From IMG/VR virus record IMGVR_UViG_3300039405_000004: 64,000 nt of DNA; one strand, given 5' to 3'. The position numbers and the translations under genes were made by a program. Source of the stretch: a virus. This document shows, piece after piece, positions 1 through 64,000 of the stretch (positions within the stretch are counted from its first letter, which is position 1; every line of letters starts with the position of its first letter). Below the pieces are notes generated by a model, which was not told the origin of the DNA, made no database searches, and saw only the letters and a list, made by a program, of their open reading frames with translations.

Positions 1-57
1 TAATCCCCCCTCTCCGTCTGGATCTCTTGGATTGAGGTTTGTGTGGGGAGGGAGGGG

Positions 58-243
58 TTAGTCGGGCTTGGGGGCAGAAGGTTTGCGAGAGGCGCGGAGC
101 CGACGCGCGATCTTCTCGTCCACCGCCGCCCTGACGAAGCTCGCGTGATCCTCGCCTTCCTCTAGCACCGCACGGACGCGCTCCTTCGTGCCAGGGACGA
201 ACCGGATCAGCACCGGCTCATGCTCGTTCTTCGGCCGGCTCAT
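58..243 (-). CDS. Small ribbon-helix-helix-like DNA-binding protein
   Basis: MSRPKNEHEPVLIRFVPGTKERVRAVLEEGEDHASFVRAAVDEKIARR has a strand-helix-helix pattern; ATG at 243 preferred over 294. Confidence 0.6.
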   Translation of the reverse strand: MSRPKNEHEPVLIRFVPGTKERVRAVLEEGEDHASFVRAAVDEKIARRLRASRKPSAPKPD

Positions 244-257
244 ACGGCGGGTTGAAC

Positions 258-359
258 GAGATATCTCCGATGCCGTCAAGTTGGGCTGTTCCATGCGCTT
301 TTCCGAGATATCTCGGATTGCAGCTATAGCACGCCCATGCTACGAATGCGAGATATCTC
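258..359. promoter_or_regulatory. Three GAGATATCTC palindromes (operator-like) between divergent genes
   Basis: Copies at 258-267, 305-314 (inside the perfect 16 bp palindrome 302-317) and 350-359. Confidence 0.65.
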
Positions 360-375
360 GGAAGGAGCGTTTGCA

Positions 376-957
376 ATGGGCCGTGAGATCCGCCGCGTAC
401 CGCCGAGCTGGTCGCATCCGACCGAGATGCGGTTCTGCTGGGCGATGAAGATTGGCTGGACGAAAAAGCTCAGCTACGTGGCGCTGCATAACCAGACGCA
501 CGCCGAAGCTCTGGAGGAATGGGAGGCCGATAAGGCGAAGTGGGAGGCCGGCGAGCGACCTTCCTACGCCTCGCCGGAGACGACCTTCGCCGAGTACTAC
601 GGCGAGCGGCCGAACCCCGATCACTATCAGCCCTTCACGGACGAAGAGGCCACGTGGTTCCAGCTCTGGGAAACCGTGAGCGAGGGCACGCCGGTCTCCC
701 CTCCATTCGCCACCGTGGACGAGTTGGCGGCCTACCTCGCCGAGTGGGGCGACTTCTGGGATCAGAGCCGCGCCGTTGAGGCGATGCCAGCGCATGAGGT
801 CGAACGGCTGCTCGTCGCAACAGACCACAAGCACGAGTTCAAGGCCGGCTGGGGACGTGAGCGCGCAGACGCTTTCTGCCAGACTGGCTGGGCGCCGAGC
901 ATGATGGTCCGGAACGGCGAGATCCTGACGAACCCGGGCGACATGGTGAGCGCGTGA
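376..957 (+). CDS. Phage hypothetical protein
   Basis: GAAGGAG RBS before ATG 376; protein-like composition (MGREIRRVPPSWSHP...WFQLWETVSEGTPVSPPF). Confidence 0.75.
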   Translation: MGREIRRVPPSWSHPTEMRFCWAMKIGWTKKLSYVALHNQTHAEALEEWEADKAKWEAGERPSYASPETTFAEYYGERPNPDHYQPFTDEEATWFQLWETVSEGTPVSPPFATVDELAAYLAEWGDFWDQSRAVEAMPAHEVERLLVATDHKHEFKAGWGRERADAFCQTGWAPSMMVRNGEILTNPGDMVSA

Positions 958-1178
958 TGGCTGGCGCCAGCATCGCATTCGGCTGGGGTGCTCCCAGCTT
1001 CGCCGAGCAGCTTCCGAGCCTTTCGGCCGCTGACGCCGACAGAGCCGATGCCATCAGCAATGCGATTACGCTGCTTTCGGTCCACGGCATCATTACCGAG
1101 AGCGAGCGGGACCGGGCCATCCGCCGGGCGACTCGCAGCATCGAATGCGCGCTCCGGAAGCCGAAGGAGGTAGCATGA
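954..1178 (+). CDS. Phage hypothetical protein
   Basis: GTGA overlap with upstream stop; coupled operon. Confidence 0.5.
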   Translation: MMAGASIAFGWGAPSFAEQLPSLSAADADRADAISNAITLLSVHGIITESERDRAIRRATRSIECALRKPKEVA

Positions 1179-1456
1179 GTGACATCGGTCGCATTGCCTA
1201 CGAAGCGTTCTATGCCGGCTTGCCCAAGGACACATGGGATCCTTGGGAGAAGGTCGCACCGGATGCGCGGGCTATATGGTCTCGGATTGAGCGGGCAGTT
1301 CGCGCCGCCGCTGAGAACCCATCCGATCGCCAAATTGATGCGGCCTGCGCGGCTCAATACGGCAAGGGCGCATGGCGCCGCCGGAAGGAAGCTTGGGACG
1401 TGACGGCCGAGCGCGAGGCCATGCGCCGCGCTATCAAAGCGGCGGGGTCTGTCTGA
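1175..1456 (+). CDS. Phage hypothetical protein
   Basis: GGAGG RBS, ATGA overlap. Confidence 0.6.
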   Translation: MSDIGRIAYEAFYAGLPKDTWDPWEKVAPDARAIWSRIERAVRAAAENPSDRQIDAACAAQYGKGAWRRRKEAWDVTAEREAMRRAIKAAGSV

Positions 1457-1710
1457 TGCCCTGCGCCTACTGCGATGCCGATGTGGACGGAGGCTGCAAA
1501 GGCGCGGCGACGGCAACCGATTGCCTGCTGGAGCAACTTCGTTCGGCTGATGCGCAACGTGCGAAGCTGCGCCGAACCCTCGGCAGCCCCTTTCTAGCCG
1601 GCCATTCCGGCTGCGAAGGCGGCCCGTTCCTCAAGCTCAAATACGACACGAACGCACAGGCGCTGCGGGCTCACAAGGCGCTGGCGAAGCTCCTCCGAGA
1701 CCCCGCCTAG
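1456..1710 (+). CDS. Phage hypothetical protein with N-terminal Cys cluster
   Basis: TGATG overlap; MPCAYCDADVDGGC. Confidence 0.5.
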   Translation: MPCAYCDADVDGGCKGAATATDCLLEQLRSADAQRAKLRRTLGSPFLAGHSGCEGGPFLKLKYDTNAQALRAHKALAKLLRDPA

Positions 1711-1738
1711 CCATTCTGCGCAGATAGGAGAGCAAGCG

Positions 1739-2149
1739 ATGGACATTCAGGCCCTGATGAACGCGCTGAGCGCCAGCGCGAAGACGACGCGCAGCGGCTA
1801 TCACCTGTCGCTTGGCAAGCTGATCGCTGCCCTAGAGGCCGCGCCGGCAGACGCCGTTGTCGAACTGGATTGCGGCGGCTCTCCGTCCAATCCGCACAGC
1901 TACCGCGGCTACTACGAGGATCTGGCTTTTGAGACCGATCCCGATCCGATCACGGTCGCGCAGTTCCTGTCGCTCTGCCGATCCGTTCATGGACAGACGC
2001 TTCAGGGCTGGAAGGGCGGCGATTACCTGATGGGCGACGATGCGGTTCTCTGGATCGCCGTGAAAGGCCACAGCAGCGGCCGCGCCGTCATGGGCGCCCA
2101 CGTGGTGGGCGACAAGCTGCTCCTGCTGACCAAGGAAGTCGACGACTGA
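1739..2149 (+). CDS. Phage hypothetical protein
   Basis: AGGAG RBS; SYRGYYEDLAF...GWKGGDY motifs. Confidence 0.7.
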   Translation: MDIQALMNALSASAKTTRSGYHLSLGKLIAALEAAPADAVVELDCGGSPSNPHSYRGYYEDLAFETDPDPITVAQFLSLCRSVHGQTLQGWKGGDYLMGDDAVLWIAVKGHSSGRAVMGAHVVGDKLLLLTKEVDD

Positions 2150-2177
2150 TCCCGCCTAACCCCAGGATCTAAACGCC

Positions 2178-2480
2178 ATGGCCGAGAGGAGCGCGGAGAT
2201 GCGACAGCCGATGCAGAGCGACCCGGTGGTCGTGCTTTACACCAACTGGCGCGGGGTCACGGCGGTTCGACGCCTCGTGCCGGCTTCTGCCATCCCGTTC
2301 TGGTGGGGCGAGAGCAGCTACCACAAAGAGCCCGATGGCAAGCCGCTGGAGCAGTGGTTCTTCCGGGCGATCGATGCCGACCGCGAGGAAGACGGCGCCC
2401 GCGACTACGCGCTGTCGGGCGTGAAGGCTTGGGGCATCGATGCCGTGGTCGCTGGTTCGCGGATTGAGCCCCATGCCTGA
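2178..2480 (+). CDS. Stand-alone WYL-like domain protein
   Basis: LYTNWRG...RRLVP...WWG...H...QWFFRAID...RDYAL follows the WYL pattern (Y-x-N...R...P...W-x-L-x-A...R-x-F). Confidence 0.55.
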   Translation: MAERSAEMRQPMQSDPVVVLYTNWRGVTAVRRLVPASAIPFWWGESSYHKEPDGKPLEQWFFRAIDADREEDGARDYALSGVKAWGIDAVVAGSRIEPHA

Positions 2481-3132
2481 CGCCCTCTCCCTTTCCCGAA
2501 CAGAGCTTCCAGAGGAGATCGAGAAGGCGATTATCACGCTTTGTCGCGCGGAAGGATCTCTCGGCAACCTGTCTCTGACCGGCCGCAACTACCAGCGGGC
2601 AATGACCGCAGCATACGAAGCCAGAGAAGCCCTCACCGCCGCGATCCTGTCCCGGCTGGGAGAAGCAGAGGCTCGGCGAGAGGGAGCCCAGGGCGCGCCC
2701 TTCGGGACGGGCTCTAGCCCTTCGGGTCCTGCTCCTTCGGATCAGGAGCCTTCGGCCTACGATCCCTCGCGCAGCCCGCCACGGCCATTGCGCTATAGCG
2801 TCATCCTAAAGTGGAGTGACGAGGACCAAGTCTTCGTCGGCCGTGTTCCCGAACTGCCGGGCTGTTGCTTCCACGGCGACAATCAGGTTGAGGCCATCGG
2901 TGAGGCGGCTTCGGCTATTGCTTGCTGGATCGAGGCGGCCGAGGCGGCTGGCAACCCTATCCCAGACGCGGTGCTGCTAGATGGTGCCGATTTCCCGCCG
3001 TGGTCGCCGCCCGCGCAAGAGACCGAAGCCCGTAGGGCCGAGACCTTGGGCTCGGCTTGCGAGGGCTCGGTGGCCGAAGGCCATGCGCCCGACCTCACCG
3101 AAGCCGGACGCCTCGCGATCAAGGACGCCTGA
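2473..3132 (+). CDS. hicB: Fusion protein containing a HicB-like antitoxin N-terminal domain inside a repeat-bounded cassette
   Basis: YSVILKWSDEDQVFVGRVPELPGCCFHGDNQVEAIGEAASAIACWIEAAEAAGNPIP is a typical HicB RNase H-like domain. Confidence 0.7.
   Translation: MPDALSLSRTELPEEIEKAIITLCRAEGSLGNLSLTGRNYQRAMTAAYEAREALTAAILSRLGEAEARREGAQGAPFGTGSSPSGPAPSDQEPSAYDPSRSPPRPLRYSVILKWSDEDQVFVGRVPELPGCCFHGDNQVEAIGEAASAIACWIEAAEAAGNPIPDAVLLDGADFPPWSPPAQETEARRAETLGSACEGSVAEGHAPDLTEAGRLAIKDA
2691..2772 (-). repeat. Cassette left-end hairpin repeat L1
   Basis: GGGCGCG start, four C(TTCG)G hairpins, GATCCCTCGCGC end; similar to 60551-60634. Confidence 0.85.
3025..3090 (+). repeat. Cassette right-end hairpin repeat R1
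   Basis: GAAGCCCGTAGGGCCGAGAC...GGCCGAAGGCC...GCGCCC; similar to 59734, 61147, 63688 and to the reverse complement of 63158-63186. Confidence 0.85.
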
Positions 3133-3134
3133 GG

Positions 3135-3380
3135 ATGATTGAAGCTCTCATGACACCGGTCGATGCCCCGAAGGCCGGCCCCTACGACTTCGTCGGCTTC
3201 GTCTGCGTCGATCCAGGCGGCGAGCCTTTCTGGCCATCTGCGCGCGGGTCATCGGCGGAGAGTCTTCGCATCTGCTTCGGTGTCTCAGATGCCTATCGCT
3301 TGGATGACCTGGCTCGCAATGGCTGGCGTTGCGTGCCGATAGCAGCCCTCTCCTCCCCTGCAGCTACCGAGGAGGGCTGA
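3135..3380 (+). CDS. Phage hypothetical protein
   Basis: GAGG RBS, ATG 3135. Confidence 0.5.
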   Translation: MIEALMTPVDAPKAGPYDFVGFVCVDPGGEPFWPSARGSSAESLRICFGVSDAYRLDDLARNGWRCVPIAALSSPAATEEG

Positions 3381-3383
3381 GGG

Positions 3384-3935
3384 ATGGTTGAACGTGCCTT
3401 GATCCTACCGCCGTTGCGCCGGACCGCTGCGGATGCGTTTCATTTCGCGGCGATCGCCCATCAGGGGCAAACCGACAAGGCTGGACGGCCCTACGTGGAG
3501 CATCTGGGGCGCGTTGTTTTGCGTACCCGAAACCTCGCCCGAGACTGCCCCTTTTGGAGCGACTGGGAGCGGGACGAGGCAGCGCAAGTCGCTTGGCTGC
3601 ACGACACTGTAGAGGACGAGCGCTGCCAAGCCTTCGACCTCCGCGATGAGGGCTTCTCGGATCCCGTCATCCTTGCCGTGCGCATGCTGACTAAGGGCTT
3701 CCACGGCCTGCTGGATCCCTCTGGCAAGATGCCGTACCTCGGCTGGATCGAACTGATCACCCGCAAAGCCGATCTGCCGGCCATCCTCGTCAAGCTCGCC
3801 GACGTCGAGGACAACAGCGACTCAGAACGCCTCGCCCTCCTCCCGGAAGAGACCCGGGAACGCCTGCTCAGGAAGTACGAGCCGGCGCGAGAGATCTTGA
3901 AAGCGGCTGCACGAGCAAAAGGATGGCAGGGATGA
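3384..3935 (+). CDS. HD-domain protein, small alarmone hydrolase (Mesh1/SpoT-HD)-like
   Basis: AHQGQTDKAGRPYVEH, AWLHDTVED and VKLADVEDN motifs. Confidence 0.8.
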   Translation: MVERALILPPLRRTAADAFHFAAIAHQGQTDKAGRPYVEHLGRVVLRTRNLARDCPFWSDWERDEAAQVAWLHDTVEDERCQAFDLRDEGFSDPVILAVRMLTKGFHGLLDPSGKMPYLGWIELITRKADLPAILVKLADVEDNSDSERLALLPEETRERLLRKYEPAREILKAAARAKGWQG

Positions 3936-4174
3936 GACAGGACGTTATCAGGCTGCGCTTTCACCTCGTCGGCGGCCAGACGGTCGAGCGCATCATTGAG
4001 GTGACGGATGGAATGGCCGTCACCCAGGACAGCCTCTCCGAGTTTGCCCAGCGCATGACCCAAGTCGATAGCATCTCGATGGCCGCCGGCAAGGGGCGAT
4101 CGGTTGCGATCCCATCCATGAAGAACGTCGCCCTGCTTGAGGCCGAGGGCGTCGGCGTTGGGGAGCACATCTGA
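3932..4174 (+). CDS. Phage hypothetical protein
   Basis: ATGA overlap. Confidence 0.55.
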   Translation: MRQDVIRLRFHLVGGQTVERIIEVTDGMAVTQDSLSEFAQRMTQVDSISMAAGKGRSVAIPSMKNVALLEAEGVGVGEHI

Positions 4175-4232
4175 CACCGCCCAGGATCTCCGTCTGGCAG
4201 CGGGTTGAGAGAAGGGGTGGAGGGAGCAGAAA

Positions 4233-4442
4233 ATGAATTGGCGTCAAGGCATCGTCACGGTGATCGGGCTGGCGGCGTTCGTAGGTTGGGGTGCTGCCGG
4301 CGTGTCGGTGTTTCGCGCATGGATTGACGGCATGCCTCCGGGCGGCATCGCCGCTACCTTCGCTGCCCTGTCGACTTTCGGGACAGCCTGCCAAGCCATC
4401 GATCTCGGGCTCACCGCCTATCAGAGAGCTGGGTGTCGATAG
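4233..4442 (+). CDS. Small two-TM membrane protein
   Basis: GGAGGGAG RBS; two hydrophobic segments. Confidence 0.55.
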   Translation: MNWRQGIVTVIGLAAFVGWGAAGVSVFRAWIDGMPPGGIAATFAALSTFGTACQAIDLGLTAYQRAGCR

Positions 4443-4495
4443 AGGAGCGGGCATCCTCCCTTCCCCGCGCGATCCGCCCGCGGTAGCCTCAACCT

Positions 4496-4684
4496 ATGAG
4501 CGACGACCACGACGCGATTACCGAAGCCGCAGACGCCCTGATTGCCTACGGCTACACGGTCGAGCCGGTCGGTGACGATTTCGCGCTGTGGGTCGTGGAC
4601 GGCAAGGGGATGACGGACAGTGATGTGCTCGCCCTCGCCGTGCGCCTCGGCCTCATGGACTCGACGACGGACAAGCTGCAGTAG
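4496..4684 (+). CDS. Small acidic hypothetical protein
   Basis: Protein-like ORF of 62 aa. Confidence 0.55.
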   Translation: MSDDHDAITEAADALIAYGYTVEPVGDDFALWVVDGKGMTDSDVLALAVRLGLMDSTTDKLQ

Positions 4685-4691
4685 CCGGGCC

Positions 4692-4946
4692 ATGCCCACC
4701 GAACCACCCGCGCCAGTCCGAGGCCGCCAGCTCGAAGCTCTCCGCGCGGCTTTGTTGTACCCGCAAGGGCTCCGCCATGGAGCCTATCCGAGCGCGATGC
4801 TAATCCTCCGAAAGCGCGGCTTCGTCGTCTCTCGGATGGCGCACGGGCCAGGGCGGAAGGTACCGGCGTGGTTCATAACCGAGGCAGGGCGGGAGCATCT
4901 GGCCGAGATTGACGCGAGCAAGCCGGTGCGGGTGTCAGCGGACTGA
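4692..4946 (+). CDS. Winged-helix-like hypothetical protein
   Basis: ...LRKRGFV...WFITEAGREHL, MarR/wHTH-like ending. Confidence 0.5.
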   Translation: MPTEPPAPVRGRQLEALRAALLYPQGLRHGAYPSAMLILRKRGFVVSRMAHGPGRKVPAWFITEAGREHLAEIDASKPVRVSAD

Positions 4947-4947
4947 C

Positions 4948-5154
4948 TTAGGCGCGCTCGCCGTACCATTCCGCAAGCCGCTGGATGGCCCAGAAATCGC
5001 AGAGGCCATCGCCCTCAACCGGCACGGTGAAGACGCCGCGAGGACCCTTCCACCACTCGGCGGTGTTCAACGGCCCAAGCCCCTGCAACGGCTCGCAGCC
5101 CCAGGATCGAAGCTTCCGCTCCCACTGGTGTCGCTGTAGGAACGGCTCAATCAT
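4948..5154 (-). CDS. 68 aa HicA-fold-like protein lacking the catalytic His
   Basis: WERKLRSWGCEPL...WWKGPRGVFTVPV; directly downstream of a HicB-like gene. Confidence 0.5.
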   Translation of the reverse strand: MIEPFLQRHQWERKLRSWGCEPLQGLGPLNTAEWWKGPRGVFTVPVEGDGLCDFWAIQRLAEWYGERA

Positions 5155-5155
5155 G

Positions 5156-5476
5156 TCACGCGCAGAGCGCAGCGTACTCCACGTGGTGAGGGAGGTCTTT
5201 CGGCTTCGGGTCGACCACGCCACAGCGCACAAGCTCGTCGCGCAGTTCGCCGAGTTGCGTGGTGATGATCTTCTCGCCGAGCTGCGCGGACAGGATGCCT
5301 TCCAGCGCCGGCTGCACATCGGCCAGGACCGCGTCGGCGTCGTGGTGCGACAGCACGAAACCAGGGACATCTTCGCACCAAGCGCGCACGCCCCCATCGA
5401 CGCGGCGTTCAAAGAACACCACGATCTTGAAGGAGCGAGAAGGGCGGCCGGCAGTCATCTGGATCACATTGCCCAT
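5156..5476 (-). CDS. HicB-like / DUF1902-like protein
   Basis: KIVVFFERRVDGGVRAWCEDVPGFVLSHHDADAVLADVQPAL resembles the HicB beta-beta-beta-alpha fold. Confidence 0.6.
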   Translation of the reverse strand: MGNVIQMTAGRPSRSFKIVVFFERRVDGGVRAWCEDVPGFVLSHHDADAVLADVQPALEGILSAQLGEKIITTQLGELRDELVRCGVVDPKPKDLPHHVEYAALCA

Positions 5477-5607
5477 GGCCGATGATATCGCGCTGATTGT
5501 GCCGGGGACAAGTTACAAACGCATGTAGTTGCCGAGCTTGGCCGCTGTGCCGCGTCGGGACCGGACGGGTATCCGACATTCGAGGTTGCTAAGCCCATAG
5601 CTGCCCA

Positions 5608-5790
5608 TCAGGTCGATTGTGGCTTTGGAGGTTGATGGGGAGAAGCGGGCCTGATGCCCGCTTCGTCGTTCGGGGCTGTGAGTCGGTCGAACTCAGCTAA
5701 GGCTCGTTTGAACGCGGCATTCCATCTACGAATGCTCGGAGCCGCAGACATGGCGGTCAGAGCCCGCTCGAAGGCGTGGTGTTCGGTCAT
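5608..5790 (-). CDS. Small hypothetical protein
   Basis: Coupled to the upstream ORF. Confidence 0.4.
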   Translation of the reverse strand: MTEHHAFERALTAMSAAPSIRRWNAAFKRALAEFDRLTAPNDEAGIRPASPHQPPKPQST

Positions 5791-5793
5791 CTG

Positions 5794-6024
5794 TCAGCGC
5801 CCTCCGGTGCAGGCATTGCGATAAAGGCCAACCCACACGGGCTCCGGCCCCGGCTCCGGCGCCTCGCCGATTAGAACCGCGTAGGCTACGTTGCGAAATT
5901 GCTGGGCGAGCAGCACGGCATCCATCCAGTCTTGCGGCTCAGACGACGCGCATGCCTTGGCATAAGCGGCATCGAACGCCGCCATGCTGGTTTGGAAGCA
6001 GTCCGTTCGCCATCCTTTGCTCAT
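5794..6024 (-). CDS. Small hypothetical protein
   Basis: ATG 6024 after GAGG; divergent from the RHH gene. Confidence 0.45.
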   Translation of the reverse strand: MSKGWRTDCFQTSMAAFDAAYAKACASSEPQDWMDAVLLAQQFRNVAYAVLIGEAPEPGPEPVWVGLYRNACTGGR

Positions 6025-6042
6025 TCCAGCGCCTCTCAATCT

Positions 6043-6129
6043 GATATCTCTTTTCAACATAGATGATATCTGATACGGGTCAAGCGCGATCCGTGTAGGT
6101 GATATCAACTTGCGGAAAATGGAGATATC
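6043..6129. promoter_or_regulatory. Four GATATC-centred operator-like sites
   Basis: GATATC at 6043, 6065, 6101 and 6124 in an AT-richer divergent intergenic region. Confidence 0.6.
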
Positions 6130-6133
6130 AGCA

Positions 6134-6337
6134 ATGAACGTGGCCGTGGGCCGGAAGCGTATCAACGAAGAGCAGATGCCTGCGCGCCTCCCGGCCGGGA
6201 CGTTCGCGCGGATGGATGCTGTGCTGGATCAGGGCGAAAAGCGGTCCGATCTCCTACGTGGGGCGGTCGAGCGCGAACTGAAGCGGCGGGAGAAACGGCA
6301 GCCAGGAAAAGGGGCTACCGAGGGGGAGAACGGTTGA
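6134..6337 (+). CDS. Ribbon-helix-helix-like regulator coupled to the transposase
   Basis: GRKRINEEQMPARLPAGTFARMDAVLDQGEKRSDLLRGAVERELKRRE; overlaps the transposase start. Confidence 0.65.
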   Translation: MNVAVGRKRINEEQMPARLPAGTFARMDAVLDQGEKRSDLLRGAVERELKRREKRQPGKGATEGENG

Positions 6338-7620
6338 GCGATCTGCTTCGCCTGAAGCACCTGGAGCACGTCGCCGACTACGAAGAGGGCGACGACCTGA
6401 TCATCAAGGCGAGAAGCAAGCGCCCCTCGCCGGAGCGGCAGTGCTGCCTGCTGGTGAACTTCGTCAAGAATGGCCGGAAGACCATGCGCTTCCGTGACGA
6501 GCCGAACCGGCGGCAAACCGTGTTCATCGAGATCGACCGCCAGCGCTTCAAGTGCAAGGAATGCGGCAAGCCGATGTACGAGGGCCTGCCCGACATCGAC
6601 ACCCGCCACGACATGACCAAGAAGCTGCTCCGGCGCATTCAGAAGGACGCCGTCGAGTGGCCGTTCAATCAGGCAGCCCAGGTCAATGGCGTCGATGCCA
6701 AGCAGGTCGAGCGGATCTTCAAGGACTACGCCACCCGGAAGCTCAAGGGCTACGTGCCGACGATGCCGCGCGTGCTCGGCATGGATGAGAAGTACATCCA
6801 GAAGAAGGCCCGCTTCATCCTCGGCGACATCGAACGGGGCGACATGCTCGACATGCAGCCGTCCCGGAAGGTGCTGGACCTGAACCGCTACTTCGGGGCC
6901 ATGCCCGGCAGAAACCACGTTGAGGTGGTCTGCCAAGACATGTGGAAGGACTATCGCGGCATCACCAAAAAGCTGTTCCCGAATGCCGTCACGGTGATCG
7001 ACAAGTACCACGTTCAACGGACATCCAATCGTGGCGTGGAGGCGATCCGGCGCCTGTTCCAGGGGGACGTGTCGAGATCTGAGCGCATTCACCTTAAGAA
7101 CAAGCAGAAGGTCTTCCTCGCTCGTTGGGAGACCGCGAAGCCCTTCACCCGCAACCAACTGACCGCCCTGTTCACCTTCTTCCCCGAACTCAGGCACGCC
7201 TACGAGTGGAAGGAGGCCTACTACGAGATCTACGACGCGACCTCGAAAGCCGAGGCGAGCGAGCGCATGGATCAGTGGCTGCGGGATCTGCCACCCGCCT
7301 ACCGTCGCCCATTCAAGCCGAGCATCGACGCCATCAACAACTGGCGGCCGTGGATCTTAAACTACTGGGACCACCTCCAAACCAACGCCTATGTCGAAAG
7401 CCTGAACAATCTCATCGGCCGCATGAACATGCAGGGCGTCGGCTACGACCTCGAAACGCTGCGGGCGAAGGCCCTGCTCAAGCACGGCCGGATCGGCGAG
7501 GAGATCCGGCTCGGCATCACCCGCGAAGGCCACGGACACGGCGCGCTGCGGACCCGGAAGTTTATCCTCGGCGTGCCGCTATCAACCCTGGAAGCCGATT
7601 TAGCGGCGGGTACGTTCTGA
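6334..7620 (+). CDS. ISL3-family transposase
   Basis: Zn finger (RFKCKECGK), GMDE, CQDMW, IDKYHV and TNAYVESLNNLI motifs; intact 428 aa. Confidence 0.9.
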   Translation: MSDLLRLKHLEHVADYEEGDDLIIKARSKRPSPERQCCLLVNFVKNGRKTMRFRDEPNRRQTVFIEIDRQRFKCKECGKPMYEGLPDIDTRHDMTKKLLRRIQKDAVEWPFNQAAQVNGVDAKQVERIFKDYATRKLKGYVPTMPRVLGMDEKYIQKKARFILGDIERGDMLDMQPSRKVLDLNRYFGAMPGRNHVEVVCQDMWKDYRGITKKLFPNAVTVIDKYHVQRTSNRGVEAIRRLFQGDVSRSERIHLKNKQKVFLARWETAKPFTRNQLTALFTFFPELRHAYEWKEAYYEIYDATSKAEASERMDQWLRDLPPAYRRPFKPSIDAINNWRPWILNYWDHLQTNAYVESLNNLIGRMNMQGVGYDLETLRAKALLKHGRIGEEIRLGITREGHGHGALRTRKFILGVPLSTLEADLAAGTF

Positions 7621-7661
7621 CCCCGGATCAACCCCGAAAGACGTTAACCCGACCGGACACG

Positions 7662-7692
7662 AAAAAACCGCCTCGGCGGGTGCCGGGCGGTT
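7662..7692 (-). terminator. Intrinsic terminator ending the late/lysis operon
   Basis: AACCGCCCGG...CCGAGGCGGTT hairpin followed by a T-tract on the minus strand. Confidence 0.75.
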
Positions 7693-7727
7693 GGGCAGAG
7701 AGAAGATTGTGAGAGGCGCAGTCCCGG

Positions 7728-8108
7728 CTAGCGCCTCGTTCGAGCGGGACGTGAATGGTCGTCGTCCAAGCGGTCCAGCGTCTCGGCAAGCCGAGCAATG
7801 GCGCTCGTCATCTGGCTATTGTGCTGAGCCTCCTCAGAGGCCGTCTCGGCGACAATCGCCGCCGTCAAGCCGTTGATCGCCTTGGCCAGATCCGCGAGGG
7901 CGATACTGTCAAACAAGGCGCTCCCCGATGCCGCGCCGATGTCGCGAGCCACCTCAGGCTTCATCGCCCCTGCCGCCCGGAGTTCCTTCCTGTACCCCCA
8001 CCACTCCTTCATGAACCCGGTTAGCGGAACGAGAACGACACCGGCCGCTGTCATCAGGGCTATGACAACTGCCGGCCACCCATCAAGCTGCTGAGCTGCC
8101 GCTGGCAC
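7728..8108 (-). CDS. Membrane-anchored lysis-region protein
   Basis: One N-terminal TM segment plus a helical tail. Confidence 0.6.
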   Translation of the reverse strand: MPAAAQQLDGWPAVVIALMTAAGVVLVPLTGFMKEWWGYRKELRAAGAMKPEVARDIGAASGSALFDSIALADLAKAINGLTAAIVAETASEEAQHNSQMTSAIARLAETLDRLDDDHSRPARTRR

Positions 8109-8649
8109 TGACCCGTCTCCGTTTCCTGAAGCCGAAGGTGTCTTCCGCCGCCATGTCGCCGGCCGCCCGGCCCGACGAATGCAGCTCAGCGACCGCGAAG
8201 ACGGTGTAGATGCCGGCGCTGAGAGACAGAGGCGGGAAGGCCAGCGCGAAGCCTGCCGCCATGGCGAGCCAGAATATGAAGCCGAGCAGGCAGCCGATCG
8301 TCCGAATGAACGACGTCTCGCGACCGCGCCTTCCGTTGATGTACAGGGCTGTGATGCGAGCTGTGCCGACGGCTAGGGCGATGAGCCCCGCCGTTGGCTC
8401 GCTGACGTAGGAGGTGATGATCCGGTACTGCGGCCCGACGAACGTCGGCCACGGCATAAGGCACGTCAGCCCAACCACCCACATGATCACCGAGAACCAG
8501 ATCTCAGCCCATCGGGTCTGCCCGTAGCGGACGGCTCGCCGGATCCTGGCGTCGATAGCCGGGTCCGGGTCATACTGTTTCATGTAGAGCATACGGCACA
8601 CGATTGGCGCGGAGATGAGCCGCGCGGCGACGGGGATCTGGTAAGCCAA
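8083..8649 (-). CDS. Four-TM membrane protein (holin-region)
   Basis: Four hydrophobic segments; start uncertain (TTG 8649 after GAGGAG, or ATG 8583). Confidence 0.65.
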   Translation of the reverse strand: MAYQIPVAARLISAPIVCRMLYMKQYDPDPAIDARIRRAVRYGQTRWAEIWFSVIMWVVGLTCLMPWPTFVGPQYRIITSYVSEPTAGLIALAVGTARITALYINGRRGRETSFIRTIGCLLGFIFWLAMAAGFALAFPPLSLSAGIYTVFAVAELHSSGRAAGDMAAEDTFGFRKRRRVSASGSSAA

Positions 8650-8740
8650 GGGTGACTCCTCGATGCGAGAGCGATCGGGTGAGCCCCAGCGAGACGCCGC
8701 CACCCAGCATTCTGCGGCTGGGCGGCGCTGGAGAGTTTAT

Positions 8741-9067
8741 TCAGTGCGCCGAGACGCCCGGCACGCGGGCGGCTTCGGCCAGGGTGCTGACGACGTTGTC
8801 GGCCGGGATCTCTTCGGCGGTCTTGGGCTTGGTGATCACCGCATTAACCTGCGGGAGGGCGGCCGCGTCCTTGATGATCGCGTGCGGTCGGTTGCGCCAC
8901 ACGCCCCACACGGCCACGCCAGCACCGATGACGGTGCCGACAACGGCCAGCGCCTCGGGGCCGGCGAGGTAGTCGGCGGTCTCCTTGCTGATGATGCCGC
9001 GCGAGGCCGCGATGCCGGCGCAGAAGCTGATGAAGGTGCCGAGGACGGCAAGGGCCTGCGGGGTCAT
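8741..9067 (-). CDS. Putative holin
   Basis: Two TM segments ending WGVWRNR, in the lysis cluster. Confidence 0.65.
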   Translation of the reverse strand: MTPQALAVLGTFISFCAGIAASRGIISKETADYLAGPEALAVVGTVIGAGVAVWGVWRNRPHAIIKDAAALPQVNAVITKPKTAEEIPADNVVSTLAEAARVPGVSAH

Positions 9068-9074
9068 GGTCGGA

Positions 9075-9308
9075 TCAGCCTAGATGAGGGGCAAGGGCGT
9101 CCCACAGGTCCTGCGGGATGCTGTCGAGTTCGGCCTTGGTGAAGGTCTCGTGGTGCCAGAAGCTGCACCGCTGCAGCTTGGCGACGAGATCGGGCTTCAG
9201 GCGCGGCAGGGCGGCGTGGACCTGCGGGAGGTTCAGGCCGTAGGAGATGGCAAGGCCCTCCCCCGCGCTGATGGTGTGCGGGAGAGCCCAGGGGTATTTG
9301 CGAGCCAT
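9075..9308 (-). CDS. Hypothetical protein
   Basis: RBS and coupled position. Confidence 0.55.
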   Translation of the reverse strand: MARKYPWALPHTISAGEGLAISYGLNLPQVHAALPRLKPDLVAKLQRCSFWHHETFTKAELDSIPQDLWDALAPHLG

Positions 9309-9315
9309 CGCCGCC

Positions 9316-9801
9316 TCACTTCATCTTCGTGCCGGTGACGGCGACGGGCTGGCCGTTCACGATGATCGTCTTGGTGACGGTCTCGCCGACCTTCGGCTCG
9401 GCCGGCTTCGCGGGGGCCTTCTTCGCCTTCTCAGGCGCCTCGCCGGCCGTATAGGAGGTCGGAGCCGCGTTGCTCAGCGCCGTGCAGGCGATCTGCGCGA
9501 CCTTCGTCACCGGCACGCTCACGGAGGCGATGTCGGGGTTCAGGGCCACGATGATGTTCTGAACCGAGGTCACGGTCGGCAGGTAGCCGCAGGCGGTCTT
9601 GGTGGCCGTGCGGACCTGGTTGATGATCGCTGTGACCTTCTGGATCTGGGCGGTGGAGAGGCCGATGCCGGAGAGGCCAGAGGGCGTGGTCACGCCGCCG
9701 TTCAGGGCGTCGTTGATCTGGTCCTGGCTGGCGGTGAGGTTGCAAGCGCCGAGCGGGAGAAGGACGCAGGCGAACGCCAGCGCCCGAGCAATGCGGGTCA
9801 T
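9316..9801 (-). CDS. Lipoprotein (possible spanin-like lysis component)
   Basis: Signal peptide with lipobox LGAC. Confidence 0.7.
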   Translation of the reverse strand: MTRIARALAFACVLLPLGACNLTASQDQINDALNGGVTTPSGLSGIGLSTAQIQKVTAIINQVRTATKTACGYLPTVTSVQNIIVALNPDIASVSVPVTKVAQIACTALSNAAPTSYTAGEAPEKAKKAPAKPAEPKVGETVTKTIIVNGQPVAVTGTKMK

Positions 9802-10017
9802 TGAACTGTTTCCGATTTGGAAAAGGTTGCTCGGCTGGCCCCGCCGGCTGGGGAACGGGTGCAGAGGCAGGCTGAAGCCGCTCTTGCGCGGCGCGCGAGC
9901 GAGGCTAGAGCCGCGTTAAGCGGTCGAAGTGCGCTGCTAGCGCCGGGTTAGGCCGGTTCTGAAGCCCCGCGGGAACCGGGCAAAGGCGGTCGTGCCTTTG
10001 GCTGAGAGCGCGGCGGC

Positions 10018-10046
10018 TTTGCCTGGACGCGCGGGAGTGCTATATT
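10018..10046 (+). promoter_or_regulatory. Sigma70-like promoter for the tRNA-like RNA
   Basis: TTTGCC-N17-TATATT, ending 5 nt before the structured RNA. Confidence 0.55.
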
Positions 10047-10051
10047 CGGAA

Positions 10052-10171
10052 GGTCAGTGCGGCGGCGTGGAAGGACACGCAGGAGGATGAGCTTTCCTCA
10101 CCATGGTCCATCCGGCGGCGAAGAAGCCCGGATAACAGCTCAGCCGGTATCAAGCCCGGCCCGCACTGACC
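10052..10171 (+). ncRNA. tRNA-like structured RNA
   Basis: 11 bp closing stem GGTCAGTGCGG/CCGCACTGACC; D-like arm GCGTG/CACGC; anticodon-like arm GAGGA/TCCTC with 7 nt loop; long variable arm; T-like arm GCCGG/CCGGC. Confidence 0.7.
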
Positions 10172-10273
10172 TCATCTCGGAAATTGCGCCGCGACGCTGA
10201 ACAGGATCGACAGCGCAACCGCCAAGCCGAACAGCAGCGCGAAGAAGGTTCGCCAGCCGGGGTGATCCGACAT
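10172..10273 (-). CDS. 33 aa single-TM peptide (not in the ORF track)
   Basis: MSDHPGWRTFFALLFGLAVALSILFSVAAQFPR; TAATG-coupled to the endolysin stop. Confidence 0.6.
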   Translation of the reverse strand: MSDHPGWRTFFALLFGLAVALSILFSVAAQFPR

Positions 10274-10932
10274 TAGCGGTGCTTCGCCTTCGTCGTGCTG
10301 TGATGGACCGGGGCTGCCCGCTTAATGACCGGAACCGGCTTCTTCGGCTCAACAGCGTGCTTGTCGGCAACGGGCTTAGGCTTTGCGGGGGCTGCGGAGG
10401 CCGCTGGCGGCGTCGAGGGAGAGGCGGCTGTCAGAGTGGCAGCGGGAGCTTGCGGGGCGGCTACCCCCTTCTGGATCGCTGGGAGCGCCTTTTTGGCCCA
10501 CACCATGCGGCTCGGCAGGTTCACAATGCCGGGGCGCTCAAACTTGCGGCAGAAGACATCAGTCGCGTGGGACAGGTCGCGAGCCGAGCGAAGCGCGGCA
10601 ATTGCAGCGGCCTCGGGCCCGCGCAGCTCCACGCAGAGATATCCGAAGTTTGCCTCATCGGTTTTCGGATCAAGTTTCTGAGCCTTGCACCATGCCTCGT
10701 AAGCGCGCCGACGCGGGCCGGTCCACTGTGCCCAGCCGTAGCCGCCGCGCGAGCCCTTCACGACGGGCTTGATCTCTTGAAGGAGGCGGAACCCGCCGCT
10801 CTCGTGCCCGAGATTGCCGAACACGCCGGCAGCCTGAAAATCGGCCAGCCGAAACTCTTTCATCAGACGCGGGCCGTAGAGGAGGCACTTGGCCTCGAAT
10901 AGAGACACGACAGCGCTGGGCTTGAGGGCCAT
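10273..10932 (-). CDS. Endolysin, phage tail-lysozyme-like family
   Basis: QAAGVFGNLGHES...GYGWAQWTGPRR...FCRKFERPG; Ala/Pro/Lys-rich C-tail. Confidence 0.85.
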   Translation of the reverse strand: MALKPSAVVSLFEAKCLLYGPRLMKEFRLADFQAAGVFGNLGHESGGFRLLQEIKPVVKGSRGGYGWAQWTGPRRRAYEAWCKAQKLDPKTDEANFGYLCVELRGPEAAAIAALRSARDLSHATDVFCRKFERPGIVNLPSRMVWAKKALPAIQKGVAAPQAPAATLTAASPSTPPAASAAPAKPKPVADKHAVEPKKPVPVIKRAAPVHHSTTKAKHR

Positions 10933-10978
10933 TAAACTCTCCGGTCACACGCATGGCCGGAGGGCCCTATTGATAGGG

Positions 10979-11653
10979 CTAGGTCCGGCCGCGGATTGGT
11001 TCAGTGACGGCACGCTCTGCGGTCCAGCCTAAGCGGACGCGACGCATCAGCGTGAAATAGGGAATGCCGGTCTGTTCGCTCCAAGCAGAGACCGGCATCG
11101 TCTGACCGTTATGCGAGATCAGCACGTTGTTGCGCTTGTTGCGCCCTTGGGCCGTTCGCGTCGCCCAAAAACAATTAGATGGGGTGTAGCCGACGCCATT
11201 ATCTCGGCGCTCAATGCTATGGCTCTTGCTGGGTCGGGGCCCCATGTCGGCGAGAAAATAGTCGAGCCCACCGGCCGCGTCGTCTCCCTTCCGCCACCGA
11301 TCGCAGACCGTGAGGCCGCGAGCCCCATAGTCTTTGTAGCTAGGGCTTGCTGGGCTATGACACCGCTCAATCATCCAAGCCCACGTCTTGTAGAGCGGAT
11401 GGGTTAGCGGCGTACTGCCTCGCCTACTGAGGGTCTCTCGGTCACACCCGCATGAACGAGTGGCACGGCGCAAATTAGATCGCTGCGCTAAGATCTCGTT
11501 ACCGCAGTCGCAACGGCACCTGAAATACATGGCCATGCCGGTCCGGTACCGTGCCGCACCAGCAGGCTCCACGACGAGCAGCCTGCCAAAACGCTGTCCC
11601 GATATGTCGGCGATCTTCTCAGGGTCAACGGGCGATAGGATCATTGCAGTCAC
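10979..11653 (-). CDS. HNH homing endonuclease
   Basis: DISGQRFGRL, CRCDCG, YGARG..VCDRW, SIERRDN..GY.PSNC.WAT...Q..NKRNN. Confidence 0.85.
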   Translation of the reverse strand: MTAMILSPVDPEKIADISGQRFGRLLVVEPAGAARYRTGMAMYFRCRCDCGNEILAQRSNLRRATRSCGCDRETLSRRGSTPLTHPLYKTWAWMIERCHSPASPSYKDYGARGLTVCDRWRKGDDAAGGLDYFLADMGPRPSKSHSIERRDNGVGYTPSNCFWATRTAQGRNKRNNVLISHNGQTMPVSAWSEQTGIPYFTLMRRVRLGWTAERAVTEPIRGRT

Positions 11654-11697
11654 CGCTTCCGGTAGTTCTGCATCCTATCAGTTTTGAACAAGCAGAT

Positions 11698-11778
11698 CTA
11701 CACGGCCGTCAGGCTGCCGCCGAACAGCGGCTTGCGGACACGGTCGAAGAAGACGGCTCGGTCGAGTGAGGCGGTCAT
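11698..11778 (-). pseudogene. 26-codon stub resembling the N-terminus of a GH19-type endolysin
   Basis: MTASLDRAVFFDRVRKPLFGGSLTAV*, TGATG-coupled to the upstream gene; resemblance is from recall of alphaproteobacterial phage endolysins. Confidence 0.5.
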
Positions 11779-12263
11779 CAGTGCGCCACCTCAGAGGTGC
11801 CGGCCGTGAGACCAGCGCACCCAGTGACCCAGTCACCTAGGAAAATCGCCTGCGCAGCCTCAACGCCGATTTTGCCCGCGCAGAGCGCCTTGTGCGCGGC
11901 GTTCTCGCAGATGTTCTTCTGCTCCTGATTGAGCGGGCCTACCTTGACCTGAGGCCAGAGGTTGCTGGGCGAATTGGAGCCGCCAACCTCGATCGGAACG
12001 CGATCGTCCAGCACGCAGCCACCGCCGGCCGCACAGTAACCGTCGTGACGGTTGGCGAGGCCGTATGCCCGATAGACGGCTCGCTTCTCGGCTGGCGTGG
12101 CGTGGCGCCTGGCTTTGGTCGATTGATCACAAATCGTCTGGATCGATTGCGTCTCCACCGCCCCCGGCGTGAGTACCGGATCGGGCTCGGTGCCGTCGCT
12201 GGCGGCATGGGCAGGGGTGGAGAGCGACGCCGCGAGGGCGAGCGCGAGGATGGAGCGGAGCAT
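11778..12263 (-). CDS. Secreted protein with degenerate HNH-like fold
   Basis: Signal peptide (PAHA); PDPVLTPGA...LDDRVPIEVGGSNSPSNLWPQ. Confidence 0.7.
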   Translation of the reverse strand: MLRSILALALAASLSTPAHAASDGTEPDPVLTPGAVETQSIQTICDQSTKARRHATPAEKRAVYRAYGLANRHDGYCAAGGGCVLDDRVPIEVGGSNSPSNLWPQVKVGPLNQEQKNICENAAHKALCAGKIGVEAAQAIFLGDWVTGCAGLTAGTSEVAH

Positions 12264-12304
12264 GCGGCTGCTGCCAGGGGAGGCAGGAGGAGCCTGCCTG
12301 TGGA

Positions 12305-12835
12305 CTAGGGCGTTTCTTTCCCGGGACCAATCTCGGGAATGAACATAACCGGCTCGCCCTCCAAAAGGACGGCATAGTGGTCGCAACTGTCGTTTGGTTT
12401 GCGGTTGTAGGTCAGGCCGTTGCCGACGCGCTTGCCGCTTCGCACCTCAATGCGAGCAGTCCGTTGCCCATCAGCAGAGAGAACAAGCAGGTCACACTTC
12501 AGAGTGCGCACCAATGGAAAGAAGACTGACCAGCCACGAGTGATGAGATCAGCCGCAACAAGAAGCTCGCCCACGGTCCCTGCAGCGGAATGCGAGATCG
12601 CTATGCGCAACCCATTAATATTCGCACGAGATTTTGGCTGAATGACAAGCCCGCGCGCTTCACGGATCTCGGCGAACGACGGGAGTTCTAAACCTTCTTC
12701 CTTGAGGATGACATGCACTCTTTGACGCGAGCACTGTCCTATCTCTGTCAGTTCGCGAACCGTCCGCATTGGGTTCTGCTTGATCGCATCAAGGATGGCA
12801 GAGCGTGCGAACGTCGCTTTTTCCTTATTCGTCAT
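12305..12835 (-). CDS. HTH + PD-(D/E)XK nuclease-like protein
   Basis: N-terminal TVRELTEIGQCSRQRVHVIL; AGTVGELLVAADL...CDLLVL...IEVRS; lower GC than flanks. Confidence 0.7.
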   Translation of the reverse strand: MTNKEKATFARSAILDAIKQNPMRTVRELTEIGQCSRQRVHVILKEEGLELPSFAEIREARGLVIQPKSRANINGLRIAISHSAAGTVGELLVAADLITRGWSVFFPLVRTLKCDLLVLSADGQRTARIEVRSGKRVGNGLTYNRKPNDSCDHYAVLLEGEPVMFIPEIGPGKETP

Positions 12836-12844
12836 ACCGGTCTC

Positions 12845-12886
12845 CTGTTGACGCGAGTATGCCAACAGGGGTTGACGGGCGTCAAC
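12845..12886 (-). promoter_or_regulatory. Promoter/operator with GTTGAC/GTCAAC palindromes
   Basis: CTGTTG-N12-CAACAG (12845-12868) and GTTGACG-GG-CGTCAAC (12871-12886); TTGACG -35-like box on the minus strand. Confidence 0.55.
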
Positions 12887-13007
12887 AGCCGGGTCCATAA
12901 TGCGTGAAATCGGTGGGCGGATTGCTTGAAGCGGCCGGCTCGGTCGCTCTGTATCTGAACCTGATGGTTCGCTACGGCGTCACGAAGGATGATGCGGAGA
13001 GCTTGAG

Positions 13008-13457
13008 ATGAGCCATCCCGAGACAGATCAGGATTTCCGCGAGCGGCTTATCCGCATCGTAGATCGGCACCATCGCGCGGACGTGATGATCGCTAGCGGG
13101 GCTGGGCTGGACGGCTTCGGCCGTATGTATGGGATGGCCCGCAAGGGGCTACCGGAAGGGAGCTTTGAGGATCCGGTCGTGAAAGCCTTCCAGCAGGTTG
13201 AGCGCGACATGGCGCAGCCTGCCGTTATCCCCATGGCTCCCGGCGAGCGCCCTACTGAGCCGGGGTGGTATGTGGTCAACACCATCTTCGGCCTGAAGGG
13301 CGGCGACGCCGCGCAGTTCAATAAGGTCGCTCACATCATCAGAGGCGATGATGGCGCGCTTCGTTACGATGACAAGACGAAGAATGGGCGAATTGCCAAT
13401 CGGCACACCTTCATCGCCCGCATCTACCCTGACCGGATAGAAGGGAAGGCGCCATGA
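13008..13457 (+). CDS. Early-gene-type hypothetical protein inside the late region
   Basis: GGAGAG RBS; opposite strand to the flanking operon. Confidence 0.65.
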   Translation: MSHPETDQDFRERLIRIVDRHHRADVMIASGAGLDGFGRMYGMARKGLPEGSFEDPVVKAFQQVERDMAQPAVIPMAPGERPTEPGWYVVNTIFGLKGGDAAQFNKVAHIIRGDDGALRYDDKTKNGRIANRHTFIARIYPDRIEGKAP

Positions 13458-13585
13458 CCCCCGACATGAAGCGCCTGTGCGAGGCGGCAGAGGCCGTTGA
13501 GTACAGCTACCAAGAGAACTTGCGGCCAGCCGAGGCTGAGGCCGTCGTCCGTGCGGTTCTCATGGCGTTGAGAGAGCCGCAAGAG
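13454..13585 (+). pseudogene. Probably truncated phage hypothetical gene
   Basis: MTPDMKRLCEAA...VVRAVLMALREP, then runs into the antisense of the collagen-like gene; end approximate. Confidence 0.45.
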
Positions 13586-13774
13586 ACCTACGATGTCGCC
13601 GAAGCCGAGACTGACGCCAGGAGGCCCCTGAAGCCCCGTTTCGCCTTGGGCGCCCTGCTGCCCCCGAACTGTCACGGACGCCACCACGGGCCTTCCCTGC
13701 GCAGCTACGGCCACATTGGGACGCTGCCGGGCGGTTACGGTGAAGCGGGGGAGGTTGATGCCGCCGCTCATCAC
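13580..13774 (-). pseudogene. Short collagen-repeat protein gene lacking its own stop
   Basis: GQQGAQGETGLQGPPG, then reads into the antisense of + strand genes; boundary approximate. Confidence 0.45.
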
Positions 13775-14169
13775 GCTGTCCCCGTCCCAGGCAGGACGGT
13801 CAGTTCAAAGCGCGTGACGCCTTGGCGCTTGGTGGACCCTGCGGGGTAGCGATAGAGGTCGCCGAACACATTGGCCGTGATGCCGAGTCTCAGCAGGCCA
13901 AGAAACGGCGGCGTCCATGTGCGCCCCTGTGCGGGGATCAGAAATGTCACTGCCCCGACCGAGCCATCGGTAACGACAAGCGACTGATCCGACGCCGCGC
14001 TGTCGCAGACGCCCACGATAATGCGAGCATCATCCTTGAAGCGCGCGAACAGGCGATCTCCCGGCCCGATCACGAGCGGAGTGACGCCGTCCTCCTCAGT
14101 GAGGGTAGCCGTCCACTCGAAATCCTCCCCGTCGAAGAACGCATCGGGGCTGCTGGCGGTGATTGCCAT
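13771..14169 (-). CDS. Tail-associated beta-sandwich (BppU-like) protein
   Basis: Position after the tailspike; beta-strand-rich 132 aa. Confidence 0.55.
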   Translation of the reverse strand: MAITASSPDAFFDGEDFEWTATLTEEDGVTPLVIGPGDRLFARFKDDARIIVGVCDSAASDQSLVVTDGSVGAVTFLIPAQGRTWTPPFLGLLRLGITANVFGDLYRYPAGSTKRQGVTRFELTVLPGTGTA

Positions 14170-14185
14170 GGGCTAGCTCCGAACC

Positions 14186-16078
14186 TTAGGGGCCGACGTT
14201 GCCGGTCGAAGCAGAGGCGCCATCAAGCCCAGTAACGCACGTGCCCGTAGTCCCCGAGCAGAGGTTTCCGGTCACGGCCAGCTTGGTCGACCCGTTGCTG
14301 TTCACGCCGTTGGTCCACTGAGTGGCGACGGCGAGAGCGTCGATCACGTTGCCAATCACCGTGCCCTTGGACGACACGATCAGATCCATTGCCGGACGCG
14401 ACGAGCCACCGCCGGAAATCTGATTGCCGGCGATCGTGAAGTTCGTGACGGCGTTGTAGTAGATAGCACTGTTGGTTGCGCCGCCTAGGACAAACTGATT
14501 GTTCGTATCCCAGATGTAATTGATCTTCCCGCCGTTCAGCGCCTCAAATTTGTGCGGAATGCACGAGGTGTCGCTGACGGAGGTTTGATACAGGTGATCC
14601 AGATGGACGTTGGTGATGAGGCTAGACCCGCCGGTCCCGTCCGACAGCATCTTGACGTAGGAGCATCCGACACCGTCGAACTGAACCGCCATGGCCCAGA
14701 CATCGCCGATGTATCCGCCGGTTGTGGCGCTGAAGTCGAAGCCTCTATTGGCGGCCCACATGATGTTGTTGCCGCTGAAGTTGATCGCCGAGACGTTCGG
14801 ACCATTTGAGGTGCCGTTTCCGCCCGACGCCTGAAACTGCACGTTCGTGGTGTTGGAGCATGTTCCGTTGTTGAAGGTCGGGCACGGAGCGATGTTGCTG
14901 TCGTAGACCGCGATCTCGCCCGTCGCAGCGGTATTGCCCGTGCCAGCCGTGGCGAACCGAATGCCGACGTTGTTGCTGGTCCCGACCCCGATGTAGTTGA
15001 GCCCTCGCATCGTCATCTGGAGCGTGTTGACGACGTCGAACCCAATCGGGCAGCCCTGCGCCGTCACCCGCTCAATGGCGCTCGCACGCTGGGCGCCGGG
15101 GTTGAGCGTATAGCCATTGCCCTCAGGGACGTAGCGGACGCAGGCCGACGACAGGCGGCTCGGGTCAGAGATGGAAAAGTCCCGGAAGACGCTGTCCCAT
15201 GAGCCGAAGGTGTCAGCCGGAGCGATGCCGTGGATCTGGATGATCGCGCCGCCTGAGAAGGTGGGGCACGCGATGATCTGTGACCCACCGTTGATCTGGC
15301 CGGACCCTTGAAACGTAAACTGAACGGCTGGCCGGGGATAGTGATGGATCGGCGAGCAGACGTTCCAATAACCGCCCCCGCCGATGTCGACGGTCGGACG
15401 GCTGCCATCCGAAGGGTTGGTCGGATCATTGCCGCTGTAGGCGGCTTCCGCTGATCGGATGGCGGCGTTGATCGCAGGCGCGTTGTCGAAGGTGGTGCCG
15501 TAGGCGGTGTTTGTGCCCCACCATTCCGGACGATTGTAGCGCAACCCGAGAACCGTACCGCCGCCGAAGAACACCTGCCGCCGGGGCGCGGCAAATTCGC
15601 TTTTGATCGTGAGGGTCTTGCCTGCATCGACCGTGATGCGCCCGGCGCCTTGAACCTCAATGCCCTTGCCCTTGGGCATGACGATGTTGGATGCGACGCG
15701 GCAGTTGTTGCCGTCGGCCACGACGACTTTCCGGGTTGTGCTGTTCAGCGCCGTCCAGAACTGATCGATCAGGCTGGATCCATCGCAAGTCGCCCCGACG
15801 TCCGGCAGGGTGACGGGCAAGTCGCCGATCTTGGACAGCAGCGAACGCTGGACGGATGGGGCGGTCTGGACGCTCGCAGCCGAGACGTCGCCCGTCGTGG
15901 CATCCGGCTGAGAGGTGAACTTGCCGTTCTGGTAGGTGCCGAGGGTGGGGCCTCCAGGCAGGACAAGCTTGTTCGTCCCCGACGTGATCCGACCGGGGCC
16001 AAGGATCTGGTCAGCGTGCGCCGGCAGGACAGCAATGAAGATCGCCGCAGCGGCAGCGAGGAAGCGGTTCACGCGCAT
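14186..16078 (-). CDS. Beta-helix (pectate-lyase-like) tailspike/depolymerase with N-terminal signal peptide
   Basis: MRVNRFLAAAAAIFIAVLPAHA; DNAPAINAAI; Asn/Gly/Ile-rich beta-helix repeats. Confidence 0.8.
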   Translation of the reverse strand: MRVNRFLAAAAAIFIAVLPAHADQILGPGRITSGTNKLVLPGGPTLGTYQNGKFTSQPDATTGDVSAASVQTAPSVQRSLLSKIGDLPVTLPDVGATCDGSSLIDQFWTALNSTTRKVVVADGNNCRVASNIVMPKGKGIEVQGAGRITVDAGKTLTIKSEFAAPRRQVFFGGGTVLGLRYNRPEWWGTNTAYGTTFDNAPAINAAIRSAEAAYSGNDPTNPSDGSRPTVDIGGGGYWNVCSPIHHYPRPAVQFTFQGSGQINGGSQIIACPTFSGGAIIQIHGIAPADTFGSWDSVFRDFSISDPSRLSSACVRYVPEGNGYTLNPGAQRASAIERVTAQGCPIGFDVVNTLQMTMRGLNYIGVGTSNNVGIRFATAGTGNTAATGEIAVYDSNIAPCPTFNNGTCSNTTNVQFQASGGNGTSNGPNVSAINFSGNNIMWAANRGFDFSATTGGYIGDVWAMAVQFDGVGCSYVKMLSDGTGGSSLITNVHLDHLYQTSVSDTSCIPHKFEALNGGKINYIWDTNNQFVLGGATNSAIYYNAVTNFTIAGNQISGGGSSRPAMDLIVSSKGTVIGNVIDALAVATQWTNGVNSNGSTKLAVTGNLCSGTTGTCVTGLDGASASTGNVGP

Positions 16079-16524
16079 CAGGCGACGGTCCACAGGTTCA
16101 GGCCGTTCGAGTGAAAGGCGAGCTTCTGATAGGGCGAGCCCATCGACACGGACGGCTGGCCCGCGATGGTGTCCGCGCCAGCGCCAGCGATCGTGATGAG
16201 CAGGGTTGGTGAGCAGGCGCCGGTCTCATCGGCCACGTAGAGCGGCTGCCCTGCCGGGAACCCAGCGGCTGCCGGCAAAGTGACTGTGCAAGGAACGGTG
16301 AGGTTTGAAATGCCGACGTAGGTATCGCTAGCGATCAGCGTAATGGTCGTGCCCGCCACCGCTCGGCGACCTCGGCCCGCCTTGCCCGAAACATCGGTCG
16401 CGACGCCGGTAATGCGGGCATCCAGATCCGCGTCGTTGCCATTGAGCTTGTCGTAGGCAACGCGGATCGGATCGCCGCCGCCATTGTTGGGCAGAGCGCC
16501 GATGTTGACAGGCCGCTGAGGCAT
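16078..16524 (-). CDS. Tail-associated structural protein
   Basis: NIGALPNNGGGDPIRVAYDKLN motif; VTLPAAA...DETG. Confidence 0.7.
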   Translation of the reverse strand: MPQRPVNIGALPNNGGGDPIRVAYDKLNGNDADLDARITGVATDVSGKAGRGRRAVAGTTITLIASDTYVGISNLTVPCTVTLPAAAGFPAGQPLYVADETGACSPTLLITIAGAGADTIAGQPSVSMGSPYQKLAFHSNGLNLWTVA

Positions 16525-16982
16525 TAGAGCTTAGCCCCTTCGATCCAGATGGCGTCGAGATCGGCGTCGGACTTCTTGAGCGCCTTGCCGATCACGCTCA
16601 CGATCGGATGCTGGCGCTCGAAGGTCATCGCGCCCGAAATCAGCATGGCTGCCGCAAACTTCGTGTCCGCGTCCTTGATGCCATCGACCGCACCCTGCAG
16701 GGCGTCAGGCAGCGTCTTGGTCCGCATGAACGCAAGAGCCTCATCCTGCGAGATGACCCCATCCTTGGCTATCGCTTGGAAAAACTGCCGGGCCGAGATC
16801 GACTCCGGGACCGGCGGCTTCGCGGTAGCAGAGACGGCATCTTCATACCCAGACAGGTCAATGTCGGGCGTAATGTCCATGCTGATGAGATCGCCGGCAT
16901 CGTTGCGCACCTCGGCGACCGAAGTGGCGCCGAGGCAGTGAAGCGCAGCCTCGTTGCCGAACGTCTTGGCGTCGACGCGCAT
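16524..16982 (-). CDS. Tail fibre assembly-type protein
   Basis: PVPESISARQF...FERQHPIV..IG.AL...LDAIW follows the fibre gene. Confidence 0.7.
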   Translation of the reverse strand: MRVDAKTFGNEAALHCLGATSVAEVRNDAGDLISMDITPDIDLSGYEDAVSATAKPPVPESISARQFFQAIAKDGVISQDEALAFMRTKTLPDALQGAVDGIKDADTKFAAAMLISGAMTFERQHPIVSVIGKALKKSDADLDAIWIEGAKL

Positions 16983-18049
16983 CAGGTCTGCTCCTCTTTG
17001 ACGATGAATTTGCCGTAATTCGGCGTCGGGAAACCCGGGACATCGGCACTCGTCGGGTGAACGACCGTCTGCCAAGCGAGGTTGTCATCGCGCTTGAAGA
17101 GAAGGTCCAGGATGAGCGCGCCAGCCGGCAGCCCATCAATGGCCCACACAGGCGATGATCCGACATGGAATGGCGCGTTTGTCCCGATAAGCGCGCCAGT
17201 TGAAACAGTCGTGTCGTCGAATAGTATTGTCGACCCGCTCGTGGCTCGCATCCGGTGGGTTACGGCCGCGGCGCCTTGCCCGATGATGATCGGCGAAAAG
17301 CATGCGAAGGCGCCCTGCACGACAAGGCGGCTTGTCGCGCTCATTTTTGTGTAGGTCATGCCGGTAATGCCGGTCGCGAACACGCCTGGGTTATTGGCGG
17401 GCATGCTCATTGAGACCCGGGTTCCAGAGATGATGACCTTCTCGTTGAATGGAATTTTGTTCGTTGCGACCTGCTGGCTGATGTCAGCCGTGTCGCTGGC
17501 GACCGCGCCGAGCATCCGGAACGATCCGAGCGCCGCATCGTAGGCGATGTGGGCAAGACGGCCTTGCACGAGGTCGTTGGCCTGCAGTGCCGAACCATCG
17601 CGTCGAACGAGAGCCTTGTTGCCGAAGCCGTTGAGATTGAGCTGGACGGCGCCCGTGTTCGTGTTGGCGATCTTGAAGTAGATCGCGATGAACGAGTTCA
17701 GTGTGACAGGCGGCGGGTTGAGCGTGAGCACGACGCTGTTCGCGGTGCTGCTGGTATCCGGGGCGTAGTAGGCGCCAGACTGCGCTGCCGCGAGCGCGAT
17801 GCGGAAGTTCAGTTCCATCGTCGACTGCGGCAGGCTGTCGGTGAAGTCCTGCGCGCTGTAGTCGGCCACGAACTGCGCGAAGCCGGAGGCGACCGCCGTG
17901 CCTTGCCGAAGAGCCTTGTTGACCAGCGACGGGTCGGCCACCCCGTTCTGAAAGCCCTGGGCAATCACGCCAGAGGTCGCCCAAGACGCATCGCTCGGTA
18001 CGGTCGCACCGTTGCCGGTCGCGAAGGGGAGGATCAGATTGCTGGCCAT
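16982..18049 (-). CDS. Tail fibre protein
   Basis: GFQNGVADPSLVNKALRQ N-terminus; FKIANTNTGAVQLNLNG. Confidence 0.8.
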   Translation of the reverse strand: MASNLILPFATGNGATVPSDASWATSGVIAQGFQNGVADPSLVNKALRQGTAVASGFAQFVADYSAQDFTDSLPQSTMELNFRIALAAAQSGAYYAPDTSSTANSVVLTLNPPPVTLNSFIAIYFKIANTNTGAVQLNLNGFGNKALVRRDGSALQANDLVQGRLAHIAYDAALGSFRMLGAVASDTADISQQVATNKIPFNEKVIISGTRVSMSMPANNPGVFATGITGMTYTKMSATSRLVVQGAFACFSPIIIGQGAAAVTHRMRATSGSTILFDDTTVSTGALIGTNAPFHVGSSPVWAIDGLPAGALILDLLFKRDDNLAWQTVVHPTSADVPGFPTPNYGKFIVKEEQT

Positions 18050-18130
18050 CCGGCGTCCTGTGAGACACGCGAACGGTCGCGCCCCGCGAATGCAGGCCGG
18101 GCCGTCCGAAGGTGAGCGGGTTGAGAGCGG

Positions 18131-19039
18131 TTAGGCGGTGAGCGCCGCGACGGTGAACGGATCGGCGCCCCAAGCGCCCTTCCCGAAACCAGCGACCTCG
18201 CCGCTATCCATGCCGAAGCCGAACAGGGGAGTGCGGTCGACGGTCGTCACGGTGTAGGTCAGGTCCACGCCCATGGCGCGCACGGCCAGAAGGTCGCTGC
18301 CGAGGATGTAGAGGTCGATGTCGCTCGGGATCTTGCCGGCGATGCAGACGCGGTACGCCATAGCGGCCACGTCGGGCACCTTCAACGTCGCGAATGGGCC
18401 AGCCCAGACACCTTGCCCGAACCCGCGCCCTGAGACGCCGAACGCGAACAGGTTGTTGACCGGATCGAAAGGTATCGCCAGCGCCTCATCCTGGATGAAG
18501 ACGTAGGAACCCGCTGTTCCGAGGTAGGCATTGAGCGTCGCGAGCGCCCCGTCTGTCGTGCCATCCCAACTGTTCGACAGGATTTTCGCATAAAGCAGCG
18601 GGCGATAGAGGCTGTCGGGCAATTGGGATATGCCCTGCCCGCTATCGTAGGGGCCTTTCCAGTACCCCAGACCGAACCCGAGCGGCGGCACGCCGAACGA
18701 GAAGAAGCTATTCGGGATCGGCGTCGGGACGTTACGCGTGCGGCCTACCCACTGCCCATCGACATCGAGCTGTGCGCCGATCGCCTCGTCGATGTCGAAG
18801 GCTTCCGGCAGGCTCGCGACGAAGGCCTGGGCGTCGGCATAAGGCTGGACGCCAGCACGCACCGTCGCGAGAAACTTGGCCTTGACCGGCGATGCCTGCC
18901 AGGGCGTGAGCAGCGCCATATAGTCGTCGCTGGTCGGCGTCGTCACAGCCGGCAGCGCGGATGCGTCGATGTCCGCCGTGAAGCGAGTGCTGTCCGCGGT
19001 AATGTACGTGGTGTCGGCGGTCGTGTTGTAGCGGGTCAC
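18131..19039 (-). CDS. Baseplate wedge/tail-fibre connector (DUF2612-like)
   Basis: FDIDEAIGAQLDVDGQWVGRTR...YRPLLYAKIL.N.WDGT. Confidence 0.8.
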   Translation of the reverse strand: MTRYNTTADTTYITADSTRFTADIDASALPAVTTPTSDDYMALLTPWQASPVKAKFLATVRAGVQPYADAQAFVASLPEAFDIDEAIGAQLDVDGQWVGRTRNVPTPIPNSFFSFGVPPLGFGLGYWKGPYDSGQGISQLPDSLYRPLLYAKILSNSWDGTTDGALATLNAYLGTAGSYVFIQDEALAIPFDPVNNLFAFGVSGRGFGQGVWAGPFATLKVPDVAAMAYRVCIAGKIPSDIDLYILGSDLLAVRAMGVDLTYTVTTVDRTPLFGFGMDSGEVAGFGKGAWGADPFTVAALTA

Positions 19040-20235
19040 GAGGCCGCCACCGTCACGGCGATGTTCGCGGGAGTGCAGGTCGCCGCCTCGTAGAAAGCGA
19101 TCGGAATATCCGACGCGCTGGGCGTCGCGCCGCCTCGGCTCTGCGTGAAGGAGAGGATCTTGTAGGTCTTGGCCCCGAGCCCGTCGTAGAGCTTGGCAGC
19201 CGTGAACGCCTGATCACGCTCGACGTCCTCGCCGATGCTCAGCCCGCTCACGAAAGCCGACAGCGACGCCTTCCACTGATCCTCGATTGCCTGCGTGTAC
19301 CCGCCGATGTTCTGCACGGTCACGGCGTAGGACACAGGCACGTTGGTGAGATAGAAGAACCGCACGTCTTCGGGCACGCCCCCCGTAGGCGTCACCGTTT
19401 GAAGGGTGGTGCCGTAGGTCGAGACGCCCGGCCCCTTCTTCAGTTCGATGATCTGCGCCAGCACGGCGGGATCGCCTCCATCGACGACCACCGCGATCGT
19501 GTGCCCGGGGATCCCGTTCACGTCCCGATACCCCTTGGAGTTCTGAAACACCTCGGACCGGGTGACACCAGACACCGCCGCGATTGCGCCCTTGAGGCCG
19601 TCGAGCAACCGGAGAGCGGGTAAGGCCGTGGAGATGGCCTGACGCTGTCGGAGAGCGCTGTCACTTTCGACCGGGGCGCCAGGCGTGGCATCAGCGATGT
19701 TCGTCGCCGACTGCCAGCCGCGGGTGATGGTAGCGATGCTGCCTTTGCCGTTGGCGGTGTCGACCGACCCCGCCGGAAGAGTGACGGCGCCAAGCGTCTG
19801 ACACGTCGCCACGACCGTGACTTGGCCGATGTCGGGGATGAGCACCGTGGTAGGGATCGCCCACTGGTTGCCGGCCGCATCGGTGATGATGCCGCTGTCA
19901 ATTTGGATCCCGGCCTGACCTACGATCAGGAACGGTACGGTCGAGTATGTCGCCTGCTTGCGGCGGATGCCGTTCAGCTTGACGTTGCGGTCAAGGCCCG
20001 TGCCCTGCGCCGTGCTCGGCGAGAACGAGTTGTAGGCTGCCAGCGTCTCGCCGTTGGCGTCGTGGATCGCGTTGGCGAGCAGGGCGAGGAACTGACCGTC
20101 CTGCGTCGCGGGCTCGACGTTGATGTCTTGGCCGTAAATCGCTCGATAGGACGTCTGCACGTAGGCGAGGCAGTCCGCGAAGGTCGGACGAACGCAGCCG
20201 GCAGCCGTGATCTGGCAGACAGGAGTAGCGCCCAT
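19036..20235 (-). CDS. Baseplate J / Mu gp47-like protein
   Basis: DGQF...AQGTGLD.NVKLNGIRRK...ESDSALRQRQ. Confidence 0.85.
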   Translation of the reverse strand: MGATPVCQITAAGCVRPTFADCLAYVQTSYRAIYGQDINVEPATQDGQFLALLANAIHDANGETLAAYNSFSPSTAQGTGLDRNVKLNGIRRKQATYSTVPFLIVGQAGIQIDSGIITDAAGNQWAIPTTVLIPDIGQVTVVATCQTLGAVTLPAGSVDTANGKGSIATITRGWQSATNIADATPGAPVESDSALRQRQAISTALPALRLLDGLKGAIAAVSGVTRSEVFQNSKGYRDVNGIPGHTIAVVVDGGDPAVLAQIIELKKGPGVSTYGTTLQTVTPTGGVPEDVRFFYLTNVPVSYAVTVQNIGGYTQAIEDQWKASLSAFVSGLSIGEDVERDQAFTAAKLYDGLGAKTYKILSFTQSRGGATPSASDIPIAFYEAATCTPANIAVTVAAS

Positions 20236-20633
20236 TAGCGACCGTTCTCGACCTTGACGGTGATGTTGGCGGTGTTGGCGCCCAGCCCAGCGAGGTAGGC
20301 CCGCGAGTAGACGGTTTGGATCGTGGCCGAGACCGTGAAGGTTCGCGTCTGGCGATCAAGGACGCTGCTGTATGCCTCGATCTCGACGACGCCCTGGGTG
20401 TCGAGGATGCGGGCTTGGAGCGCCGGGTCACGCAGGCCTTCGGTGCGCCGGCCGAGCACCTGTTGCTCGTAGGGCGTGCCCTCCGTGCGATCCAGATACC
20501 ACTGCTCCTGCCAGAGGTTCATGCGAGCTTCGACGAGGATGCCAACCGCGTCGGGCGTGTCGCGCTCAATGGCGAGCTGATCGCCGCCGAAGCGCATATC
20601 GCCTGTGGCAGGATCGACCTTGCGAATGCGCAT
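20235..20633 (-). CDS. Baseplate wedge protein (gp46/gp25-like)
   Basis: MRIRKVD..GDMRFG...WQEQWYLDRTEGTPY. Confidence 0.75.
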   Translation of the reverse strand: MRIRKVDPATGDMRFGGDQLAIERDTPDAVGILVEARMNLWQEQWYLDRTEGTPYEQQVLGRRTEGLRDPALQARILDTQGVVEIEAYSSVLDRQTRTFTVSATIQTVYSRAYLAGLGANTANITVKVENGR

Positions 20634-21499
20634 CAGTCGTCTCCGAGCGAGGTCATCGCAGTCACGTCCACCGGGTCATGGACCGTATGGGCGATCTGGG
20701 CTGCGCTAGAGGTCGCCAGGGCAGTTGCCGCCTTCGGTTGAACCAGCGATGCCAAAACGCCCTGAAAGCCGCTGGCGACCCCTTCTTGGCGATATCCAGA
20801 GGCATCGAACGTGGGAGGCACGGCCAACGAGCCGGCGACACTCGCCACAGTCGCAATGAGCGGGTGCATAGCCGCGCTGTAAGCCAGGGCCGCATTCGAG
20901 GCCGAGACGATGCCGTTAAGGTTCGTCGTCTGGACAGTGACCCACGACGCGGCCGCGTCTGCGGCGGCGCCGCCTGAAATGACGCGAGCCAGAAGCTGCG
21001 GCACCATCGTGTTCAGGCTCGACAGATAGTCGCCCGAGGTGAGCGGCCCCGTGACGACCGAGGTCGCATACTGCGCTGGCATCGCCGTACCGGCCATCTG
21101 CGCGGTCTGGTCATGGCCGAGCATGGAAAAGAAGCCCGCGGCGCCGTTGGTCAGTCCCGCGAGATTGTCGCCCGCCCCCTGGAACGCAGACAGCGCCGAC
21201 GAAAGGCCGGAGCTACCCGTCAGCGCCGAAATCAGCCCGGACGCCCCCGCGATGTTCGGGATCTGCGGGGCGAGGTTGGCGATCTGTGTCTGCAGCCCCT
21301 GCGTCAGCCCTGCCATCGGGTTCTGCATCACCGACGAGAGATTGCCGTCAGCCAGGACCTGCTTGATCATGGAGGCAGGCGCGGCGCCGTCGAGGCGCTT
21401 GGTGATGCTCAGCTTTTCCGCGAAGACCGTACCGACCTTGGCGAGCGGGACGCCGCTGATGAGCTGCAGCGCCTGGGGTAGCGCGATCCCTCCGGCCAT
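20633..21499 (-). CDS. Ala/Ser/Gly-rich hypothetical protein in the baseplate cluster
   Basis: 288 aa ORF coupled on both sides. Confidence 0.65.
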   Translation of the reverse strand: MAGGIALPQALQLISGVPLAKVGTVFAEKLSITKRLDGAAPASMIKQVLADGNLSSVMQNPMAGLTQGLQTQIANLAPQIPNIAGASGLISALTGSSGLSSALSAFQGAGDNLAGLTNGAAGFFSMLGHDQTAQMAGTAMPAQYATSVVTGPLTSGDYLSSLNTMVPQLLARVISGGAAADAAASWVTVQTTNLNGIVSASNAALAYSAAMHPLIATVASVAGSLAVPPTFDASGYRQEGVASGFQGVLASLVQPKAATALATSSAAQIAHTVHDPVDVTAMTSLGDD

Positions 21500-22137
21500 C
21501 AGCAGTTCAACAGGATCTTGCCGGCGACGTTCTGGATCGTCATGCCGTCGACCACGTGGGTGGTGCCGCCCTTCTGGCTCTGCACGGCCATGCCGTTGAC
21601 CTGATGGGCGCTCTGCTCGCGAACGGCGGTCACAGCCGTGTGACTCACGTCATGGACCGTCTGCTTGTCGTCGGTGCGCGTCTGCGTTGAGGTCTGCGAG
21701 ACGCCCTTGAGCTTGTTCGGGTCGGACCGGACACCGGGGATGAAGAAGGCGTCCCACATGGCGTGCTGACGGGTGTCGCCCGCAGACTGCACGCCGCCGT
21801 TCTGATGCCAGCCATCAATGCCGAGTGCGGCCGGAACGCTGAAGCCCTCGTTGCCCTGTTTGAGCCCGTAGGTGGTTGTGATCCCGCCGCCGCCCATGAA
21901 ATGGACTGGGACGTCGGGGACGATCGGCAGCGACACTTCCTCAGTGGTGCCATCCGGCTTGCGGATCACAGCCTTGGTCGTCGGCTGGAGCTTCGCCGTG
22001 TGGCCGTCTTGGCTGTCCTCGGAGAGCGTGACCGGCCCGGCTTTCGGGAGCCGGGCCAGGACACCATCGACCACCGTTTCCAGCAGTTCGGTTTCGTCCG
22101 CAAACCGCTCGCGGACGTCGATTGAGCGATCGGCCAT
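21499..22137 (-). CDS. Baseplate central spike (gp45/Gp138-like)
   Basis: QPTTKAV...LPIVPDVPVHF.GGGG...DGW.Q.GG...HAMWDAFFIPG. Confidence 0.8.
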   Translation of the reverse strand: MADRSIDVRERFADETELLETVVDGVLARLPKAGPVTLSEDSQDGHTAKLQPTTKAVIRKPDGTTEEVSLPIVPDVPVHFMGGGGITTTYGLKQGNEGFSVPAALGIDGWHQNGGVQSAGDTRQHAMWDAFFIPGVRSDPNKLKGVSQTSTQTRTDDKQTVHDVSHTAVTAVREQSAHQVNGMAVQSQKGGTTHVVDGMTIQNVAGKILLNC

Positions 22138-22181
22138 CGTCATCCTCTTGGCAGAAGCGCGCGGGTCGCTATCTTTCGGCG

Positions 22182-22574
22182 ATGCGCTACGCCCTCGCCG
22201 TTGCCCTGATCGTCGCGTCCGCCCTGCCGGCTGCTGCTGAGCCGTGGGCCAAGCATCCTGATCTAGGTCGCAGCGAAACAGATATGACCGAGACCCCTGA
22301 TGCTGGCCCGTCCGGAGAGAGGACAGCCAAGGCATATTTTGAGCGTCTTGAAGGTATGGGTTTCGCTTGCGATGCCGCCAACACGGCGTTGCGAAAGGTC
22401 TTAGTCAAATGCGACGATCGCCGGGGCCATACTATCGTATACCGCGGCCAGTTCGTCGGAGTGGGATACCTTGAATTAGATCAGGCAACCGTTGATGGTC
22501 GCCGTCTTGATAAAGACGGGCTCGTAAATCACCAGGCAAGCGTCTGGAATGGCGAACTGCGCGTAGCGCGATAG
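22182..22574 (+). CDS. Secreted moron protein, antisense within the tail operon
   Basis: Signal peptide MRYALAVALIVASALPAAA; lower GC. Confidence 0.65.
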   Translation: MRYALAVALIVASALPAAAEPWAKHPDLGRSETDMTETPDAGPSGERTAKAYFERLEGMGFACDAANTALRKVLVKCDDRRGHTIVYRGQFVGVGYLELDQATVDGRRLDKDGLVNHQASVWNGELRVAR

Positions 22575-22587
22575 AAATTGGCTTGAG

Positions 22588-24762
22588 CTACACCGTCGCC
22601 GATTGAGCGTTCGCTAGAGCCAGATTGTGCATCCGGCCAAATGCGCTTTCCATGACCACGGCTGCCTGCTTCGGGTTCTCTGCGCCAGTGATCGTGGTCT
22701 TTGTGTTGAATGTCTGGTTGAACGTTTTGGTGCTATTGCCGCCGCTGTTAACGACCGACGAAGACGCCTCGGGCGCGGGCTTCATGTAGTCGCCTGCATT
22801 GAAACCCGGCATCTGCATCATGCGCGGCACGCCGGGGATATGGATCTGCGGCGGGGCGGTTGAGCCGTCCGCCCCCTTCACCTCGATCTTGGGCGCCTTG
22901 ATCTCAACAGGCTGCCGATCCAACGGCATCGTTGACGCCTTCGGGTCGACCTTTTGCATCAACGCGACGGCGGTCGCATTCTTCGCCCCGACGAGCGAAG
23001 CCCATTCCTGCTGCAGTCCTATCGGGCTAGCGCCGCGCTGACGAGCGAGGTTCGCGCCGATCCGGTCCTGCGTCTTCTCATCAAATAAATCAGTGCCCTT
23101 GAGCCCTAGTTGGCGCATTTGGGCGCGCAACGTGCTCCCCACAATCTGATAGCGCCCCATCGCCGAAGAATTGGGGTTCCCCGGCTGGCGGCGCATATAG
23201 TTGCCCAACTCAATAATCTCGTCGAGCGTTTTTGTGGTGAGCTTCTGCTCCTGTCCGCCTGGCAGATATCGTCCATATCCGAGCGAGGTGTCGTACCCGC
23301 CATTCGCCCGGTGTGCCGTGCCCTCAGATCGTGCAATGTGATCTAGCACGTCTTTGTAGGCGCCAGGATTGGCCGCTACGCCGCCAGACTGATCGCCTCG
23401 CAGGGCACGTGCTGCGCGAGCGCGAAGACCGCCACGGGTGCCAGCAGGCTCATTCGGGTCCGGCTTGCCACCCAAGATCGTCGGCGCGTAGCGCTGGTAG
23501 ATTGACCGGGTATCAGGGACTGGCCCCGCGGTCGCGCCCGGCGTGACTACGACACCAGGGCCGCCGCCGTTGGCCCGCTCAAACGCCGCCGGCCCGGCCA
23601 GGATGCTCGTGATGACCTTGTCGTAGCCCCCCAGGATCGCTGAGAGTTTCGTGACGCTCGCGATTTTTTGGAGGATGCCGAAGATGGACTCAAAGGCGCT
23701 GGCGATGGCTTTGACCTTGTCCGCGAAGGCGTCCCAGCGCTTCATGAACGCTTCGCCCTCGCTCCCGGCGAACCACGTCACCATGGCGCTGATCTTCTCG
23801 GCGAGCCAGACGACGGCTTCCGAGATGCCGCGCATGATGCGCTCGACCTTCTCGGGGTTGGCCGAAATCCACTCCTGAAACCGCCTGACGATCTGCTCCA
23901 GCGCGGGAGCTAGGCTGACCATCAGCTTGTCGCCGAGCGCGGACACCGTCGCCTGAAGGCGCATCAGCGTGCGCTGGAAGGCCATGGAGGCGTCGGCCGC
24001 CTCCTTGCTGTTGACGCCCAGCGCCTTGGTCGTGGCGTCGTACTCGGCCCGGTACTCCTTCACCTTGGCCGCGTACTGCGTCAGGAGCTTGTAGTCCTCC
24101 TCGGAGATGCCGAGCATGCCGGCTTCGCGGCTGCCGACCTGATACTCGTGCTTTGACAGCGCATCGACCGTGTCGAGGAGCTGATCGGCCATATCCTTGG
24201 TCGTGTCGACGCCAAGGCTCTGCACGTAGCTCTTGAGGCCGTCGTTCGTCCGCAGTGCCTGCGCGAACTTCTCGACCGCGCTGACCGCCTGCTGCGACGA
24301 ACCGCCGACCTGCTTGAAGGCGTAGCCGAGCGAATTCAGGCTCTGCACCGAGGCACCGGTGCGTGCGGACACGAACCCGAGGTTGTCAAACGCCTGCGTG
24401 ACCCGGTTCACGGCGTAGCTGATCGCGGTCGCCGCGGCCGTGGCGGCCAGCGCCAGCCGGCTCATGCCGGCCATAAACTCCTTGTTCCGCTCCTCGCGCT
24501 TGCGGGCCGTCTCCTTCTCGGCCTTCTCACGCTCCTGCGCGGTAGCGAGGGCGGCGCGGGCCTCCTTCAGGTTCGCTTCGCGGGTGAGCTTGGCGATCTC
24601 GTCGGCGGTCTTGGCTCCTTCCCAACGCGCGTCCTCAATCCGCTGCTCTGCGTCGCGAACGGCCTTCTCATAGTCGGCGATCGACTTCTTGGCGGTGTTG
24701 AGCGAGCCCTGGTTCACGTCGAAGCCGAGGGCCACGAGGAACGAGGCGATGGTGTTATCCAT
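22588..24762 (-). CDS. Tape-measure protein with C-terminal lysozyme-like domain
   Basis: Helical N-terminus; LDHIARSEG...SAMGRYQIVGSTL...FDEKTQD...EWASL. Confidence 0.85.
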   Translation of the reverse strand: MDNTIASFLVALGFDVNQGSLNTAKKSIADYEKAVRDAEQRIEDARWEGAKTADEIAKLTREANLKEARAALATAQEREKAEKETARKREERNKEFMAGMSRLALAATAAATAISYAVNRVTQAFDNLGFVSARTGASVQSLNSLGYAFKQVGGSSQQAVSAVEKFAQALRTNDGLKSYVQSLGVDTTKDMADQLLDTVDALSKHEYQVGSREAGMLGISEEDYKLLTQYAAKVKEYRAEYDATTKALGVNSKEAADASMAFQRTLMRLQATVSALGDKLMVSLAPALEQIVRRFQEWISANPEKVERIMRGISEAVVWLAEKISAMVTWFAGSEGEAFMKRWDAFADKVKAIASAFESIFGILQKIASVTKLSAILGGYDKVITSILAGPAAFERANGGGPGVVVTPGATAGPVPDTRSIYQRYAPTILGGKPDPNEPAGTRGGLRARAARALRGDQSGGVAANPGAYKDVLDHIARSEGTAHRANGGYDTSLGYGRYLPGGQEQKLTTKTLDEIIELGNYMRRQPGNPNSSAMGRYQIVGSTLRAQMRQLGLKGTDLFDEKTQDRIGANLARQRGASPIGLQQEWASLVGAKNATAVALMQKVDPKASTMPLDRQPVEIKAPKIEVKGADGSTAPPQIHIPGVPRMMQMPGFNAGDYMKPAPEASSSVVNSGGNSTKTFNQTFNTKTTITGAENPKQAAVVMESAFGRMHNLALANAQSATV

Positions 24763-25723
24763 TCGGCGTGCCTATGCCGCGCGCTGCCATGGCCGGAGAG
24801 ATGGAGCCCGCCGAGGTGGCGACCGCCACGAAGTTGGTGAAGAACGGCTCGCCGCGTGTGTCGCCGAGGTGCCCGACGTAGAAGACCTTGTAGGTGCCGT
24901 CCGCCGAGATGCCGAACCGCTGAAGCTGGGCGTTGTTCGGAGCACCCGTGATGCTCGGGTCAAACTCGGCCTGCTGGATCGCCTTCTGGTCGATCTGAAC
25001 GGTGCTGCCCGGCACGATCTGGCCGTTGAGCAGCGCGACGCCCTCGATGCCCTGAATGGTTTGAACGGGCAGTCCGACGAGGCCGGTCTTGCTGTTCAGG
25101 ACGATCGTGCGGCCCGGAAGCGGCTTATCGTTGGCGAGCACCTGAAGCTTGCCATTTTGGATCGACCACGAGGTTTTTGTGGCCTGGCACGTCTGCCGCA
25201 ACCAGTCTTTCGCGTTGCCGAACAGAGCGGCCCCGCGCGGGAACTTGGTCTTCGTCAAAGCCTCTGTGTCGATGTACCCAAGGCTGATGCCGAAGGCCTT
25301 CATCGGCTCAAAGCAGGCCATCACGCGGTCGTTGTGCGTGTGGCCGGCGGACAGGGTCTTGTTGACCACCGCGTAGTTGCGCGGCGTGCTGCCATCCGTG
25401 GCGAGGATCGCCAGCACCTTGTCGGTCACGTCGGCCCGCAGGTTGCGAGCTTGCCGGATCTCCCCCTTGAACAGGACGTAGATCGGCTCGCCGACGTAGC
25501 CGGCCGAGAGCGTCACCGTCTTGCCGACGAAGAAGGCCGGCTGCGTGCTGCTGTCCGCCAGGTTGAAGATGCCAATGCGCGCCACGTTCGGCGTGCTGGC
25601 ATCCTTCTGCGTCGTCTCAAACGTGATCCGGAGTCCTTGGCCGCCGTTCTCGTCGCCGACATAGGTGAAGGTCTTTCCGCCCTCGATCTCGACCGAGACG
25701 GTGCGGAGGTACTGTTTGCCCAT
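24755..25723 (-). CDS. Baseplate hub protein
   Basis: Position; LNSKTGLVGLP..TIQG. Confidence 0.75.
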   Translation of the reverse strand: MGKQYLRTVSVEIEGGKTFTYVGDENGGQGLRITFETTQKDASTPNVARIGIFNLADSSTQPAFFVGKTVTLSAGYVGEPIYVLFKGEIRQARNLRADVTDKVLAILATDGSTPRNYAVVNKTLSAGHTHNDRVMACFEPMKAFGISLGYIDTEALTKTKFPRGAALFGNAKDWLRQTCQATKTSWSIQNGKLQVLANDKPLPGRTIVLNSKTGLVGLPVQTIQGIEGVALLNGQIVPGSTVQIDQKAIQQAEFDPSITGAPNNAQLQRFGISADGTYKVFYVGHLGDTRGEPFFTNFVAVATSAGSISPAMAARGIGTPNG

Positions 25724-25726
25724 GTG

Positions 25727-26044
25727 TCAGGGCGCGACGTAGTAGAGGTGGGACGTGACGCCGAGACCATCGAAGGTCGGCACCTCGCCCGCGCCGCGAT
25801 CCGTCGTCACGAGCAGCGCGCCGGGGATGCCGAGGTAGCGGTACTGCGAGAGCAGGTCGACGCCCGTCACCATCGGAATGCCGGCCACCAAGAGCGTGCC
25901 ATTCGCGTCGCCGATGTCGAGCACCCAGCAGCCATCCTGCGCGACGTTGTAGGTGAGGCGCATGTTGTAGAGCGTGCCGCTCAGCGTGACAGTGAAGCGC
26001 TGGGCCTGCGACGGCTTCAGCGGGATCTCGACGGCCGTGGTCAC
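25727..26044 (-). CDS. Baseplate plug protein
   Basis: WVLDIGDANG..LVAGIPMVTGVDLL.QY.YLG. Confidence 0.75.
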   Translation of the reverse strand: MTTAVEIPLKPSQAQRFTVTLSGTLYNMRLTYNVAQDGCWVLDIGDANGTLLVAGIPMVTGVDLLSQYRYLGIPGALLVTTDRGAGEVPTFDGLGVTSHLYYVAP

Positions 26045-26045
26045 G

Positions 26046-26807
26046 TCAGAAGCCTGGATTGCCAGCGCCGAAGACGTTGAGCGGAGCCGCAGGGACCGGC
26101 CCTTGGCTCAGGACCTCACCCGTCGTGCCATCCTGAACGGTCATTTCACCGACGTCGACCGAATAGGTTGGCGCGCTCAGGCCACTCAGCCCTTCGCCAA
26201 CGGCACCACCGAGGCCGAGATCGCCGGAAGCGGCCGTGCTGCCAGGGCTGAAGGCGCCGGAGAACGCTTGGGGTCCGACATCTGCGGTCGAGACGTTGCC
26301 GCCGTTCGTGATGCTCCCGGTGGAAGCCGGGTTGGCCTGATCGGCGTTGCCGCCTGGGGCGCCGCCCCCCTGCCCTGCCCCCGCGCTCGTCGTCTGGGTC
26401 GAGACGATGATGACCTCTTGCAAGGCCACCGTCGCCATAAGGGTGTTTTCGGAGTGCGGATCCGTCACGACAGAGATGCCGCGGATGATCATGTTCCGGT
26501 AGCGGCGCTTGCCGGTGTAGACCGTGAAGGGCTGCCGAGTAAGCTGCAGGCTCAAGAGAGCGCGGTACTGCTCCTGCACGTAGCCGACGTAGCCCGCCGA
26601 GGAGTTGGAGAACCCGCAGCGGATCTCCAGCTCGGCCGGGCGCTTGAACGCATGGTCCGTGATGACCCCGCCGCCCTCGACCGGGTGCTGGGTGATGATG
26701 ACTTCGTCCCGGTGGTTCTCCTCAATCGTCACATCGGCGTAGATCTGGCCGATGGCGCGGGCGCTGGGCTGGATCAGCGCGTAGGAGAGTTCACCGAGAA
26801 GGGACAT
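26046..26807 (-). CDS. Dit-like tail tube initiator
   Basis: ITQHPVEGGGVITDHAFKRP...YTGKRRYRNMII. Confidence 0.8.
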   Translation of the reverse strand: MSLLGELSYALIQPSARAIGQIYADVTIEENHRDEVIITQHPVEGGGVITDHAFKRPAELEIRCGFSNSSAGYVGYVQEQYRALLSLQLTRQPFTVYTGKRRYRNMIIRGISVVTDPHSENTLMATVALQEVIIVSTQTTSAGAGQGGGAPGGNADQANPASTGSITNGGNVSTADVGPQAFSGAFSPGSTAASGDLGLGGAVGEGLSGLSAPTYSVDVGEMTVQDGTTGEVLSQGPVPAAPLNVFGAGNPGF

Positions 26808-26832
26808 ACACCGCCCTCCCCGGCCGGTTGCG

Positions 26833-27129
26833 TCAGGTTCGTCGTGGCTTCAGCAGAGTGCGCAACGGATCGGGCGCATCACCGATCGGCAGCAACGGCT
26901 TGGCGAGCGCCAGTGCTTCGCTCGCGATGGCCTTCGGGTCGTCCGCGCCGGCTGCAATCTGGCTGAGCGCCGCGCCGTACTCCTCTAGGACCTGGGCGGC
27001 TTCGCCGGACACGGTTTCCTGGGCTGAGATTTTCTTCAGATCCTGCGCCAGATCCTCGGCGTCCTCGCGCAGTTCCTCAACCAACTCCGCGGCGGAGCGT
27101 CGGTCGGGATGGCGAGGGTGAGGCGGCAT
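26833..27129 (-). CDS. Hypothetical protein
   Basis: Acidic helical 98 aa ORF. Confidence 0.5.
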   Translation of the reverse strand: MPPHPRHPDRRSAAELVEELREDAEDLAQDLKKISAQETVSGEAAQVLEEYGAALSQIAAGADDPKAIASEALALAKPLLPIGDAPDPLRTLLKPRRT

Positions 27130-27167
27130 TCACCAGACGTAGCACCTGAACGCGAAGCACGGAAGCA

Positions 27168-27344
27168 TCAACCGCCACTGGCCTTATTGGCGTCGTGCAA
27201 GCGCCAGCGGTTCTCCGCGTTGGCCCGCATCATGTCGTTGATCTCGGCGATGTCCTCAATCTGGATGACGCCGGTCTTCAGATCCGCGTAGCTGTAGTAG
27301 CCGAACTCAATGGGTTGGAGATACCACTCCTCCCCGTCCGGCAT
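27168..27344 (-). CDS. Tail assembly chaperone T segment (probable -1 frameshift product)
   Basis: MPDGEEWYLQPIEFGYYSYADLKTG..IEDIAEINDMM; lies in the -1 frame of the upstream chaperone and is open upstream. Confidence 0.65.
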   Translation of the reverse strand: MPDGEEWYLQPIEFGYYSYADLKTGVIQIEDIAEINDMMRANAENRWRLHDANKASGG

Positions 27345-27349
27345 CTGGA

Positions 27350-27769
27350 CTAGTTCGGTATCTGGAACTGGCCCCCGCCGCTGAAAAGCAAGGGGGCTTC
27401 GAGAAAAAGCGGATAGTAGTTGTCGTACAGGACCTCGGTGCTGATCCGAAGAATGAGCAGACCGTTGTCGCGGATGTCGTTGAACATGAACGTCAGGCCG
27501 TCCGAGGCCTTGATCTTGGCCCAGCGCTGCCCGTCCTGTTTCATCTCGACGACGGCGAGCGTCTTGTCGAGGATGTAATTGAGCTTGTCGTCCTCAAGCC
27601 CGCTCAGCCCGTCGATCACGCTGGAGGCGACCTCGGGGGTTATCCCGCCCTTCAACCCCTTGAACAGGGGGGCGATGATCGGAGATGCCCGTCGCAGGAC
27701 GTGGATCTGCGTCAGGCCGACCATCTTGCCGGAGCGGTAGGTGACGCCCTTGATCTCAAACTCAGCCAC
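27350..27769 (-). CDS. Tail assembly chaperone G
   Basis: Position between tube and TMP. Confidence 0.75.
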   Translation of the reverse strand: MAEFEIKGVTYRSGKMVGLTQIHVLRRASPIIAPLFKGLKGGITPEVASSVIDGLSGLEDDKLNYILDKTLAVVEMKQDGQRWAKIKASDGLTFMFNDIRDNGLLILRISTEVLYDNYYPLFLEAPLLFSGGGQFQIPN

Positions 27770-27778
27770 GGGTCAGCC

Positions 27779-28237
27779 TCACAGTGCGAGCTGACCGTCG
27801 CCGAGCTTCGCGTCAATGTAGATGAAGTTCATCGGCCACTCCATCGTGCCGCCCTCCTTGGCGTTCACGTTGTCGGGCAGCTTCACGAAGGCGCCGGCTT
27901 GGCACTGATAGTCGTCACCCCACTGCGGGTTGGACAGGACCAGCACGTTCTGGCCGGTGTAGGCGCTGGACGTCTGCTGGTAGTTGTAGAGGTCCATCAG
28001 CACGCGGTTGAGCGGGCTGTTCTTCAGCAGCCGGATCGTGACCCGGCCGGACTTGGCCGCGTGTAGCGAGAACATCCCCGAGCCGTCAGCGCCCGTGACC
28101 ATGGATGTCTTGTCGTCGGCCATGGCGATGGTGATGCCCTCGTCGGCGAGACCGCCCTCCGACAGGATGACCGAGCCGCCGGGGCCGGTGAGCGAGCAGA
28201 CAATGTCGGCGAACGAGTACGCGAGGGGCGCAGCCAT
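27779..28237 (-). CDS. Tail tube protein (DUF3277-like)
   Basis: YSFADI..SLTGPGG...GADGSGMFSLHA.KSG. Confidence 0.8.
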   Translation of the reverse strand: MAAPLAYSFADIVCSLTGPGGSVILSEGGLADEGITIAMADDKTSMVTGADGSGMFSLHAAKSGRVTIRLLKNSPLNRVLMDLYNYQQTSSAYTGQNVLVLSNPQWGDDYQCQAGAFVKLPDNVNAKEGGTMEWPMNFIYIDAKLGDGQLAL

Positions 28238-28255
28238 AGCTTTCGGTCCTCAGGC

Positions 28256-29761
28256 TTAGCGGTCCAGGAGGACGCTGATGGAGATGAGGTGGACGGCGCC
28301 GGCCAGCTTGCAGCACACTTGGAACGGCACGGATTTGCGGGCGGCGCGATCAGCCTGCGACTGGGTCGAGACCGGCGGCGCGAAGATGTAGAAGCCGCTC
28401 GTCAGCACATCGAAGGTGCGCAGCGTGCCGACGTTCGGGCCGAGCCAGACGCCAGGAGCGATGAAGCCGTTGTTGACGGCCACCGTGCAGGCGTTGGCGA
28501 TCACCGTCTTGATGAGGTTCATGCCCGCGTCGGTCTGCGGGACCTTCGTGGCGGTGGTGTAGAGCAGGTTGTAACAGTCGGTCTGAATGCGGTTCTGCAG
28601 CCAGTCCGCGCCGATGCGCTCGTCGATGTAGTCCCCGTTCGCCATGACGGCGGGGAAAATGATGTTGGTGCCGTTCTGGACGGCCACGAACACGTTGGTG
28701 TTCTTCGCCTTGATCTGGCCGAACTGGCTCTCGGTCAGCACCTCGGCGGCAACGCCGGGCTCCTGCTTGTAGGCACCCGTGATGGTGGTGTTGCTGCCCT
28801 CGTAGTCGACCGTGGCGAAGCGCCCGAACAGGCTCTCGGCCGCGTAGGGGTCGTTGCGCGAGAACTGCGAGTAGGTGCGGCTGAAGTTGCCGGTCTTGAA
28901 CTGCGAGGCCAGATCCGCGCTGGTCGTGCTGTCGAGGACGTTGGCGTTCTGGAGCGTCGCGCCGTAGATGCGGCTCTGCGACGTGCTCAGGCCCTCAATC
29001 AGGGCGGCGACGGCGAGGTGGTCGGCGTCGGCCGGCGGGGTCGCGGTGGCGACCTGCAGCGAGTACCAAGCGCCCGACTGGTTCGCGAGCGTGGCAACCG
29101 CCGTCACGAGGCTTTCGGCCGCGATGCCGGGCACGGGCGCGGAGGCGTCAACGCTGGTCAGGTGCAGCAGCGGGCCGAGATCGGTGCCGCTCGGCGCCGT
29201 GGTCGCGTAGCTGACCGAGGAGGTCGGGCCAGTCGTGCCGGAGGCGATGTCGAAGCGGTTGTAGACGCCATCGTACTTGACCATGGCGCCAGACGCGACG
29301 GCAGCCAGAGCGGTCTGGATGATGGACGCGACGTTGTTGAGGTTCAGCGCACCCGACAGGTCGATGCCGGTCAGGTTGCGGGCCGTGCCATCGACGGTGA
29401 TGCTGAGCGCGCCGTTGGTGACGCTCGTGAAGTTGGACAGCAGGCGCTGGGCCGGCGACAGCGAGGCGCCACGCACATGACCGCGGGTGGGGTTCTGCGC
29501 CCAGCGTCCGATGTACAGGACGGACGGTTGCGGCGACTGGCTGAAATAGTCCTTCGCGGCCAGGTACTCCGGCGCGGTGGTGCCGAAGTCCTGGGTCACG
29601 CCGTCCAGCGAGGTGTAGAGCCGCAGCCGCTCGGCCGTGTCGATCACGCCGGAGGACGAGCCGAGGATGAGGCCGACGCCAAACGACCTATATTGTGCAG
29701 CCTGTGGCTCAATCGTGACTGAGACGTTGACGAAATCGGCGACATTCAATCCGGTAGCCAT
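28256..29761 (-). CDS. Tail sheath protein (DUF3383-like)
   Basis: YFSQSPQPS.LYIGRW...G.DWLQNRIQ...KVPQTDAG. Confidence 0.85.
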   Translation of the reverse strand: MATGLNVADFVNVSVTIEPQAAQYRSFGVGLILGSSSGVIDTAERLRLYTSLDGVTQDFGTTAPEYLAAKDYFSQSPQPSVLYIGRWAQNPTRGHVRGASLSPAQRLLSNFTSVTNGALSITVDGTARNLTGIDLSGALNLNNVASIIQTALAAVASGAMVKYDGVYNRFDIASGTTGPTSSVSYATTAPSGTDLGPLLHLTSVDASAPVPGIAAESLVTAVATLANQSGAWYSLQVATATPPADADHLAVAALIEGLSTSQSRIYGATLQNANVLDSTTSADLASQFKTGNFSRTYSQFSRNDPYAAESLFGRFATVDYEGSNTTITGAYKQEPGVAAEVLTESQFGQIKAKNTNVFVAVQNGTNIIFPAVMANGDYIDERIGADWLQNRIQTDCYNLLYTTATKVPQTDAGMNLIKTVIANACTVAVNNGFIAPGVWLGPNVGTLRTFDVLTSGFYIFAPPVSTQSQADRAARKSVPFQVCCKLAGAVHLISISVLLDR

Positions 29762-29787
29762 GCGCATGTCGCCGGATAACGGCGCCC

Positions 29788-30591
29788 CTATTCGAGTTGC
29801 TTGGTGGATGCTGCTTTGAGGCGACGCGTCGCCCACGTTTTGGCGGCGGACGCTGAACGTTGTTCGGGCGTTGTCTTGGCGAGCTTCGCGGCCACCGCAG
29901 CTCTGCCGATCTCGGATCGTTTCTCAGGAGTGAGCGCGGCCTGCATCGCGGCAGCGGCTGCCTTGATTTGCTCAAGCGTGCGCGCTCGGTTTGCGCGTCT
30001 AGCGCGGTCCGTTCGTTGCTCTGGGGTGAAGTTCTCGTGAGCCTTCTGGGCTCGCGCTCTCTTGAACTCGGCCGTTTGGCTGGCCGCGCACTCGCGCATC
30101 TTCGCGCGCATTCGTTCGATCACTTCGGGCGATCGGTTCGCCCACATGCGCTTAGCAGCTTCGCTGCGTGCCCCGGCCGGCATCGCAGCGTTTGCCCTTC
30201 TGGTTCGCTCGGCTCGTGCCGCGCTATCTGCGGCGGCGTCAAGCGCGCGCCGGGCGGCGTGTGCTGCTGCGGCCAACCTCCCCAAGCCGTCGGCACCATC
30301 GCCGCCCTCAGTCATGTTGTAGCCACCAGGGCTCAACGTGCCTTCGGTAGCAACCCACCAGACCTCGCGACTACGGGCATCGGCCTCAGTGCCGATCAGT
30401 TCCTCTATGACCTCAAATGAAAACGCTTCGACACCGTAGAGCCTCAGAGCACAATGAATTGCGTTCAGACCGCCACGCTTCGCTGTACCGAGATGGCGCC
30501 GCCATCGCTTCTCGGGACTGACCGTCCAACCGATGTAGGACCGTCCGCTTTCGATATGCCGAATGCGGTAGATGAACAGGCGCTTTTCCAT
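29788..30591 (-). CDS. GIY-YIG homing endonuclease
   Basis: IYRIRH...YIGWT...RW..H...GYNMTEGGDG plus basic repeats. Confidence 0.85.
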   Translation of the reverse strand: MEKRLFIYRIRHIESGRSYIGWTVSPEKRWRRHLGTAKRGGLNAIHCALRLYGVEAFSFEVIEELIGTEADARSREVWWVATEGTLSPGGYNMTEGGDGADGLGRLAAAAHAARRALDAAADSAARAERTRRANAAMPAGARSEAAKRMWANRSPEVIERMRAKMRECAASQTAEFKRARAQKAHENFTPEQRTDRARRANRARTLEQIKAAAAAMQAALTPEKRSEIGRAAVAAKLAKTTPEQRSASAAKTWATRRLKAASTKQLE

Positions 30592-30631
30592 GCGCCAATC
30601 ATATCATAACCGCTTGCTGCTCAATACTCGT

Positions 30632-31255
30632 TTAAGCCGGCGGGAGCGGCGACAGGAACGGGGTGTTCTGGAGCTTGCCGGCCGCGTCGGCGCGGATGGT
30701 GCCGTCAGCCTGGAGGACGTTCCGGATTTCGTACCGGCGCTCGATCGACTGGGTCAGCCGGAACGGCAGATCCGAGCGGCGCAGCGTCTGTGTGGCCTTG
30801 ATCTCCGGCACGCGCCGGATCGTGTCGAAGTCCACGAGGTTCAGGCCGAAGGACCGCATCGCCTCGCGGTTCTGGCCGATGTAGAAGCCGTCGCGGACCA
30901 GCTTGGCGTAGGCGTCGCCCTTGGGGCCGTAGAAGCTCGCCAGCACGGACAGGCGGTAGAAGGTCCGCAGGATCGTGTAGCCGTCACCCTCGCTGTGGTG
31001 GATCTGCGAGGGCGTGTCGTCGGCCATCGTGGCGGTGACGCCGACCGCGACCCAGGTCTCGGTGACGTCGGGAACGCGGGGCTGCGTCTCCTGCCAGCGG
31101 GGACGCACCATGTCGCCCGGCAGGCCCGTCACACCAGCGATCAGCGTGCCGATGATGGTGTCGAGGTCGAGGTCGTCAGCGGGAGGCGTAGAGGTAGGCC
31201 CCAGCGGGCCGCCCGTCGCGCTCGTGTTGGTGTTAGGAGCCGAGGAAGCCGCCAC
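30632..31255 (-). CDS. Tail completion / neck protein
   Basis: TGLPGDMVRPRWQ...SFYGP. Confidence 0.75.
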   Translation of the reverse strand: MAASSAPNTNTSATGGPLGPTSTPPADDLDLDTIIGTLIAGVTGLPGDMVRPRWQETQPRVPDVTETWVAVGVTATMADDTPSQIHHSEGDGYTILRTFYRLSVLASFYGPKGDAYAKLVRDGFYIGQNREAMRSFGLNLVDFDTIRRVPEIKATQTLRRSDLPFRLTQSIERRYEIRNVLQADGTIRADAAGKLQNTPFLSPLPPA

Positions 31256-31643
31256 TGGATCGCTGCCCCGTCAGGCTCGGATTGATCGTCGCCAGCTTGC
31301 AGACGGCCTGCGTGAAGCCGTCGCCGAAGGGCCAGAGCTGCGCGTTGGTGATCGTGTAGGGCAGGTCGCCGAAGATGACGCCGTCGGCGGCGATCTCGCG
31401 CTTGCCGGTGTCGAGTGGGTAGCGGGTGACGATCATCAGATCGCCCTCCACCCAATCGCCTTCGCCCGTCTGCACGAGGCCGAGACCGTTGCCGGGCCAG
31501 ATCACGCCCGTGAAGGCGACCCCTGCCCGCTTAGCTTCGGCGATGCCGACCTCGTTCACCGTGACGATGGCTTGGATCAAAACCGCGTCGGACCAGAAGT
31601 CCGGATCGTCGATGACGTCGGAGACGTTCTGGAGGGCCATCAC
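31233..31643 (-). CDS. Head-tail adaptor
   Basis: DVSDVIDDPDF; position. Confidence 0.7.
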   Translation of the reverse strand: MMALQNVSDVIDDPDFWSDAVLIQAIVTVNEVGIAEAKRAGVAFTGVIWPGNGLGLVQTGEGDWVEGDLMIVTRYPLDTGKREIAADGVIFGDLPYTITNAQLWPFGDGFTQAVCKLATINPSLTGQRSSGGFLGS

Positions 31644-32128
31644 TTCACCACGTGGGTGATCGCCCGGCGATACTGGCCGGTGTCGATGAGGGGCTTGGTG
31701 CCCGTGCGACCCCTCGCCTTGCGAGCCTTCAGCGTGCGCTCCGACAGTGGCGCGAAGGTGCCGTCCGTGATCTGCGCCTTGACCGCGTTCTCGCCGAGGA
31801 TGCCGACCGCCGTGAGACCCTTCTGGATCGCCGACAGGTCGCCTTGCAGCGCAGCTTTGCCCAGCGCCTCCAGTCGGGGCGTGATCTGCGGCATGGCCGC
31901 CTCGATGCCCGGGATGAGATGCGGACGAGCCGGCAGGTTCCGCTCAGGAGCGCCGTTCTCCATCAGGTAGCCGATGACGGCGTTGCTCGGGGGCTGGTCC
32001 TCCAGCGCGCCGTCAGGCTGGCGAGGCGAGGCGTCCGCGGGAATGCCGACGTAGGCCTTGAGCTTGGTCAGAGCGTTCGCCGCGGCGAAGACCTGGTTCG
32101 TGCGGTCGACGGTCTTGGTGACGGGCAT
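31640..32128 (-). CDS. Neck protein (HK97 gp10-like)
   Basis: ENGAPERNLPARP...KPLIDTGQYRRAIT. Confidence 0.8.
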   Translation of the reverse strand: MPVTKTVDRTNQVFAAANALTKLKAYVGIPADASPRQPDGALEDQPPSNAVIGYLMENGAPERNLPARPHLIPGIEAAMPQITPRLEALGKAALQGDLSAIQKGLTAVGILGENAVKAQITDGTFAPLSERTLKARKARGRTGTKPLIDTGQYRRAITHVVK

Positions 32129-32559
32129 TAACGGCCGTAGGGGTAGTTCGCCATGGCAGCGAGGCTCGCGGCACGAGCGCTCGGCCGATAGAAGCCGCCA
32201 GTCACGAGACCGCGCAGAAGGGCCCACAGCCGCTGTCCGTAGGCCGTGCCGTTGTAGATGCCCGCGCCCGACGATGTGACGGACGAGGTGTCCATGGATT
32301 TGGAGATCGGGCCGACCGACCGGGACGAGACCGGCGCGAACGAGCCCGCACCGCCACTACCCGACGCCGACAGAATGCCGAGCGTCAGGTTGTGGGCGAT
32401 GTAGAGCATCGTTGCGAGGTCGATCTGACCCGGCGGGATGCTCTGCGGCAGCGTCACGCCCGCCTGATCCAGCCAGAACTGGACGGCCGGATCGGGATAC
32501 TTCGTGACATCCCCGAACTCGGGGAAGATGGCACGGAAGCTGGCGAGCGTGACGGCCAT
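32128..32559 (-). CDS. Head-tail connector (DUF4054-like)
   Basis: FRAIFPEF...AHNLTL...TAYGQR. Confidence 0.8.
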   Translation of the reverse strand: MAVTLASFRAIFPEFGDVTKYPDPAVQFWLDQAGVTLPQSIPPGQIDLATMLYIAHNLTLGILSASGSGGAGSFAPVSSRSVGPISKSMDTSSVTSSGAGIYNGTAYGQRLWALLRGLVTGGFYRPSARAASLAAMANYPYGR

Positions 32560-32565
32560 TGGGGC

Positions 32566-33057
32566 TTAGCCGACAGCCTTGGTACGGCGGCTGGTGTTGG
32601 TCGGCTCAGGCTCGCCGGGCTGGCTGGCGTGCCGGGGCTCGCCCGGATCGTCGCCCGGGGGCGTGGCGTTCTCGGGCGTCATCTGCTCGCCCGTCAGGCC
32701 GCCCGCAGGAGCCTCGGCGGTCGAACCGGCCTTGGCGTCCTTCTTGGCGCCCGGCTCCTTCAGAGCGGACTCAAGGGCCGGCTCCCAACCGAACGTCTCC
32801 TCGGGCGCCTGGTAGTCGTCGCCGACCTCCTCCAGAATGCCGTTGGTCAGGAACACGTGGTTCGGGTTGCCCTTCTTCCACGCGCCATAGGCGTCGGCGT
32901 CCACCTCGGACACCGCACCGTTGCCGGCGAGCGAGACCGAACGCAGCGGAGGCGCGTCGCCGGGCTTCTCGGGGTTCGGCATCGGCTCGGTCAGGGTAAG
33001 CGCCGTGTGCGAACGGTTCAGGACGCGAATGGTCTGCGGCTTCTTCGCCATGGTCAC
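32566..33057 (-). CDS. Head-associated hypothetical protein
   Basis: Position; paralogue-like to the next ORF. Confidence 0.65.
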   Translation of the reverse strand: MTMAKKPQTIRVLNRSHTALTLTEPMPNPEKPGDAPPLRSVSLAGNGAVSEVDADAYGAWKKGNPNHVFLTNGILEEVGDDYQAPEETFGWEPALESALKEPGAKKDAKAGSTAEAPAGGLTGEQMTPENATPPGDDPGEPRHASQPGEPEPTNTSRRTKAVG

Positions 33058-33503
33058 CCTCCCTGCTTCTCGGCGGTCTTGATCTTGCCGGCGAACTCGG
33101 CCGGCGGCTGGCTTGGGTTGTACGGCTCAAAGCCGCTCGGGCCGTGCTTGCCGGAGCGAGCCTCGCCCTTGGCGGTGTCCTCACGCTCGTGCGCGAAGAC
33201 CTGGCCCTTCACCAGCGGCTCCCAGTCCTTCATCTGGACGCGCCACTTGTCCCAGAGGTCCTTGTCGACCCCGAAGGTCAGCGCGTAGCCGCCAGCGGTC
33301 GGGATGACGTCGCCAGCCTCAACGCGGCGGGTGTCCCGGTTGCGGGCGGGGCCGTCGATGATGACGACCGGCCCGACGTACCGGCTGATCTCCTCCTTGC
33401 GGGTGGGATCCTCGCGGGTCGGGGACGGAGTCGCCACCTTCTCCTGGAGCTGCATCTGGAAGCCGTGCGGCAGCGCGCACGCGACGGTCACAGTGCCGGG
33501 CAT
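33054..33503 (-). CDS. Head-associated hypothetical protein
   Basis: VTVACALPHG...GYALTFGVDKD.W. Confidence 0.7.
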   Translation of the reverse strand: MPGTVTVACALPHGFQMQLQEKVATPSPTREDPTRKEEISRYVGPVVIIDGPARNRDTRRVEAGDVIPTAGGYALTFGVDKDLWDKWRVQMKDWEPLVKGQVFAHEREDTAKGEARSGKHGPSGFEPYNPSQPPAEFAGKIKTAEKQGG

Positions 33504-33504
33504 C

Positions 33505-34548
33505 TTAGACCCCCAGCATCTGCGACATGGCGATCGGCGCCTTCACGACCGCGCCGAAGGTGCCCGAGGTCTTCTTCTGCGCGTAGGACGACAGAAGGCG
33601 AACGATCGGGTGATCAACCAGCTTCGCGTTGAAGGCGCAGGTCGCGACCTGGGTGCCGTTGAAGCGATCCGCCCAGAGCTGGACGACGTTGCCTGAGGCC
33701 GTGGCATGCCGCGGATCGGAGACGACCTTCAGGCTCGGGAAGTTCTTCTGCAGCAGGTCCATGACGCTGATGCCGAACTGGTTGGTCGCCATCAGGGCTA
33801 CGTCGCTCTGGGGCGGCATGACCAGCGTCATCGTGTCGGTCTTTTGGATGACGCCCGCCGTGCGGCCGACAAGGTCCAGCACCATCGCCTGGAGATCATT
33901 GAAGATCTCGTTGGCGGTGGCGACCACGACGCCGTTGTTGACCCACTTGGTGCCGCCCGCGGCCTTGGTGGACGGGGTGAGAGCGGCCGGCAGGTTCGGT
34001 TCGTTCAGCATGCCGTAGCAGGCCATGCCGGCGACGCCGTAGTGGTAGGTGTAGTCCTGGAACTTCGCCAGCGTGGCGGCGGCCGAGGTCTGCACCTCAC
34101 CGACCCAGTTCAGGCGAGCGAGGCCGGCACGGTCGACCTGCAGATCGCCGTACTGCACGACGGTCTGGAACAGGTACGAGGAACGGTTCACCCAATCGAA
34201 ATTGGCGTCCGAGCGGCCGTTGTTGTTCCAGTCGCCGTAGGGGGCGACCTCGCCGGTGTTCTCCACGACCATGAAGGTCGCGGTCTCGGTCGTCCAGTCG
34301 CCGGTCTTGGTCTCGCCCAGGATCTCCGCGCCCTTGTTGGGAGTCTGGACGATGCGGACGACCTCGGGGTCGATGTAGGCGGCGAGCCAGCCGGGGATGC
34401 CGGAACTAGCGGTCGTCACCAGCGTCGGCTGGGCGTCGAGCGCGAGGTTGAAGTTCCGCCGGTACTCGGCCGGCATGAACTCCGCGTCCTGCGCGAGATG
34501 GATGCCCCAGTCTGCTTCGAGAGTGGGGCGAACGGATGCGAGCTTCAT
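33505..34548 (-). CDS. Major capsid protein (DUF2184-like)
   Basis: About 347 aa after the decoration gene; YGMLNEPNLP. Confidence 0.85.
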   Translation of the reverse strand: MKLASVRPTLEADWGIHLAQDAEFMPAEYRRNFNLALDAQPTLVTTASSGIPGWLAAYIDPEVVRIVQTPNKGAEILGETKTGDWTTETATFMVVENTGEVAPYGDWNNNGRSDANFDWVNRSSYLFQTVVQYGDLQVDRAGLARLNWVGEVQTSAAATLAKFQDYTYHYGVAGMACYGMLNEPNLPAALTPSTKAAGGTKWVNNGVVVATANEIFNDLQAMVLDLVGRTAGVIQKTDTMTLVMPPQSDVALMATNQFGISVMDLLQKNFPSLKVVSDPRHATASGNVVQLWADRFNGTQVATCAFNAKLVDHPIVRLLSSYAQKKTSGTFGAVVKAPIAMSQMLGV

Positions 34549-34562
34549 TCTATTCGCCCCCT

Positions 34563-35081
34563 TTAGCCGATGGGAAGGTGAGAGATCTTGACGAGTTCGC
34601 CGGCCGCGCCGGAACCGCCGTCCGTCCAGCCGACGCAGTACCACTTGGTCTCGACGGAGCCGGACACGGTGGCGCCCGCAGCCGCGAACGACACGGATCC
34701 GTTCGTGGTGTTGGCGAACGCCTTCATGCCGATGGACGCGACGCCGGCACCCGCGTTCTTCGCGAAGTAGCAGCCGCCGGTCATGAGCGAGCCGACGCGC
34801 TGGCCCGCCGGGATGGTCATCCCGAACTCGGCCGGGAACACGTTGATGCTGGCCTGCAGCTCACGATGCACGAAGCCGGACGGGGCACCCGTGCCGGTCG
34901 ACGCCACCTTGTTCTGAGCCGCGTTCACCCAGGCGAAGCAGCCGATGGTCACGCCACCCGTGTCAGCGACGAGAATGCCGCCGGAGGTGACGAAGCTGAA
35001 CGACGGATCCGCGCTGGCGAAGTCGCCGGGGACGCCAGGCGCCTGGACGACGTTGACGGAGGTCTGAAAAGTCGTGGGCAT
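34563..35081 (-). CDS. Capsid decoration/cement protein
   Basis: FQTSVN...GVPGDFASA.P...GFVHRE.QA. Confidence 0.75.
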   Translation of the reverse strand: MPTTFQTSVNVVQAPGVPGDFASADPSFSFVTSGGILVADTGGVTIGCFAWVNAAQNKVASTGTGAPSGFVHRELQASINVFPAEFGMTIPAGQRVGSLMTGGCYFAKNAGAGVASIGMKAFANTTNGSVSFAAAGATVSGSVETKWYCVGWTDGGSGAAGELVKISHLPIG

Positions 35082-35095
35082 GTTTCAAGCCTCCC

Positions 35096-36508
35096 TTAAG
35101 CGCCGAGGCGGTTCATGTGCGGGAACAGCTTCTGCGCCTCAGCGAGGGCAGCGGAGTCCTGCGTGACGGTACGGGCCGAGCGAGCGGGCTGCTCGCCGGG
35201 CTTGGCCGAGCGCTCGATCAGCACCGGCAGAGCCGAAGCGTGAACGCCGGTATGCTTGATGCCGAGGACATCGCAGGCGGCGCGGTGAATGGCCTCCTCG
35301 CTGTCCATGGCCGGCAGGTCGCCGACCCACGGGCGCACGAAGCGGCGGGCGTCCTCGATCTCGCGGAAGGTGCGGGCCTGCTCAGCGAGGGCTGCGTCCA
35401 TGGCGGTCTTGCTGACCATGCCGGCGGTCGCCTTGCGGATGCGAGCCTCGATGAGGGCAGCGTCCATGGCCTTGTCCTTCTTCTCGTCGTCCTTCTCGTC
35501 CTGGGCCTGCTCACCACCGCCCATGGCTTGGCACCCAGCGATGACCTTTTCACGGTCCTCGGGGCTGAGTTTCCGGCACATCTCAATGCAGGCTTCAGCC
35601 GCATCAGCGTCGTCGGTGACTTCGCCACCCTCGGCGCCCTCAACGGCCTCCTTGACCTCGGCCTCGGTTTCCGGCGGCAGGATCTCGGCCAGCGCCTCGA
35701 TCACCTCGGCCACGTCCTCAATGTCGGCGTCCTGGGCAAGCTTGCCCTTGACGGCGCGGTGGAAGCCGAGAACGACGGCGGGGATCTGAGACTTGAAATT
35801 CTTGCGGGTGACGCCAGCCGCGACCGGGCCAAGGTCAATGCGCGCGTCCTGTGCGATGCCCTTGCTCCGAGCGTACACAGCAAGAGCGCCCTGCAGAACA
35901 GCAGACGCGCCCGCAGTAGCGGTCTTTGCCATGATGATTTGTCCTATAAGTGCGGAGTCGCCGACGACGACGTCCGGGCCGGCGCGGCCTTTCTTCACGA
36001 GCGCAACGTGATTAGCGAAGATGTTCCGCATCACGCCATCGTACCGAACACCTGCGAAGGTGCCGGGCGTCATGTCGGGCTCGTAACGGTACGCGCTCGA
36101 CAATTCTTTCTGCGATCCGTCCTCAACCATGCGAATGGCAGGACCAGACCAGCAGGCGAGGTCGGCGTACAGGTACGGCGCCTCGAAAACGGGGTTGGAC
36201 ACCACACCGACCGTGCGGGTGTGGTCGTGCTCGTCTGCGCTGACCGGGTTGTGGTCGAACAGCAGCGGCTTGTTGTTGAAGCTGTCGGCGGCCTTCGCCA
36301 GCTCATCCGGATCGCGCAACAGCGCGTAGCGGCGATCGGCGTCGAGGCCGAGGTCTTCCCAGCCCGGGATTTCCCGACCCAGGTACTCGTTCACGCACGC
36401 CTTGCTGATGGGCGTGCGCTTGACGTGAAGGTGGCCGTCGCCGTCGAACACACGCGCGGAGGCGCGGTCGAGGGCCAGACGGTCCTGCTTCTTGACGGTG
36501 AATTGCAT
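35096..36508 (-). CDS. Prohead protease/scaffold (DUF2213-like)
   Basis: [17 protein letters not shown]...ELSSAYRY...NHVALV..GRAG. Confidence 0.85.
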
Positions 36509-36515
36509 GTGCGCC

Positions 36516-37349
36516 TCAGTCAGGCAGCACGGGCTCACAGAAGCATCGGCAATTCGGGAGCGCGCCCGCGTGCCCCGTCAGCCCGTCTAGGGTGGGTGGC
36601 GCATCCCAGCGCACGAACTTGCCGGCCATGGCCTTGTGCGAGGCGCGGACGTCGGTGTCTGCGGCGGTTCGCCAGTTGTAGCCTTCGCTCCCGACGTGCT
36701 CGGCTCTCGCCTGCGTCAGAAGCGTCGAGGTCCGGCCAACCTCGGTCCGGGCGATCAAATCTGCCCGCGATTTCGTGACCTCGCCGGTCTTCATGATCTC
36801 GGCCGAGATCTGATCGGCGCGCCAGCCCTTGGTGATGCCCTCGCGCGTCATCGCGTGGACGCGTTCGGCGGCTTCTCGCGGCAGGCTGGTGATGAGCCGA
36901 ACCTGCTCATCCTGCCGCGCCCGCATCACCTGCCCGATGGGTGCCTCGGCGATCTCCTTGCGGAGCGCTGAGCCCATCTGCTCGGCGACGCGGAACCATG
37001 AGCGCTCGTCGCGGGCGGCGACCTCGGCCACCATGCGATTGCCGACCGCCTCGGCCCAGGGCTTCAGCGTCTCGGCGTAACGCTCCAACGCTCGGCCGAT
37101 CGTGCCGGTGAGCGTCAGGTTTTCGAGGTCGAAGCCTCGAACGAGGTCTCCCACATGGCGAGCGACGGACCGAAGCCGGCGCCCATACTCTCGCTCGATC
37201 TTCTTCGCCCGGATGAACGCTGAGCGGAGCGACTGCCCTGCCCTGTCCTGGGCGATGACCGGGACGCTACTCCGCGGCCTGAGGCAGTTCGGGCAGCAGA
37301 TCGTCGGAGCGATCCGGTAGCGGCTCGGCGCCGTCTGGCTGGTCTGCAT
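36516..37349 (-). CDS. Head morphogenesis protein (SPP1 gp7 / Mu gpF-like)
   Basis: [11 protein letters not shown]...WRTAAD.DVR.SH...PNCRC; start uncertain. Confidence 0.85.
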
Positions 37350-38862
37350 CCGGGTCCGCTTCCGGCGCGGGCGCCTCGGTCGAGGCCGCGTCGATGTCCT
37401 CGTCGGTGATCTGCGTGAACACGCCCGTGCTGTCGCCCATCTCGCGCAGCTCGCGAAGGACGATGTCACTTGGCAGGGCCGGCTCGGCGGTCATGATGGC
37501 CTGCGTGCGCTTCAGAGCGACGTCGGCCTTCTCGGCCTCGCTCATCTGCCACAGCGGCTCGAACTCGAACCCGATGTCCTCGTCGATGTCGCCGAACTCG
37601 GAGAGCTGCACGAAGCCGATCACGCGCTTCAGGTTCTCGCCGAACAGCTTTTCCTGATAGGCGTGGATGAAGTCGTAGAAGACCCGGACCTCACCGTCCG
37701 AGGAGGCGTTCAGTCCGGAAGGCGTGACGCCGAGCAGCTTGACGAGCGGGATGCCGCAGACGCTCGCGATCTGCTCCTGGGCCTGGGCCTGGAGCTTGTC
37801 GAGCGTGCCGAGCGGCGTCGAGACGTTGAAGAACTCCTCGCCCGTGTTGAGGGCCATGAACCCGCGGTTGTCCCGCATGTTCACGAACAGGTCTACGCGG
37901 TTCTGCAGGTCGGCCGTACCGCCGGATCCAAGCATGGTCGCGAGGTCCATGCCCTTGACGCCACTCACCGAAAACGCGGCGATCAGGTCCGAGACGTCCT
38001 CACGGGTGCGCAGCCAGTTCGCGACGTAGGGCTGGGCCATCTGCGTCATGGCGAGGCCGCCGAACGCGTAGGCCGACTTGAGCAGGTCCGGCACCTCACG
38101 GCCGACGAACGTCAGCAGCCGCGAGCGGTGGATGGTCTTGCCCTGAACGTGCCAGGTCTGCGGAACGTACCAGTCCGCGTCCAGCGGGTTGATCGTGTTG
38201 TAGCTCTGCGGGTAGGCCCACACGGCCTCGACCGGCTGCAGACGCAGGAGCTTGTCCTTGCGAACCTTCTGACGGCTGGCGGCATCCCGCCCGTTGCCGA
38301 TCGGCGCCATCAGTTCGTCGCCGACCTGGTCGCCGTCCAAGGCGATGTAGAGGTGCCCACGACCGAAGAACCCGTCGCCCTCCGCGACCTTGCGGAAGGC
38401 GTCTCGCACGTTCAGGCGCTCAAGAGCGTCGGCCAGCAGATCGATGCGGTCCTGGGTCTTCTCATCGCCCTTGCGGTTGACGAGGCGGATCCACTTCCGC
38501 GTCATCTCGGTGGCGATCGTCTCTACGATGCGCCGGTACTCGGGACGCTGGGCCATCGCCGACAGGGTCGGGTAGCCGAGGAAGTGCTGCCCCTCAATCG
38601 CGGCGTCGATCTGGCCGGCGGCGAGGACCTGAGCAGCCCACTGCCCCGTGGCCGACAGTGCGTCGTCCTGAGCTAGGCTGACAGCCGGCGTGGCACTCTT
38701 CGGAAACGCCGGCAACGCGAACGGGTCGACCTTCGCGGGCTTCGGCTTGGCGAACAGCGCCACATGCTCCCGCGTGATCTTGAGCGGGGCGTTGGTCTCC
38801 AGCTTCTGTGTCGTGGCGGCGTTGACCCGGGCTCGGGCTCGCCGCATGGCGCGCTTGGTCAT
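37267..38862 (-). CDS. Portal protein (DUF1073-like)
   Basis: FLGYPTLS.MAQRPEYR...IPLVKLLG.TPSGLNASSDGE. Confidence 0.88.
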   Translation of the reverse strand: MTKRAMRRARARVNAATTQKLETNAPLKITREHVALFAKPKPAKVDPFALPAFPKSATPAVSLAQDDALSATGQWAAQVLAAGQIDAAIEGQHFLGYPTLSAMAQRPEYRRIVETIATEMTRKWIRLVNRKGDEKTQDRIDLLADALERLNVRDAFRKVAEGDGFFGRGHLYIALDGDQVGDELMAPIGNGRDAASRQKVRKDKLLRLQPVEAVWAYPQSYNTINPLDADWYVPQTWHVQGKTIHRSRLLTFVGREVPDLLKSAYAFGGLAMTQMAQPYVANWLRTREDVSDLIAAFSVSGVKGMDLATMLGSGGTADLQNRVDLFVNMRDNRGFMALNTGEEFFNVSTPLGTLDKLQAQAQEQIASVCGIPLVKLLGVTPSGLNASSDGEVRVFYDFIHAYQEKLFGENLKRVIGFVQLSEFGDIDEDIGFEFEPLWQMSEAEKADVALKRTQAIMTAEPALPSDIVLRELREMGDSTGVFTQITDEDIDAASTEAPAPEADPDADQPDGAEPLPDRSDDLLPELPQAAE

Positions 38863-40556
38863 CAGCCGTAGCGGCGACGCGGGCCACCAAAAGCGGCCGC
38901 CTGAGATGCAGAGACGACGAGCGGCTTAGGCCCGACAACCGGCCAGAAGGCCATCATGACCGCATCAGCGAGGTTCGGAGAGCGGGTGCCTTCCGGCGCT
39001 TTGTCTACGATGAGCCGCATCCGTCCGTCCTTGCGTGATGTCGGCTGGCTCAGCTCCTTCTCAAGCTGCCGGAGCAAGGGCAGATCGGAGGGCAGCGAAA
39101 TCAACTCATCCGCCTTCCACGTGAAGGACGGGTCCGTGCGGGCGCGCCACGTGCGCTCAAACCGGCGCCGCAACTGCCACCAGCCCTGCGCCTTTAGGTT
39201 GCCGTAGAAGTCCTTGTTCAGCGGCGCGGGCGGCTGTCCTGGCCGCGTCGGCTCAATCGGCTCATCCGGGTTGAGTGCGCTCTCGGCCGCATTCCAGGGC
39301 GTGAGTCGGATCCCAGCCGGCATAAGCCGCTCATCCGCCAGCCGGTTGGTCTCGCCCTTGATGCCAGCCCCAATGCCGATGCTGTCGTACTGCAGCTCGA
39401 CGTCGTAGCCCTCGCAGGCCTCAAGAGCCCGTCGAGCGGTGATCGCGGTGTCGCGCTCGCCCCATTCCTTTACGGACTTGAGGATGACGCCCTTGCGCAT
39501 CGCCAGCGCGTTCCGGTCGCCGCCCTCATCCGCCACGTCGAGCGCCGCAACCCAGCCACCGACATCATCGAAGCCAAGGATTTCGTGGGCGTTGATCGCG
39601 GCCCTCACCCATTCGTGCGGGATGATGACGCCCTCGACCGAGGCTGCGTAGTTCCTGTCCACCTCTTGTGCGAAGACGTGCAAGAGGCCATCGTCCTTGG
39701 CCTTCTCTCGCCTTGCGTCGTACCATTCCTGTGACTTGGCCGGGTGATCGCGCCAGTCCATCACGAAAACGTTGGTCTTGCCTTTGGCAATCGGACCGCC
39801 GGTCCATTCGACGCCAGCCTCGCGTCGCCGATGGAAGACGTTGCCGAGACCGTTCACCGACGAGATGTCCACCTGAACGCGGGTGTTGTCTGCGAGCGCA
39901 GCTTCGATCTTCTCGGGCCGCTCGTAGTGGGCGCTCTCGTCCTTGAAGTAGATGAGCTTTCGACCGCCGCGGCCGATGTTGTCGCCAGCCTCGCCCGTGA
40001 TGCTGGCCCCGTTCTCAGGGTTCACCAGCCTCATGTAGGTCATGTGGTCGTCGGGCTTGAACCCGACCGGCCAGAACTCCCGAGGCAGCCCCCGAACAAT
40101 GATCCGCATCTTCTCAAAGATGCTGTCGGCGTCGCCGATCCTGTCGACCAACTGCTCCTTGCGGGAGCCCCATCCGACTGCAGCGCCGGGCCAGAACAGC
40201 CACAGCCAGACCGAGAAGGCGCAGCAAAGCCACGTCAGGCCAACGTCGCGGGCCTTCTCGACCAGTCCGCTCTCCTCGGCCTCAATAAGCCCCTGAAGGA
40301 ACCTGACGCACTCGGCCTGCCGGGGGAACAGGATGAAGGGCATCCGCGCCGGTAGGTCCGTGCCCGACACGCGCGGGTCGTAGGTCGTACACCAGTGGTT
40401 GATGAACTCGACGGGGCGGGTTCGGTAGAACTCCTTGGCTCCGGCAGCCATCTCCGGCTTGGAGCGAAGCTTCTGAACCTGCCCTTGGCGCCAAGCGAAA
40501 GCCTCGACGTAATTCGGAGGCCAGCTACTCGCCGCTGTCGTTGAGGGTGGCGGCAT
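38862..40556 (-). CDS. terL: Terminase large subunit
   Basis: Walker A-like GLVEKARDVG; YFKDE Walker B; nuclease LDVADEGGD and SPNLADA. Confidence 0.9.
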   Translation of the reverse strand: MPPPSTTAASSWPPNYVEAFAWRQGQVQKLRSKPEMAAGAKEFYRTRPVEFINHWCTTYDPRVSGTDLPARMPFILFPRQAECVRFLQGLIEAEESGLVEKARDVGLTWLCCAFSVWLWLFWPGAAVGWGSRKEQLVDRIGDADSIFEKMRIIVRGLPREFWPVGFKPDDHMTYMRLVNPENGASITGEAGDNIGRGGRKLIYFKDESAHYERPEKIEAALADNTRVQVDISSVNGLGNVFHRRREAGVEWTGGPIAKGKTNVFVMDWRDHPAKSQEWYDARREKAKDDGLLHVFAQEVDRNYAASVEGVIIPHEWVRAAINAHEILGFDDVGGWVAALDVADEGGDRNALAMRKGVILKSVKEWGERDTAITARRALEACEGYDVELQYDSIGIGAGIKGETNRLADERLMPAGIRLTPWNAAESALNPDEPIEPTRPGQPPAPLNKDFYGNLKAQGWWQLRRRFERTWRARTDPSFTWKADELISLPSDLPLLRQLEKELSQPTSRKDGRMRLIVDKAPEGTRSPNLADAVMMAFWPVVGPKPLVVSASQAAAFGGPRRRYG

Positions 40557-41118
40557 AGGCTTCCGCCGCTTCCTTCGGTGTCATACCAGTCGTGATCGTC
40601 TGGATGGGCTTGCCGCCTGGTCCCGAGTGCTCCAAGCGCTGCGCCACGCCAAGGTGCCGGCCCATCTCCTGGAGGGCGGCCACCTTGTTGTGCATCTTGA
40701 CCTTCAGCGCGCCGTCCTTGGTCTGACTGATCTCAGCAATGGCAGCCGCCGCATCATGGTCTATGATGTCGCTGCCGATCAGCTCGACCTCATTGAACGA
40801 GCGCGTCTCGGGGGTGCCGTCCTCGTCTTCTCGACCAGTCTCAGCCGTGTTGGCTCGCCACGCCACGACGCTTCGGATGTCACCAAAGCCGATGCGGGCA
40901 AGCTCAGTCAGAACGCGATCTGCGGTCACTCGCGTGCGGACGGAGCGCTGCTCCATCGCATCCGCAATCGCCTTGCCGACACCAACATTTGCCAACAGGC
41001 GCGACCCCTGCTGGTTGGCTGTATCGGGGCTGTAGCCGGCCCTTGTCGCGGCCTGAGTTGCGTTCAGGTCGATCAGGTACTCGTCAACGAACCGCTGCTG
41101 TTGCGGTGTAAGGGCCAT
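40525..41118 (-). CDS. terS: Terminase small subunit
   Basis: LTPQQQRFVDEYLIDLNATQAATRAGYS. Confidence 0.92.
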   Translation of the reverse strand: MALTPQQQRFVDEYLIDLNATQAATRAGYSPDTANQQGSRLLANVGVGKAIADAMEQRSVRTRVTADRVLTELARIGFGDIRSVVAWRANTAETGREDEDGTPETRSFNEVELIGSDIIDHDAAAAIAEISQTKDGALKVKMHNKVAALQEMGRHLGVAQRLEHSGPGGKPIQTITTGMTPKEAAEAYAATLNDSGE

Positions 41119-41121
41119 GCA

Positions 41122-41538
41122 TCACCGCTTGCGCTTCGTCGCAGCCGCATCCTCCGAGGAGGCATCGGCGTCGGACGGCGGGACGTAGTCGCCCGTGCTC
41201 TCGGTCGAAGCCGGCATGTCGCTGGACGAGGCAGGAGCGGCCGCGGCGGTCTCAGCCGAGGGCGAGATAGCGGCAGGAGCCGGATCGGCCTCAGCGGGCT
41301 TCTCTGCGTCTTCTATGGGCATCTCACCCGTCGCCATGACGGTGGCGGTCTGGACGATGGCGTCGAGAGAGGTGCGGAGGTCGGACAGGAGCGGCATGGC
41401 GGCGGCCAGCTTCTCCTTAACCGTGCCCATGTCGGGGGCGGCATTCGCCTCGGCGAGGAGGTCTAGGCCCTTGGCGTGCTGCTCGGCGACATTGGCGCAG
41501 AGGCGGCTGAGGGCGATCTTGTGAGCGTCCTGCGACAT
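41122..41538 (-). CDS. Hypothetical protein
   Basis: GGAG RBS; Ala/Pro-rich tail. Confidence 0.6.
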   Translation of the reverse strand: MSQDAHKIALSRLCANVAEQHAKGLDLLAEANAAPDMGTVKEKLAAAMPLLSDLRTSLDAIVQTATVMATGEMPIEDAEKPAEADPAPAAISPSAETAAAAPASSSDMPASTESTGDYVPPSDADASSEDAAATKRKR

Positions 41539-41554
41539 GGAGGGCTCCTGTGTG

Positions 41555-41932
41555 TCAGAGCGCGTCGATACGCTGGGCGAGGATGCCGTCAGCACGGGCG
41601 AGGTCTTTCAGTGCCTTGCGCGCCGGCTCGGCGTTGAAGCTGAGCTTAGCGATCACCGTGTCACCCTCTCGGCGCACGTCGGCGATCACGCAGCCTTCAG
41701 CGAACGCTTCCCTGAGAACGAGTTCAAGCTTGGACGGTTGAACTGCCCAGCGAGGGTCGCGGACATCGCCAGCCGGAACGAAGAACGACCCGCCCACGCC
41801 TTGCTCGCGCTGGGCCATATGCTGCTGGTCGCTCTGAACCGTGGGCTGTGTGGCTCGGCGAGGGCCAGCGGCAGCCGCACGGGCGATGCGAGCATGGCTC
41901 AGAGAGAGGAGCGTGTCGGTGGGATGCATCAC
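41555..41932 (-). CDS. Hypothetical protein
   Basis: Operon position. Confidence 0.5.
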   Translation of the reverse strand: MMHPTDTLLSLSHARIARAAAAGPRRATQPTVQSDQQHMAQREQGVGGSFFVPAGDVRDPRWAVQPSKLELVLREAFAEGCVIADVRREGDTVIAKLSFNAEPARKALKDLARADGILAQRIDAL

Positions 41933-42016
41933 CGTGCTCCCATCATCAGGTCAAAGCCTGCGCAGATCCAGCCGGCGGTGAAGAGGCTCGGCAGCATCAG
42001 CCAGGTCAGGACGGCG

Positions 42017-42214
42017 TCAGGGCTCGCCATCGGCGCCAAGCCTCGTATCGGCTCCATCCATCGTGATCTGCACACGGATGCCCAGGGCTTTTAGAGCACG
42101 CAGATTGCTGACCAAGTCGACGAGCGGCGCTAGCGACTCTCGGGCTTTGGCTAGTCCCTCATGGTCAACGTCAATGCCGAGCTTGACGACCATTTCCTTG
42201 ACGGTATCGGCCAT
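42017..42214 (-). CDS. Hypothetical protein
   Basis: TAATG coupling. Confidence 0.55.
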   Translation of the reverse strand: MADTVKEMVVKLGIDVDHEGLAKARESLAPLVDLVSNLRALKALGIRVQITMDGADTRLGADGEP

Positions 42215-42360
42215 TACACCCGCCCCTCAGCCTCAGCCATCACCCGGCGCCGAATGCCGGCTAGCTCAATCTCTCCGGATGTGTCTTCGTCCCAGTCCTC
42301 GGGGAGGAGGTCGTCGGGATCACGGTCCAGGTGGACGTCGGAGAGATCATCGAAGTCCAC
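42214..42360 (-). CDS. Very acidic 48 aa peptide
   Basis: GTG start; MDFDDLSDVHLDRDPDDLLPEDWDED...; coupled to the next gene. Confidence 0.45.
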   Translation of the reverse strand: MDFDDLSDVHLDRDPDDLLPEDWDEDTSGEIELAGIRRRVMAEAEGRV

Positions 42361-42363
42361 GGG

Positions 42364-42585
42364 TCAGGCGCCCCCGCTCGTGATGGCGTCCATCGCAACC
42401 TTCAATCCGGCATAGCCATGGAGATGAGCGCTGATTGCCGCCTCTAATCGCTTACGGGCTTCGCTGGCGGCTTTCTCGGCTTCGGCTGAGGATACGGAGC
42501 CAATTCCCATCCGACCCGCCCTGAGGGCCCGCGTATGGAAAATGTCGATTGCCGCCGTGATGTCGGCCGGGATGGTCTCGGGCAT
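42364..42585 (-). CDS. Hypothetical protein, first late gene
   Basis: 73 aa helical ORF. Confidence 0.45.
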   Translation of the reverse strand: MPETIPADITAAIDIFHTRALRAGRMGIGSVSSAEAEKAASEARKRLEAAISAHLHGYAGLKVAMDAITSGGA

Positions 42586-42889
42586 GAGAAGATAGCGCCT
42601 GCCAGAAACGGCTTGCCGGGGCCGGCACAGCCCCCGCGGGGTGAAGCCCCGACGCACCCGTATCTGGCACTACGTCCAGCCGTAATGCGAGGTTAGCTTC
42701 GATGCAGGCTCACTTGAGAGCGAGCGGGCCAATCCTCTGCATCGAACTGATTGCCCGAACGCTCGGCGCTCAATGGCGGAATTTTGAGACAACAACCCTG
42801 TCGCCTCGATCGCCTTTGATCGTGGGCCGGGGTCCGAAGTGGGCCAGACTGCCGTAGCTGTCGCCGCGGTTCGGATGTGTCCTGCGTGC

Positions 42890-42917
42890 CTAGATACACG
42901 AACGATAGGTTTTGTCA
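42890..42917 (-). promoter_or_regulatory. Putative late promoter
   Basis: TTGACA followed about 16 nt later by TATCTA, just downstream of the NusG-like gene. Confidence 0.55.
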
Positions 42918-42923
42918 ATCGTT

Positions 42924-43619
42924 CTAGGCCGCCTCAATAGCATTTTCCTCAAGCCACATCGGCGTGATCCGGCCGAAGATGTCGACGCCGACCTTCGTGC
43001 GGCCGGTCCGCTCGTCGTGCTCCTCGACCGTGCCATGGAACGAGGCGAACGGCCCATCCTTCACCCGGACGCTGCCGCCGATCTCGAACAAGACCTTGCG
43101 AGCCGCATCGTCGTCGCCACCGACGCCCGTGATGCAGTCGGCGAAGTTCTGCAGGTCCTCGGCCGAGATGACCATATGACCGCCGCCAGGGCGCTGCACG
43201 ACGCCGGAGCGGCCATAGCCCGTGGCGTCGTCGTACACGCCGGGATGGCTCTCGACGTGCCGCAGCTCGCGCCAATCCAGCACGCCGACGAAGATGACCC
43301 GGCGCAGGACGGGGATCAGAGCCAGCCGAACCTTGCCGATGTCGGAAACCAGCCGGATCGCCTCACGCGCCTCAAACACAGGCGTGCCGGAAGCGGTGAT
43401 CTGCTCGGCGGCCTTCGTCGCCCAGCGCGGCAGCGTGCGGATGACGTACCACGTGCGGGTGGGATCGACCTCAAACCGCTCTTGGCGCTCCCTGGCGGCC
43501 ATGTAGGCGCCGGCTCGCACCGACTGCATGTTGACCGCCACCGTCCGCCTGACGGCCTTCTTCCGCGAACGCTCGCGGGCCTTCTCGCGACGGAGGGCTC
43601 GACGCTGCTTGTTGGTCAC
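42924..43619 (-). CDS. NusG/RfaH-like transcription antiterminator
   Basis: NGN WYVIRT...; KOW motif GGSVRVKDGPFASFHGTV...VDIFGRITP. Confidence 0.85.
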   Translation of the reverse strand: MTNKQRRALRREKARERSRKKAVRRTVAVNMQSVRAGAYMAARERQERFEVDPTRTWYVIRTLPRWATKAAEQITASGTPVFEAREAIRLVSDIGKVRLALIPVLRRVIFVGVLDWRELRHVESHPGVYDDATGYGRSGVVQRPGGGHMVISAEDLQNFADCITGVGGDDDAARKVLFEIGGSVRVKDGPFASFHGTVEEHDERTGRTKVGVDIFGRITPMWLEENAIEAA

Positions 43620-43686
43620 GCTTCCACTCCATCCGTCTGTTCAGATTTCGCTTTGGCTTCGGCTTGTTTAAGGGTGGAGAGAGCCA

Positions 43687-44625
43687 TCATGCCGCCCTCG
43701 CTCTGGCCGGATGGATGTTCATCTCGGCGAGGATGTGCCTAGGCACTGCCGTCCGCGGGTCATCCGGCTGGGGCGTGAGCTGCGCCAGAGGCCAGTAACC
43801 GCCACGCCCCTTCCACAGCTTGACCTCTTCCCGCCAGCGCTCATCCGAAAGCGTCGCGAGGTAGCTGGCATCGCCTCGCTCACGAGGCCTCTGCGGTTCA
43901 GCTTGCCGGGCATAGTGCTCCCACAGCCGATCCCGCGGGCTGAGCCAGAACTGAGCCTGCTTGACGTAGCCCGTGCCGATGTTGCCCTTGCGCTTCATCT
44001 CGGCGGCGTAGGCGCGCACAGCCCGCAGTAGGGTTTCCGGGGTGGCGCCTGCCTTCAGCGCAGAAGCATATCGCTGAGCCGCTGGCTGCTCGGGGTTCGC
44101 GCCGTCACGCTTAGGGTACTCAGCCCAGAACTGATCAAAGCCGTCAGGCTTCGCATCCTTCGCCCCCTTAGGGGGTAAGGGGGTATTATCTTCTCTTCTC
44201 TTCTCTTTTAGGCTTGAAAGGCTTTCAAGCGCCGCTTGAGGCGCTTCGTTATTTATCAATGGGTTAGCAGGCGAGTTCTCGTTGTTTTCTCGTGCTTTTT
44301 CACGGTCGGCGCGAGTTTTTCCACCTTTTCCAGCATTTTCTCGATTTTTCATGACGAATGCGAGTTCGCGTCCGGCCCTCGCATTGGTGATCTGGTTGCC
44401 CACGACGGTCAGTTTCCCGGCCACCAGAAGCTCATCTAACGCCCGCTGAAACGTGCGAAGCGTCTGGTTGCAGCGGCCGGCAATCCCGCGGTCGTTGCGC
44501 GTGATTGGCCCCTCATTCAGCATGATGAGCTGCACCACGACGTGGTAGGCGCGATAGGCCGCGTCGCTCAGCGCCTCGGTGCCATCCATCCACGCCGGGA
44601 TATCGTGCTTGTAGAACCCGACCAT
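43687..44625 (-). CDS. Replication initiator (DUF1376/YdaU-like N-terminus)
   Basis: FYKHDIPAWMDGT..LS...AY; FDQFWAEYPKR; adjacent to DnaB. Confidence 0.8.
   Translation of the reverse strand: MVGFYKHDIPAWMDGTEALSDAAYRAYHVVVQLIMLNEGPITRNDRGIAGRCNQTLRTFQRALDELLVAGKLTVVGNQITNARAGRELAFVMKNRENAGKGGKTRADREKARENNENSPANPLINNEAPQAALESLSSLKEKRREDNTPLPPKGAKDAKPDGFDQFWAEYPKRDGANPEQPAAQRYASALKAGATPETLLRAVRAYAAEMKRKGNIGTGYVKQAQFWLSPRDRLWEHYARQAEPQRPRERGDASYLATLSDERWREEVKLWKGRGGYWPLAQLTPQPDDPRTAVPRHILAEMNIHPARARAA
44280..44352. other. Phased A-tracts inside the initiator gene, candidate replication origin
   Basis: Six GAAAA(A) tracts at roughly helical spacing on the minus strand. Confidence 0.4.
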
Positions 44626-46034
44626 CAGGCGATCTCCGACAAGACGTTGCAGGCGACATCGCAGAAGCATTCGATGCGCTCGGTCGGGCCGCCGCGCTGC
44701 TTCAGGATCTCAAGCTCAAGCACGTTACGAACGCGGGCGAGCCGGTCGTACTCTTCAGGCGTGAGGTCCACGCCGTGCTCAAGGTAATAGGCTTCGCGGA
44801 ACAGGCCGATGACCACGTCGGCGTCCTGCTCCACTGAACCGCTGTCGCGAAGGTCGGCGAGCTTCGGGCGCTTATCGTCCCGGTTCTCAAGCGAGCGGTT
44901 AAGCTGCGACAGCGCGAGGACCGGAACCCCGAACTCCTTCGCCATGCCCTTGAGGGAGCCGGTGATCTCGGTCAGCTCCTGCACCCGATTGCCCGAGTAG
45001 CGCTTCGAAGCCTTGATCAGGCCGATGTGGTCGATGACGATGAGGCCGAGAAAGTGGCCCTGCCGCTCAAGGCGCAGGCGATACTGACGCACGCGCGCCG
45101 CGATCTGGGCGACGGAGAGGCCGGGCTGCTGCTCAATTTCGAACGGCAGCGTGTCCAGCAATCGCTGGGCGTCGACCAGCCGCTGAAGGCCGCGGTCGGA
45201 GATCTCGCGGCCCTGAGCAATGGCGCGGTAGGTGAGATAGTCGTTGGCGCGCGGATCATAGGCGCAGGCCGCGAGCGCACGCTCCGAAAGCTCTTTGGCA
45301 TCCATCTCAAGCGAGATGAAGCAGACGCCGAAGCCCGCGCGGGCGGCCGAGAGGCCGAAGTGGACGCCGGCCGTGGTCTTACCCATGCCGGGCCGACCAG
45401 CCAGGATAATGAGCTGGTTCTCGCGCATGCCTAGCGTGGCGTGATCCAGCTTCGGTAGGCCATACGGGGCGCCGAGCTTCACGCGGCCGGCGCGAGCTTC
45501 CTGAACCCGCTCAATGACGCCGAGGGCGCTGCGGCCGATGGCGACGCGGCGCATGTGATCCGGCATCGCGGCAGTTGCGATCTCGTCCAGATCCTCGATC
45601 ATCTGGGCGGCGTAGCCAGCCGGGTCGGCGACACCGCCCGCCGACATGGCGGCCTGCGCAGCAATCGCGGTCTCAAAGAGCCGGCGCATGCGCGACGCTT
45701 CGCGAACGGCCTTTGCGTAGGACGGGGCGTTGATCACCGTCGTGGCTTCCGTCGCCAGACGACCGAGGTACTGGCCGACCGTTTCGCCTCCGAGATCGCG
45801 GTTGCCGAGGATCGTCGTCAGAAGCCGGAAATCGACGTGCTCGCCGGCATCCCGGCGACCGCACATGGCCTCGTAGAGCCAGCCATTGACCTCGCTGTAG
45901 AAGTCAGACGGCTCGACGATGTGGCGCACGCCGTCGATCGCGGCTGGATTGTGCAGGATCGCCCCAAGCAGCGAGGCCTCCGCGCCAAGGGCCTGCGGAC
46001 GCTCAACCTGATCCTGCGGCGCACCCGTGTTCAT
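44625..46034 (-). CDS. dnaB: DnaB-like replicative helicase
   Basis: LAGRPGMGKTT, SLEM, IVIDHIGL, LSQLNR, DLRDSGSVEQDAD. Confidence 0.95.
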   Translation of the reverse strand: MNTGAPQDQVERPQALGAEASLLGAILHNPAAIDGVRHIVEPSDFYSEVNGWLYEAMCGRRDAGEHVDFRLLTTILGNRDLGGETVGQYLGRLATEATTVINAPSYAKAVREASRMRRLFETAIAAQAAMSAGGVADPAGYAAQMIEDLDEIATAAMPDHMRRVAIGRSALGVIERVQEARAGRVKLGAPYGLPKLDHATLGMRENQLIILAGRPGMGKTTAGVHFGLSAARAGFGVCFISLEMDAKELSERALAACAYDPRANDYLTYRAIAQGREISDRGLQRLVDAQRLLDTLPFEIEQQPGLSVAQIAARVRQYRLRLERQGHFLGLIVIDHIGLIKASKRYSGNRVQELTEITGSLKGMAKEFGVPVLALSQLNRSLENRDDKRPKLADLRDSGSVEQDADVVIGLFREAYYLEHGVDLTPEEYDRLARVRNVLELEILKQRGGPTERIECFCDVACNVLSEIA

Positions 46035-46246
46035 GCGCGCCGCCCGAACGTCGTTACAGTGGCACCCATGAACTCATTCTGGGCCGGGGTCTGATACAGT
46101 TCGAGGAAGGCGCACCAAGCGCGAGCGGCGCGCCGACCATCTTCGATCTGGTGCGTCCGATCCGCGAGGTTCCGGGCGGCCACGTAGGCATCCCAGGCTT
46201 CGGTCTCGCGACGCTCGCGCTCAGAGTTAAGGTTAACCACGCTCAT
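46031..46246 (-). CDS. Hypothetical protein
   Basis: Coupled ORF. Confidence 0.55.
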   Translation of the reverse strand: MSVVNLNSERERRETEAWDAYVAARNLADRTHQIEDGRRAARAWCAFLELYQTPAQNEFMGATVTTFGRRA

Positions 46247-46557
46247 GCGGCTCTCCCAAACAGGTCGAGGGTTGCGGTATCGTCGCTGGGCTTGGCGGGA
46301 GGAGACGGGCAGTCGCGACGAGCGATCTCAGCCTCGGCCGCGCTCTGGCAGAAGGCGTCGGCACAGCTCCACACGCCATCGTCCTTCAGACTGACGTCAA
46401 AGCCATAGCAGGCGCTCTGTCCGCAGAAGGCGCACCAGCGCTCTAGACGGGAACGGGCTTGGTGCTCTTGGTGCCAGCCGGCGTCCGTGAGGCGGGAGCA
46501 GTCGAAGAACAAGCCGGCTTTACCCGGGTAAGAGTGATCAGCTTCCATCGCCATCAC
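46243..46557 (-). CDS. Cys-rich hypothetical protein
   Basis: CAFCG...WSC...C. Confidence 0.55.
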   Translation of the reverse strand: MMAMEADHSYPGKAGLFFDCSRLTDAGWHQEHQARSRLERWCAFCGQSACYGFDVSLKDDGVWSCADAFCQSAAEAEIARRDCPSPPAKPSDDTATLDLFGRAA

Positions 46558-47909
46558 TCCGCAGCCATGAGGACGGGGGCGGTCTCAAGCGCGTCCACCG
46601 CCTCAATGCGACGGCCGATCCAGCGCATGACGTTGCAGGCCATGGAGTTGCCCAGCATCTTGTAGCGGGGGCCGTCCGGCATGATGCCGCGCCGCCAAGG
46701 CACGGCCGTGTAGCCATCCGGGAAGCCCTGAAGGCGCTCGCACTCGGTCGGCGTGAGACGGCGGACGGCCCACCGATCCCAATCCTCAAGGGCGGGGCCG
46801 CCGTTGTGGCCGATGGCTATCGCCTCGGCCTGCGGCAGGGAGGCGCTGAGAGAACCCGCGCGGGCCCACGTGACGTCCGGATCCTGTCGGGCGTTGAAGG
46901 CGATGAACGCCTCGCTCTCGAAGTCCAGCCGGCCGGTCGGACCGCCATGCGCGGTCAAGGCCGGCGCGACTCTGATGGGCCCACGCGTGTCATTGCCGCC
47001 GAACGCGACGGGCAGGAGCGTATCCGTGCAGTCGCTGTCGACGCCCTTGGCACCGTCACGCGCGCGCAATGTCTGTGCGACCGGGATGATCGGCGTGCCC
47101 CGGCCAGTGCCATCTTCACTGGCGTCGAAGCCCTCGCCGCGCAGACTATGCGCCACGAGCTGCCCTGCGGCAGCCTCATCGGGCCCTATGCGCCAGCCTC
47201 CGCCAGGTCCGGTCCCGGCAAGGGCTCCGGCAACGAGGTGTCCGGCTCGCGCGTCGTTGTCATCCGGGCCGCAACCGCCGCCAGAGCCCGCCGCAAGGGT
47301 TCCGGCAACTCGCGCTTCCGTTTCACGGCGCGGCGCAGGATCCCCGCGCAGGCTCGCGCGCTCAAGTAGTACCGCCGCGGGACGTCGCCAGTCTCCAAGA
47401 TATCCGACAACGAACACACGCCGTCGTCTCTGAGCGACAGCCCGTCCAAAGCCGTGAATTCGGACGTACTGAGCGTCCAGCACTCGGTAGGCGAACCCAT
47501 ACCCGAGTTCGACCAAGCCCCCGAGGATGGCACCAAGGTCCCGTCCGCCTCCCGATGACAGAACACCGGGGACGTTCTCCCAAACCACCCACCGGGGGCG
47601 CAGGCGCTTAGCCAAGCGAAGAAATTCGAGCGCCAAGTTACCGCGGTCGTCTGCCAATCCGCCTCGGAGACCTGCGAGGGAGAAGGATTGGCAGGGGGTT
47701 CCGCCAACAAGGAGCTGAATAGGTCCGTACTCGTCCGCGCGGATCGTCGTGAAGTCGCCATGCAACGGCACCTCGGGATAGCGATGGGCTAGAACCGCCC
47801 TCGGATGCTCGGCGAGTTCGGAGAAGAATTGCGGGCGCCAGCCGAACGGGTGCCACGCGACGGTGGCAGCTTCGATGCCAGAGCAGACGGACCCGTAGCG
47901 AAGGCTCAT
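46554..47909 (-). CDS. DNA (cytosine-5) methyltransferase
   Basis: SVCSGIEA, GGTPCQSFS, WENVPG, QRRRRVF, RRLTPTECERLQGFP, YKMLGNSM. Confidence 0.92.
   Translation of the reverse strand: MSLRYGSVCSGIEAATVAWHPFGWRPQFFSELAEHPRAVLAHRYPEVPLHGDFTTIRADEYGPIQLLVGGTPCQSFSLAGLRGGLADDRGNLALEFLRLAKRLRPRWVVWENVPGVLSSGGGRDLGAILGGLVELGYGFAYRVLDAQYVRIHGFGRAVAQRRRRVFVVGYLGDWRRPAAVLLERASLRGDPAPRRETEARVAGTLAAGSGGGCGPDDNDARAGHLVAGALAGTGPGGGWRIGPDEAAAGQLVAHSLRGEGFDASEDGTGRGTPIIPVAQTLRARDGAKGVDSDCTDTLLPVAFGGNDTRGPIRVAPALTAHGGPTGRLDFESEAFIAFNARQDPDVTWARAGSLSASLPQAEAIAIGHNGGPALEDWDRWAVRRLTPTECERLQGFPDGYTAVPWRRGIMPDGPRYKMLGNSMACNVMRWIGRRIEAVDALETAPVLMAAE
47186..47761 (-). CDS. Alternative-frame ORF nested in the C5-MTase (possible beta subunit)
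   Basis: CSLSDILETGDVPRRYYLSARACAGILRRA...LPEPLRRAL is protein-like; precedent is the M.EcoHK31I beta polypeptide. Confidence 0.55.
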   Translation of the reverse strand: MATSRRSARTSTDLFSSLLAEPPANPSPSQVSEADWQTTAVTWRSNFFAWLSACAPGGWFGRTSPVFCHREADGTLVPSSGAWSNSGMGSPTECWTLSTSEFTALDGLSLRDDGVCSLSDILETGDVPRRYYLSARACAGILRRAVKRKRELPEPLRRALAAVAARMTTTREPDTSLPEPLPGPDLAEAGA

Positions 47910-48376
47910 GCCGCCCTCCCCGACGTGTCACGGATCAGCATGTCGTTGGTGGGAAGACGCCAGTCTCGGACAGCCTGACGGACATCCTCAACCGACCGAA
48001 CGACTTTGACGGGGTGCCCTAGATCCTGAAGCGCATCGTGGCGCTTCTCTTGATCCTCGGACGGAACTTCCTTCCGCACGCCCTTCACGATCGGCGGCTT
48101 GACCTCCAGGAACCAAATGCTCGGCGGGAAGTCGGCGGGTCCGATGATGTCGAGATCAGGCCACCCAGCGATGGCGCCCATGCGCTTCTCGCGGCGACCC
48201 TGCTGCATGCTGCGGGGCTTGTTCGGGGTGTGCTTCACCCGCCAGCCATGCGGCAGCGTGGTGCGCAGGTAGTCGAGGATCGCGACGTGGACCGGCGTCT
48301 CCCGATCCACCCTGGCGCGCTTCTTCGCTGCGTCGGCGCGGCGGTGCTGTAGGGCTATGGCAGATGACGCGACCAT
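47906..48376 (-). CDS. VRR-NUC / Holliday-junction resolvase-like nuclease
   Basis: GWPDLDII...FLEVK...SEDQ. Confidence 0.8.
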   Translation of the reverse strand: MVASSAIALQHRRADAAKKRARVDRETPVHVAILDYLRTTLPHGWRVKHTPNKPRSMQQGRREKRMGAIAGWPDLDIIGPADFPPSIWFLEVKPPIVKGVRKEVPSEDQEKRHDALQDLGHPVKVVRSVEDVRQAVRDWRLPTNDMLIRDTSGRAA

Positions 48377-48396
48377 GGGGCCTCGTGCTGTGAGGT

Positions 48397-48630
48397 TCAG
48401 AAGGGCGATTGAGGGACGAGAAGCGGCGCCCCAAATCGGGCGGCTCGCTCAACAAAGGCCGCATACCGATGCGCGCGGCCGTACATCTCAGGCTCGCAGA
48501 CGTATTTCTCGACGGTGCGCCGATTGAAGCCTGTCAGCACAGCGATGCGCCGGACCGGCACATCCTGGCTGTACAGCTCGCGCATACGACGCACGTCGCT
48601 CATCATCATGGGACGAGATGCGCTAGTCAT
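48397..48630 (-). CDS. Small HTH protein
   Basis: VPVRRIAVLTGFNRRTVEKY. Confidence 0.6.
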   Translation of the reverse strand: MTSASRPMMMSDVRRMRELYSQDVPVRRIAVLTGFNRRTVEKYVCEPEMYGRAHRYAAFVERAARFGAPLLVPQSPF

Positions 48631-49019
48631 TGCCCGTCCTTGTCCACCAGACGAGCCACCACGGCAGGGACCTTCCCTGCTCGCGATACCGGACGGCTTG
48701 CGTCCACATCCACGCGTCGAGCCGTGCTCTTAGCCATCGCATGCTCCCCCCTCCCGAGCGCGAAGAACCGCGCTCTCTGAAGATCTGCTTCAGCCTCCCA
48801 GCGCTCGCACTCGCGGGCGTAGCGATCCTGGATGGCTAGGTACGTGTCAGCGTCGAGCCGAACCGGCTGACGGCCCAGGAACTTGCGGACCCAAGATCCG
48901 CTCTCGCCGATCGACCGACCCACGTCGTCGTAGGCGTGCATCTTCGATCCGACGTGCCTAGCGGCGCGCTCGACGAGAGCACTGAGGATCGGGAGGGTGG
49001 CGCTAGCTGCGCTTTGCAT
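48627..49019 (-). CDS. CII-like regulator
   Basis: HTH-like YDDVGRSIGESGSWVRKFL; position. Confidence 0.5.
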   Translation of the reverse strand: MQSAASATLPILSALVERAARHVGSKMHAYDDVGRSIGESGSWVRKFLGRQPVRLDADTYLAIQDRYARECERWEAEADLQRARFFALGRGEHAMAKSTARRVDVDASRPVSRAGKVPAVVARLVDKDGQ

Positions 49020-49298
49020 TGTCCGTTTCCGGCCAAAATCTGTCCGCCACACGACAGGGCTCCATGGTCGATTGCTCGTCGACACGGAGGAGCCGCAGAT
49101 GGCCGGACTCGACAGGAAGGGGGTTACGCGACGTGACTATGGTCACCGCGCATGGACCGGGCTGGACCATGAATGCGCGGTTCGAGAGAGCGGGCGTGCG
49201 TACAGACCCTGCAAGGTCCACGACCGTCCGCATGTGAGCGAGCGTCCGGGCTGCAACCCGGCTGATCGCAAAGAGGATGGAAAGTGATGGCGAAGGGA

Positions 49299-49844
49299 TC
49301 ATTGCGATACCTCCGCCCAGTCGGCAGCCCACAAAAGCTCGGCCGCCGCAATCGGACAGGTAGGCTTGGTGACATTCAATCGATCAAAGATCTTCTGAAC
49401 TTTGCGTATCCCGAAAAGCGCGGTGGAATGATCGCGCTTGCCAACCCGATAGCTGATCTGAGGAAGGCTCAGGAGGGTGTAATTCTTAGCGACCCAGAAG
49501 AGGATCTGCCGCGCCTTGACCTGCTGAGAGAGGCGCCGATGCGAACAGATCTCCAAGACGGTGACACCCGTCACAGCCGAGACGATCGCCGTGAGGCGCT
49601 TCATCGGGAACGCCTTCTGGTCCTCAAAGTCCTCCGGGCGAACGGGCTTCGGAGGGACGAAGCCCTTCTCGCTTACCTTCGGCTCAGACCCAGGCTTCGC
49701 AGCGGGCGCCTTGATCGGGCTTTTCGGCTTGGTAGCAGCCCTCAGATGCGGGCCACGCACCAGGGCAATGTCGACGAGCGGCGCCTTTGGGCGATTGTCG
49801 CCGAAGCTCACGCGGCCGGTCTCAAAGGTGCGAAAGCCAGTCAT
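49299..49844 (-). CDS. Protein with DnaA C-terminal (domain IV)-like HTH
   Basis: KARQI..W.AK..T.LSLPQIS...GKRDHSTAL.GIRKV. Confidence 0.8.
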   Translation of the reverse strand: MTGFRTFETGRVSFGDNRPKAPLVDIALVRGPHLRAATKPKSPIKAPAAKPGSEPKVSEKGFVPPKPVRPEDFEDQKAFPMKRLTAIVSAVTGVTVLEICSHRRLSQQVKARQILFWVAKNYTLLSLPQISYRVGKRDHSTALFGIRKVQKIFDRLNVTKPTCPIAAAELLWAADWAEVSQ

Positions 49845-50078
49845 TCAGCCGATCTCCGCGCCGTTGGCCTCAGTGACAGCACACAGCTCGTCAAGGCGCC
49901 GGGACAGGAGCCGGGCGCGATCGACCGGGATGGCTGTGCTGACGTAGTGCCGGCCGTTGTTGCCGAGCTTGACGACGTAGATGCGCCCGTGAGCGGCGAT
50001 GAAGCGAAGCTGGCCGCCATCCGCCGTTTCCAAGACATGCTTAAACGTCGTGTCGCGCGTGTCAGTGAGAGCGGCCAT
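49845..50078 (-). CDS. Hypothetical protein (77 aa)
   Basis: MAALTDTRD...; its ATG overlaps the stop of a gene restored by re-inverting 50134-51300. Confidence 0.6.
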   Translation of the reverse strand: MAALTDTRDTTFKHVLETADGGQLRFIAAHGRIYVVKLGNNGRHYVSTAIPVDRARLLSRRLDELCAVTEANGAEIG

Positions 50079-50133
50079 CAGAGCGAGCCCCCATGCGAGT
50101 GATGAGGCGCCCAGACGGATCCGCCGATCTCTC

Positions 50134-50384
50134 ACTGGGCGTTCACTGAACGCGCCGGCCGCGAGATGGCTGACCTGTTTATCGCCCGCCTGGTTGACGG
50201 CGACCGGCCCGTTGAGGGTGAGCCGATTAGCTACTGCCGCGATCGGCTGCTCGGCATCAAGGGTTGGGTGTTCCCGCAGGTTCGGGCCAGCCTGATCTTC
50301 CAGGCGTGGAATGCGTGGCGTCGCAATCAGGAAGTGCTCCGCATGAACGTGAATACCCGGGCGCTGCCGAAGCTGGAGCGCTGA
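50134..50384 (+). pseudogene. Displaced 3-prime part of the DGQHR/ParB-like gene
   Basis: Frame reads HWAFTERAGREMADLF...LPKLER and continues the 51982 ORF after re-inversion. Confidence 0.8.
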
Positions 50385-50387
50385 TCG

Positions 50388-51179
50388 ATGCTTCGCGACG
50401 ATTACACAATCCACATCAACGTCGACGGCATCATCATCGGTGATCGTCGCGAGGTCGATCCGAAGACCGTCAAGTACCTCACCGCGTCCATCAAGGAAGT
50501 CGGTCTTCAGCACCCGATCACCGTTCGTAAGGTCGGAGACGATGTCCACCTTGTGGCCGGTCGGCATCGGCTGGAGGCCGTCAAAGCCACAGGAGCCCAG
50601 ACTATCCAAGCCCACGTCGTGCGCTGGTCGAAGGACCGGGCGCGTATGTGGGAAATCTCTGAAAACCTGCACCGCGCAGAGCTTTCTAGGATTGAGCGGG
50701 CCGAGCAGATTGAGGAGTGGCGAGCGCTGAAGGCCAAGGGTGCGCAACTTGCGCACCCTTCTGCCAACGCGCAGCCGCACGATGTTGGCGTCTCGGCTAC
50801 GGCTGAGGAGTTGGGCGTCTCTCGCCGAGAGGTTGAGCGCGCACGCGAAATCGCCTCGATCTCCGATGAGGCCAAAGAAGCCGCGAAGGAGGCTGGCTTC
50901 GCTGAGAAGCAATCGGTCTTGCTCGAAATCGCGGCGCGACCCAACGATGAGCAAGTCGCCGCTGTGGCCGAGATTGCGGCTGCCCGCGCTCTGAAAACCG
51001 AGCAGGACATCAAGAACCGCGCGGCTCAGGATGTCGCGGAATTGTTTGCCACGCATATTCCACCTGACGTGTGGGACATGCTTAAGGCCAGCATCAAGAC
51101 CGCCGACAACGTTAATCTGATCTTGGCGGCGTTCAACAATCTGGTCGGCAATTCGATCATGGACCGGAGGCACGGCTAA
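50388..51179 (+). CDS. ParB-like N-terminal domain protein
   Basis: LTASIKEVGLQHPITVR...LVAGRHRLEA...EISENLHRAELS. Confidence 0.85.
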   Translation: MLRDDYTIHINVDGIIIGDRREVDPKTVKYLTASIKEVGLQHPITVRKVGDDVHLVAGRHRLEAVKATGAQTIQAHVVRWSKDRARMWEISENLHRAELSRIERAEQIEEWRALKAKGAQLAHPSANAQPHDVGVSATAEELGVSRREVERAREIASISDEAKEAAKEAGFAEKQSVLLEIAARPNDEQVAAVAEIAAARALKTEQDIKNRAAQDVAELFATHIPPDVWDMLKASIKTADNVNLILAAFNNLVGNSIMDRRHG

Positions 51180-51306
51180 ATGCTGCGCCTCTCCCACCAA
51201 ATCCGGCCCATGTCGGCCGGTAGCAGCGCCGAGGTGTTCTGGACCGGGGCTATCCCGATCGAGCCTCTGAGCCTGCGCACAGCCCAGGCGGGTCATGCCC
51301 GAGAGA
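51180..51306 (+). pseudogene. 5-prime part of a 58 aa ORF broken by the inversion
   Basis: MLRLSHQ...AGHARE continues as IGGSVWAPHHSHGGSL* on the minus strand left of 50128. Confidence 0.7.
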
Positions 51307-51982
51307 ACGCCAGAACCGTGCGCGACGCGACGAGCTTGGTCCGCTTGCGCTTGCAGAACTCAATACTCTCGGGGATGCCGTCGTAGTGCTCGGCGGCGTC
51401 GACCACCTGCGTTTTGGTCGGGCGCTGATTGCTCGCGTTCGCGAGGCGACCGTGCGTCTTCCACTGCCAGATCAGATTGGCGACGGTGGAGACGGCGTTG
51501 CTGTCTGCGACACCCTCCATCGCAAGGACGTTGGCCGCCGAGCGGGACAGACCGAGGTTAATCGTCTTGACCGCCTCGTCCTTAATGCCGAAGACGATGA
51601 CGACTTCGGCCGGGATGCCGGTGGCGACAATCATCTCGCAACGGTGCTGCCCGTCACCGAGCACGCCGCTCTCGGTCACGCTCAGGCTCTCACCGTTGAA
51701 CTGGAAGCGGCCACCGCTGTTCTCGCGCACCAACGTGTTGATGTGCGACTTCGCCTTCGGCCGATTGTGCGTGTTGCTCTCCAGCAGAAGCTCAGCAAGC
51801 ACGGGGGTCAGCGTCACGATCTCGACAGACCGCCCGCCCGCAACCTTCTCAGCAAGCCAGCGCTTCATCCTCAGGCGTTCGCGCCGCAGAGCCTCAGTTT
51901 TAACCGCAGCGCTCGGCATCTTGTCGGGGTCAACCTCGGCAATTGCCTTGTCGATTGCCCTGCTCAGGTCTACGTTCAACAT
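51301..51982 (-). pseudogene. 5-prime part of a DGQHR-motif (ParB/DndB superfamily) protein gene
   Basis: NRPK...NGESL...LGDGQHR; ends prematurely at the inversion breakpoint. Confidence 0.8.
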
Positions 51983-51995
51983 AGCTTCACCCACT

Positions 51996-52029
51996 GGGCG
52001 CGCCGCTTCGCCGGCCGCGCCCTTTTTTT
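51996..52029 (+). terminator. Intrinsic terminator facing + strand (antisense to the early-right operon)
   Basis: GGGCGCG...TTCG...GCGCCC hairpin followed by T7. Confidence 0.65.
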
Positions 52030-52244
52030 GTCCCGCCGCATCCGCGGTCGGGTCGAAGCTCAGGGTGGAAAGCTCGGGGAGCGAGATCGGCCGGCGACGA
52101 TCACTCACAGCGCGTACCTCACGGCACCGCAGAGGATCAGGATGGCAGCGCCAGGAATGACCGGGCTGTCGATGTGGCGCCAACGGCAAACACACCAGAC
52201 AGAGGCAATGGCCGTCGCCGCCAGTTGAGCCTTGAGGATCAGCA

Positions 52245-52823
52245 TCATGCCGAAGCCCTCTGCTGCTGCTGCGCCGCAATCTCTAGGCGCAGCTTTTCTG
52301 CGGTTGGACTGGACATGAAGAGAGCGACAGCTTGCTCATGAACCGAGCGACGCCGTGCGCGAAAATCGTCTGTTGGGTTCTTCCAGCAGTCACGCCCGAA
52401 TTCTCTGCTGATAGCTCGACCCGCGGCGAGCGCGGCAAGCTGCTCAAGCTTCCATGCGGGGTCGCTCCACACAGATCGCATCGAGGCCTGCCGCAGCGTC
52501 TTCGTGCGGACCTTGCGCTCTTCGGAGCTGTGAAACGTCAGAGAGGACCAATCTGGGATCTTATCGACGCCCTTGCCGCTCTGTTCGACAAAGAAACGGC
52601 GAAAGCGGCCATCAATCTGAAACCACTCAGAGGCGAGGCGGTACTCTTCAAACCTCCCGTGAAGCGCGCGCTCGTCGGCATACGTGCCCGGCCAAATCGC
52701 GATGAGGCGCGTCAGAACCGGGCTATGCGTGCGCACTGTGGCGAGACGCTGATGCGGGTCACGGGCACAGCCGATTTTGGCTACGCCGTTCTGAGCCTCA
52801 ATGATGTAGACGTAGCTACTCAT
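52245..52823 (-). CDS. GIY-YIG-like (T5orf172) nuclease
   Basis: YVYIIE...KIG.A.DP.QRL...E..LH.RF...R..SEWF. Confidence 0.8.
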   Translation of the reverse strand: MSSYVYIIEAQNGVAKIGCARDPHQRLATVRTHSPVLTRLIAIWPGTYADERALHGRFEEYRLASEWFQIDGRFRRFFVEQSGKGVDKIPDWSSLTFHSSEERKVRTKTLRQASMRSVWSDPAWKLEQLAALAAGRAISREFGRDCWKNPTDDFRARRRSVHEQAVALFMSSPTAEKLRLEIAAQQQQRASA

Positions 52824-53065
52824 GCCGCAGCTCCCGTCGACTGCGCCGAACGGACAGGCTGCGGCGCATGAGCCGCCACGAGCGTTTCGTAGGTCACGCC
52901 CGCTATGCGCTTGGTTTCGGCATGCTCAATCAGCGCCTGCCAGTAGGCGACCGGGATGGACCGGCGCCGACGCATGAGTGTGGTGTGCTCGACAGGCTTG
53001 CCGACGATCCTGCCGACAGCGGCAGGGCCTCCGAGAGCGTCGAAAATGGCTAGCACGGGGTCCAT
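52820..53065 (-). CDS. cro: Cro-like repressor
   Basis: IFDALGGPAAVGRIVG...RRRRSIPVAYW; divergent from cI. Confidence 0.75.
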   Translation of the reverse strand: MDPVLAIFDALGGPAAVGRIVGKPVEHTTLMRRRRSIPVAYWQALIEHAETKRIAGVTYETLVAAHAPQPVRSAQSTGAAA

Positions 53066-53074
53066 GGCTATAAC

Positions 53075-53116
53075 CGATACACCACGTATCGGCTGGGCGC
53101 AATACGCCCCGTATCG
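53075..53116. promoter_or_regulatory. OR operators, C(G/A)ATAC-N5-GTATCG
   Basis: CGATAC-ACCAC-GTATCG (53075-53091) and CAATAC-GCCCC-GTATCG (53100-53116). Confidence 0.8.
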
Positions 53117-53123
53117 CAATTCT

Positions 53124-53765
53124 ATGCATGACGGCGGAATGGATACGCCTGCCAGCAGATTGAAGGCCGCCCGCGAGCGCGCCGGCTATCGGAATGCTAA
53201 AGTCGCAGCAGATGCGCTCGGCATGAAAGAAGCCGGCTATCGGCACCACGAAAACGGCACTCGCGACTACACCTACCGGTCAGCGCAGAAGTACGCCAAG
53301 GCGTTCAAGACCACCGCCGAATGGCTGATGGATGGCGAGCGCGAAGAAGAGGACCTAGGGCCGCAGCAGGCGCGTGAGGCCGTTCTGCTATCGTGGGTAG
53401 GCGCGGGCCAGCTCGGGCCAGTCGCACCTATAGAGAGCATTGAAGCCGTCGGCCGTATAGCGGTCGATCGTCTTCCGCCCGGCGACTGGGTCGCGCTCCA
53501 GGTCGAAGGCTCGTCTATGGATCGGATCGCTGTCGACGGCAGCACGATCATTGTCAACCGTCGCGACAAGCGGCTGGTGAGCGGCAAATTCTACGTGTTC
53601 ATCGCCAAGGACGGCGAGGCGACGTTCAAGCGCTACCGCGCCAATCCTGCGCGATACGCGCCATATTCGACCGACCCCGACGAGGAGCCCATCTACCCCG
53701 AGCTTGAGCCTGAGCGTGATTGGCAGGTGTTTGGGCGCGTGCATCGAGTGCTGACAGACATTTAG
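53124..53765 (+). CDS. cI: CI-like repressor (HTH + S24 peptidase)
   Basis: RLKAARERAG...HENG.R; VGAG cleavage site; VEGSSMD; TFKRY. Confidence 0.9.
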   Translation: MHDGGMDTPASRLKAARERAGYRNAKVAADALGMKEAGYRHHENGTRDYTYRSAQKYAKAFKTTAEWLMDGEREEEDLGPQQAREAVLLSWVGAGQLGPVAPIESIEAVGRIAVDRLPPGDWVALQVEGSSMDRIAVDGSTIIVNRRDKRLVSGKFYVFIAKDGEATFKRYRANPARYAPYSTDPDEEPIYPELEPERDWQVFGRVHRVLTDI

Positions 53766-53816
53766 AGGTTGCAGACGGCCGCGACGTATCGGCCTCGCAC
53801 ACTTTTTTCCGAGGTG

Positions 53817-53859
53817 CGATACAAACCGTATTGACCGACGCCGATACGCCCCGTATTGT
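53817..53859 (+). promoter_or_regulatory. PL promoter with two OL operators
   Basis: CGATAC-N5-GTATTG at 53817 and 53842; TTGACC-N17-TATTGT. Confidence 0.75.
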
Positions 53860-53996
53860 CCTGACATCAGCCGCCGCCCTGGAGCGCCGCGATGTCCGCC
53901 GATCACCTCATCATCCTCTGTGCATTCGCCCCGGTCTACGTGGGCGCTCTCGCCTGGCTTTCGTGCCGGATCGGCTTCGGGATCGGAGCCTGAGCC

Positions 53997-54257
53997 ATGC
54001 GCGCCTACTTCGACGTTGCACCCTACGCTGTCGACGAGTTCGGCAACGGCTATGCAGTGTTCAAGGGTATCTTCCGTCTGACGGATGCCTTCGACTGCGA
54101 GGGCGACGCATACGGGCATGCTCACGCTTTCCTTGATGAGGATGAGGCTCAGGCGGAGATCGACGCCGCTGAGCAAGCTGAGCTTGAGGCCGAACGGTAC
54201 GCCATCGATGCAATCGGCAAGGCGCCAACCATCTCTCACATTGCGAAGGCTGCCTGA
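53997..54257 (+). CDS. Acidic hypothetical protein
   Basis: GGAG RBS. Confidence 0.6.
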   Translation: MRAYFDVAPYAVDEFGNGYAVFKGIFRLTDAFDCEGDAYGHAHAFLDEDEAQAEIDAAEQAELEAERYAIDAIGKAPTISHIAKAA

Positions 54258-54259
54258 CA

Positions 54260-55084
54260 ATGGCCAAAACCCGCACCAAGCCTACGAAGGCGGCTTCTCC
54301 AGTTGTGCCCAATCAGGCGGATGAGCCGTTCATCACCTCGTACAAGGGCTTCAATCGCGACCTGACGTGCCGCGGTTTCAAGTTTGAGATCGGCAAGACC
54401 TATACCGTCGAGGGCAAGGTTGAGGCGTGCAGCAACGGTTTCCATGCCTGCGAGCACCCGCTCAACTGCTTCGACTACTACGCCCCGGCTACGTCGCGGT
54501 TCTTTGAGGTTCGTCAGTCTGGCGAACTCGCCCGGCACGCTGCCGACACGAAGGTCGCTTCCGCCAAGATCACGCTCGGCGTTGAGCTTTCTATCGGCGA
54601 TATGGTCGCCCGTGCGGTGAAGTGGGTGTTTGATCAGGCGAAGCCTGAGAACACTGAGCACGCCACCGGGGACCAGGGTGCCGCGTCCGCCACCGGGCAC
54701 CGGGGTGCCGCGTCCGCCACCGGGGACCAGGGTGCCGCGTCCGCCACCGGGTACCGGGGTGCCGCGTCCGCCACCGGGTACCAGGGTGCCGCGTCCGCCA
54801 CCGGGTACCGGGGTGCCGCGTCCGCCACCGGGGACCAGGGTGCCGCGTCCGCCACCGGGGACCAGGGTGCCGCGTCCGCCACCGGGAAGCATAGTGTTGC
54901 CTGCGCCCTTGGCGAGGATGGATCCGCTTCGGCCGACGAGACCGGCGCAATCGTCATCGTCAATCGCGATCCGTTCAGCGGTGCCATCCGGCGGATTTTT
55001 GCATCGAAGGTCGGCGAGAACGGCATCAAGGCTGGCGTCTTCTACCGCCTGTCGGATGACGGCCTGCCCGTCGAGGCTGCCTAG
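54260..55084 (+). CDS. Phage protein with GAASATGxx nonapeptide repeats
   Basis: YKGFNRDL.CRGF.FE.G...GFHACEHPL..F.YY, followed by the repeats. Confidence 0.85.
   Translation: MAKTRTKPTKAASPVVPNQADEPFITSYKGFNRDLTCRGFKFEIGKTYTVEGKVEACSNGFHACEHPLNCFDYYAPATSRFFEVRQSGELARHAADTKVASAKITLGVELSIGDMVARAVKWVFDQAKPENTEHATGDQGAASATGHRGAASATGDQGAASATGYRGAASATGYQGAASATGYRGAASATGDQGAASATGDQGAASATGKHSVACALGEDGSASADETGAIVIVNRDPFSGAIRRIFASKVGENGIKAGVFYRLSDDGLPVEAA
54662..54886 (+). repeat. 27 bp coding tandem repeat, 8 full units plus a partial
   Basis: GCCACCGGG-NNNNNN-GGTGCCGCGTCC. Confidence 0.95.
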
Positions 55085-55086
55085 CC

Positions 55087-55521
55087 ATGGCTCGCCGCGT
55101 CACCGAACCCCGCCGGAAGCTCACTCCGGTTCAGAAGCTTACCATCATGGCCCGGCAGGCTCGCTGCCCGCTGTGCGGCGAGAAGCTGGGCGAGCTGACC
55201 GACACTGAGTTCGACCACGAACAGGCGCTGGTCAACGGCGGGGCCGATGATCCGGACAATATGCGGGCAGTTCATCGCGACTGCCACAAAGTTAAGACCC
55301 ACGGCCCCGGAGGCGAGCGCCGGGTGACGACGGCCGGCAGTGACCGGCACATTGCCGACAAGACTGACAGGCTTTCCGAAAGCTACCGAGACTTTCAGCG
55401 GAAGCTTCTGTCTGCCGAGCCTCGTGAGCCGACACCAACCAAACAATTCGGACGTTCTAGCGGCTTTGCTCCTGCTCAGCGCAAAGGGCGAGCCAGCAAC
55501 TATCAGCGCCGAGGTGTCTGA
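55087..55521 (+). CDS. HNH endonuclease
   Basis: CPLCG...FDHEQAL.NGG.DD.DNMRAVH.DCH..KT. Confidence 0.85.
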   Translation: MARRVTEPRRKLTPVQKLTIMARQARCPLCGEKLGELTDTEFDHEQALVNGGADDPDNMRAVHRDCHKVKTHGPGGERRVTTAGSDRHIADKTDRLSESYRDFQRKLLSAEPREPTPTKQFGRSSGFAPAQRKGRASNYQRRGV

Positions 55522-55604
55522 TGCTCCTCAATCTAGTCCCTGGGCTGATCTGCTTCGCCTTCGCCGCTCGTGTCTTTTTCAACCTTTTGATCGGGTTTTG
55601 ATCC

Positions 55605-55922
55605 ATGTGCGATCTTGCGAATGCCGCCGACGACACCCCCGAGCCCTTCGTTGAGGCTCCTTCCCTTAACACCACCCGCCTCCGCCGTCTCGGAGACGAC
55701 CTCCGCAACCGGATGCACGACATCGCCCGTGTTGTCGAAGGCCGCCGTCAGGGCGATCCCAACTTCACCAGCGCCGCCTGCAACCGGATGTATCTGTCCC
55801 TGGCTCTCAATGCCTCGGATGACATCGTTCGGTCGCTGAAGGAGGTGGAGGCCGAGGTTCTTCCGCGTCCTGTCGGTTCTGACCGGCTGCCGGCCACTGT
55901 GAGCCCGGGAGCGCTGTCGTGA
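55605..55922 (+). CDS. Hypothetical protein
   Basis: Operon position. Confidence 0.5.
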   Translation: MCDLANAADDTPEPFVEAPSLNTTRLRRLGDDLRNRMHDIARVVEGRRQGDPNFTSAACNRMYLSLALNASDDIVRSLKEVEAEVLPRPVGSDRLPATVSPGALS

Positions 55923-56236
55923 GCACCATCCACGAACTCAAGACGCTGCCGGTCTACTTTGACGCTGTCGAGCGCGGCGAGAAGACGTTCGAGATCCGGC
56001 GCGATGATCGAGGCTTCCAGAAGGGCGACACGATCCGGCTCCTGCGCCTCACCGAAAACCCCCTCGGTTCGCAGATCTTCACGCCCGAAGACGGCTGCGG
56101 CACGACGGGCATGCCGTCGCTCGCCCATTCCGTCGAGCGCCGCATCGCCTGGATCTTGACCGGCGGTCAGTTCGGCCTTGAGCCCGGCTATGTGATCCTG
56201 GCCCTCGCGGCAGAGCAGCCGGAGGCGCAGTCATGA
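55919..56236 (+). CDS. ASCH/PUA (DUF3850-like) protein
   Basis: HELKT.P.YFDAV..GEKTFEIRRDDRGFQKGD. Confidence 0.85.
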   Translation: MSTIHELKTLPVYFDAVERGEKTFEIRRDDRGFQKGDTIRLLRLTENPLGSQIFTPEDGCGTTGMPSLAHSVERRIAWILTGGQFGLEPGYVILALAAEQPEAQS

Positions 56237-56469
56237 GCGCCTTCTACATCGACCGCTCGCGTCCCGGCGTCGCCCCTCGCGTCTACCACGAGAGCAACAC
56301 CACTCTCGCCGTCGCCCTGATCCTCTCTGAGGACGACGGCACCGTGTGTCTGTTCCCGGTGAAGTTCGAGGGCGCTCCGTACCCTCTCACCGGGGCCAGC
56401 ATGATCTTCCCGAATGAGGAGGCTGTCTCTGACTTCCTCGGCATCGAACAGCGTGCGGAGGCGGCATGA
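56233..56469 (+). CDS. Hypothetical protein
   Basis: ATGA coupling. Confidence 0.55.
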   Translation: MSAFYIDRSRPGVAPRVYHESNTTLAVALILSEDDGTVCLFPVKFEGAPYPLTGASMIFPNEEAVSDFLGIEQRAEAA

Positions 56470-56882
56470 GCGCGCTTGATCTCTGCACTCGCGAGACGAT
56501 CGCCGTCGCGACCCATGATGGCCCGGACACGATCCCCTCGTGGCGCTACCGGGATCTGGCCTGTCACAACGGGCTTGGCGGTGAGGCCGGGCGCTGGGTC
56601 ATCACGCATCTGCCGAGCGGGCTTGCTTTCACGCAGCTCGGTTCGTTTGAGCGGATTGAGGATGCCGCGGAAGCTCTGGTCGAGGTCGCTCGGCTCCGGA
56701 ACGACTGGCCTCACATCAAGCGCGATGACCTGAAGCGGATCGCTGAGCAGGCTGCGCCGATCTTCCGGAAGCACAACGCGAAGCCGCGCCTGTCGACCTT
56801 CGGCGGCAACATGTACGGGCCGGGCAAGAAGATCGTCGGTCAGCCGCTGAACGGCTTTGACGGGCTGGAGCGGCGCCGATGA
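56466..56882 (+). CDS. Hypothetical protein
   Basis: ATGA coupling; WVITHLPSGL. Confidence 0.6.
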   Translation: MSALDLCTRETIAVATHDGPDTIPSWRYRDLACHNGLGGEAGRWVITHLPSGLAFTQLGSFERIEDAAEALVEVARLRNDWPHIKRDDLKRIAEQAAPIFRKHNAKPRLSTFGGNMYGPGKKIVGQPLNGFDGLERRR

Positions 56883-57388
56883 ACGCCCCCGTCCGCATCC
56901 CGCTCCATCAGGAGATGGCCGTTGCCAGCCAAGTGGCGGCCGCTCTGATCGCCGCGGGCATTGAGCCGGATGATCCCGACTTCACCGAGCTGATGGCCTC
57001 GGAGACCGACGTGCTGGAGCGTCTGCGCCGGATCCTCCGCGCCGCGACCCGCACAGAGGCCCACAGCGAGGCGCTGGCGGGCATCATCAAGGACAACCGG
57101 GAGCGGAAGGCCCGGCTGGACAGCAAGGCTGAGCGGCTTCGTGGCGTGGTTCTGCAGGCCATGGCCGAACTCGGGCTGAAGAAGCTTGAGGGGCCCGACC
57201 TGACCGCCACGGTCGGCGCCGGCAAGCCCAAGGTGGTCATCACCGACGAAGCCGCCCTTCCGGACGACGCCTGCGTCTTCAAGCGTGAGCCGAGCAAGGC
57301 CGCCATCGCCGCCGCACTCGCCGATGGCCCGGTCGCCGGAGCCGAGTGGGGCAACCCGCAACCCGTTCTTACCGTGAGAACGCGATGA
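56879..57388 (+). CDS. Siphovirus Gp157-like protein
   Basis: Coiled coil; V.ITDEAALP...EPSKAAI..AL..G.V.GA. Confidence 0.8.
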   Translation: MNAPVRIPLHQEMAVASQVAAALIAAGIEPDDPDFTELMASETDVLERLRRILRAATRTEAHSEALAGIIKDNRERKARLDSKAERLRGVVLQAMAELGLKKLEGPDLTATVGAGKPKVVITDEAALPDDACVFKREPSKAAIAAALADGPVAGAEWGNPQPVLTVRTR

Positions 57389-57864
57389 GCGAGGCTCGCA
57401 AGCGCGCGGACGATTTCGTCTCGTTCATGCGACAGGTCGCGATCGGGGCCGACAAGGGGTCCTGCTGGCTATGGACTGGCGGCGGCGGTGATGGTCGCTA
57501 TGGCCATTTCTGCATCGACGGTGGTTCGGTGAAAGCTCACCGATGGATCTACGACTATGTCGTTGAGCCAATCGATGATGGCCTCGTGCTCCGGCACCGC
57601 TGCGACAATCCTAAGTGCGTGAACCCGGCGCACTTGGAGCCCGGCACTTCGTCGCAAAACACGCAAGATGCGATTGAGCGCGGTCGCTGGCCGGATCGAT
57701 CCGGCGAAAAGCATCCGATGGCCGTCCTTGATGCGGAGAAAGTCGTTCGCATCCGAAATTTAGCGGCGCTTGGCTACACGCAACACTGGATAGCGGAACA
57801 GTGCGGCATCTCCCGGCAGCACGTCGGGAAAATCGTTCGGCGCGAATGCTGGGATCATATCTGA
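57385..57864 (+). CDS. HNH endonuclease
   Basis: CWLWTG...YG.F...AHRW...LRHRCDNPKCVNPAHLEPGT. Confidence 0.9.
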   Translation: MSEARKRADDFVSFMRQVAIGADKGSCWLWTGGGGDGRYGHFCIDGGSVKAHRWIYDYVVEPIDDGLVLRHRCDNPKCVNPAHLEPGTSSQNTQDAIERGRWPDRSGEKHPMAVLDAEKVVRIRNLAALGYTQHWIAEQCGISRQHVGKIVRRECWDHI

Positions 57865-58502
57865 TGACCACCGCTAACGACAAAATTCGCGAAGTGCTCG
57901 GCCGCTACGGCGAGCCGTTCACCGAGGGCCAGGGCGGCAACGTCTGGCGCGTCCAGGGTACGCCAGTCATCTCGCACCGCTGCCTTGAGCGCATCGCGGC
58001 GCAGGCCGGCATCGTGTTCGAGAAGCCAACCATCCTCCGCGCGGAGCGCGATGAGGCGGTCATCATGGTCGCCGGCAGCCTCGACAAGCGCTCTGAGTGG
58101 TCGATCGGCGAGGCGCTGGTCAACGTGAACTACCGCGTCTCGGGCAAGCAGGCGGCCTACGTCTACGCCATGGCCGAGAAGCGCGGGAAGGACCGCGTCA
58201 TCCTCAAGCTCGTGGAGTTGCACGGGCTCGCCTACTCCGAGGAGGAGGCCGACGAGTTCAAGAAAGCCGGTCGCCAGCAGGACGACACCGTTGATCCTGA
58301 CGTGGCCGCCAACGAGTTCATCGCGTCCTGCAAGAAGCGGATCGCAGATGCTCCCGACACGGCAACGCTGGCCGGCTGGTGGAACACCGACGAGCGGCGC
58401 CAAGCTTTCCGCGACTTCGAACTGAACGACGATGAGTGTCGCGAGCTTCAGCAGCTCGTCACGGCCCGCGTCGAAGCCCTCAAGCCGCGAGCCGTGTCAT
58501 GA
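57864..58502 (+). CDS. Putative single-strand annealing protein (Rad52/Erf-like)
   Basis: YVYAMAEKRGKDRVILKL..LHG.AYSEEEADEFK; next to Gp157. Confidence 0.65.
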   Translation: MTTANDKIREVLGRYGEPFTEGQGGNVWRVQGTPVISHRCLERIAAQAGIVFEKPTILRAERDEAVIMVAGSLDKRSEWSIGEALVNVNYRVSGKQAAYVYAMAEKRGKDRVILKLVELHGLAYSEEEADEFKKAGRQQDDTVDPDVAANEFIASCKKRIADAPDTATLAGWWNTDERRQAFRDFELNDDECRELQQLVTARVEALKPRAVS

Positions 58503-58912
58503 CCGGCCGCGCCTTCCTTATCTTGGCCAACGCCGCCGTCCGTGAGCGGGCTATCAAATGGATCCAGGGCCTGCCTGAGGGCACGCGCGTGGAGTTCAAG
58601 GGGCCGCGCCGGTCCCTCGACGCCAACGCGCTCCTGTGGGCTCGCTTGGCCGACATCTCCAAGCAGGTCGACTGGTACGGCCAGAAGCTGTCCAGCGAGG
58701 ACTGGAAGGACGTGCTCAGTGCGTCCCTTCGCAAAGCCCGCGTCGTGCCCGGCATCGATCCCGGCACCTTCGTCCCGCTCGGCATGCGGACCTCGGACAT
58801 GAGCAAGGCCGAGTTCAGCGAACTGCTGGCCCTGATCGACGCCTTCGCCGCCGAGCGCGGTGTCGTCTGGTCGGATGCCGGCTTCGAAGATGCCGCTCGG
58901 AGGGCCGCCTGA
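58499..58912 (+). CDS. ninB: NinB family protein
   Basis: RRSLDANALLWARL.DIS.QV.WYG..LS.EDWK...G.RTSDMSKAEFSEL. Confidence 0.9.
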   Translation: MTGRAFLILANAAVRERAIKWIQGLPEGTRVEFKGPRRSLDANALLWARLADISKQVDWYGQKLSSEDWKDVLSASLRKARVVPGIDPGTFVPLGMRTSDMSKAEFSELLALIDAFAAERGVVWSDAGFEDAARRAA

Positions 58913-59079
58913 TGTCCTGGCTCAACTGGCTGAGCCTGTTCCTCGGCGTCGGCATTGGCGTCGTCCTCTCGCTCATCTGCGCCTTCTGCATCGGCGTCCG
59001 GGTCGCCCGCGAAGACCTCCGAGAGGAGGACAAGGAGCGGGAGCAGTTTCGCAGGCTTGAGGATGGAGACGGCAAATGA
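58912..59079 (+). CDS. Small membrane protein
   Basis: One TM segment plus charged tail. Confidence 0.55.
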   Translation: MSWLNWLSLFLGVGIGVVLSLICAFCIGVRVAREDLREEDKEREQFRRLEDGDGK

Positions 59080-59459
59080 ACACCGGCCTTCCCATCCCGC
59101 CGAGCGAAGTCGCCGAGATGATCACCCTCGCAGAGCAGGGCCTGTCTCGCACGGACATCGCCGCCATCATGGATCGGTCCTACCGGACCGTCCGCAAGTA
59201 CGTCGGGCATATTGCCTGCGGTGAGGCTGGACGTCCTGCCGACGTCGATCGCTACCGCCGGATGCTCAGGGCCGTCTCTTCGGCTGGGTACGGCGACAGA
59301 GACGGCATCGCCCGCCGCTTCGGCCTCAAGGACGCTGACGTTCTCCGTGTCGTCCTCGTGAGAGCCCGTCGCGCTGTTGCTGCCGCTCTCCCCGTTACCG
59401 ATGCCCTGGGCGCCGGGAAGGCGGGTGAGGACGAGAGGAGAAGACATCATGGCGCGTGA
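59076..59459 (+). CDS. HTH protein
   Basis: GLSRTDIAAIMDRSYRTVRKY. Confidence 0.65.
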   Translation: MNTGLPIPPSEVAEMITLAEQGLSRTDIAAIMDRSYRTVRKYVGHIACGEAGRPADVDRYRRMLRAVSSAGYGDRDGIARRFGLKDADVLRVVLVRARRAVAAALPVTDALGAGKAGEDERRRHHGA

Positions 59460-59814
59460 CTTCGTCGCCGAGCCCTCGCCCTTCGGGTCGAGCCCTTCGG
59501 TCTCGCCGGCTGACGCCGCCACGGTCTCTCGCGCGGGTGAGCCGCCGCCGCGACCGCTCAGCAGCCTCACGCCGCAAGAGATCAAATGGTGTTCCCGGCG
59601 CGTCTGTTTCCTGTGCGAGCAGAGGCTGAGCACCGACACGTGCGGTGGCTTGTTCGAGCGCTGCACTCAGGAAACGATGGATCGGCGTCGCGGCAATGCT
59701 CTCGCGACGTATCGGCCTCGTGCGCCAAAGATCGAAGCCCGTAGGGCAGAGATGCGAAGCAGCTCTGTCGAAGACGAGAGCTTGGTGACCGTAAGGTCAG
59801 GCGCCCATGAATAG
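59449..59814 (+). CDS. Cassette-encoded Cys-rich protein
   Basis: Both termini are encoded by repeat ends; core WCSRRVCFLCEQ...CGG...C. Confidence 0.55.
   Translation: MARDFVAEPSPFGSSPSVSPADAATVSRAGEPPPRPLSSLTPQEIKWCSRRVCFLCEQRLSTDTCGGLFERCTQETMDRRRGNALATYRPRAPKIEARRAEMRSSSVEDESLVTVRSGAHE
59451..59534 (-). repeat. Cassette left-end hairpin repeat L2
   Basis: GGCGCG start, TTCG hairpins, CTCGCGC end. Confidence 0.8.
59734..59806 (+). repeat. Cassette right-end hairpin repeat R2
   Basis: GAAGCCCGTAGGGCAGAG...TGACCGTAAGGTCA-GGCGCCC. Confidence 0.85.
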
Positions 59815-59882
59815 CCCCGTCCCCCTCCCCCTCCCCCTCGCCCTAGCCGGCGCCATCGCGATCACCGCGGGAGAAAAGCATC

Positions 59883-60497
59883 ATGGCTGACCAGACGATG
59901 TACGTCCGCATCGTGGGCGAACCGTTTCTGTCGCGCGCCAAGGCGTACCGGGAGCAGCTTGCGGCCTGGGGCGACGCTTGGAAGCCATTCGTCCAGGAGC
60001 GTGGCGGTGATGGCGTCAGCGTCAGCGGCAAGGCGCTCAGCTTCAAGAACGGCAAGGCCCCCGAGGGCTGGACGCGGCCGGCCGGGAACGCCGGCATGAG
60101 CCATCCGAAGAAGGGCCACCCAGATATTGAAGCGCTGGCCCACCTCCGAGAGAAGTCCCCGCGCCCAGACAGCCGTGACGTCTTTGGTGACGAGATCCCG
60201 CTCAACCTGTCCTGGGAGGCGGAAGGCGGCGGCCGCGGAAGCTGCGGGATCGGCAACATGGGCCTGATCCTCAACGGCCCGCACGTCGGCTGGGCCGGCG
60301 ATACCTACCTCGGGTGGACGGCCGACCCGGCAGCCGCCGTGGCGGCCCATCTCGCGGCCTACCCCGATCACCGCATTGTTGGGGCGGCCGCGACGTGGAC
60401 GATGCCCGCCGGTCTGATCCGGCTCACCGAGGCCGAGTACGAGCTGATCTTCGCTCAGCACAAGGTCGACCTGGAGCGCGCCGGAGAGGCCGCATGA
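59883..60497 (+). CDS. Hypothetical protein
   Basis: GGAG RBS; 204 aa. Confidence 0.65.
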   Translation: MADQTMYVRIVGEPFLSRAKAYREQLAAWGDAWKPFVQERGGDGVSVSGKALSFKNGKAPEGWTRPAGNAGMSHPKKGHPDIEALAHLREKSPRPDSRDVFGDEIPLNLSWEAEGGGRGSCGIGNMGLILNGPHVGWAGDTYLGWTADPAAAVAAHLAAYPDHRIVGAAATWTMPAGLIRLTEAEYELIFAQHKVDLERAGEAA

Positions 60498-60550
60498 CCT
60501 CCCTCGCCCTGGCCGCCGGTCTGCTCGCCTACACCGGAGGAGAAGCGGGT

Positions 60551-60634
60551 GGGCGCGTCCTTCGGACCGGGCTCTCATCCTTCGGATCGGACCCCTTCGG
60601 GTTCCGCCGGCTACGCCGTTTCGATCCCTCGCGC
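60551..60634 (-). repeat. Cassette left-end hairpin repeat L3
   Basis: GGGCGCGTCCTTCGGAC...GATCCCTCGCGC, similar to L1. Confidence 0.85.
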
Positions 60635-60648
60635 GGAGGTGCCTTCTG

Positions 60649-61221
60649 ATGGGCTATTGGGATACGCCCGGCCAGTCCGACGAGTGGTACACGCCACCAG
60701 CTGTATTCGCCGCTCTCGGGTGCCACTTTGACTTAGACGTAGCTCCGGCTCGATTTGGACGCGACTACGTTCCCGCGGATGCTCGCGTCTCAGGATGCGG
60801 GCTTTCGGCACCATGGCATGGGACAGTGTGGTGCAACCCGCCTTTCGGCGGCCGAAACGGCATTGAGCCATGGCTCAACCGGTTCTTTAGTCACGGCGAT
60901 GGCATCGCCCTTGCGCCTGATCGGACGTCCGCGCCGTGGTTCTGGTCGGCGTGGCGGAGAGCCGACACGGTACTGTTCACTCGTAAGATCAGGTTCATCC
61001 GTCCGGATGGTACGGAGGGCGTGTCTCCATCTAATGGCACTGCATTATTCGCAGTCGGCGATCGTGCTTCGGCAGCGCTGTCACGAGCAGCGCGACGTGG
61101 GTTTGGCATTCTAGCACTTCCCGGCTCAGCGCCCGCGCAAGCAATCGAAGTCCGAAGGACAGAAACGCAAAGCGGTTCTGCTTGCGAGAGTGCGGTCGGC
61201 GTAGCCGAGGCGCCCAAATGA
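60649..61221 (+). CDS. Phage DNA N6-adenine methyltransferase (Dam-type)
   Basis: DEWYTP..VF..LG..FDLDVA...W.G.VWCNPPF. Confidence 0.88.
   Translation: MGYWDTPGQSDEWYTPPAVFAALGCHFDLDVAPARFGRDYVPADARVSGCGLSAPWHGTVWCNPPFGGRNGIEPWLNRFFSHGDGIALAPDRTSAPWFWSAWRRADTVLFTRKIRFIRPDGTEGVSPSNGTALFAVGDRASAALSRAARRGFGILALPGSAPAQAIEVRRTETQSGSACESAVGVAEAPK
61147..61215 (+). repeat. Cassette right-end hairpin repeat R3
   Basis: GAAGTCCGAAGGACAGAA...TTCTG...TCGGCGTAGCCGA-GGCGCCC. Confidence 0.85.
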
Positions 61222-61364
61222 CCGCCTCAGACGCCTTCTGTCTCACCGTCGCCATGGTCGGCGGCACCGCGCTCACTGCGGTGACATGGCGCCTCGACAA
61301 GCCCGTCCGCTCAGCAGGCTCAAGGCGGACTTGGCTGCGCTGCCTCATTCGATCGAACCGATAG
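61218..61364 (+). CDS. Small membrane peptide
   Basis: ATG directly after R3; hydrophobic N-terminal half. Confidence 0.4.
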   Translation: MTASDAFCLTVAMVGGTALTAVTWRLDKPVRSAGSRRTWLRCLIRSNR

Positions 61365-61376
61365 GAGACTGACGCC

Positions 61377-61607
61377 ATGGAGATTAAGAACGCGACCACG
61401 GTTCACCGGCTCTGGGGATCTCTCACCGACGCCGAACTGATCGCTGTCTTCCAATACGACACTGACGCCAAGAGCTTCTGTGAACGCTGCATTGAGCAGC
61501 AGCCCAAAGAAGCAGCCCTCATCTGGGTCAGCCACTACGACGGCAAGATGAACATCGTTCGTCATGCCTCCAAGGCCGCCCCCGCGACCGAAACGTCGGG
61601 AGCCTGA
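61377..61607 (+). CDS. Hypothetical protein
   Basis: AGGAG RBS. Confidence 0.6.
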   Translation: MEIKNATTVHRLWGSLTDAELIAVFQYDTDAKSFCERCIEQQPKEAALIWVSHYDGKMNIVRHASKAAPATETSGA

Positions 61608-61610
61608 GAG

Positions 61611-61943
61611 ATGGCAGACCGCAAAATCCACTGGCGCTGCTTTCATTGCGGCGAGGCCTTCACCAAGGCGCAAGAGCGCTGGGCCCGCCAGCACTTCGGG
61701 GCTGACGAGATGGAGACCCCCGTCTGCCTGATGCGGATCCCCGGCGAGCATCACCTGCTGGAGCGCCTTCGCCGGCAGGAGGCGGAACTGGCCGCCTACC
61801 GGGCCGAGGACACCAACCTGCATCGGGCGATCCACGCCATGTCATCCGACCACGCGCAGGCGCTGCGCCGCGAGGAAGAGCGCGGCTACGAGAAGGGCCT
61901 CCGTGATGGTCAGGCTCTGGCTCTCACCCCCTCGGAGGCATGA
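61611..61943 (+). CDS. Zn-finger hypothetical protein
   Basis: WRCFHCGE.F...A.QHFG. Confidence 0.7.
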   Translation: MADRKIHWRCFHCGEAFTKAQERWARQHFGADEMETPVCLMRIPGEHHLLERLRRQEAELAAYRAEDTNLHRAIHAMSSDHAQALRREEERGYEKGLRDGQALALTPSEA

Positions 61944-61944
61944 C

Positions 61945-64000: not shown

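Follow-up and report, generated by a model that had tools for sequence, protein, structure and literature searches.

In the window, by which the whole stretch of 64,000 nucleotides that was analysed is meant, part of a temperate phage is contained whose early operon is interrupted by 1,167 bp running in the opposite direction. The question raised by this locus is whether the reversed segment is an error of assembly, the trace of a single mutational event or one position of a reversible switch. The DNA is GC-rich (about 60-70%). The genes of the operon are located on the minus strand in the order T5orf172/MUG113 gene, 47-aa ORF, DGQHR gene, inverted region and 77-aa ORF, after which follow a DnaA_C-HTH gene, a VRR-NUC-like nuclease gene and a C5 methylase gene; genes for a DnaB helicase, a portal protein, the baseplate and a tail lysozyme are found farther along the window. 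Apart from the inversion, the prophage looks intact within the window. Inside the segment the genes lie on the plus strand, and its two ends are bounded by TCTCTC and GAGAGA, as had been stated in the original prediction and was borne out by inspection of the sequence (Table 1). The crossover point may be placed anywhere inside these flanking 6-bp blocks. No relatives of the window at the nucleotide level were found in the phage collection. A scan of positions 49700-53300 revealed no promoter-like sites, and the four terminator-like sites in the same interval, where 2.6 are expected, include nothing usable.

Table 1. Features at and around the inverted segment, with positions in the window (L010 and L011 are related records described in the text)
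Feature	Position	Strand	Remarks
DnaA_C-HTH replication gene	49299-49844		follows the 77-aa gene
77-aa gene	49845..50078	-	downstream of the inversion; homologous 78-aa ORF in L010 and L011
483-aa antisense shadow frame	49845..51296	-	flipped state only; runs in frame into the 77-aa gene
3' remnant of the ancestral 58-aa ORF, detached	50078..50133	-	IGGSVWAPHHSHGGSL + stop; TGA shares bases with the next gene's ATG
Left arm of the repeat	50115..50133	+	ACGGATCCGCCGATCTCTC; perfect TCTCTC at 50128-50133; minus strand codes R-E-I-G-G-S-V of the small ORF
Detached 3' DGQHR part	50130..50384	+	SHWAFTERAGRE...LPKLER + stop; phrog_5931 match; aligns with homologue C-termini
Inverted segment, 1,167 bp	50134..51300	.	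three ORFs restored on re-inversion; sister records have the un-inverted left junction
Intact ParB_N-domain gene, 263 aa	50388..51179	+	antisense to the operon; PF02195, TIGR00180, phrog_3264
68-aa chimeric ORF	51180..51386	+	codons 1-42 (to 51305) derive from the 5' part of the ancestral 58-aa ORF; the rest is DGQHR antisense
Truncated 5' DGQHR part	51293..52108	-	native to ...RTVLAFS, then R-A-stop; start GTG 52108 or ATG 51982
Right arm of the repeat	51301..51319	+	GAGAGAACGCCAGAACCGT; perfect GAGAGA at 51301-51306; minus strand codes T-V-L-A-F-S of DGQHR
CI-like repressor (HTH + Peptidase_S24)	52956-53765	+	oriented divergently to the early operon in which the inversion lies

Re-inversion of the segment in silico restores three reading frames at once. 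The end ...RTVLAFS is fused, in the same frame, with HWAFTERAGRE...LPKLER, which gives one open DGQHR frame on the minus strand (...RTVLAFSHWAFTERAGREMADLF...LPKLER). The ParB_N gene returns to the minus strand, 3 nt past the DGQHR stop. A small ORF of 58 aa (...AGHAREIGGSVWAPHHSHGGSL) is completed, whose TGA overlaps the ATG at 50078. The restored DGQHR protein would have a length of 310 aa when read from the ATG at 51982, which is the length that had been foreseen, or of 352 aa from the GTG at 52108; the latter codon overlaps the stop of the upstream ORF (GTGA) and is the start chosen in the gene call on the Logan contig. Annotators should be warned that the gene calls of 271, 72 and 68 aa at this locus are fragments or chimeras and no true genes.

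Judged by homology, the N-terminal and C-terminal DGQHR pieces are two parts of one split gene. They match consecutive parts of the phrog_5931 profile, the 229-aa N piece at profile positions 10-174 (E 2.5e-37) and the 84-aa C piece at positions 190-263 (E 2.5e-05). A search of 5.8 billion protein clusters gave 38 homologues, mostly of 285-359 aa, the closest of them 55% identical. Both pieces align colinearly and end to end with homologues of 299-334 aa, with zero residues gained or lost, in keeping with the continuous protein of the original prediction. The joint falls at LAF[S/C]|HWAF, inside a motif, LAF[S/C]H, that is conserved in the family, and G-Q-H-R-C is invariant across 30 homologues. 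Among the same clusters the truncated form is found on two contigs, and no full-length version more than 55% identical was encountered. The AlphaFold model built for the closest intact homologue (mean pLDDT 86) weakly resembles the structures of ParB-N, Noc, KorB and sulfiredoxin (best Foldseek E 1.2e-3). Neither fragment matched Pfam or NCBIfam models, TIGR03187 and the Pfam DndB model included, at E 0.01-0.1 or better. Membership of the DndB family was considered and rejected on these grounds; because the curated DGQHR and DndB models are unmatched and only the motif and a weak likeness of fold are shared, the product is called here a DGQHR-motif, ParB/Srx-like protein and not a DndB-family protein.

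The second gene of the segment scores 34.9 bits against PF02195, for which the gathering cutoff is 26.3. Its product is 62% identical to that of the gene after DGQHR in L002; in IMG/VR no close relatives were found, the best being 56% identical over only part of the protein. Five more distant phages (L002, L004, L005, L006 and L007) have a ParB_N gene immediately after the DGQHR gene and in the same direction, which agrees with the expectation that the ParB-like gene belongs in the orientation of the operon. The two genes are separated by 3 nt in L002, L004 and L007, as in the restored window, and L005 and L006 have a 4-nt overlap in place of the gap. In these distant contigs the pair is usually located beside an S24 repressor gene and ahead of a DnaA_C gene. 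Both members of the pair apparently have folds of the ParB/Srx type. DGQHR and ParB_N form a conserved pair at or near the head of the early operon in several unrelated temperate phages, and as a side result the inversion draws attention to this combination of phrog_5931 DGQHR and ParB_N genes.

The history of the left junction can be read from related records. A 24-nt search pattern confined to the outer left flank, a stretch common to both orientations, was compared with public collections and matched L008 (a metagenome contig), L009 and L010 (IMG/VR proviruses) and L011 (an IMG/VR linear fragment); it had no match in genome_contigs. In all four the flank is followed by GGGCATGACCCGCC..., as re-inversion predicts, and in L010 and L011 the 122 nt across the joint show full identity to the restored window. 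The comparison with sister prophages that had been proposed as a check thus gave the un-inverted left junction exactly as predicted. In L010 and L011 an intact ORF of 56 aa (MLRLAHQIRPLSAGSSAEVFWTGAIPIEPLSLRTAQAGHAREIGGSVWAPH...) is followed by a 78-aa ORF and then by a DnaA_C-like gene, and the intact small ORF runs from MLRLAHQIRP to HAREIGGSVWAPH. Because of this intact counterpart the small ORF is regarded as a conserved gene, and the 58-aa frame with its overlapping TGA, claimed beforehand, has a natural equivalent. As judged from these sequences and from the gene order in the more distant phages, the restored arrangement is ancestral and the flipped one derived.

At the right junction the record is of a different kind. 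The pattern from the outer right flank found no match in viral_contigs or genome_contigs, and the DGQHR gene is absent from L009-L011, which are mosaic at this position; the evidence on the right joint therefore comes from the protein homologues. In place of the DGQHR-ParB module, L010 and L011 possess genes for a 582-aa helicase-like protein and a 250-aa protein (L010 6623-9295; L011 11734-14406), and of the 250-aa protein only the last 70 or so residues (...VMDRRHG) resemble the ParB protein. At the nucleotide level L010 and L011 become similar to the window again some 20 nt ahead of the ParB stop (window 51159-51300), at what looks like a mosaic boundary inside the 3' end of the gene.

The flipped joints themselves are present in per-run assemblies. 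In run X1 (per-run Logan assembly) a single contig of 37,468 bp passes across both of them with zero differences; X5, from a different study, has contigs over both, and X6 has a contig over the left one. The evidence on orientation consists of the assembled contigs of these three runs, the soil metagenome X7 being fragmentary and covering neither joint. Only the flipped form is seen in them, as read from contigs, which drop rare variants, and the contigs of X1 and X5 are unbranched through both joints. The idea that the true DNA has the restored orientation and that the reversal arose in assembly or library preparation would draw some plausibility from the fact that microhomology is also used by amplification chimeras. 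The perfect repeat, however, is just 6 bp, much shorter than a k-mer or a read, and the segment is located in the interior of a contig exceeding 37 kb and not at its end. Misassembly is ruled out as the cause, because a k=31 graph is not led astray by a repeat of 6 bp and because the segment lies inside long contigs. Moreover, both joints recur without differences in the per-run assemblies of different studies, at 14-22x word depth, and random chimeras would not dominate a consensus. An artefact of either sort is barely conceivable.

The runs that carry the flipped form show 0-1 differences over 4.5 kb and are probably one strain, so that recurrence of the joints demonstrates their existence in the reads and not repeated events. 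A restored-joint 92-mer from L011 was found in at least 20 runs from at least 13 studies, with none of X1-X6 among the matches listed (5 words sampled); these matches show only that the un-inverted small ORF is widespread and are silent on X1-X6. The phage sequence, which has the flipped joints wherever these were checked, occurs in small contig sets of different studies, namely the rock metagenomes X1 and X2 of 2020 and the organism A runs X3-X6 of 2022. The label organism of one study also has poly-A and single-cell RNA runs, and among the runs listed none of the RNA runs carries phage sequence. The lysogen could be an associate with a wide distribution, or else a strain present as a contaminant. 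In X6 no contig covers 51286-51537 (252 nt, including the right joint) although coverage is about 20x on both sides; the cause may be a filter, a local variant or a gap in coverage.

The breakpoints bear the marks of an exchange between short repeats. The boundary repeat had been described as 6 bp long; its sequence and position hold, but its length has to be extended, as the 6-bp block is the inner end of an imperfect inverted repeat of 19 nt with 15/19 matches, located at 50115-50133 and 51301-51319. Inverted microhomology of at least 6 nt is found at 0.26% of random breakpoint pairs in this window, and a further outward match of at least 9/13, the value here being 9/13, in 0.29% of exact 6-mer inverted-repeat pairs; neither feature is likely to have turned up randomly. 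On the inner side of the crossover the similarity is only 2/13. The left arm is conserved exactly in L008-L011, of which L009-L011 have no DGQHR gene. Each arm can thus be explained by its own gene, with no role as a recombination site, because both lie in plain coding sequence and phages devoid of the right arm have an identical left one. Both joints are exact, with nothing gained or lost relative to homologues or sisters. Since the restored joints match the relatives exactly, both 6-mers must predate the event. An origin of the 6-bp repeat by staggered cutting and fill-in was considered and rejected, each 6-mer being needed once in the ancestral coding sequences.

In all probability, then, the segment is a real and derived 1,167-bp inversion in the early operon of a temperate phage, a one-off event whose product is fixed or at least dominant. 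This had been one of two readings left side by side in the original prediction, a recent one-off microhomology inversion, and it is favoured by the ancestral junction of the sisters, the pre-existing short repeat, the clean joints, the absence of decay and the single orientation in contigs. The ancestral order on the minus strand would have been T5orf172 gene, 47-aa ORF, DGQHR, ParB_N, 58-aa ORF, 77-aa ORF and DnaA_C-HTH. Two unrelated coding stretches, TVLAFS in DGQHR and REIGGSV in the 58-aa ORF, would have resembled each other in inverted form by chance, and a single reciprocal exchange inside the 6-bp block would flip everything between them. Short-homology illegitimate recombination, or a double template switch at the replication fork, may have been the mechanism. 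The event is probably recent, because the detached pieces are still open and still possess the conserved residues of the family.

A single exchange might also have been performed by an enzyme acting on a chance pseudo-site, be it the phage integrase, another site-specific recombinase or a type II topoisomerase. Joints as perfectly reciprocal and clean as these are typical of conservative recombinases and of gyrase subunit exchange, and the exchange took place in a short perfect core beside a partly conserved arm. Such a participation is nevertheless unlikely, as no recombinase is visible in the window and exchange at short homology suffices without an extra actor.

The second reading of the original prediction was a reversible phase switch. 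Programmed in this manner, the segment would be flipped back and forth by a recombinase coded outside the window and using the 19-nt sites, so that the DGQHR/ParB module, and perhaps lytic development, would be toggled. A one-sided 19-nt repeat at the exact joints is non-random, and all detached coding pieces are undamaged, which would fit maintenance by selection. The sfx sites of the R64 shufflon are one-sided and 19 bp long, and the two arms recall them. Inversions lying wholly or partly inside genes, with repeats down to 11 bp, are known as well (bioRxiv 10.1101/2023.03.11.532203). Against this, no serine or tyrosine recombinase was identified among the approximately 57 window ORFs that were scanned (40 compared with Pfam, the rest with PHROGs only), which confirms the earlier statement that no invertase is visible there; the only transposase is of the ISL3 DDE type. 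The similarity of the sites is one-sided, the inner side of the crossover being nearly unmatched, and a degenerate 19-mer consensus finds no copy beyond the two arms in the 64 kb. Both arms are ordinary coding sequence, as described above, and the flipped products are a truncation and a chimera, not functional alternatives. The contigs of X1 and X5 are unbranched, and the restored full-length protein of this phage is absent from all assemblies searched. In a study of E. coli all truly variable prophage inversions were located at tail-fibre loci, beside the Hin-family invertases that serve them (PMC4272514). A programmed switch is accordingly considered very improbable.

Comparison with known systems places the one-off inversion among familiar mutations. 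Short-repeat inversions independent of RecA were reportedly described by Schofield et al. in 1992. With inversions of that type, and with spontaneous short-repeat inversions in evolved E. coli such as a non-variable 24-bp inversion flanked by 8-bp inverted repeats (PMC4272514), the present case shares a pre-existing repeat at both breakpoints, a clean exchange, interrupted genes that lose function and, as far as the contigs show, a single orientation. It differs in its size of 1.2 kb, in a repeat of 19 nt that is imperfect with a 6-nt perfect core, and in its setting, the early operon of a prophage in an environmental GC-rich bacterium, with the ancestral state represented in sister phages. 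It also resembles the decay or 'grounding' of prophages by one-off rearrangements in being a gene-splitting inversion, repaired by flip-back and private to one lineage; here, however, the remaining prophage looks intact in the window and the affected module may be accessory. The Hin/Gin/Cin/Pin serine-invertase switches of the phages Mu and P1 and of the e14 and P2-like prophages are likewise prophage inversions bounded by inverted repeats, but they differ from this locus, which has no adjacent invertase, no two-sided 26-bp sites, no tail-fibre location, no alternative functional C-termini and no mixed orientation in the contigs. Unlike a shufflon served by Rci at sfx sites, the locus has just two arms that match the consensus in 64 kb, and no match to the integrase family among the ORFs scanned. 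The intragenic and partial-intergenic invertons detected with PhaVa, which are defined by reads with both orientations in one culture (bioRxiv 10.1101/2023.03.11.532203), also have breakpoints in coding sequence and acquire a premature stop on inversion; here a single orientation is seen in the contigs, and the relatives mark the flipped form as a derived mutation.

The inversion is a further instance of a well-known type of mutation, and no long-standing question is opened by it unless the switch should prove true. Its value is that of a clean natural example, in which chance look-alike coding stretches (15/19, with a 6-nt core) flip about 1 kb, both the ancestral and the derived state are documented, and prophage genes are inactivated with their sequence fully retained.

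Through the inversion the DGQHR protein is deprived of its last 83 residues, some of them at nearly invariant positions, and ends ...AFS-RA. The ParB_N gene points against its promoter, so that it would be cut off from early transcription, and the small ORF is a 68-aa chimera. The inversion would behave as a loss-of-function mutation of an accessory module. The module may be dispensable, because it is missing in sister proviruses, one of which is rated 91% complete. Crippling of lytic development, as envisaged in the original prediction, may result, and the effect on induction is uncertain. There is a very slim chance that a recombinase from elsewhere in the host or prophage uses the one-sided 19-nt repeats as its sites and flips the segment reversibly, which would then form a heritable lock on the first early genes with polarity on the replication genes; if so, a fraction of the lysogen population would be non-inducible.

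The flipped state also creates the long antisense frame of Table 1, whose ATG overlaps the stop of the truncated DGQHR frame (ATGA, 51296-51293). Open frames of 450-550 aa that lie opposite to real genes are frequent in this GC-rich window, and the 483-aa frame is most likely one such shadow. Its interpretation as a real gene was rejected, as sister phages have the same shadow frame and similar frames are common in the window. Ribosomes translating this frame could occupy the reversed stretch, so that the replication genes would suffer less from polarity; such frames being common here, the bridging would be luck and not design.

Two further loci of the window may be mentioned. The ISL3-family DDE transposase (DDE_Tnp_ISL3 with a zinc ribbon) is coded at 6334-7620, a few hundred bases off the lysis/tail end of the phage. 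A DUF7666 protein at 54260-55084 (plus strand) contains a collagen-like GAASATG[DYH][QR] repeat, and the strand opposite to this repeat is also open, with a GGRGT[LP]VP repeat frame at 54236-54892 (minus strand).

Follow-up and report, generated by a model that had tools for sequence, protein, structure and literature searches.

T4-type phages carry promoter-early stem-loop (PeSL) cassettes (Arbiol et al. 2010, PMC2839356; Comeau et al. 2014, PMC4122927), in which recombination between the motifs shuffles, deletes and replaces genes among close relatives (PMC2839356; PMC4122927). Transposase-less units with terminal inverted repeats are represented by the MICs and MITEs (reviewed in PMC10969869; MICs are mentioned in PMC4337579). 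Rickettsia palindromic elements (RPEs) have been described by Ogata et al. (2000, 2002, as cited in PMC10969869), and very small mobile elements, MPME1 and MPME2, are found in mycobacteriophage genomes (e.g. PMC3029335).

Phage accessory (moron-like) genes are known to shuffle at gene boundaries, and the sequences that mark such boundaries are rarely defined. Here the boundaries are explicit. Structured repeats of ~88 nt, with unusually clean Watson-Crick covariation, are present in the window (the whole stretch of viral DNA analysed here, 64,000 nt of IMG/VR record IMGVR_UViG_3300039405_000004), in a prophage of Methylorubrum rhodinum and in no fewer than 46 other loci of IMG/VR. These arms are embedded in coding sequence, are polar to the gene and lie at the breakpoints where related phages carry different cargo. 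We concentrate on one unit of the window, cassette 2, which an initial annotation had described as inserted exactly at a start codon.

Layout of cassette 2 and its arms

The features of cassette 2 and of its neighbours are collected in Table 1. According to the covariance model the unit spans 59450-59806 (357 bp), and the excision defined in the initial annotation (GGCGC..GCGCC plus CAT) removes 358 bp; the cassette is bounded as proposed, and the proposed size of 356 bp has to be corrected. The ribosome binding site and the ATG (59449-59451) placed at the left tip are both present, with ACATC between them, and the ATG is followed by GCGCG (GCGCGTGAC). The upstream ORF ends at a TGA located 8 nt inside the left arm. 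On the + strand the right arm ends in ...CAGGCGCCC (...GGTCAGGCGCCC) at 59806, with ATGAATAGC (ATGAATAGCCCC) directly after it. The right tip indeed lies at a start codon, since it abuts the ATG (59807-59809) of a conserved mini-ORF. The stop codon TAG of the cassette ORF overlaps the mini-ORF start (ATGAATAG), and the mini-ORF stop in turn overlaps the start of the next gene (ATGGCTGA). The mini-ORF peptide is MNSPVPLPLPLALAGAIAITAGEKHHG, and not MNSPVPSPSPSP as initially read; its equivalent in the sibling prophage L011 is MTSVLLPLALAGAIAITAGDDA. Deletion of an extra T in the right-arm loop brings the cassette ORF in frame into the mini-ORF, so that the right-hand ATG of the window (59807) may be a restart codon.

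Table 1. Coordinates of cassette 2 and adjacent features in the window.
Feature	Coordinates	Strand	Remarks
Upstream ORF, 127 aa	59076..59459	+	HTH domain (Pfam HTH_23 and others) with the C-terminal tail of a small membrane protein joined to it
Left conserved linker block	59383..59439	+	Ends in GAGGACGAGAGGA; 95% identical to L011 5341-5397, 92% to L010 5006-5053
Shine-Dalgarno-like GAGGAGAAG	59435..59443	+	5 nt upstream of the ATG; direct sequence reading
Cassette ORF, 121 aa, MARDF...GAHE	59449..59814	+	ORF listing; traverses left arm, cargo and right arm
Left (5′-type) arm, TGGCGCG...CTCGCGC	59450..59541	+	Four-hairpin type; covariance model 29.9 bits
Cargo, small Cys-rich domain	59542..59714	+	173 nt, ~58 aa, 5 Cys; P0025 73% identical over 67% of the ORF, mainly cargo
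Right (3′-type) arm, inverted copy of the left-arm repeat family	59715..59806	-	Covariance model 87 bits; + strand end GGCGCCC
Conserved hydrophobic mini-ORF, 27 aa, right linker	59807..59890	+	59823-59874 96% identical to L011 6481-6532
Next gene, 204 aa, no family assigned, search anchor	59883..60497	+	23 homologues; no Pfam match

The cassette ORF has no Pfam match. Its conserved cargo is Cys-rich, as annotated, and somewhat shorter than the ~65 aa given at the time. A protein atlas returned weak zinc-knuckle-like leads (0.89-0.91), and the cargo may bind zinc.

Repeat finding tied cassette 2 to two other places in the window. The initial annotation had pointed to the GGCGC and GCGCC ends of the unit. 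A 5-nt match of this kind is meaningless in DNA of 68% GC; in the alignment, however, the homology of left arms to the reverse complements of right arms spans ~88 nt, beginning at GGGCGC and ending at GCGC. The arm fold, derived by eye, consists of a terminal stem GGCGC(N)/(N)GCGC, a hairpin A, and a helix of 6 bp, interrupted in its centre by a pyrimidine mismatch, which encloses hairpins B and C; in two arms, the right arm of cassette 2 among them, 26/26 modelled pairs are formed. The covariance model was built from six arms of the 3′ type and under-scores four-hairpin 5′ arms. It detected exactly eight arms in the 64-kb window, that is four convergent pairs, and cassette 2 resembles cassettes 1, 3 and 4 in having two ~88-nt arms that are found by one model and converge (+ then -). 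The right arm of cassette 2 was matched with an E value of 6e-14 by a model built from other arms; the left arm (E 0.0025) is the weakest of the eight. This left arm carries a T in place of the first G of the consensus (TCA/TGGCGCG versus TCA/GGGCGCG, the stroke marking the tip), which creates the ATG. It is ~88% identical to positions 2944-3032 of L074, a metagenomic phage contig, and its terminal stem was recovered by folding. The right arm shows 2 differences in ~92 nt with the right arm of L074. Folded as DNA, the right arm reproduced the architecture (z = -3.1), and the left arm proved more degenerate (z = 0.45). The two arms of cassette 2 are real, and both are members of a structured repeat of ~88 nt.

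The covariance model also matched arms in sibling prophages and in the Methylorubrum rhodinum prophage, and a tip-to-tip pattern scan of IMG/VR identified 46 loci. From 50 sources (the window and about 47 viral contigs) we collected 93 arms, which comprise 33 convergent pairs, with cargo of 131-1697 nt, and 27 solo arms. One 5.4-Mb host genome, searched with limited sensitivity, contained arm matches only in its prophage. In the arm alignment, paired cells amount to 96.6%, versus 70.9% in shuffles and 31-49% in slid-partner controls; the alignment was fitted to the model and leans towards structure, and the margin is large. Changes on both sides were observed in 24/26 pairs of the model. RNA structures used in a single orientation usually show an excess of G.U pairs. 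The arms do not: ~2,240 cells contain 12 G.T pairs and 15 C.A mismatches. Because G.T is no commoner than C.A, we infer from the pair statistics that the arms act as DNA hairpins or cruciforms.

Other identities considered for the arms were rejected. An Rfam RNA family was set aside because no match was found: the window gave none at gathering score, and region 59300-61400 gave only chance-level matches at E<=10. A protein-level linker or tail motif does not agree with arms that are inverted copies translated in several frames. Pairing between left and right arm was likewise discarded as a selected feature, within-pair complementarity being no higher than that between cassettes (identity of 0.62 for the two arms within a cassette versus 0.63 between cassettes, p = 0.82).

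Elsewhere in the window, positions 54607-54984 are taken up by a tandem array, family D1, in which at least 10 copies of 135 nt overlap with a period of 27 nt; it is probably a repeat inside a coding region. Judged by eye, a free-standing endonuclease of the HNH type may be encoded 1.6 kb upstream of cassette 2, by the ORF at 57346-57864 (...HRCDNPKCVNPAHLE...).

Start codons, cargo exchange and the slot in sibling prophages

The arms are polar. Where gene direction was clear, a GGGCGCG start was present in 13/16 5′ arms versus 1/16 3′ arms, and cassette 2 conforms to this polarity (TGGCGCG at the tip of its left arm, GGGCGCC at that of its right arm). In single-gene cassettes one ORF runs over arm, cargo and arm, starting 1-33 nt upstream of the 5′ arm and stopping mostly 0-42 nt after the 3′ arm; the ORF of cassette 2 starts at -1 and stops at +5. 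In a set of 89 non-redundant arms, the positions upstream of the tip show a peak of ATG at -15 (11 arms) and one of ATG/GTG at -18 (12 arms), with one frame throughout, and start codons occupy -15/-18 in 24/89. A T at -1 is the family consensus (60/89 arms). The arrangement AT/G at the tip was observed in 8 arms versus 11.5 expected from base frequencies, and an outward-facing CAT at -3 in only 3 of the 89. The 5′ arms of the TCA type share a leader, RTGAGYGAG..TTCA, in L001, L041 and L014, which belong to different phages, and the ATGAGCA of L074 resembles a shortened copy of it. Start codons cluster just upstream of 5′ arms, and the link to translation starts is real. The link, read in the initial annotation as a target preference, probably belongs to the cassette instead. 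A preference for initiation sites is in itself indistinguishable from cassette-borne start codons combined with gene-boundary selection. An in-frame bias of cassette length was considered and rejected (length mod 3, 12/10/10).

Many 3′-type arms (L037 7898, L050 356, L042 1341, L058 2013 and others) read GGAGGTT/GGGCGATG, which in antisense is a canonical Shine-Dalgarno sequence with an ATG facing into the cassette and in sense a CCTCC just after the arm. In cassette 3, a mini-ORF passes through the left arm in the frame GGG CGC and its stop TGA overlaps the ATG of Dam (TGATG, 60647-60651), which suggests translational coupling through the arm.

Arms and cargo are found in different combinations. 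Protein searches identified P0025, with the same cargo as cassette 2 and a different right-arm peptide; P0026, with the same arms and an unrelated cargo; and P0027, with the same right arm, another cargo and only MSMA in place of the left arm. The closest relatives, P0001 (87% identical), P0030, P0025 and P0027, lie on Logan, ENA or JGI contigs and are known as proteins. The DNA of P0026 was recovered by a codon-degenerate scan as contig L074, whose cargo and upstream gene are unrelated to those of the window. Since homology between the window and L074 starts on the left at CATGGCGCG, behind a different upstream gene, the CAT and the tip ATG travel with the arm. The ATG of cassette 2 can therefore hardly be a captured one, CATGG being kept with the arm in L074 and arms of the TCA type bearing their own leader. 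On the right, L074 reads GCGCCC/AGCAAT, without CAT. The right arm is ~97% identical between the window and L074 and the flank just outside it ~60%; so sharp an edge at the arm tip is also expected of a mobile unit. The L074 unit lies between perfect 4-bp direct repeats, AGCA (unit plus repeat, 441 nt), and its removal in silico produces an in-frame mini-ORF, MSNPPIPTTPSSTGA, with an ATGA overlap with the upstream gene and a start resembling the MNSPVP of the window.

Two loci of a single IMG/VR contig, L050 and L053, have near-identical arms and an 11-nt leader (CGACTGATTCA) with cargos of 173 and 515 nt. One convergent arm pair, in L017 (721-2502), surrounds the gene of a phage integrase (PF00589, 395 aa). 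A Pfam search of the larger cargos detected no transposase; it gave one integrase, an N6/N4 methylase, a RyR domain and otherwise nothing. PF00589 was present in 3-4 of 5 arm-bearing phage records, a scan made outside the window, and absent from one complete arm-bearing phage genome, on which ground an obligatory tyrosine recombinase was rejected.

The sibling prophages L010 and L011 were reached via the HTH protein. The upstream ORF of the window is 97% identical to theirs over aa 1-102 and divergent thereafter, its tail being the C-terminus of a 54-aa protein of L011 and also of P0028-P0030. Homology with the sibling L011 ends at 59439, 10 nt before the ATG of cassette 2. L011 shares both the left and the right block (Table 1), and between them carries two ordinary genes, ~1.08 kb, without arms. 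The difference between the window and L011 is larger than the unit, because the divergence extends beyond both tips, beginning 10 nt left of the unit and ending ~16 nt right of it. In both L011 and L010 the left linker continues into ordinary genes. The slot of cassette 3 is occupied in L011 by another gene, and the arms of cassette 4 are kept in L011/L015 around a cargo of different length (229 nt vs 460 nt). The slot of cassette 2, part of the early operon of the prophage, is hypervariable, and a short conserved linker delimits it on either side. Replacement and insertion are compared here through one sibling, L011; no recombination intermediate was seen.

Further joints can be read from proteins. 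P0030, a small membrane protein, ends in ...GEDERRSHHDA, resembling the joint of the window itself, and may represent the same left joint in another phage. P0028 and P0029 end in ...GEDEN/GRAA.., and at the protein level the arm looks joined 12 nt further left.

We found no empty allele of cassette 2 in viral, genome and metagenome contigs, using the anchor gene and the linker and mini-ORF patterns. The 204-aa neighbour, searched alone and as a 22-protein alignment, gave distant matches in these contigs (33-54% identity). The two matches with readable upstream context (L001/L002) did not show the upstream context of the window. A 401-genome family sample contained a related gene (46% identity) in only one genome, plus one marginal match (E 8e-4). 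The exact linker patterns and a codon-degenerate mini-ORF pattern matched only the L011 contig or by chance, and blastn against GenBank phages matched only the NinB gene. The precise insertion put forward initially is thus not borne out: the empty allele proposed as its check was not found, and L011, the only sibling with both flanks, differs over a segment larger than the unit.

Short hydrophobic mini-ORFs with ATGA-type overlaps are located between genes in the window (59807-59890, 60495-60551 and 61218-61364), in L011 (6474-6542 and 6791-6850) and in L010 (about 6343-6500, ~55 aa). In the window and L011 they measure ~19-48 aa (e.g. MTSLALAAGLLAYTAGKAA, MTSVLLPLALAGAIAITAGDDA, MTASDAF...). 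No other blocks are conserved so well between the sibling prophages (95-97%), and the mini-ORFs therefore resemble linkers, or boundaries, at which modules are exchanged. At 59380-59383 of the window, as compared with L010/L011 from 4305 onward, the HTH gene is fused to the small-membrane-protein tail. Relative to the siblings, the window is without the 0.7-1.0 kb between ...GCTGTTGC and CCGCTCTCCCCG, which holds the HTH C-terminus and one or two genes.

Exchange, insertion and other explanations

The initial annotation had taken the CAT on both sides of cassette 2 as a possible 3-bp duplication. CAT is present at 59448-59450 and 59806-59808, and CATG is in fact present on both sides. CATG is its own reverse complement and thus forms a direct and an inverted repeat at once. 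Direct repeats lying no more than 3 nt from the tips were as frequent in 32 pairs as in mismatched controls (9 vs 9.5 for k=3, 4 vs 3.4 for k=4). A stricter symmetric test found 4-bp flanking repeats in 3/33 pairs vs ~0.3 expected, two of them extending to 5-6 bp; repeat lengths are inconsistent (3, 4, 5 and 6 bp) and most pairs have none. A minority of pairs may therefore bear a microhomology signature, with no fixed duplication length, and these repeats may leave room for an insertion process using microhomology. In CAT..CAT, the A is needed by both start codons and the right C corresponds to the G of the mini-ORF ATG; the left C alone is without explanation. The repeat is therefore a by-product of two start codons, of the T that is consensus beside an arm and of the CATG palindrome, and not a target-site duplication; in L074 CAT stands on the left only.

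The analyses show a structured, polar arm pair, reassortment of arms and cargo, alternative contents of the slot and no fixed duplication. On balance we lean towards cassette 2 being a complete small gene, a phage accessory-gene module of a widespread family, framed by inverted ~88-nt arms, which is moved or exchanged by recombination and not by fixed-duplication transposition. The coding region is framed by two inverted, self-folding repeats, one of the 5′ type (GGGCGCG...) and one of the 3′ type; on the left the slot is lined by the small-membrane-protein tail, on the right by the hydrophobic mini-ORF. Of the two start codons at the tips, the left one belongs to the arm lineage and the right one is that of the mini-ORF itself. 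Recombination, its joints falling on or close to the arm tips and linkers, would have brought the module to its slot and would be the way in which cargo is swapped. The data do not point to a cut-and-paste transposition that leaves a duplication of fixed length. As the left start codon is part of the cassette, the exchange unit appears to be a ready-to-translate gene and not a naked ORF that needs to land behind a ribosome binding site.

A mobile unit made of left arm, cargo and right arm could instead have been inserted precisely at the start codon of the mini-ORF, duplicating CAT or CATG and capturing the ATG, with initiation sites as its preferred target. We regard this as quite unlikely. 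Removal of 59451-59808 does give a junction that looks functional, the ribosome binding site and ATG standing in front of the mini-ORF, with the upstream ORF ending in ...RRRHHE at the same TAG and an exact flank joint ...GAAGACATCATGAATAGC..., and the mini-ORF is conserved in L011; yet no empty allele was found. L074 can be read in the same way, with its AGCA repeat, its in-frame 441-nt unit and a restored mini-ORF, but there CAT is kept on the left and not on the right, and ATGAGC matches the start of the arm-linked leader in other phages. Start codons 1-33 nt upstream of most 5′ arms would fit such targeting, and a mobile unit would also explain why identity between the window and L074 falls from ~97% to ~60% precisely at the right tip; arms, however, are also found in mid-ORF (cassettes 1 and 4) and alone (27 solo arms). 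The excess of 4-bp repeats under the symmetric test (3/33 pairs, two extending to 5-6 bp, vs ~0.3) speaks for insertion, and the variation of repeat length from 3 to 6 bp, together with the absence of repeats from most pairs, against it. Paired arms are moreover only 62% identical, no associated transposase was found, and one complete arm-bearing genome is without tyrosine recombinase. Equally doubtful, in our view, is a scheme in which each arm is an independent small palindromic element, comparable to an RPE or a MITE, spread or converted singly into coding DNA, so that a cassette is a gene that gained an arm at each end. The 33 convergent pairs, with their strict difference between 5′ and 3′ types, are not expected of random single insertions, and leaders and trailers are conserved with the arms. 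Such independence would nevertheless agree with the 27 solo arms, with the terminal inverted GGCGC/GCGC stem that each arm possesses, and with left and right arms that do not co-evolve. It would also suit the right arm, whose ~97% identity stands out between a cargo that is unrelated and a flank of weak similarity, P0027, which keeps the right arm and has only MSMA at the place of the left one, and the different reading frames of the arms between ORFs.

Arms working at the RNA level only, as mRNA stabilisers, processing sites or translation control just after the start or before the stop, unrelated to mobility, are the reading to which we attach the least weight; we think it very unlikely. The distance of 15-18 nt between start codon and 5′ arm in 24/89 arms is about the edge of the initiating ribosome footprint, ORFs end 0-42 nt after the 3′ arm, and the polarity of arm types follows gene direction. 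Against these points, G.U is no commoner than C.A mismatches (12 vs 15), the 3′ arm is an inverted copy, so that the mRNA carries the complementary strand, Rfam gave no match, and the arms coincide with breakpoints of cargo exchange between related phages.

Returning to exchange by recombination, a more far-reaching version, which we consider unlikely though not to the same degree as the preceding alternatives, would see the arms as folded-DNA recombination sites like attC, with the GGCGC tips as crossover points. By this means temperate phages of GC-rich alphaproteobacteria would take up and trade small genes as complete translational units, start and stop codons included, in tightly coupled operons; each cassette would have two inverted sites, and no dedicated enzyme is known. 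Were the arms shown to be sites of recombination, modular exchange in these phages would become open to direct mechanistic tests.

Comparison with known systems

The open-access papers that we searched contained no description of this armed cassette family. The PeSL system of T4-type phages is its closest functional counterpart. In both cases short repeated structured motifs surround non-essential phage genes in hyperplastic regions. PeSLs, however, are intergenic direct repeats that comprise a promoter and a terminator, whereas the arms are 88-nt multi-hairpin elements arranged as inverted pairs inside ORFs. Region 58800-61500 of the window contains no promoter-like site and one terminator-like site, which is inside the Dam gene, with none within an arm.

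With integrons, the cassettes share a single-gene content and very diverse cargo, and with attC sites an element conserved in fold over sequence, inverted core motifs at both ends of the folded unit and covariation restricted to Watson-Crick pairs, as in folded DNA. They differ in having two inverted, translated units per cassette instead of one attC, and in tips that read GGGCGC/GCGCCC without a GTTRRRY core. A PF00589 recombinase is present in 3-4 of 5 arm-bearing phage records and absent from one complete genome. MICs and MITEs resemble the cassettes in carrying passenger genes flanked by inverted terminal repeats and no internal transposase. In contrast to them, no fixed-length duplication is seen here, and the arms of one unit are long, internally structured and ~62% identical; this identity (0.62) equals that between unrelated cassettes, and Pfam detected no transposase among the larger cargos. 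Moreover, all such elements that were detected lie in phage DNA; a search of limited sensitivity in one 5.4-Mb host genome matched the prophage alone.

RPEs, as far as they are presented in the citing review, are palindromic repeats of ~100-150 bp from an alphaproteobacterial lineage that lie in frame within protein genes and are translated, much like the arms. In the same account they are single insertions in housekeeping genes with a conserved peptide, whereas the arms are phage-borne, are read in several frames and form oriented pairs around cargo.

Mycobacteriophage MPMEs have short repeats (~11 bp), a fixed ORF thought to be a transposase, and clean empty sites. Like the cassettes they are very small units (~440 bp) in which inverted repeats enclose a single small ORF, and close relatives may have or lack them; here, on the other hand, cargo varies and the search for a clean empty site found none. 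PeSLs, attC sites, MICs and MITEs, RPEs and MPMEs each share some features with the armed cassettes, and each departs from them in at least one defining feature.

Follow-up and report, generated by a model that had tools for sequence, protein, structure and literature searches.

The window analysed here, a 64,000-nucleotide stretch of viral DNA, carries a gene for a Dam-type DNA methyltransferase (MTase) set between two copies of a structured unit of about 88 nt, the left copy (L) reversed and the right copy (R) forward. We refer to the two units and the gene between them as cassette 3. The host phage is a temperate phage of an alphaproteobacterium, and its closest relatives come from Methylobacterium. 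A covariance model, R1, was built from R-type units only and searched with cmsearch over the 64-kb window. It found exactly eight units, which make up four convergent L/R pairs. The features needed below are as follows, with coordinates and strand.

2687..3094, plus strand: cassette 1, made up of L1 (2687-2775, minus), a HicB-like cargo and the R1 unit (3010-3094, plus); in frame inside ORF 2440-3132
59446..59810, plus strand: cassette 2, made up of L2 (59446-59537, minus), a Cys-rich cargo and R2 (59719-59810, plus); found by cmsearch
60494..60539, plus strand: 5' stump of a small membrane-protein gene (sTM), 15 codons, MTSLALAAGLLAYT; the gene is whole in sibling phages
60494..60649, plus strand: 51-aa ORF, the sTM stump fused to L3, with L3 in a non-standard frame; called as a gene in Logan contig L022
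60547..60637, minus strand: L3, the left arm, structured unit of about 88 nt reversed; cmsearch 46.6 bits, E 1e-10; outside the training set of the model
60635..60639, plus strand: GGAGG Shine-Dalgarno sequence of the MTase, at the inner end of L3 and 9 nt before the ATG at 60649; read directly
60649..61221, plus strand: MTase, cargo of cassette 3, 190 aa, PF05869 Dam-type N6-adenine DNA methyltransferase; based on Pfam, tblastn, homologues and GC3
61132..61219, plus strand: R3, the right arm, structured unit forward; cmsearch 90.7 bits, E 1e-23; supplies the MTase tail and ends at ATGA
61218..61364, plus strand: second-type sTM gene, complete, 48 aa, directly 3' of cassette 3
63116..63757, plus strand: cassette 4, made up of L4 (63116-63204, minus), a 468-nt cargo and R4 (63673-63757, plus); at the end of a 603-aa ORF

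The Pfam profile search matched the MTase to PF05869 with an E value of 1e-7 and 32.3 bits (gathering cut-off 28.1), aligning residues 9-132 to profile positions 8-139 of 169. The translation has the catalytic (D/N)PP(Y/F) motif as NPPF at residues 63-66, in the context WCNPPFGG. Alignments to phage Dam genes by tblastn spanned residues 7-157. The closest homologues (n = 119, 159-223 aa) share an MGYWD-type N-terminus and aligned to residues 1-158, and because all 119 have the same start and align over these residues, the gene is complete. Judged from its sequence, the MTase is a full-length, ordinary member of the PF05869 phage 'Dam' family and an orphan. It resembles other orphan MTases of that family in its above-cut-off profile match, its NPPF motif and its full length, and differs from them in a 29-residue tail. 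Its codon usage also differs from that of the surrounding phage genes (GC3 of 0.60 compared to 0.82-0.85 in the neighbouring genes), which suggests that it is a foreign gene in this phage. It is 67-80% identical to prophage proteins of Methylobacterium and Methylorubrum. In the INPHARED phage collection, Caulobacter phage DMCA and Komagataeibacter phages were matched at the methylase level only, and no close relative of the region was present. The MTase had no equivalog in NCBIfam and no solved relative in the PDB by sequence. From what is known of the family, the enzyme would modify the phage DNA and so blunt host restriction.

The gene is closely packed with its neighbors. The start codon of the 51-aa ORF overlaps with the stop codon of the upstream 204-aa gene (ATGA), and its own stop overlaps the MTase start (TGATG). 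Residues 162-190 of the MTase (29 codons; tail from residue 162, PAQAIEVRRTETQSGSACESAVGVAEAPK) are an extension encoded by R3, and the stop codon (TGA, 61219-61221) overlaps the ATG at 61218 of the 48-aa gene, again as ATGA. A database look-up of the 48-aa protein returned only the same phage, and the 204-aa gene had no relative in IMG/VR, so that a larger protein collection was used for it. Translation of the MTase would use its own Shine-Dalgarno sequence and start codon at the inner edge of L3, the tail would come from R3, and the ATGA at the end of R3 would pass ribosomes to the next gene. The sequence-only reading had described L3 followed by GGAGG and the MTase ATG, a complete Dam-type gene with its C-terminus coded by R3, and a next gene starting 2 nt after R3 (ATG at 61218, with R3 taken to end at 61215), and all of this was confirmed. 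The R1 model scores given above also show that L3 and R3 are not chance resemblances. One detail is corrected, in that L3 is out of frame with the MTase and belongs to the 51-aa ORF.

Cassette sites in related phages

Cassette 3 lies inside a 49-aa sTM gene that is uninterrupted in sibling phages L044, L048, and L049. The sTM stump is 97.6% identical to positions 861-902 of L048 and 652-693 of L045, and this homology ends at 60539; the flank from 61304 onward is 95.7-99.4% identical to L044, L045, and L049. Sibling L045 has a different L/R cassette in the same slot, with an unrelated 196-aa cargo and a 99.4% identical flank. A further contig, X7, joins 60546 to 61218 across a stretch of unknown letters; for this reason we do not count the joint as a proven empty site, and it may be a replacement. 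Two public-contig runs, X8 and X9, cover the flanks only, and their uncovered parts were not taken as evidence. Neighbouring genes that have no arms (76 and 110 aa) are skipped in X7 and X8, a gene-precise gain or loss. Since armless genes are also gained and lost precisely, breakpoints at cassette edges are not unique to cassettes.

Cassettes 1 and 4 show breaks in homology to relatives at the outer ends of their units as well. For cassette 1, homology to relative L023 ends at 2687 and resumes at 3094. For cassette 4, identity to L044 extends to 63124 and sets in again at 63753, the stretch of L044 in between being free of units, and L045 has similar arms around an unrelated 237-nt cargo at that site. 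L007 has arms with 89-90% identity to those of cassette 2, around an unrelated cargo. Both cassette 1 and cassette 4 form fusions with resident ORFs.

R3 shares 88.5% identity with the R unit of the unrelated L045 cassette at this site. These two units are nearly identical over their inner 62 nt, and the cargo, the L unit, and a hairpin of the unit termed P5 differ. An R-like tail occurs in only 1 of the 119 closest MTase homologues, P0007, whose L unit is 1.2 kb upstream, ahead of a second gene. The R3-coded tail is far from the P0007 tail. R3 is thus nearer to the R unit of L045 than to that of the P0007 methylase, which indicates that arms follow the site and not the cargo; going by these sequences, the cargo would be the exchanged part. 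These data bear on the proposal in the sequence-only reading that the cassette system can move whole anti-restriction genes. The MTase gene is whole inside an L/R pair, cargo elsewhere is diverse, the slot is insertion-polymorphic, and the low GC3 of the MTase suggests a foreign origin, all of which favor the proposal. However, the homologues gave no sign that L3, MTase, and R3 had moved as one piece, with a single R-like tail among 119. Of the two parts of the refuting condition set in the sequence-only reading, constant MTase synteny does not hold, whereas a lack of the hairpins in the flanks does hold for most homologues.

Our preferred interpretation, to which we give roughly even odds (about 0.5), is that cassette 3 belongs to a set of four slots, each for a single swappable gene, with arms that would act as self-folding, inverted DNA joints of about 88 nt. 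The folded units may serve as joints for gain, loss, and re-loading of cassettes, and cargo would most likely be replaced when units from different phages or prophages recombine with one another. The junctions of cassettes 1 and 4 with unit-free DNA are not explained by homologous unit-to-unit exchange, and a first insertion at a new site would need a hypothetical structure-directed cut-and-join step.

It is possible, though we consider it doubtful, that the cassettes are instead non-autonomous, transposon-like elements, as are mobile insertion cassettes such as MIC231 of Bacillus cereus. The folded ends of about 88 nt would then be terminal inverted repeats, L, cargo, and R would move whole, and an enzyme would be supplied in trans, for which the candidates are a nearby tyrosine recombinase, a host enzyme, or a nuclease of the HNH or HUH type that works on single-stranded hairpins. 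The inverted ends with conserved termini (GGGCGC...GCGCCC), the multiple copies per phage genome, and the outer-end breakpoints of cassettes 1 and 4 against unit-free DNA fit such elements, as does insertion within coding sequence (the sTM gene split in L045; cassettes 1 and 4 inside ORFs). Mini-hairpins capped by G-N-A loops, which the units carry, are typical of stable single-stranded DNA, and an HNH nuclease is one of the cargoes. Tyrosine-recombinase genes were found 0.4-5 kb from cassettes in L022 (the window's own contig), L016, L027, and 7 of 21 IMG/VR loci; in temperate phages, however, accessory genes would be expected close to the integrase in any case. The junctions of cassettes 1, 3, and 4 showed no target-site duplication, and the three are replacements or are bordered by diverged sTM pieces. 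A Pfam search found no transposase among 150 cargoes, and the only transposase in the window is that of an ISL3 element (about 6029-7719), whose ends are unrelated to the arms; an origin of the arms from that element was rejected for this reason. No empty L-R element was seen, the smallest cargo being 181 nt, whereas MITE families are mostly empty. Finally, the comparison of R3 with L045 and L016, in which arms track the site, speaks against movement of whole elements.

Structure and strand symmetry of the unit

The unit of about 88 nt has five helices, and L is the reverse complement of R (alignments A3 and A4). Each unit is predicted to fold alone into a closing stem (P1, P1b, and P1c) with small hairpins P2, P3, and P5 and an optional P4, the hairpins being capped mostly by G-N-A loops. 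The loop of P2 is G-N-A in 49 of 60 units. P2 is commonly CCC-GTA-GGG and includes GTAG, and GTAG-headed hairpins in inverted doublets, mobilised by a RAYT (Y1) transposase, are a feature of REP/REPIN sequences. However, an exact scan for the R core gave only 3 matches in 185,579 genomes, each from a different species, and the idea that the unit is a REP-type repeat of host chromosomes was rejected on this basis. ATGA/CATG was likewise rejected as a constant outer terminus, being present in only about 12 of 60 units.

Among 16 R units, 97% of cells were paired compared to 26-44% with slid partners, and double changes were found in 14 of 24 pairs. For 60 units from 24 sources, the corresponding values were 96.7% compared to 20-48%, with double changes in 22 of 24 pairs and 287 compensatory cells. 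A caveat to these pairing figures is that the scored sequences are of the kind that also served to derive the structure, and that alignment A9 was fitted to the model. G-U pairs were nearly absent in the 60 units (about 14 among approximately 1350 paired cells). Identity between L and R was 0.69 within pairs and 0.68 between pairs, and because the two values are the same, the units fold locally; full-length pairing of L with R, whether as RNA or as one attC-like hairpin, was rejected on the same values. Folds of single arms as RNA gave z-scores of -3.3 to +0.9 against shuffles, which are not decisive alone, and covariation was used instead. There was no Rfam family for the arms at gathering or permissive thresholds. 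The variability of R at codon positions 1, 2, and 3 was 0.120, 0.142, and 0.150, respectively, with no third-position excess. As read from these alignments, the constraint on the unit falls on the nucleic acid and not on the peptide, and because it affects both strands alike it is DNA-like.

An action of the arms in mRNA appears unlikely to us. By that explanation, L near the start and R near the stop would set translation, coupling, or transcript stability, and the units would have spread by selection for regulation. The positions agree with this in 12 of 17 pairs, in which the distance from the start codon to L is 3-40 nt and that from the end of R to the stop is 2-50 nt. R3, R4, and the L045 R unit terminate in ATGA stop/start overlaps, the sense RNA of L has C(UUCG)G-type loops, and the MTase Shine-Dalgarno sequence is at the inner edge of L3. 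The scarcity of G-U pairs, however, is not what selection of a structure in one RNA strand usually produces, and regulation in mRNA does not account for L being the reverse complement of R. Complementarity between the two arms of a pair does not exceed that with the arms of other cassettes, single-arm folds show no clear gain in stability over shuffles, and the Rfam search returned no match.

Least probable of all, and in our judgment very unlikely, is that the arms are conserved coding segments, that is, N- or C-terminal peptide tags of small phage proteins, with the MTase tail acquired through ordinary phage mosaicism: the peptide AQAIEARRAET..GSVHESAV is highly conserved and always C-terminal in its 696 protein clusters, and an L-type peptide recurs near the N-terminus, but the three codon positions vary equally, covariation of the stems accompanies changes in the peptide (AEGHAP, TVRSGA, or GVAEAP in the P5 region), no peptide function requires L to be the reverse complement of R, L3 is conserved despite being out of frame with its cargo, and units occur in other frames or outside ORFs in L003, L006, and L010-L012. 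Under the preferred interpretation of the arms as DNA joints, the peptides that they code would be a by-product of arms staying open within operons.

Known systems and spread of the cassettes

The promoter-early stem-loops (PeSL) of T4-type phages are intergenic promoter-plus-terminator units in direct orientation, whose recombination yields mini-circles (Arbiol et al. 2010, PMC2839356). As in the PeSL system, short structured repeats here flank non-essential genes in hyperplastic phage regions (PMC2839356), breakpoints between sibling phages fall at the repeats (here for cassettes 1, 3, and 4), and the repeats are proposed as vectors of modular shuffling. PeSLs consist of a sigma70 promoter and a terminator, are direct and intergenic, and thereby differ from the present units, which are 88-nt, multi-helix, inverted, within ORFs in 12 of 17 pairs, and found in temperate alphaproteobacterial phages. 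MITEs and mobile insertion cassettes are inverted-repeat elements derived from insertion sequences, with passenger genes (reviewed in PMC10969869). They share with the present cassettes terminal inverted repeats, a transposase-free cargo, many copies, varied passengers, and polymorphic presence. However, neither a target-site duplication nor a cognate transposase nor empty repeat-repeat copies were found here, and the ends of MITEs are transposase-binding sequences whereas the ends here are long hairpin structures that covary internally.

Rickettsia palindromic elements (RPE) are palindromic repeats in frame within coding genes and are translated as harmless peptide inserts (PMC10969869). The present units are similarly in frame within ORFs (12 of 17 pairs) and fused to resident ORFs in cassettes 1 and 4. 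RPEs, however, are single, cargo-free elements of approximately 150 bp in Rickettsia chromosomes (families RPE-1 to RPE-10), and the units here form pairs around a gene or domain in phages of Alphaproteobacteria outside Rickettsia. Integron cassettes also are promoterless single-gene cassettes of diverse content with a structure-defined DNA site, clustered near a tyrosine-recombinase gene; the recombinase genes near the present cassettes look like those of ordinary phage integrases, and other genes are interspersed with the cassettes. IntI inserts an integron cassette at attI, and such a cassette carries at its 3' end a single direct attC with RYYYAAC/GTTRRRY cores, whose two halves pair into one hairpin, whereas the cassettes described here have two inverted units, no such cores in the consensus, and arms that do not pair preferentially with each other.

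An R-coded tail was found at the C-terminus in at least 696 representative protein clusters, and of 150 R-tail proteins, 92 also bore an L-type peptide close to the N-terminus. Among the cargoes are Lar, HicB, and HNH. Phage genomes of 40-46 kb carried 3-13 units each. Cargo size in 17 pairs was 181-1211 nt, and in 12 of these pairs L, R, and cargo share one open frame. Solo R units without a detectable L also exist. In L027 and L031, two related phages, genes for Rad52- and RecT-type recombinases precede the cassettes by a few kb, as does a NinB gene in this window. A limited, literal search of the literature found no description of a hairpin-armed cassette family. Taken together, these results lead us to suggest, tentatively and as something we would not yet bet on, that the L/R units represent a previously undescribed and widespread gene-cassette system of temperate alphaproteobacterial phages. 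Its self-folding, strand-symmetric ends, with a Y-shaped stem and G-N-A mini-hairpins, would be read by a structure-specific enzyme. Counter-defence genes (Dam methylase, Lar, HicB-like antitoxin, HNH, and hundreds of unknowns) would be inserted into operons, and even inside genes, with translation unbroken, which would make the system a functional analogue of integrons with another architecture.

Accessory and counter-defence genes of phages turn over very fast, and the mediators are little known outside the PeSLs of T4-type phages. In the window, a discrete, structured DNA unit coincides with the exact borders of genes that appear to be swappable, and slot 3 is empty, filled with the methylase, or otherwise filled in near-identical phages. 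The cassettes could be a tractable system for the study of how folded DNA directs phage gene exchange. The covariance model and the peptide tail together provide a handle for harvesting hundreds of candidate anti-defence genes from metagenomes. For annotation, the tail and the leader that recur at the C- and N-termini, respectively, of unrelated small phage proteins would be translated repeat DNA and not protein domains.

The methylase carried by cassette 3

The sequence-only reading held that cassette 3 carries, between its left (L3) and right (R3) arms, a complete Dam-type methyltransferase that follows L3 with a GGAGG ribosome-binding site and takes its C-terminus from R3. These observations were confirmed. 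The GGAGG lies at 60635-60639, with the ATG 9 nt on at 60649.

Cargo gene of cassette 3
60649-61221, + strand, methyltransferase ORF of 190 aa, with its own start signals (Shine-Dalgarno sequence, ATG) at the inner L3 edge

The ORF matched Pfam Dam (PF05869) with 32.3 bits compared to a curated cut-off of 28.1, has NPPF, the catalytic motif, at residues 63-66, and was 67-80% identical to proteins of Methylobacterium, Methylorubrum, and their relatives, named at source as phage or DNA N-6-adenine-methyltransferases. An MGYWD-type N-terminus was common to all 119 closest homologues, which end at about residue 160-170, and phage Dam genes aligned only with residues 7-157. The methylase is therefore complete, and its final ~29 residues are an addition encoded by R3. 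Its stop codon (TGA, 61219-61221) shares bases with the start codon (ATG, 61218) of the 48-aa gene that follows. As a PF05869 methylase the cargo is ordinary, and its GC3 of 0.60, compared to 0.82-0.85 for resident neighbors, suggests recent import.

The proposal that the repeat pair travels with methylase homologues held weakly. An R-like tail was present in 1 of the 119 (P0007, 67% identical and fused at nearly the same point); the other 118 had none. P0007 has its L unit 1.2 kb upstream, before a second gene, and an R unit that differs greatly from R3. Among named relatives, the closest is a Methylobacterium bullatum prophage gene (L020), which has no units. Fixed synteny, named earlier as contrary to the proposal, was not found, as the methylase neighbors differed in all three contexts compared. 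Thus, the arms follow the site and the phage lineage, and the cargo is the part that changes.

The arms as one folded DNA unit

Three L and three R copies are obvious in the window, and L units aligned with reverse-complemented R units as one ~88-nt unit. A covariance model trained on 16 R-type units only (4 from the window and 12 from viral contigs) found exactly eight units over the 64-kb window, in four convergent pairs; the L units, outside the training set, were matched on the opposite strand with E values of 1e-6 to 4e-11.

Convergent pairs found with the R-only covariance model
2687-2775 / 3010-3094, cassette 1
59446-59537 / 59719-59810, cassette 2
60547-60637 / 61132-61219, cassette 3
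63116-63204 / 63673-63757, cassette 4

Helices of the unit
Closing stem (R orientation): P1 GCGCN/NGCGC, P1b, P1c
Tip hairpin P2 (R orientation): typically GCCC-GTA-GGGC
Tip hairpin P3 (R orientation): CGAG-A-CN...NG-G-CTCG
P4 hairpin: optional
P5 hairpin: variable, between P1b and P1

Pairing in 16 R units and in 60 units from 24 sources; the fold was scored on the same sequences it was derived from, and the alignment of units (A9) was fitted to the model
Standard pairs formed, share of cells: 97%; 96.7%
Standard pairs with partners slid: 26-44%; 20-48%
Pairs changed on both sides: 14/24; 22/24
Compensatory cells: 59; 287
Shuffles matching the observed covariation score: 0/500; 0/500

G-U pairs were nearly missing from the helices (~14 of ~1350 paired cells). 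Variability was equal at codon positions 1, 2, and 3 of translated R units (0.120, 0.142, and 0.150), so conservation of the peptide AQAIEARRAET..GSVHESAV follows from conservation of the DNA. Because L-R likeness was the same within a cassette as between cassettes (0.69 vs 0.68), the units fold singly, and one long hairpin made from both arms was ruled out. Taken together, the scarcity of G-U, the equal codon positions, and the L-R likeness point to a constraint that is DNA-level and strand-symmetric. Of 60 units, 49 have P2 capped by G-N-A; in DNA, C-GNA-G forms a mini-hairpin of very high stability. An Rfam search with the unit returned nothing similar.

Sequence that is C-rich on the unit strand (CCCCTCCC-type) was frequent at the outer flanks of both arms at many loci (e.g. 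window 59811-59845), and on the left side reads as a GGAGG-like ribosome-binding site. Since it occurs at both arms, the inverted symmetry may extend ~20 nt past the modeled unit. GATC, usually inside CGATCG, is kept at the P1c junction in most units, and R3 reads AATCGA there (61143-61148); GATC would be the kind of site that a Dam-type enzyme modifies, and the phage has a Dam-family methylase.

Cassettes are able to lie within genes with translation unbroken. L, cargo, and R share one open frame in 12 of the 17 pairs examined, with the start 3-40 nt before L and the stop 2-50 nt past R. Cassette 3 is an exception, with L3 out of frame with the methylase; L3 has an 8-nt insertion relative to L1. 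The P4 hairpin is usual in L-type units, and most R-type units have GTTCAC at that place, which contains TGA when read on the opposite strand. P4 instead of GTTCAC would fit selection for an open L.

Differences in cargo between sibling phages

From 61304 on, the window shared 95.7-99.4% identity with contigs that encode the identical 76-aa downstream protein. A 49-aa small membrane-protein gene (sTM) is unbroken in L048, L049, and L044, which represents the empty state. In the window, the first 15 sTM codons (60494-60539) are followed by 7 nt, L3-methylase-R3, and a complete second-type sTM gene (61218-61364). The contig L045 (flank 99.4% identical) has sTM split by a different cassette.

Cassette of L045
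760-855, L unit
between the arms, cargo encoding an unrelated 196-aa Cys-rich protein
1264-1351, R unit

The right end of this cassette (CAATGATCCCC) restarts the 3' part of sTM in frame. Its R unit was 88.5% identical to R3, with the inner 62 nt nearly identical and only the P5 hairpin exchanged, pairing kept; the L units and cargoes differ. A contig from the public sequencing run X7 links 60546 to 61218, leaving out exactly cassette 3, with further letters between them possible. The earlier suggestion that cassettes move whole genes was partly supported: the slot is empty or refilled in siblings, and support for travel of the methylase with its arms is weak. L044 1805-2988 has a 5' stump of sTM, an L unit (1912-2006), and cargo genes of 103, 161, and 71 aa, with no R unit detectable before a complete sTM gene; this locus represents a cassette that is one-armed or decayed, or else a cargo of several genes.

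Each cassette forms a discrete module whose ends are structured and inverted, and sibling phages differ at unit edges. At cassette 1, L023 agrees fully with the window as far as 2687 and at 91% from 3094 on, with 529 bp of unrelated, unit-free genes between. ORF 2440-3132 is a chimera: cassette 1 lies between the N-terminal part of one gene and the final 12 codons of another. At cassette 4, L044 matches the window exactly as far as 63124 and again from 63753, and the stretch between has no units; L045 has L4/R4-like arms (83% and 82% identity) around an unrelated 237-nt cargo. Cassette 2 arms were 89-90% identical to those of L007, in which the cargo is unrelated and the context different. The 3' side of a 204-aa gene is occupied in relatives by another L/R cassette (L027), a unit-free C5 methylase (L028), or another gene (L031). 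In the relative L026 (1490-1708), the cassette 1 junction and the initial 27 nt of L1 are present with 97% identity; beyond them the sequence diverges, and a short remnant precedes a homing-endonuclease gene of the HNH_3 type, perhaps through endonuclease insertion into a unit or unit erosion.

Contigs from X7 and a second public run, X8, also skip genes that have no L/R units (the 76-aa gene, a 110-aa gene, or both), with breakpoints at gene boundaries (61374-61577, 61613-61944, and 61379-61963). This is gene-precise mosaicism independent of cassettes, and cassette breakpoints must therefore be read with caution.

Cargo replacement probably proceeds by recombination between similar units, which fits R3 and the L045 R unit as well as cassette 2 and L007. 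In L027 and L031, genes for Rad52 or RecT are found a short way upstream of the cassette region, as is NinB in the window. Junctions with unit-free DNA (cassettes 1 and 4) would require a further step, for which a structure-specific enzyme would be the natural candidate.

Range, known systems, and genome setting

A profile search with the R-coded tail found 696 representative proteins (50% identity clusters, E <= 1e-3), nearly all with the tail at the extreme C-terminus. Among the best 150 of the 696, lengths were 36-255 aa, 92 had an L-type peptide near the N-terminus, and no transposase was among the Pfam matches. The middles are mutually unrelated, with single Pfam matches only, among them Lar restriction alleviation, HNH, HicB-like, SpoU methylase, DnaA C-terminal domain, ClpX zinc finger, and DUF6197. 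Near-complete viral genomes (40-46 kb) have 3-13 units, clustered, and R units without a detectable L partner exist. The exact R core was rare in host chromosomes (3 matches, one genome per species).

Several known systems each resemble the L/R cassettes in one respect, and the L/R cassettes lack defining features of each. They resemble PeSL cassettes of T4-type phages (PMC2839356) in role, but are neither intergenic nor in direct orientation. Mobile insertion cassettes and MITEs (PMC10969869) likewise have inverted ends around passenger genes, whereas L/R cassettes have no target duplication and no transposase. Rickettsia palindromic elements are also translated in frame, but L/R cassettes carry cargo. 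Integron cassettes also rely on folded DNA; however, L/R cassettes have no single attC and do not have the integron architecture. Literal full-text searching of the literature found no description of them, which is no proof of novelty. They are classed as a new variant of inverted-repeat gene cassettes, with a considerable chance (roughly 0.35) that they form a distinct, undescribed cassette system.

Tyrosine-recombinase genes lie 0.4-5 kb from cassettes in the window's own contig, L016, L027, and 7 of 21 IMG/VR loci, which is the usual place of temperate-phage accessory genes anyway. An integrase gene lies just past the right end of the window (L022 5661-5871), and in L023 (1-730) an integrase directly precedes the counterpart of window 8-383. 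This arrangement means that the record is circular or permuted, with all four cassettes clustered around the integrase within ~8 kb. A free-standing HNH_3-type endonuclease gene with a low GC3 of 0.69 (57346-57864) lies among recombination genes 1.6 kb upstream of cassette 2.

The phage genome also contains an ISL3-family insertion sequence at 6029-7719 (DDE_Tnp_ISL3 transposase, E 2e-46; probably ORF 6334-7617), whose inverted ends (GCGCCTCTCA.../...TGAGAGGCGC) are imperfect, ~30 nt long, and bear no relation to the L/R units. ORF 54260-55081 contains a tandem array (54607-54984) in which a 27-nt repeat occurs 10 times or more, and may be the 1 of 44 window proteins scanned that matched the Pfam collagen triple-helix repeat.
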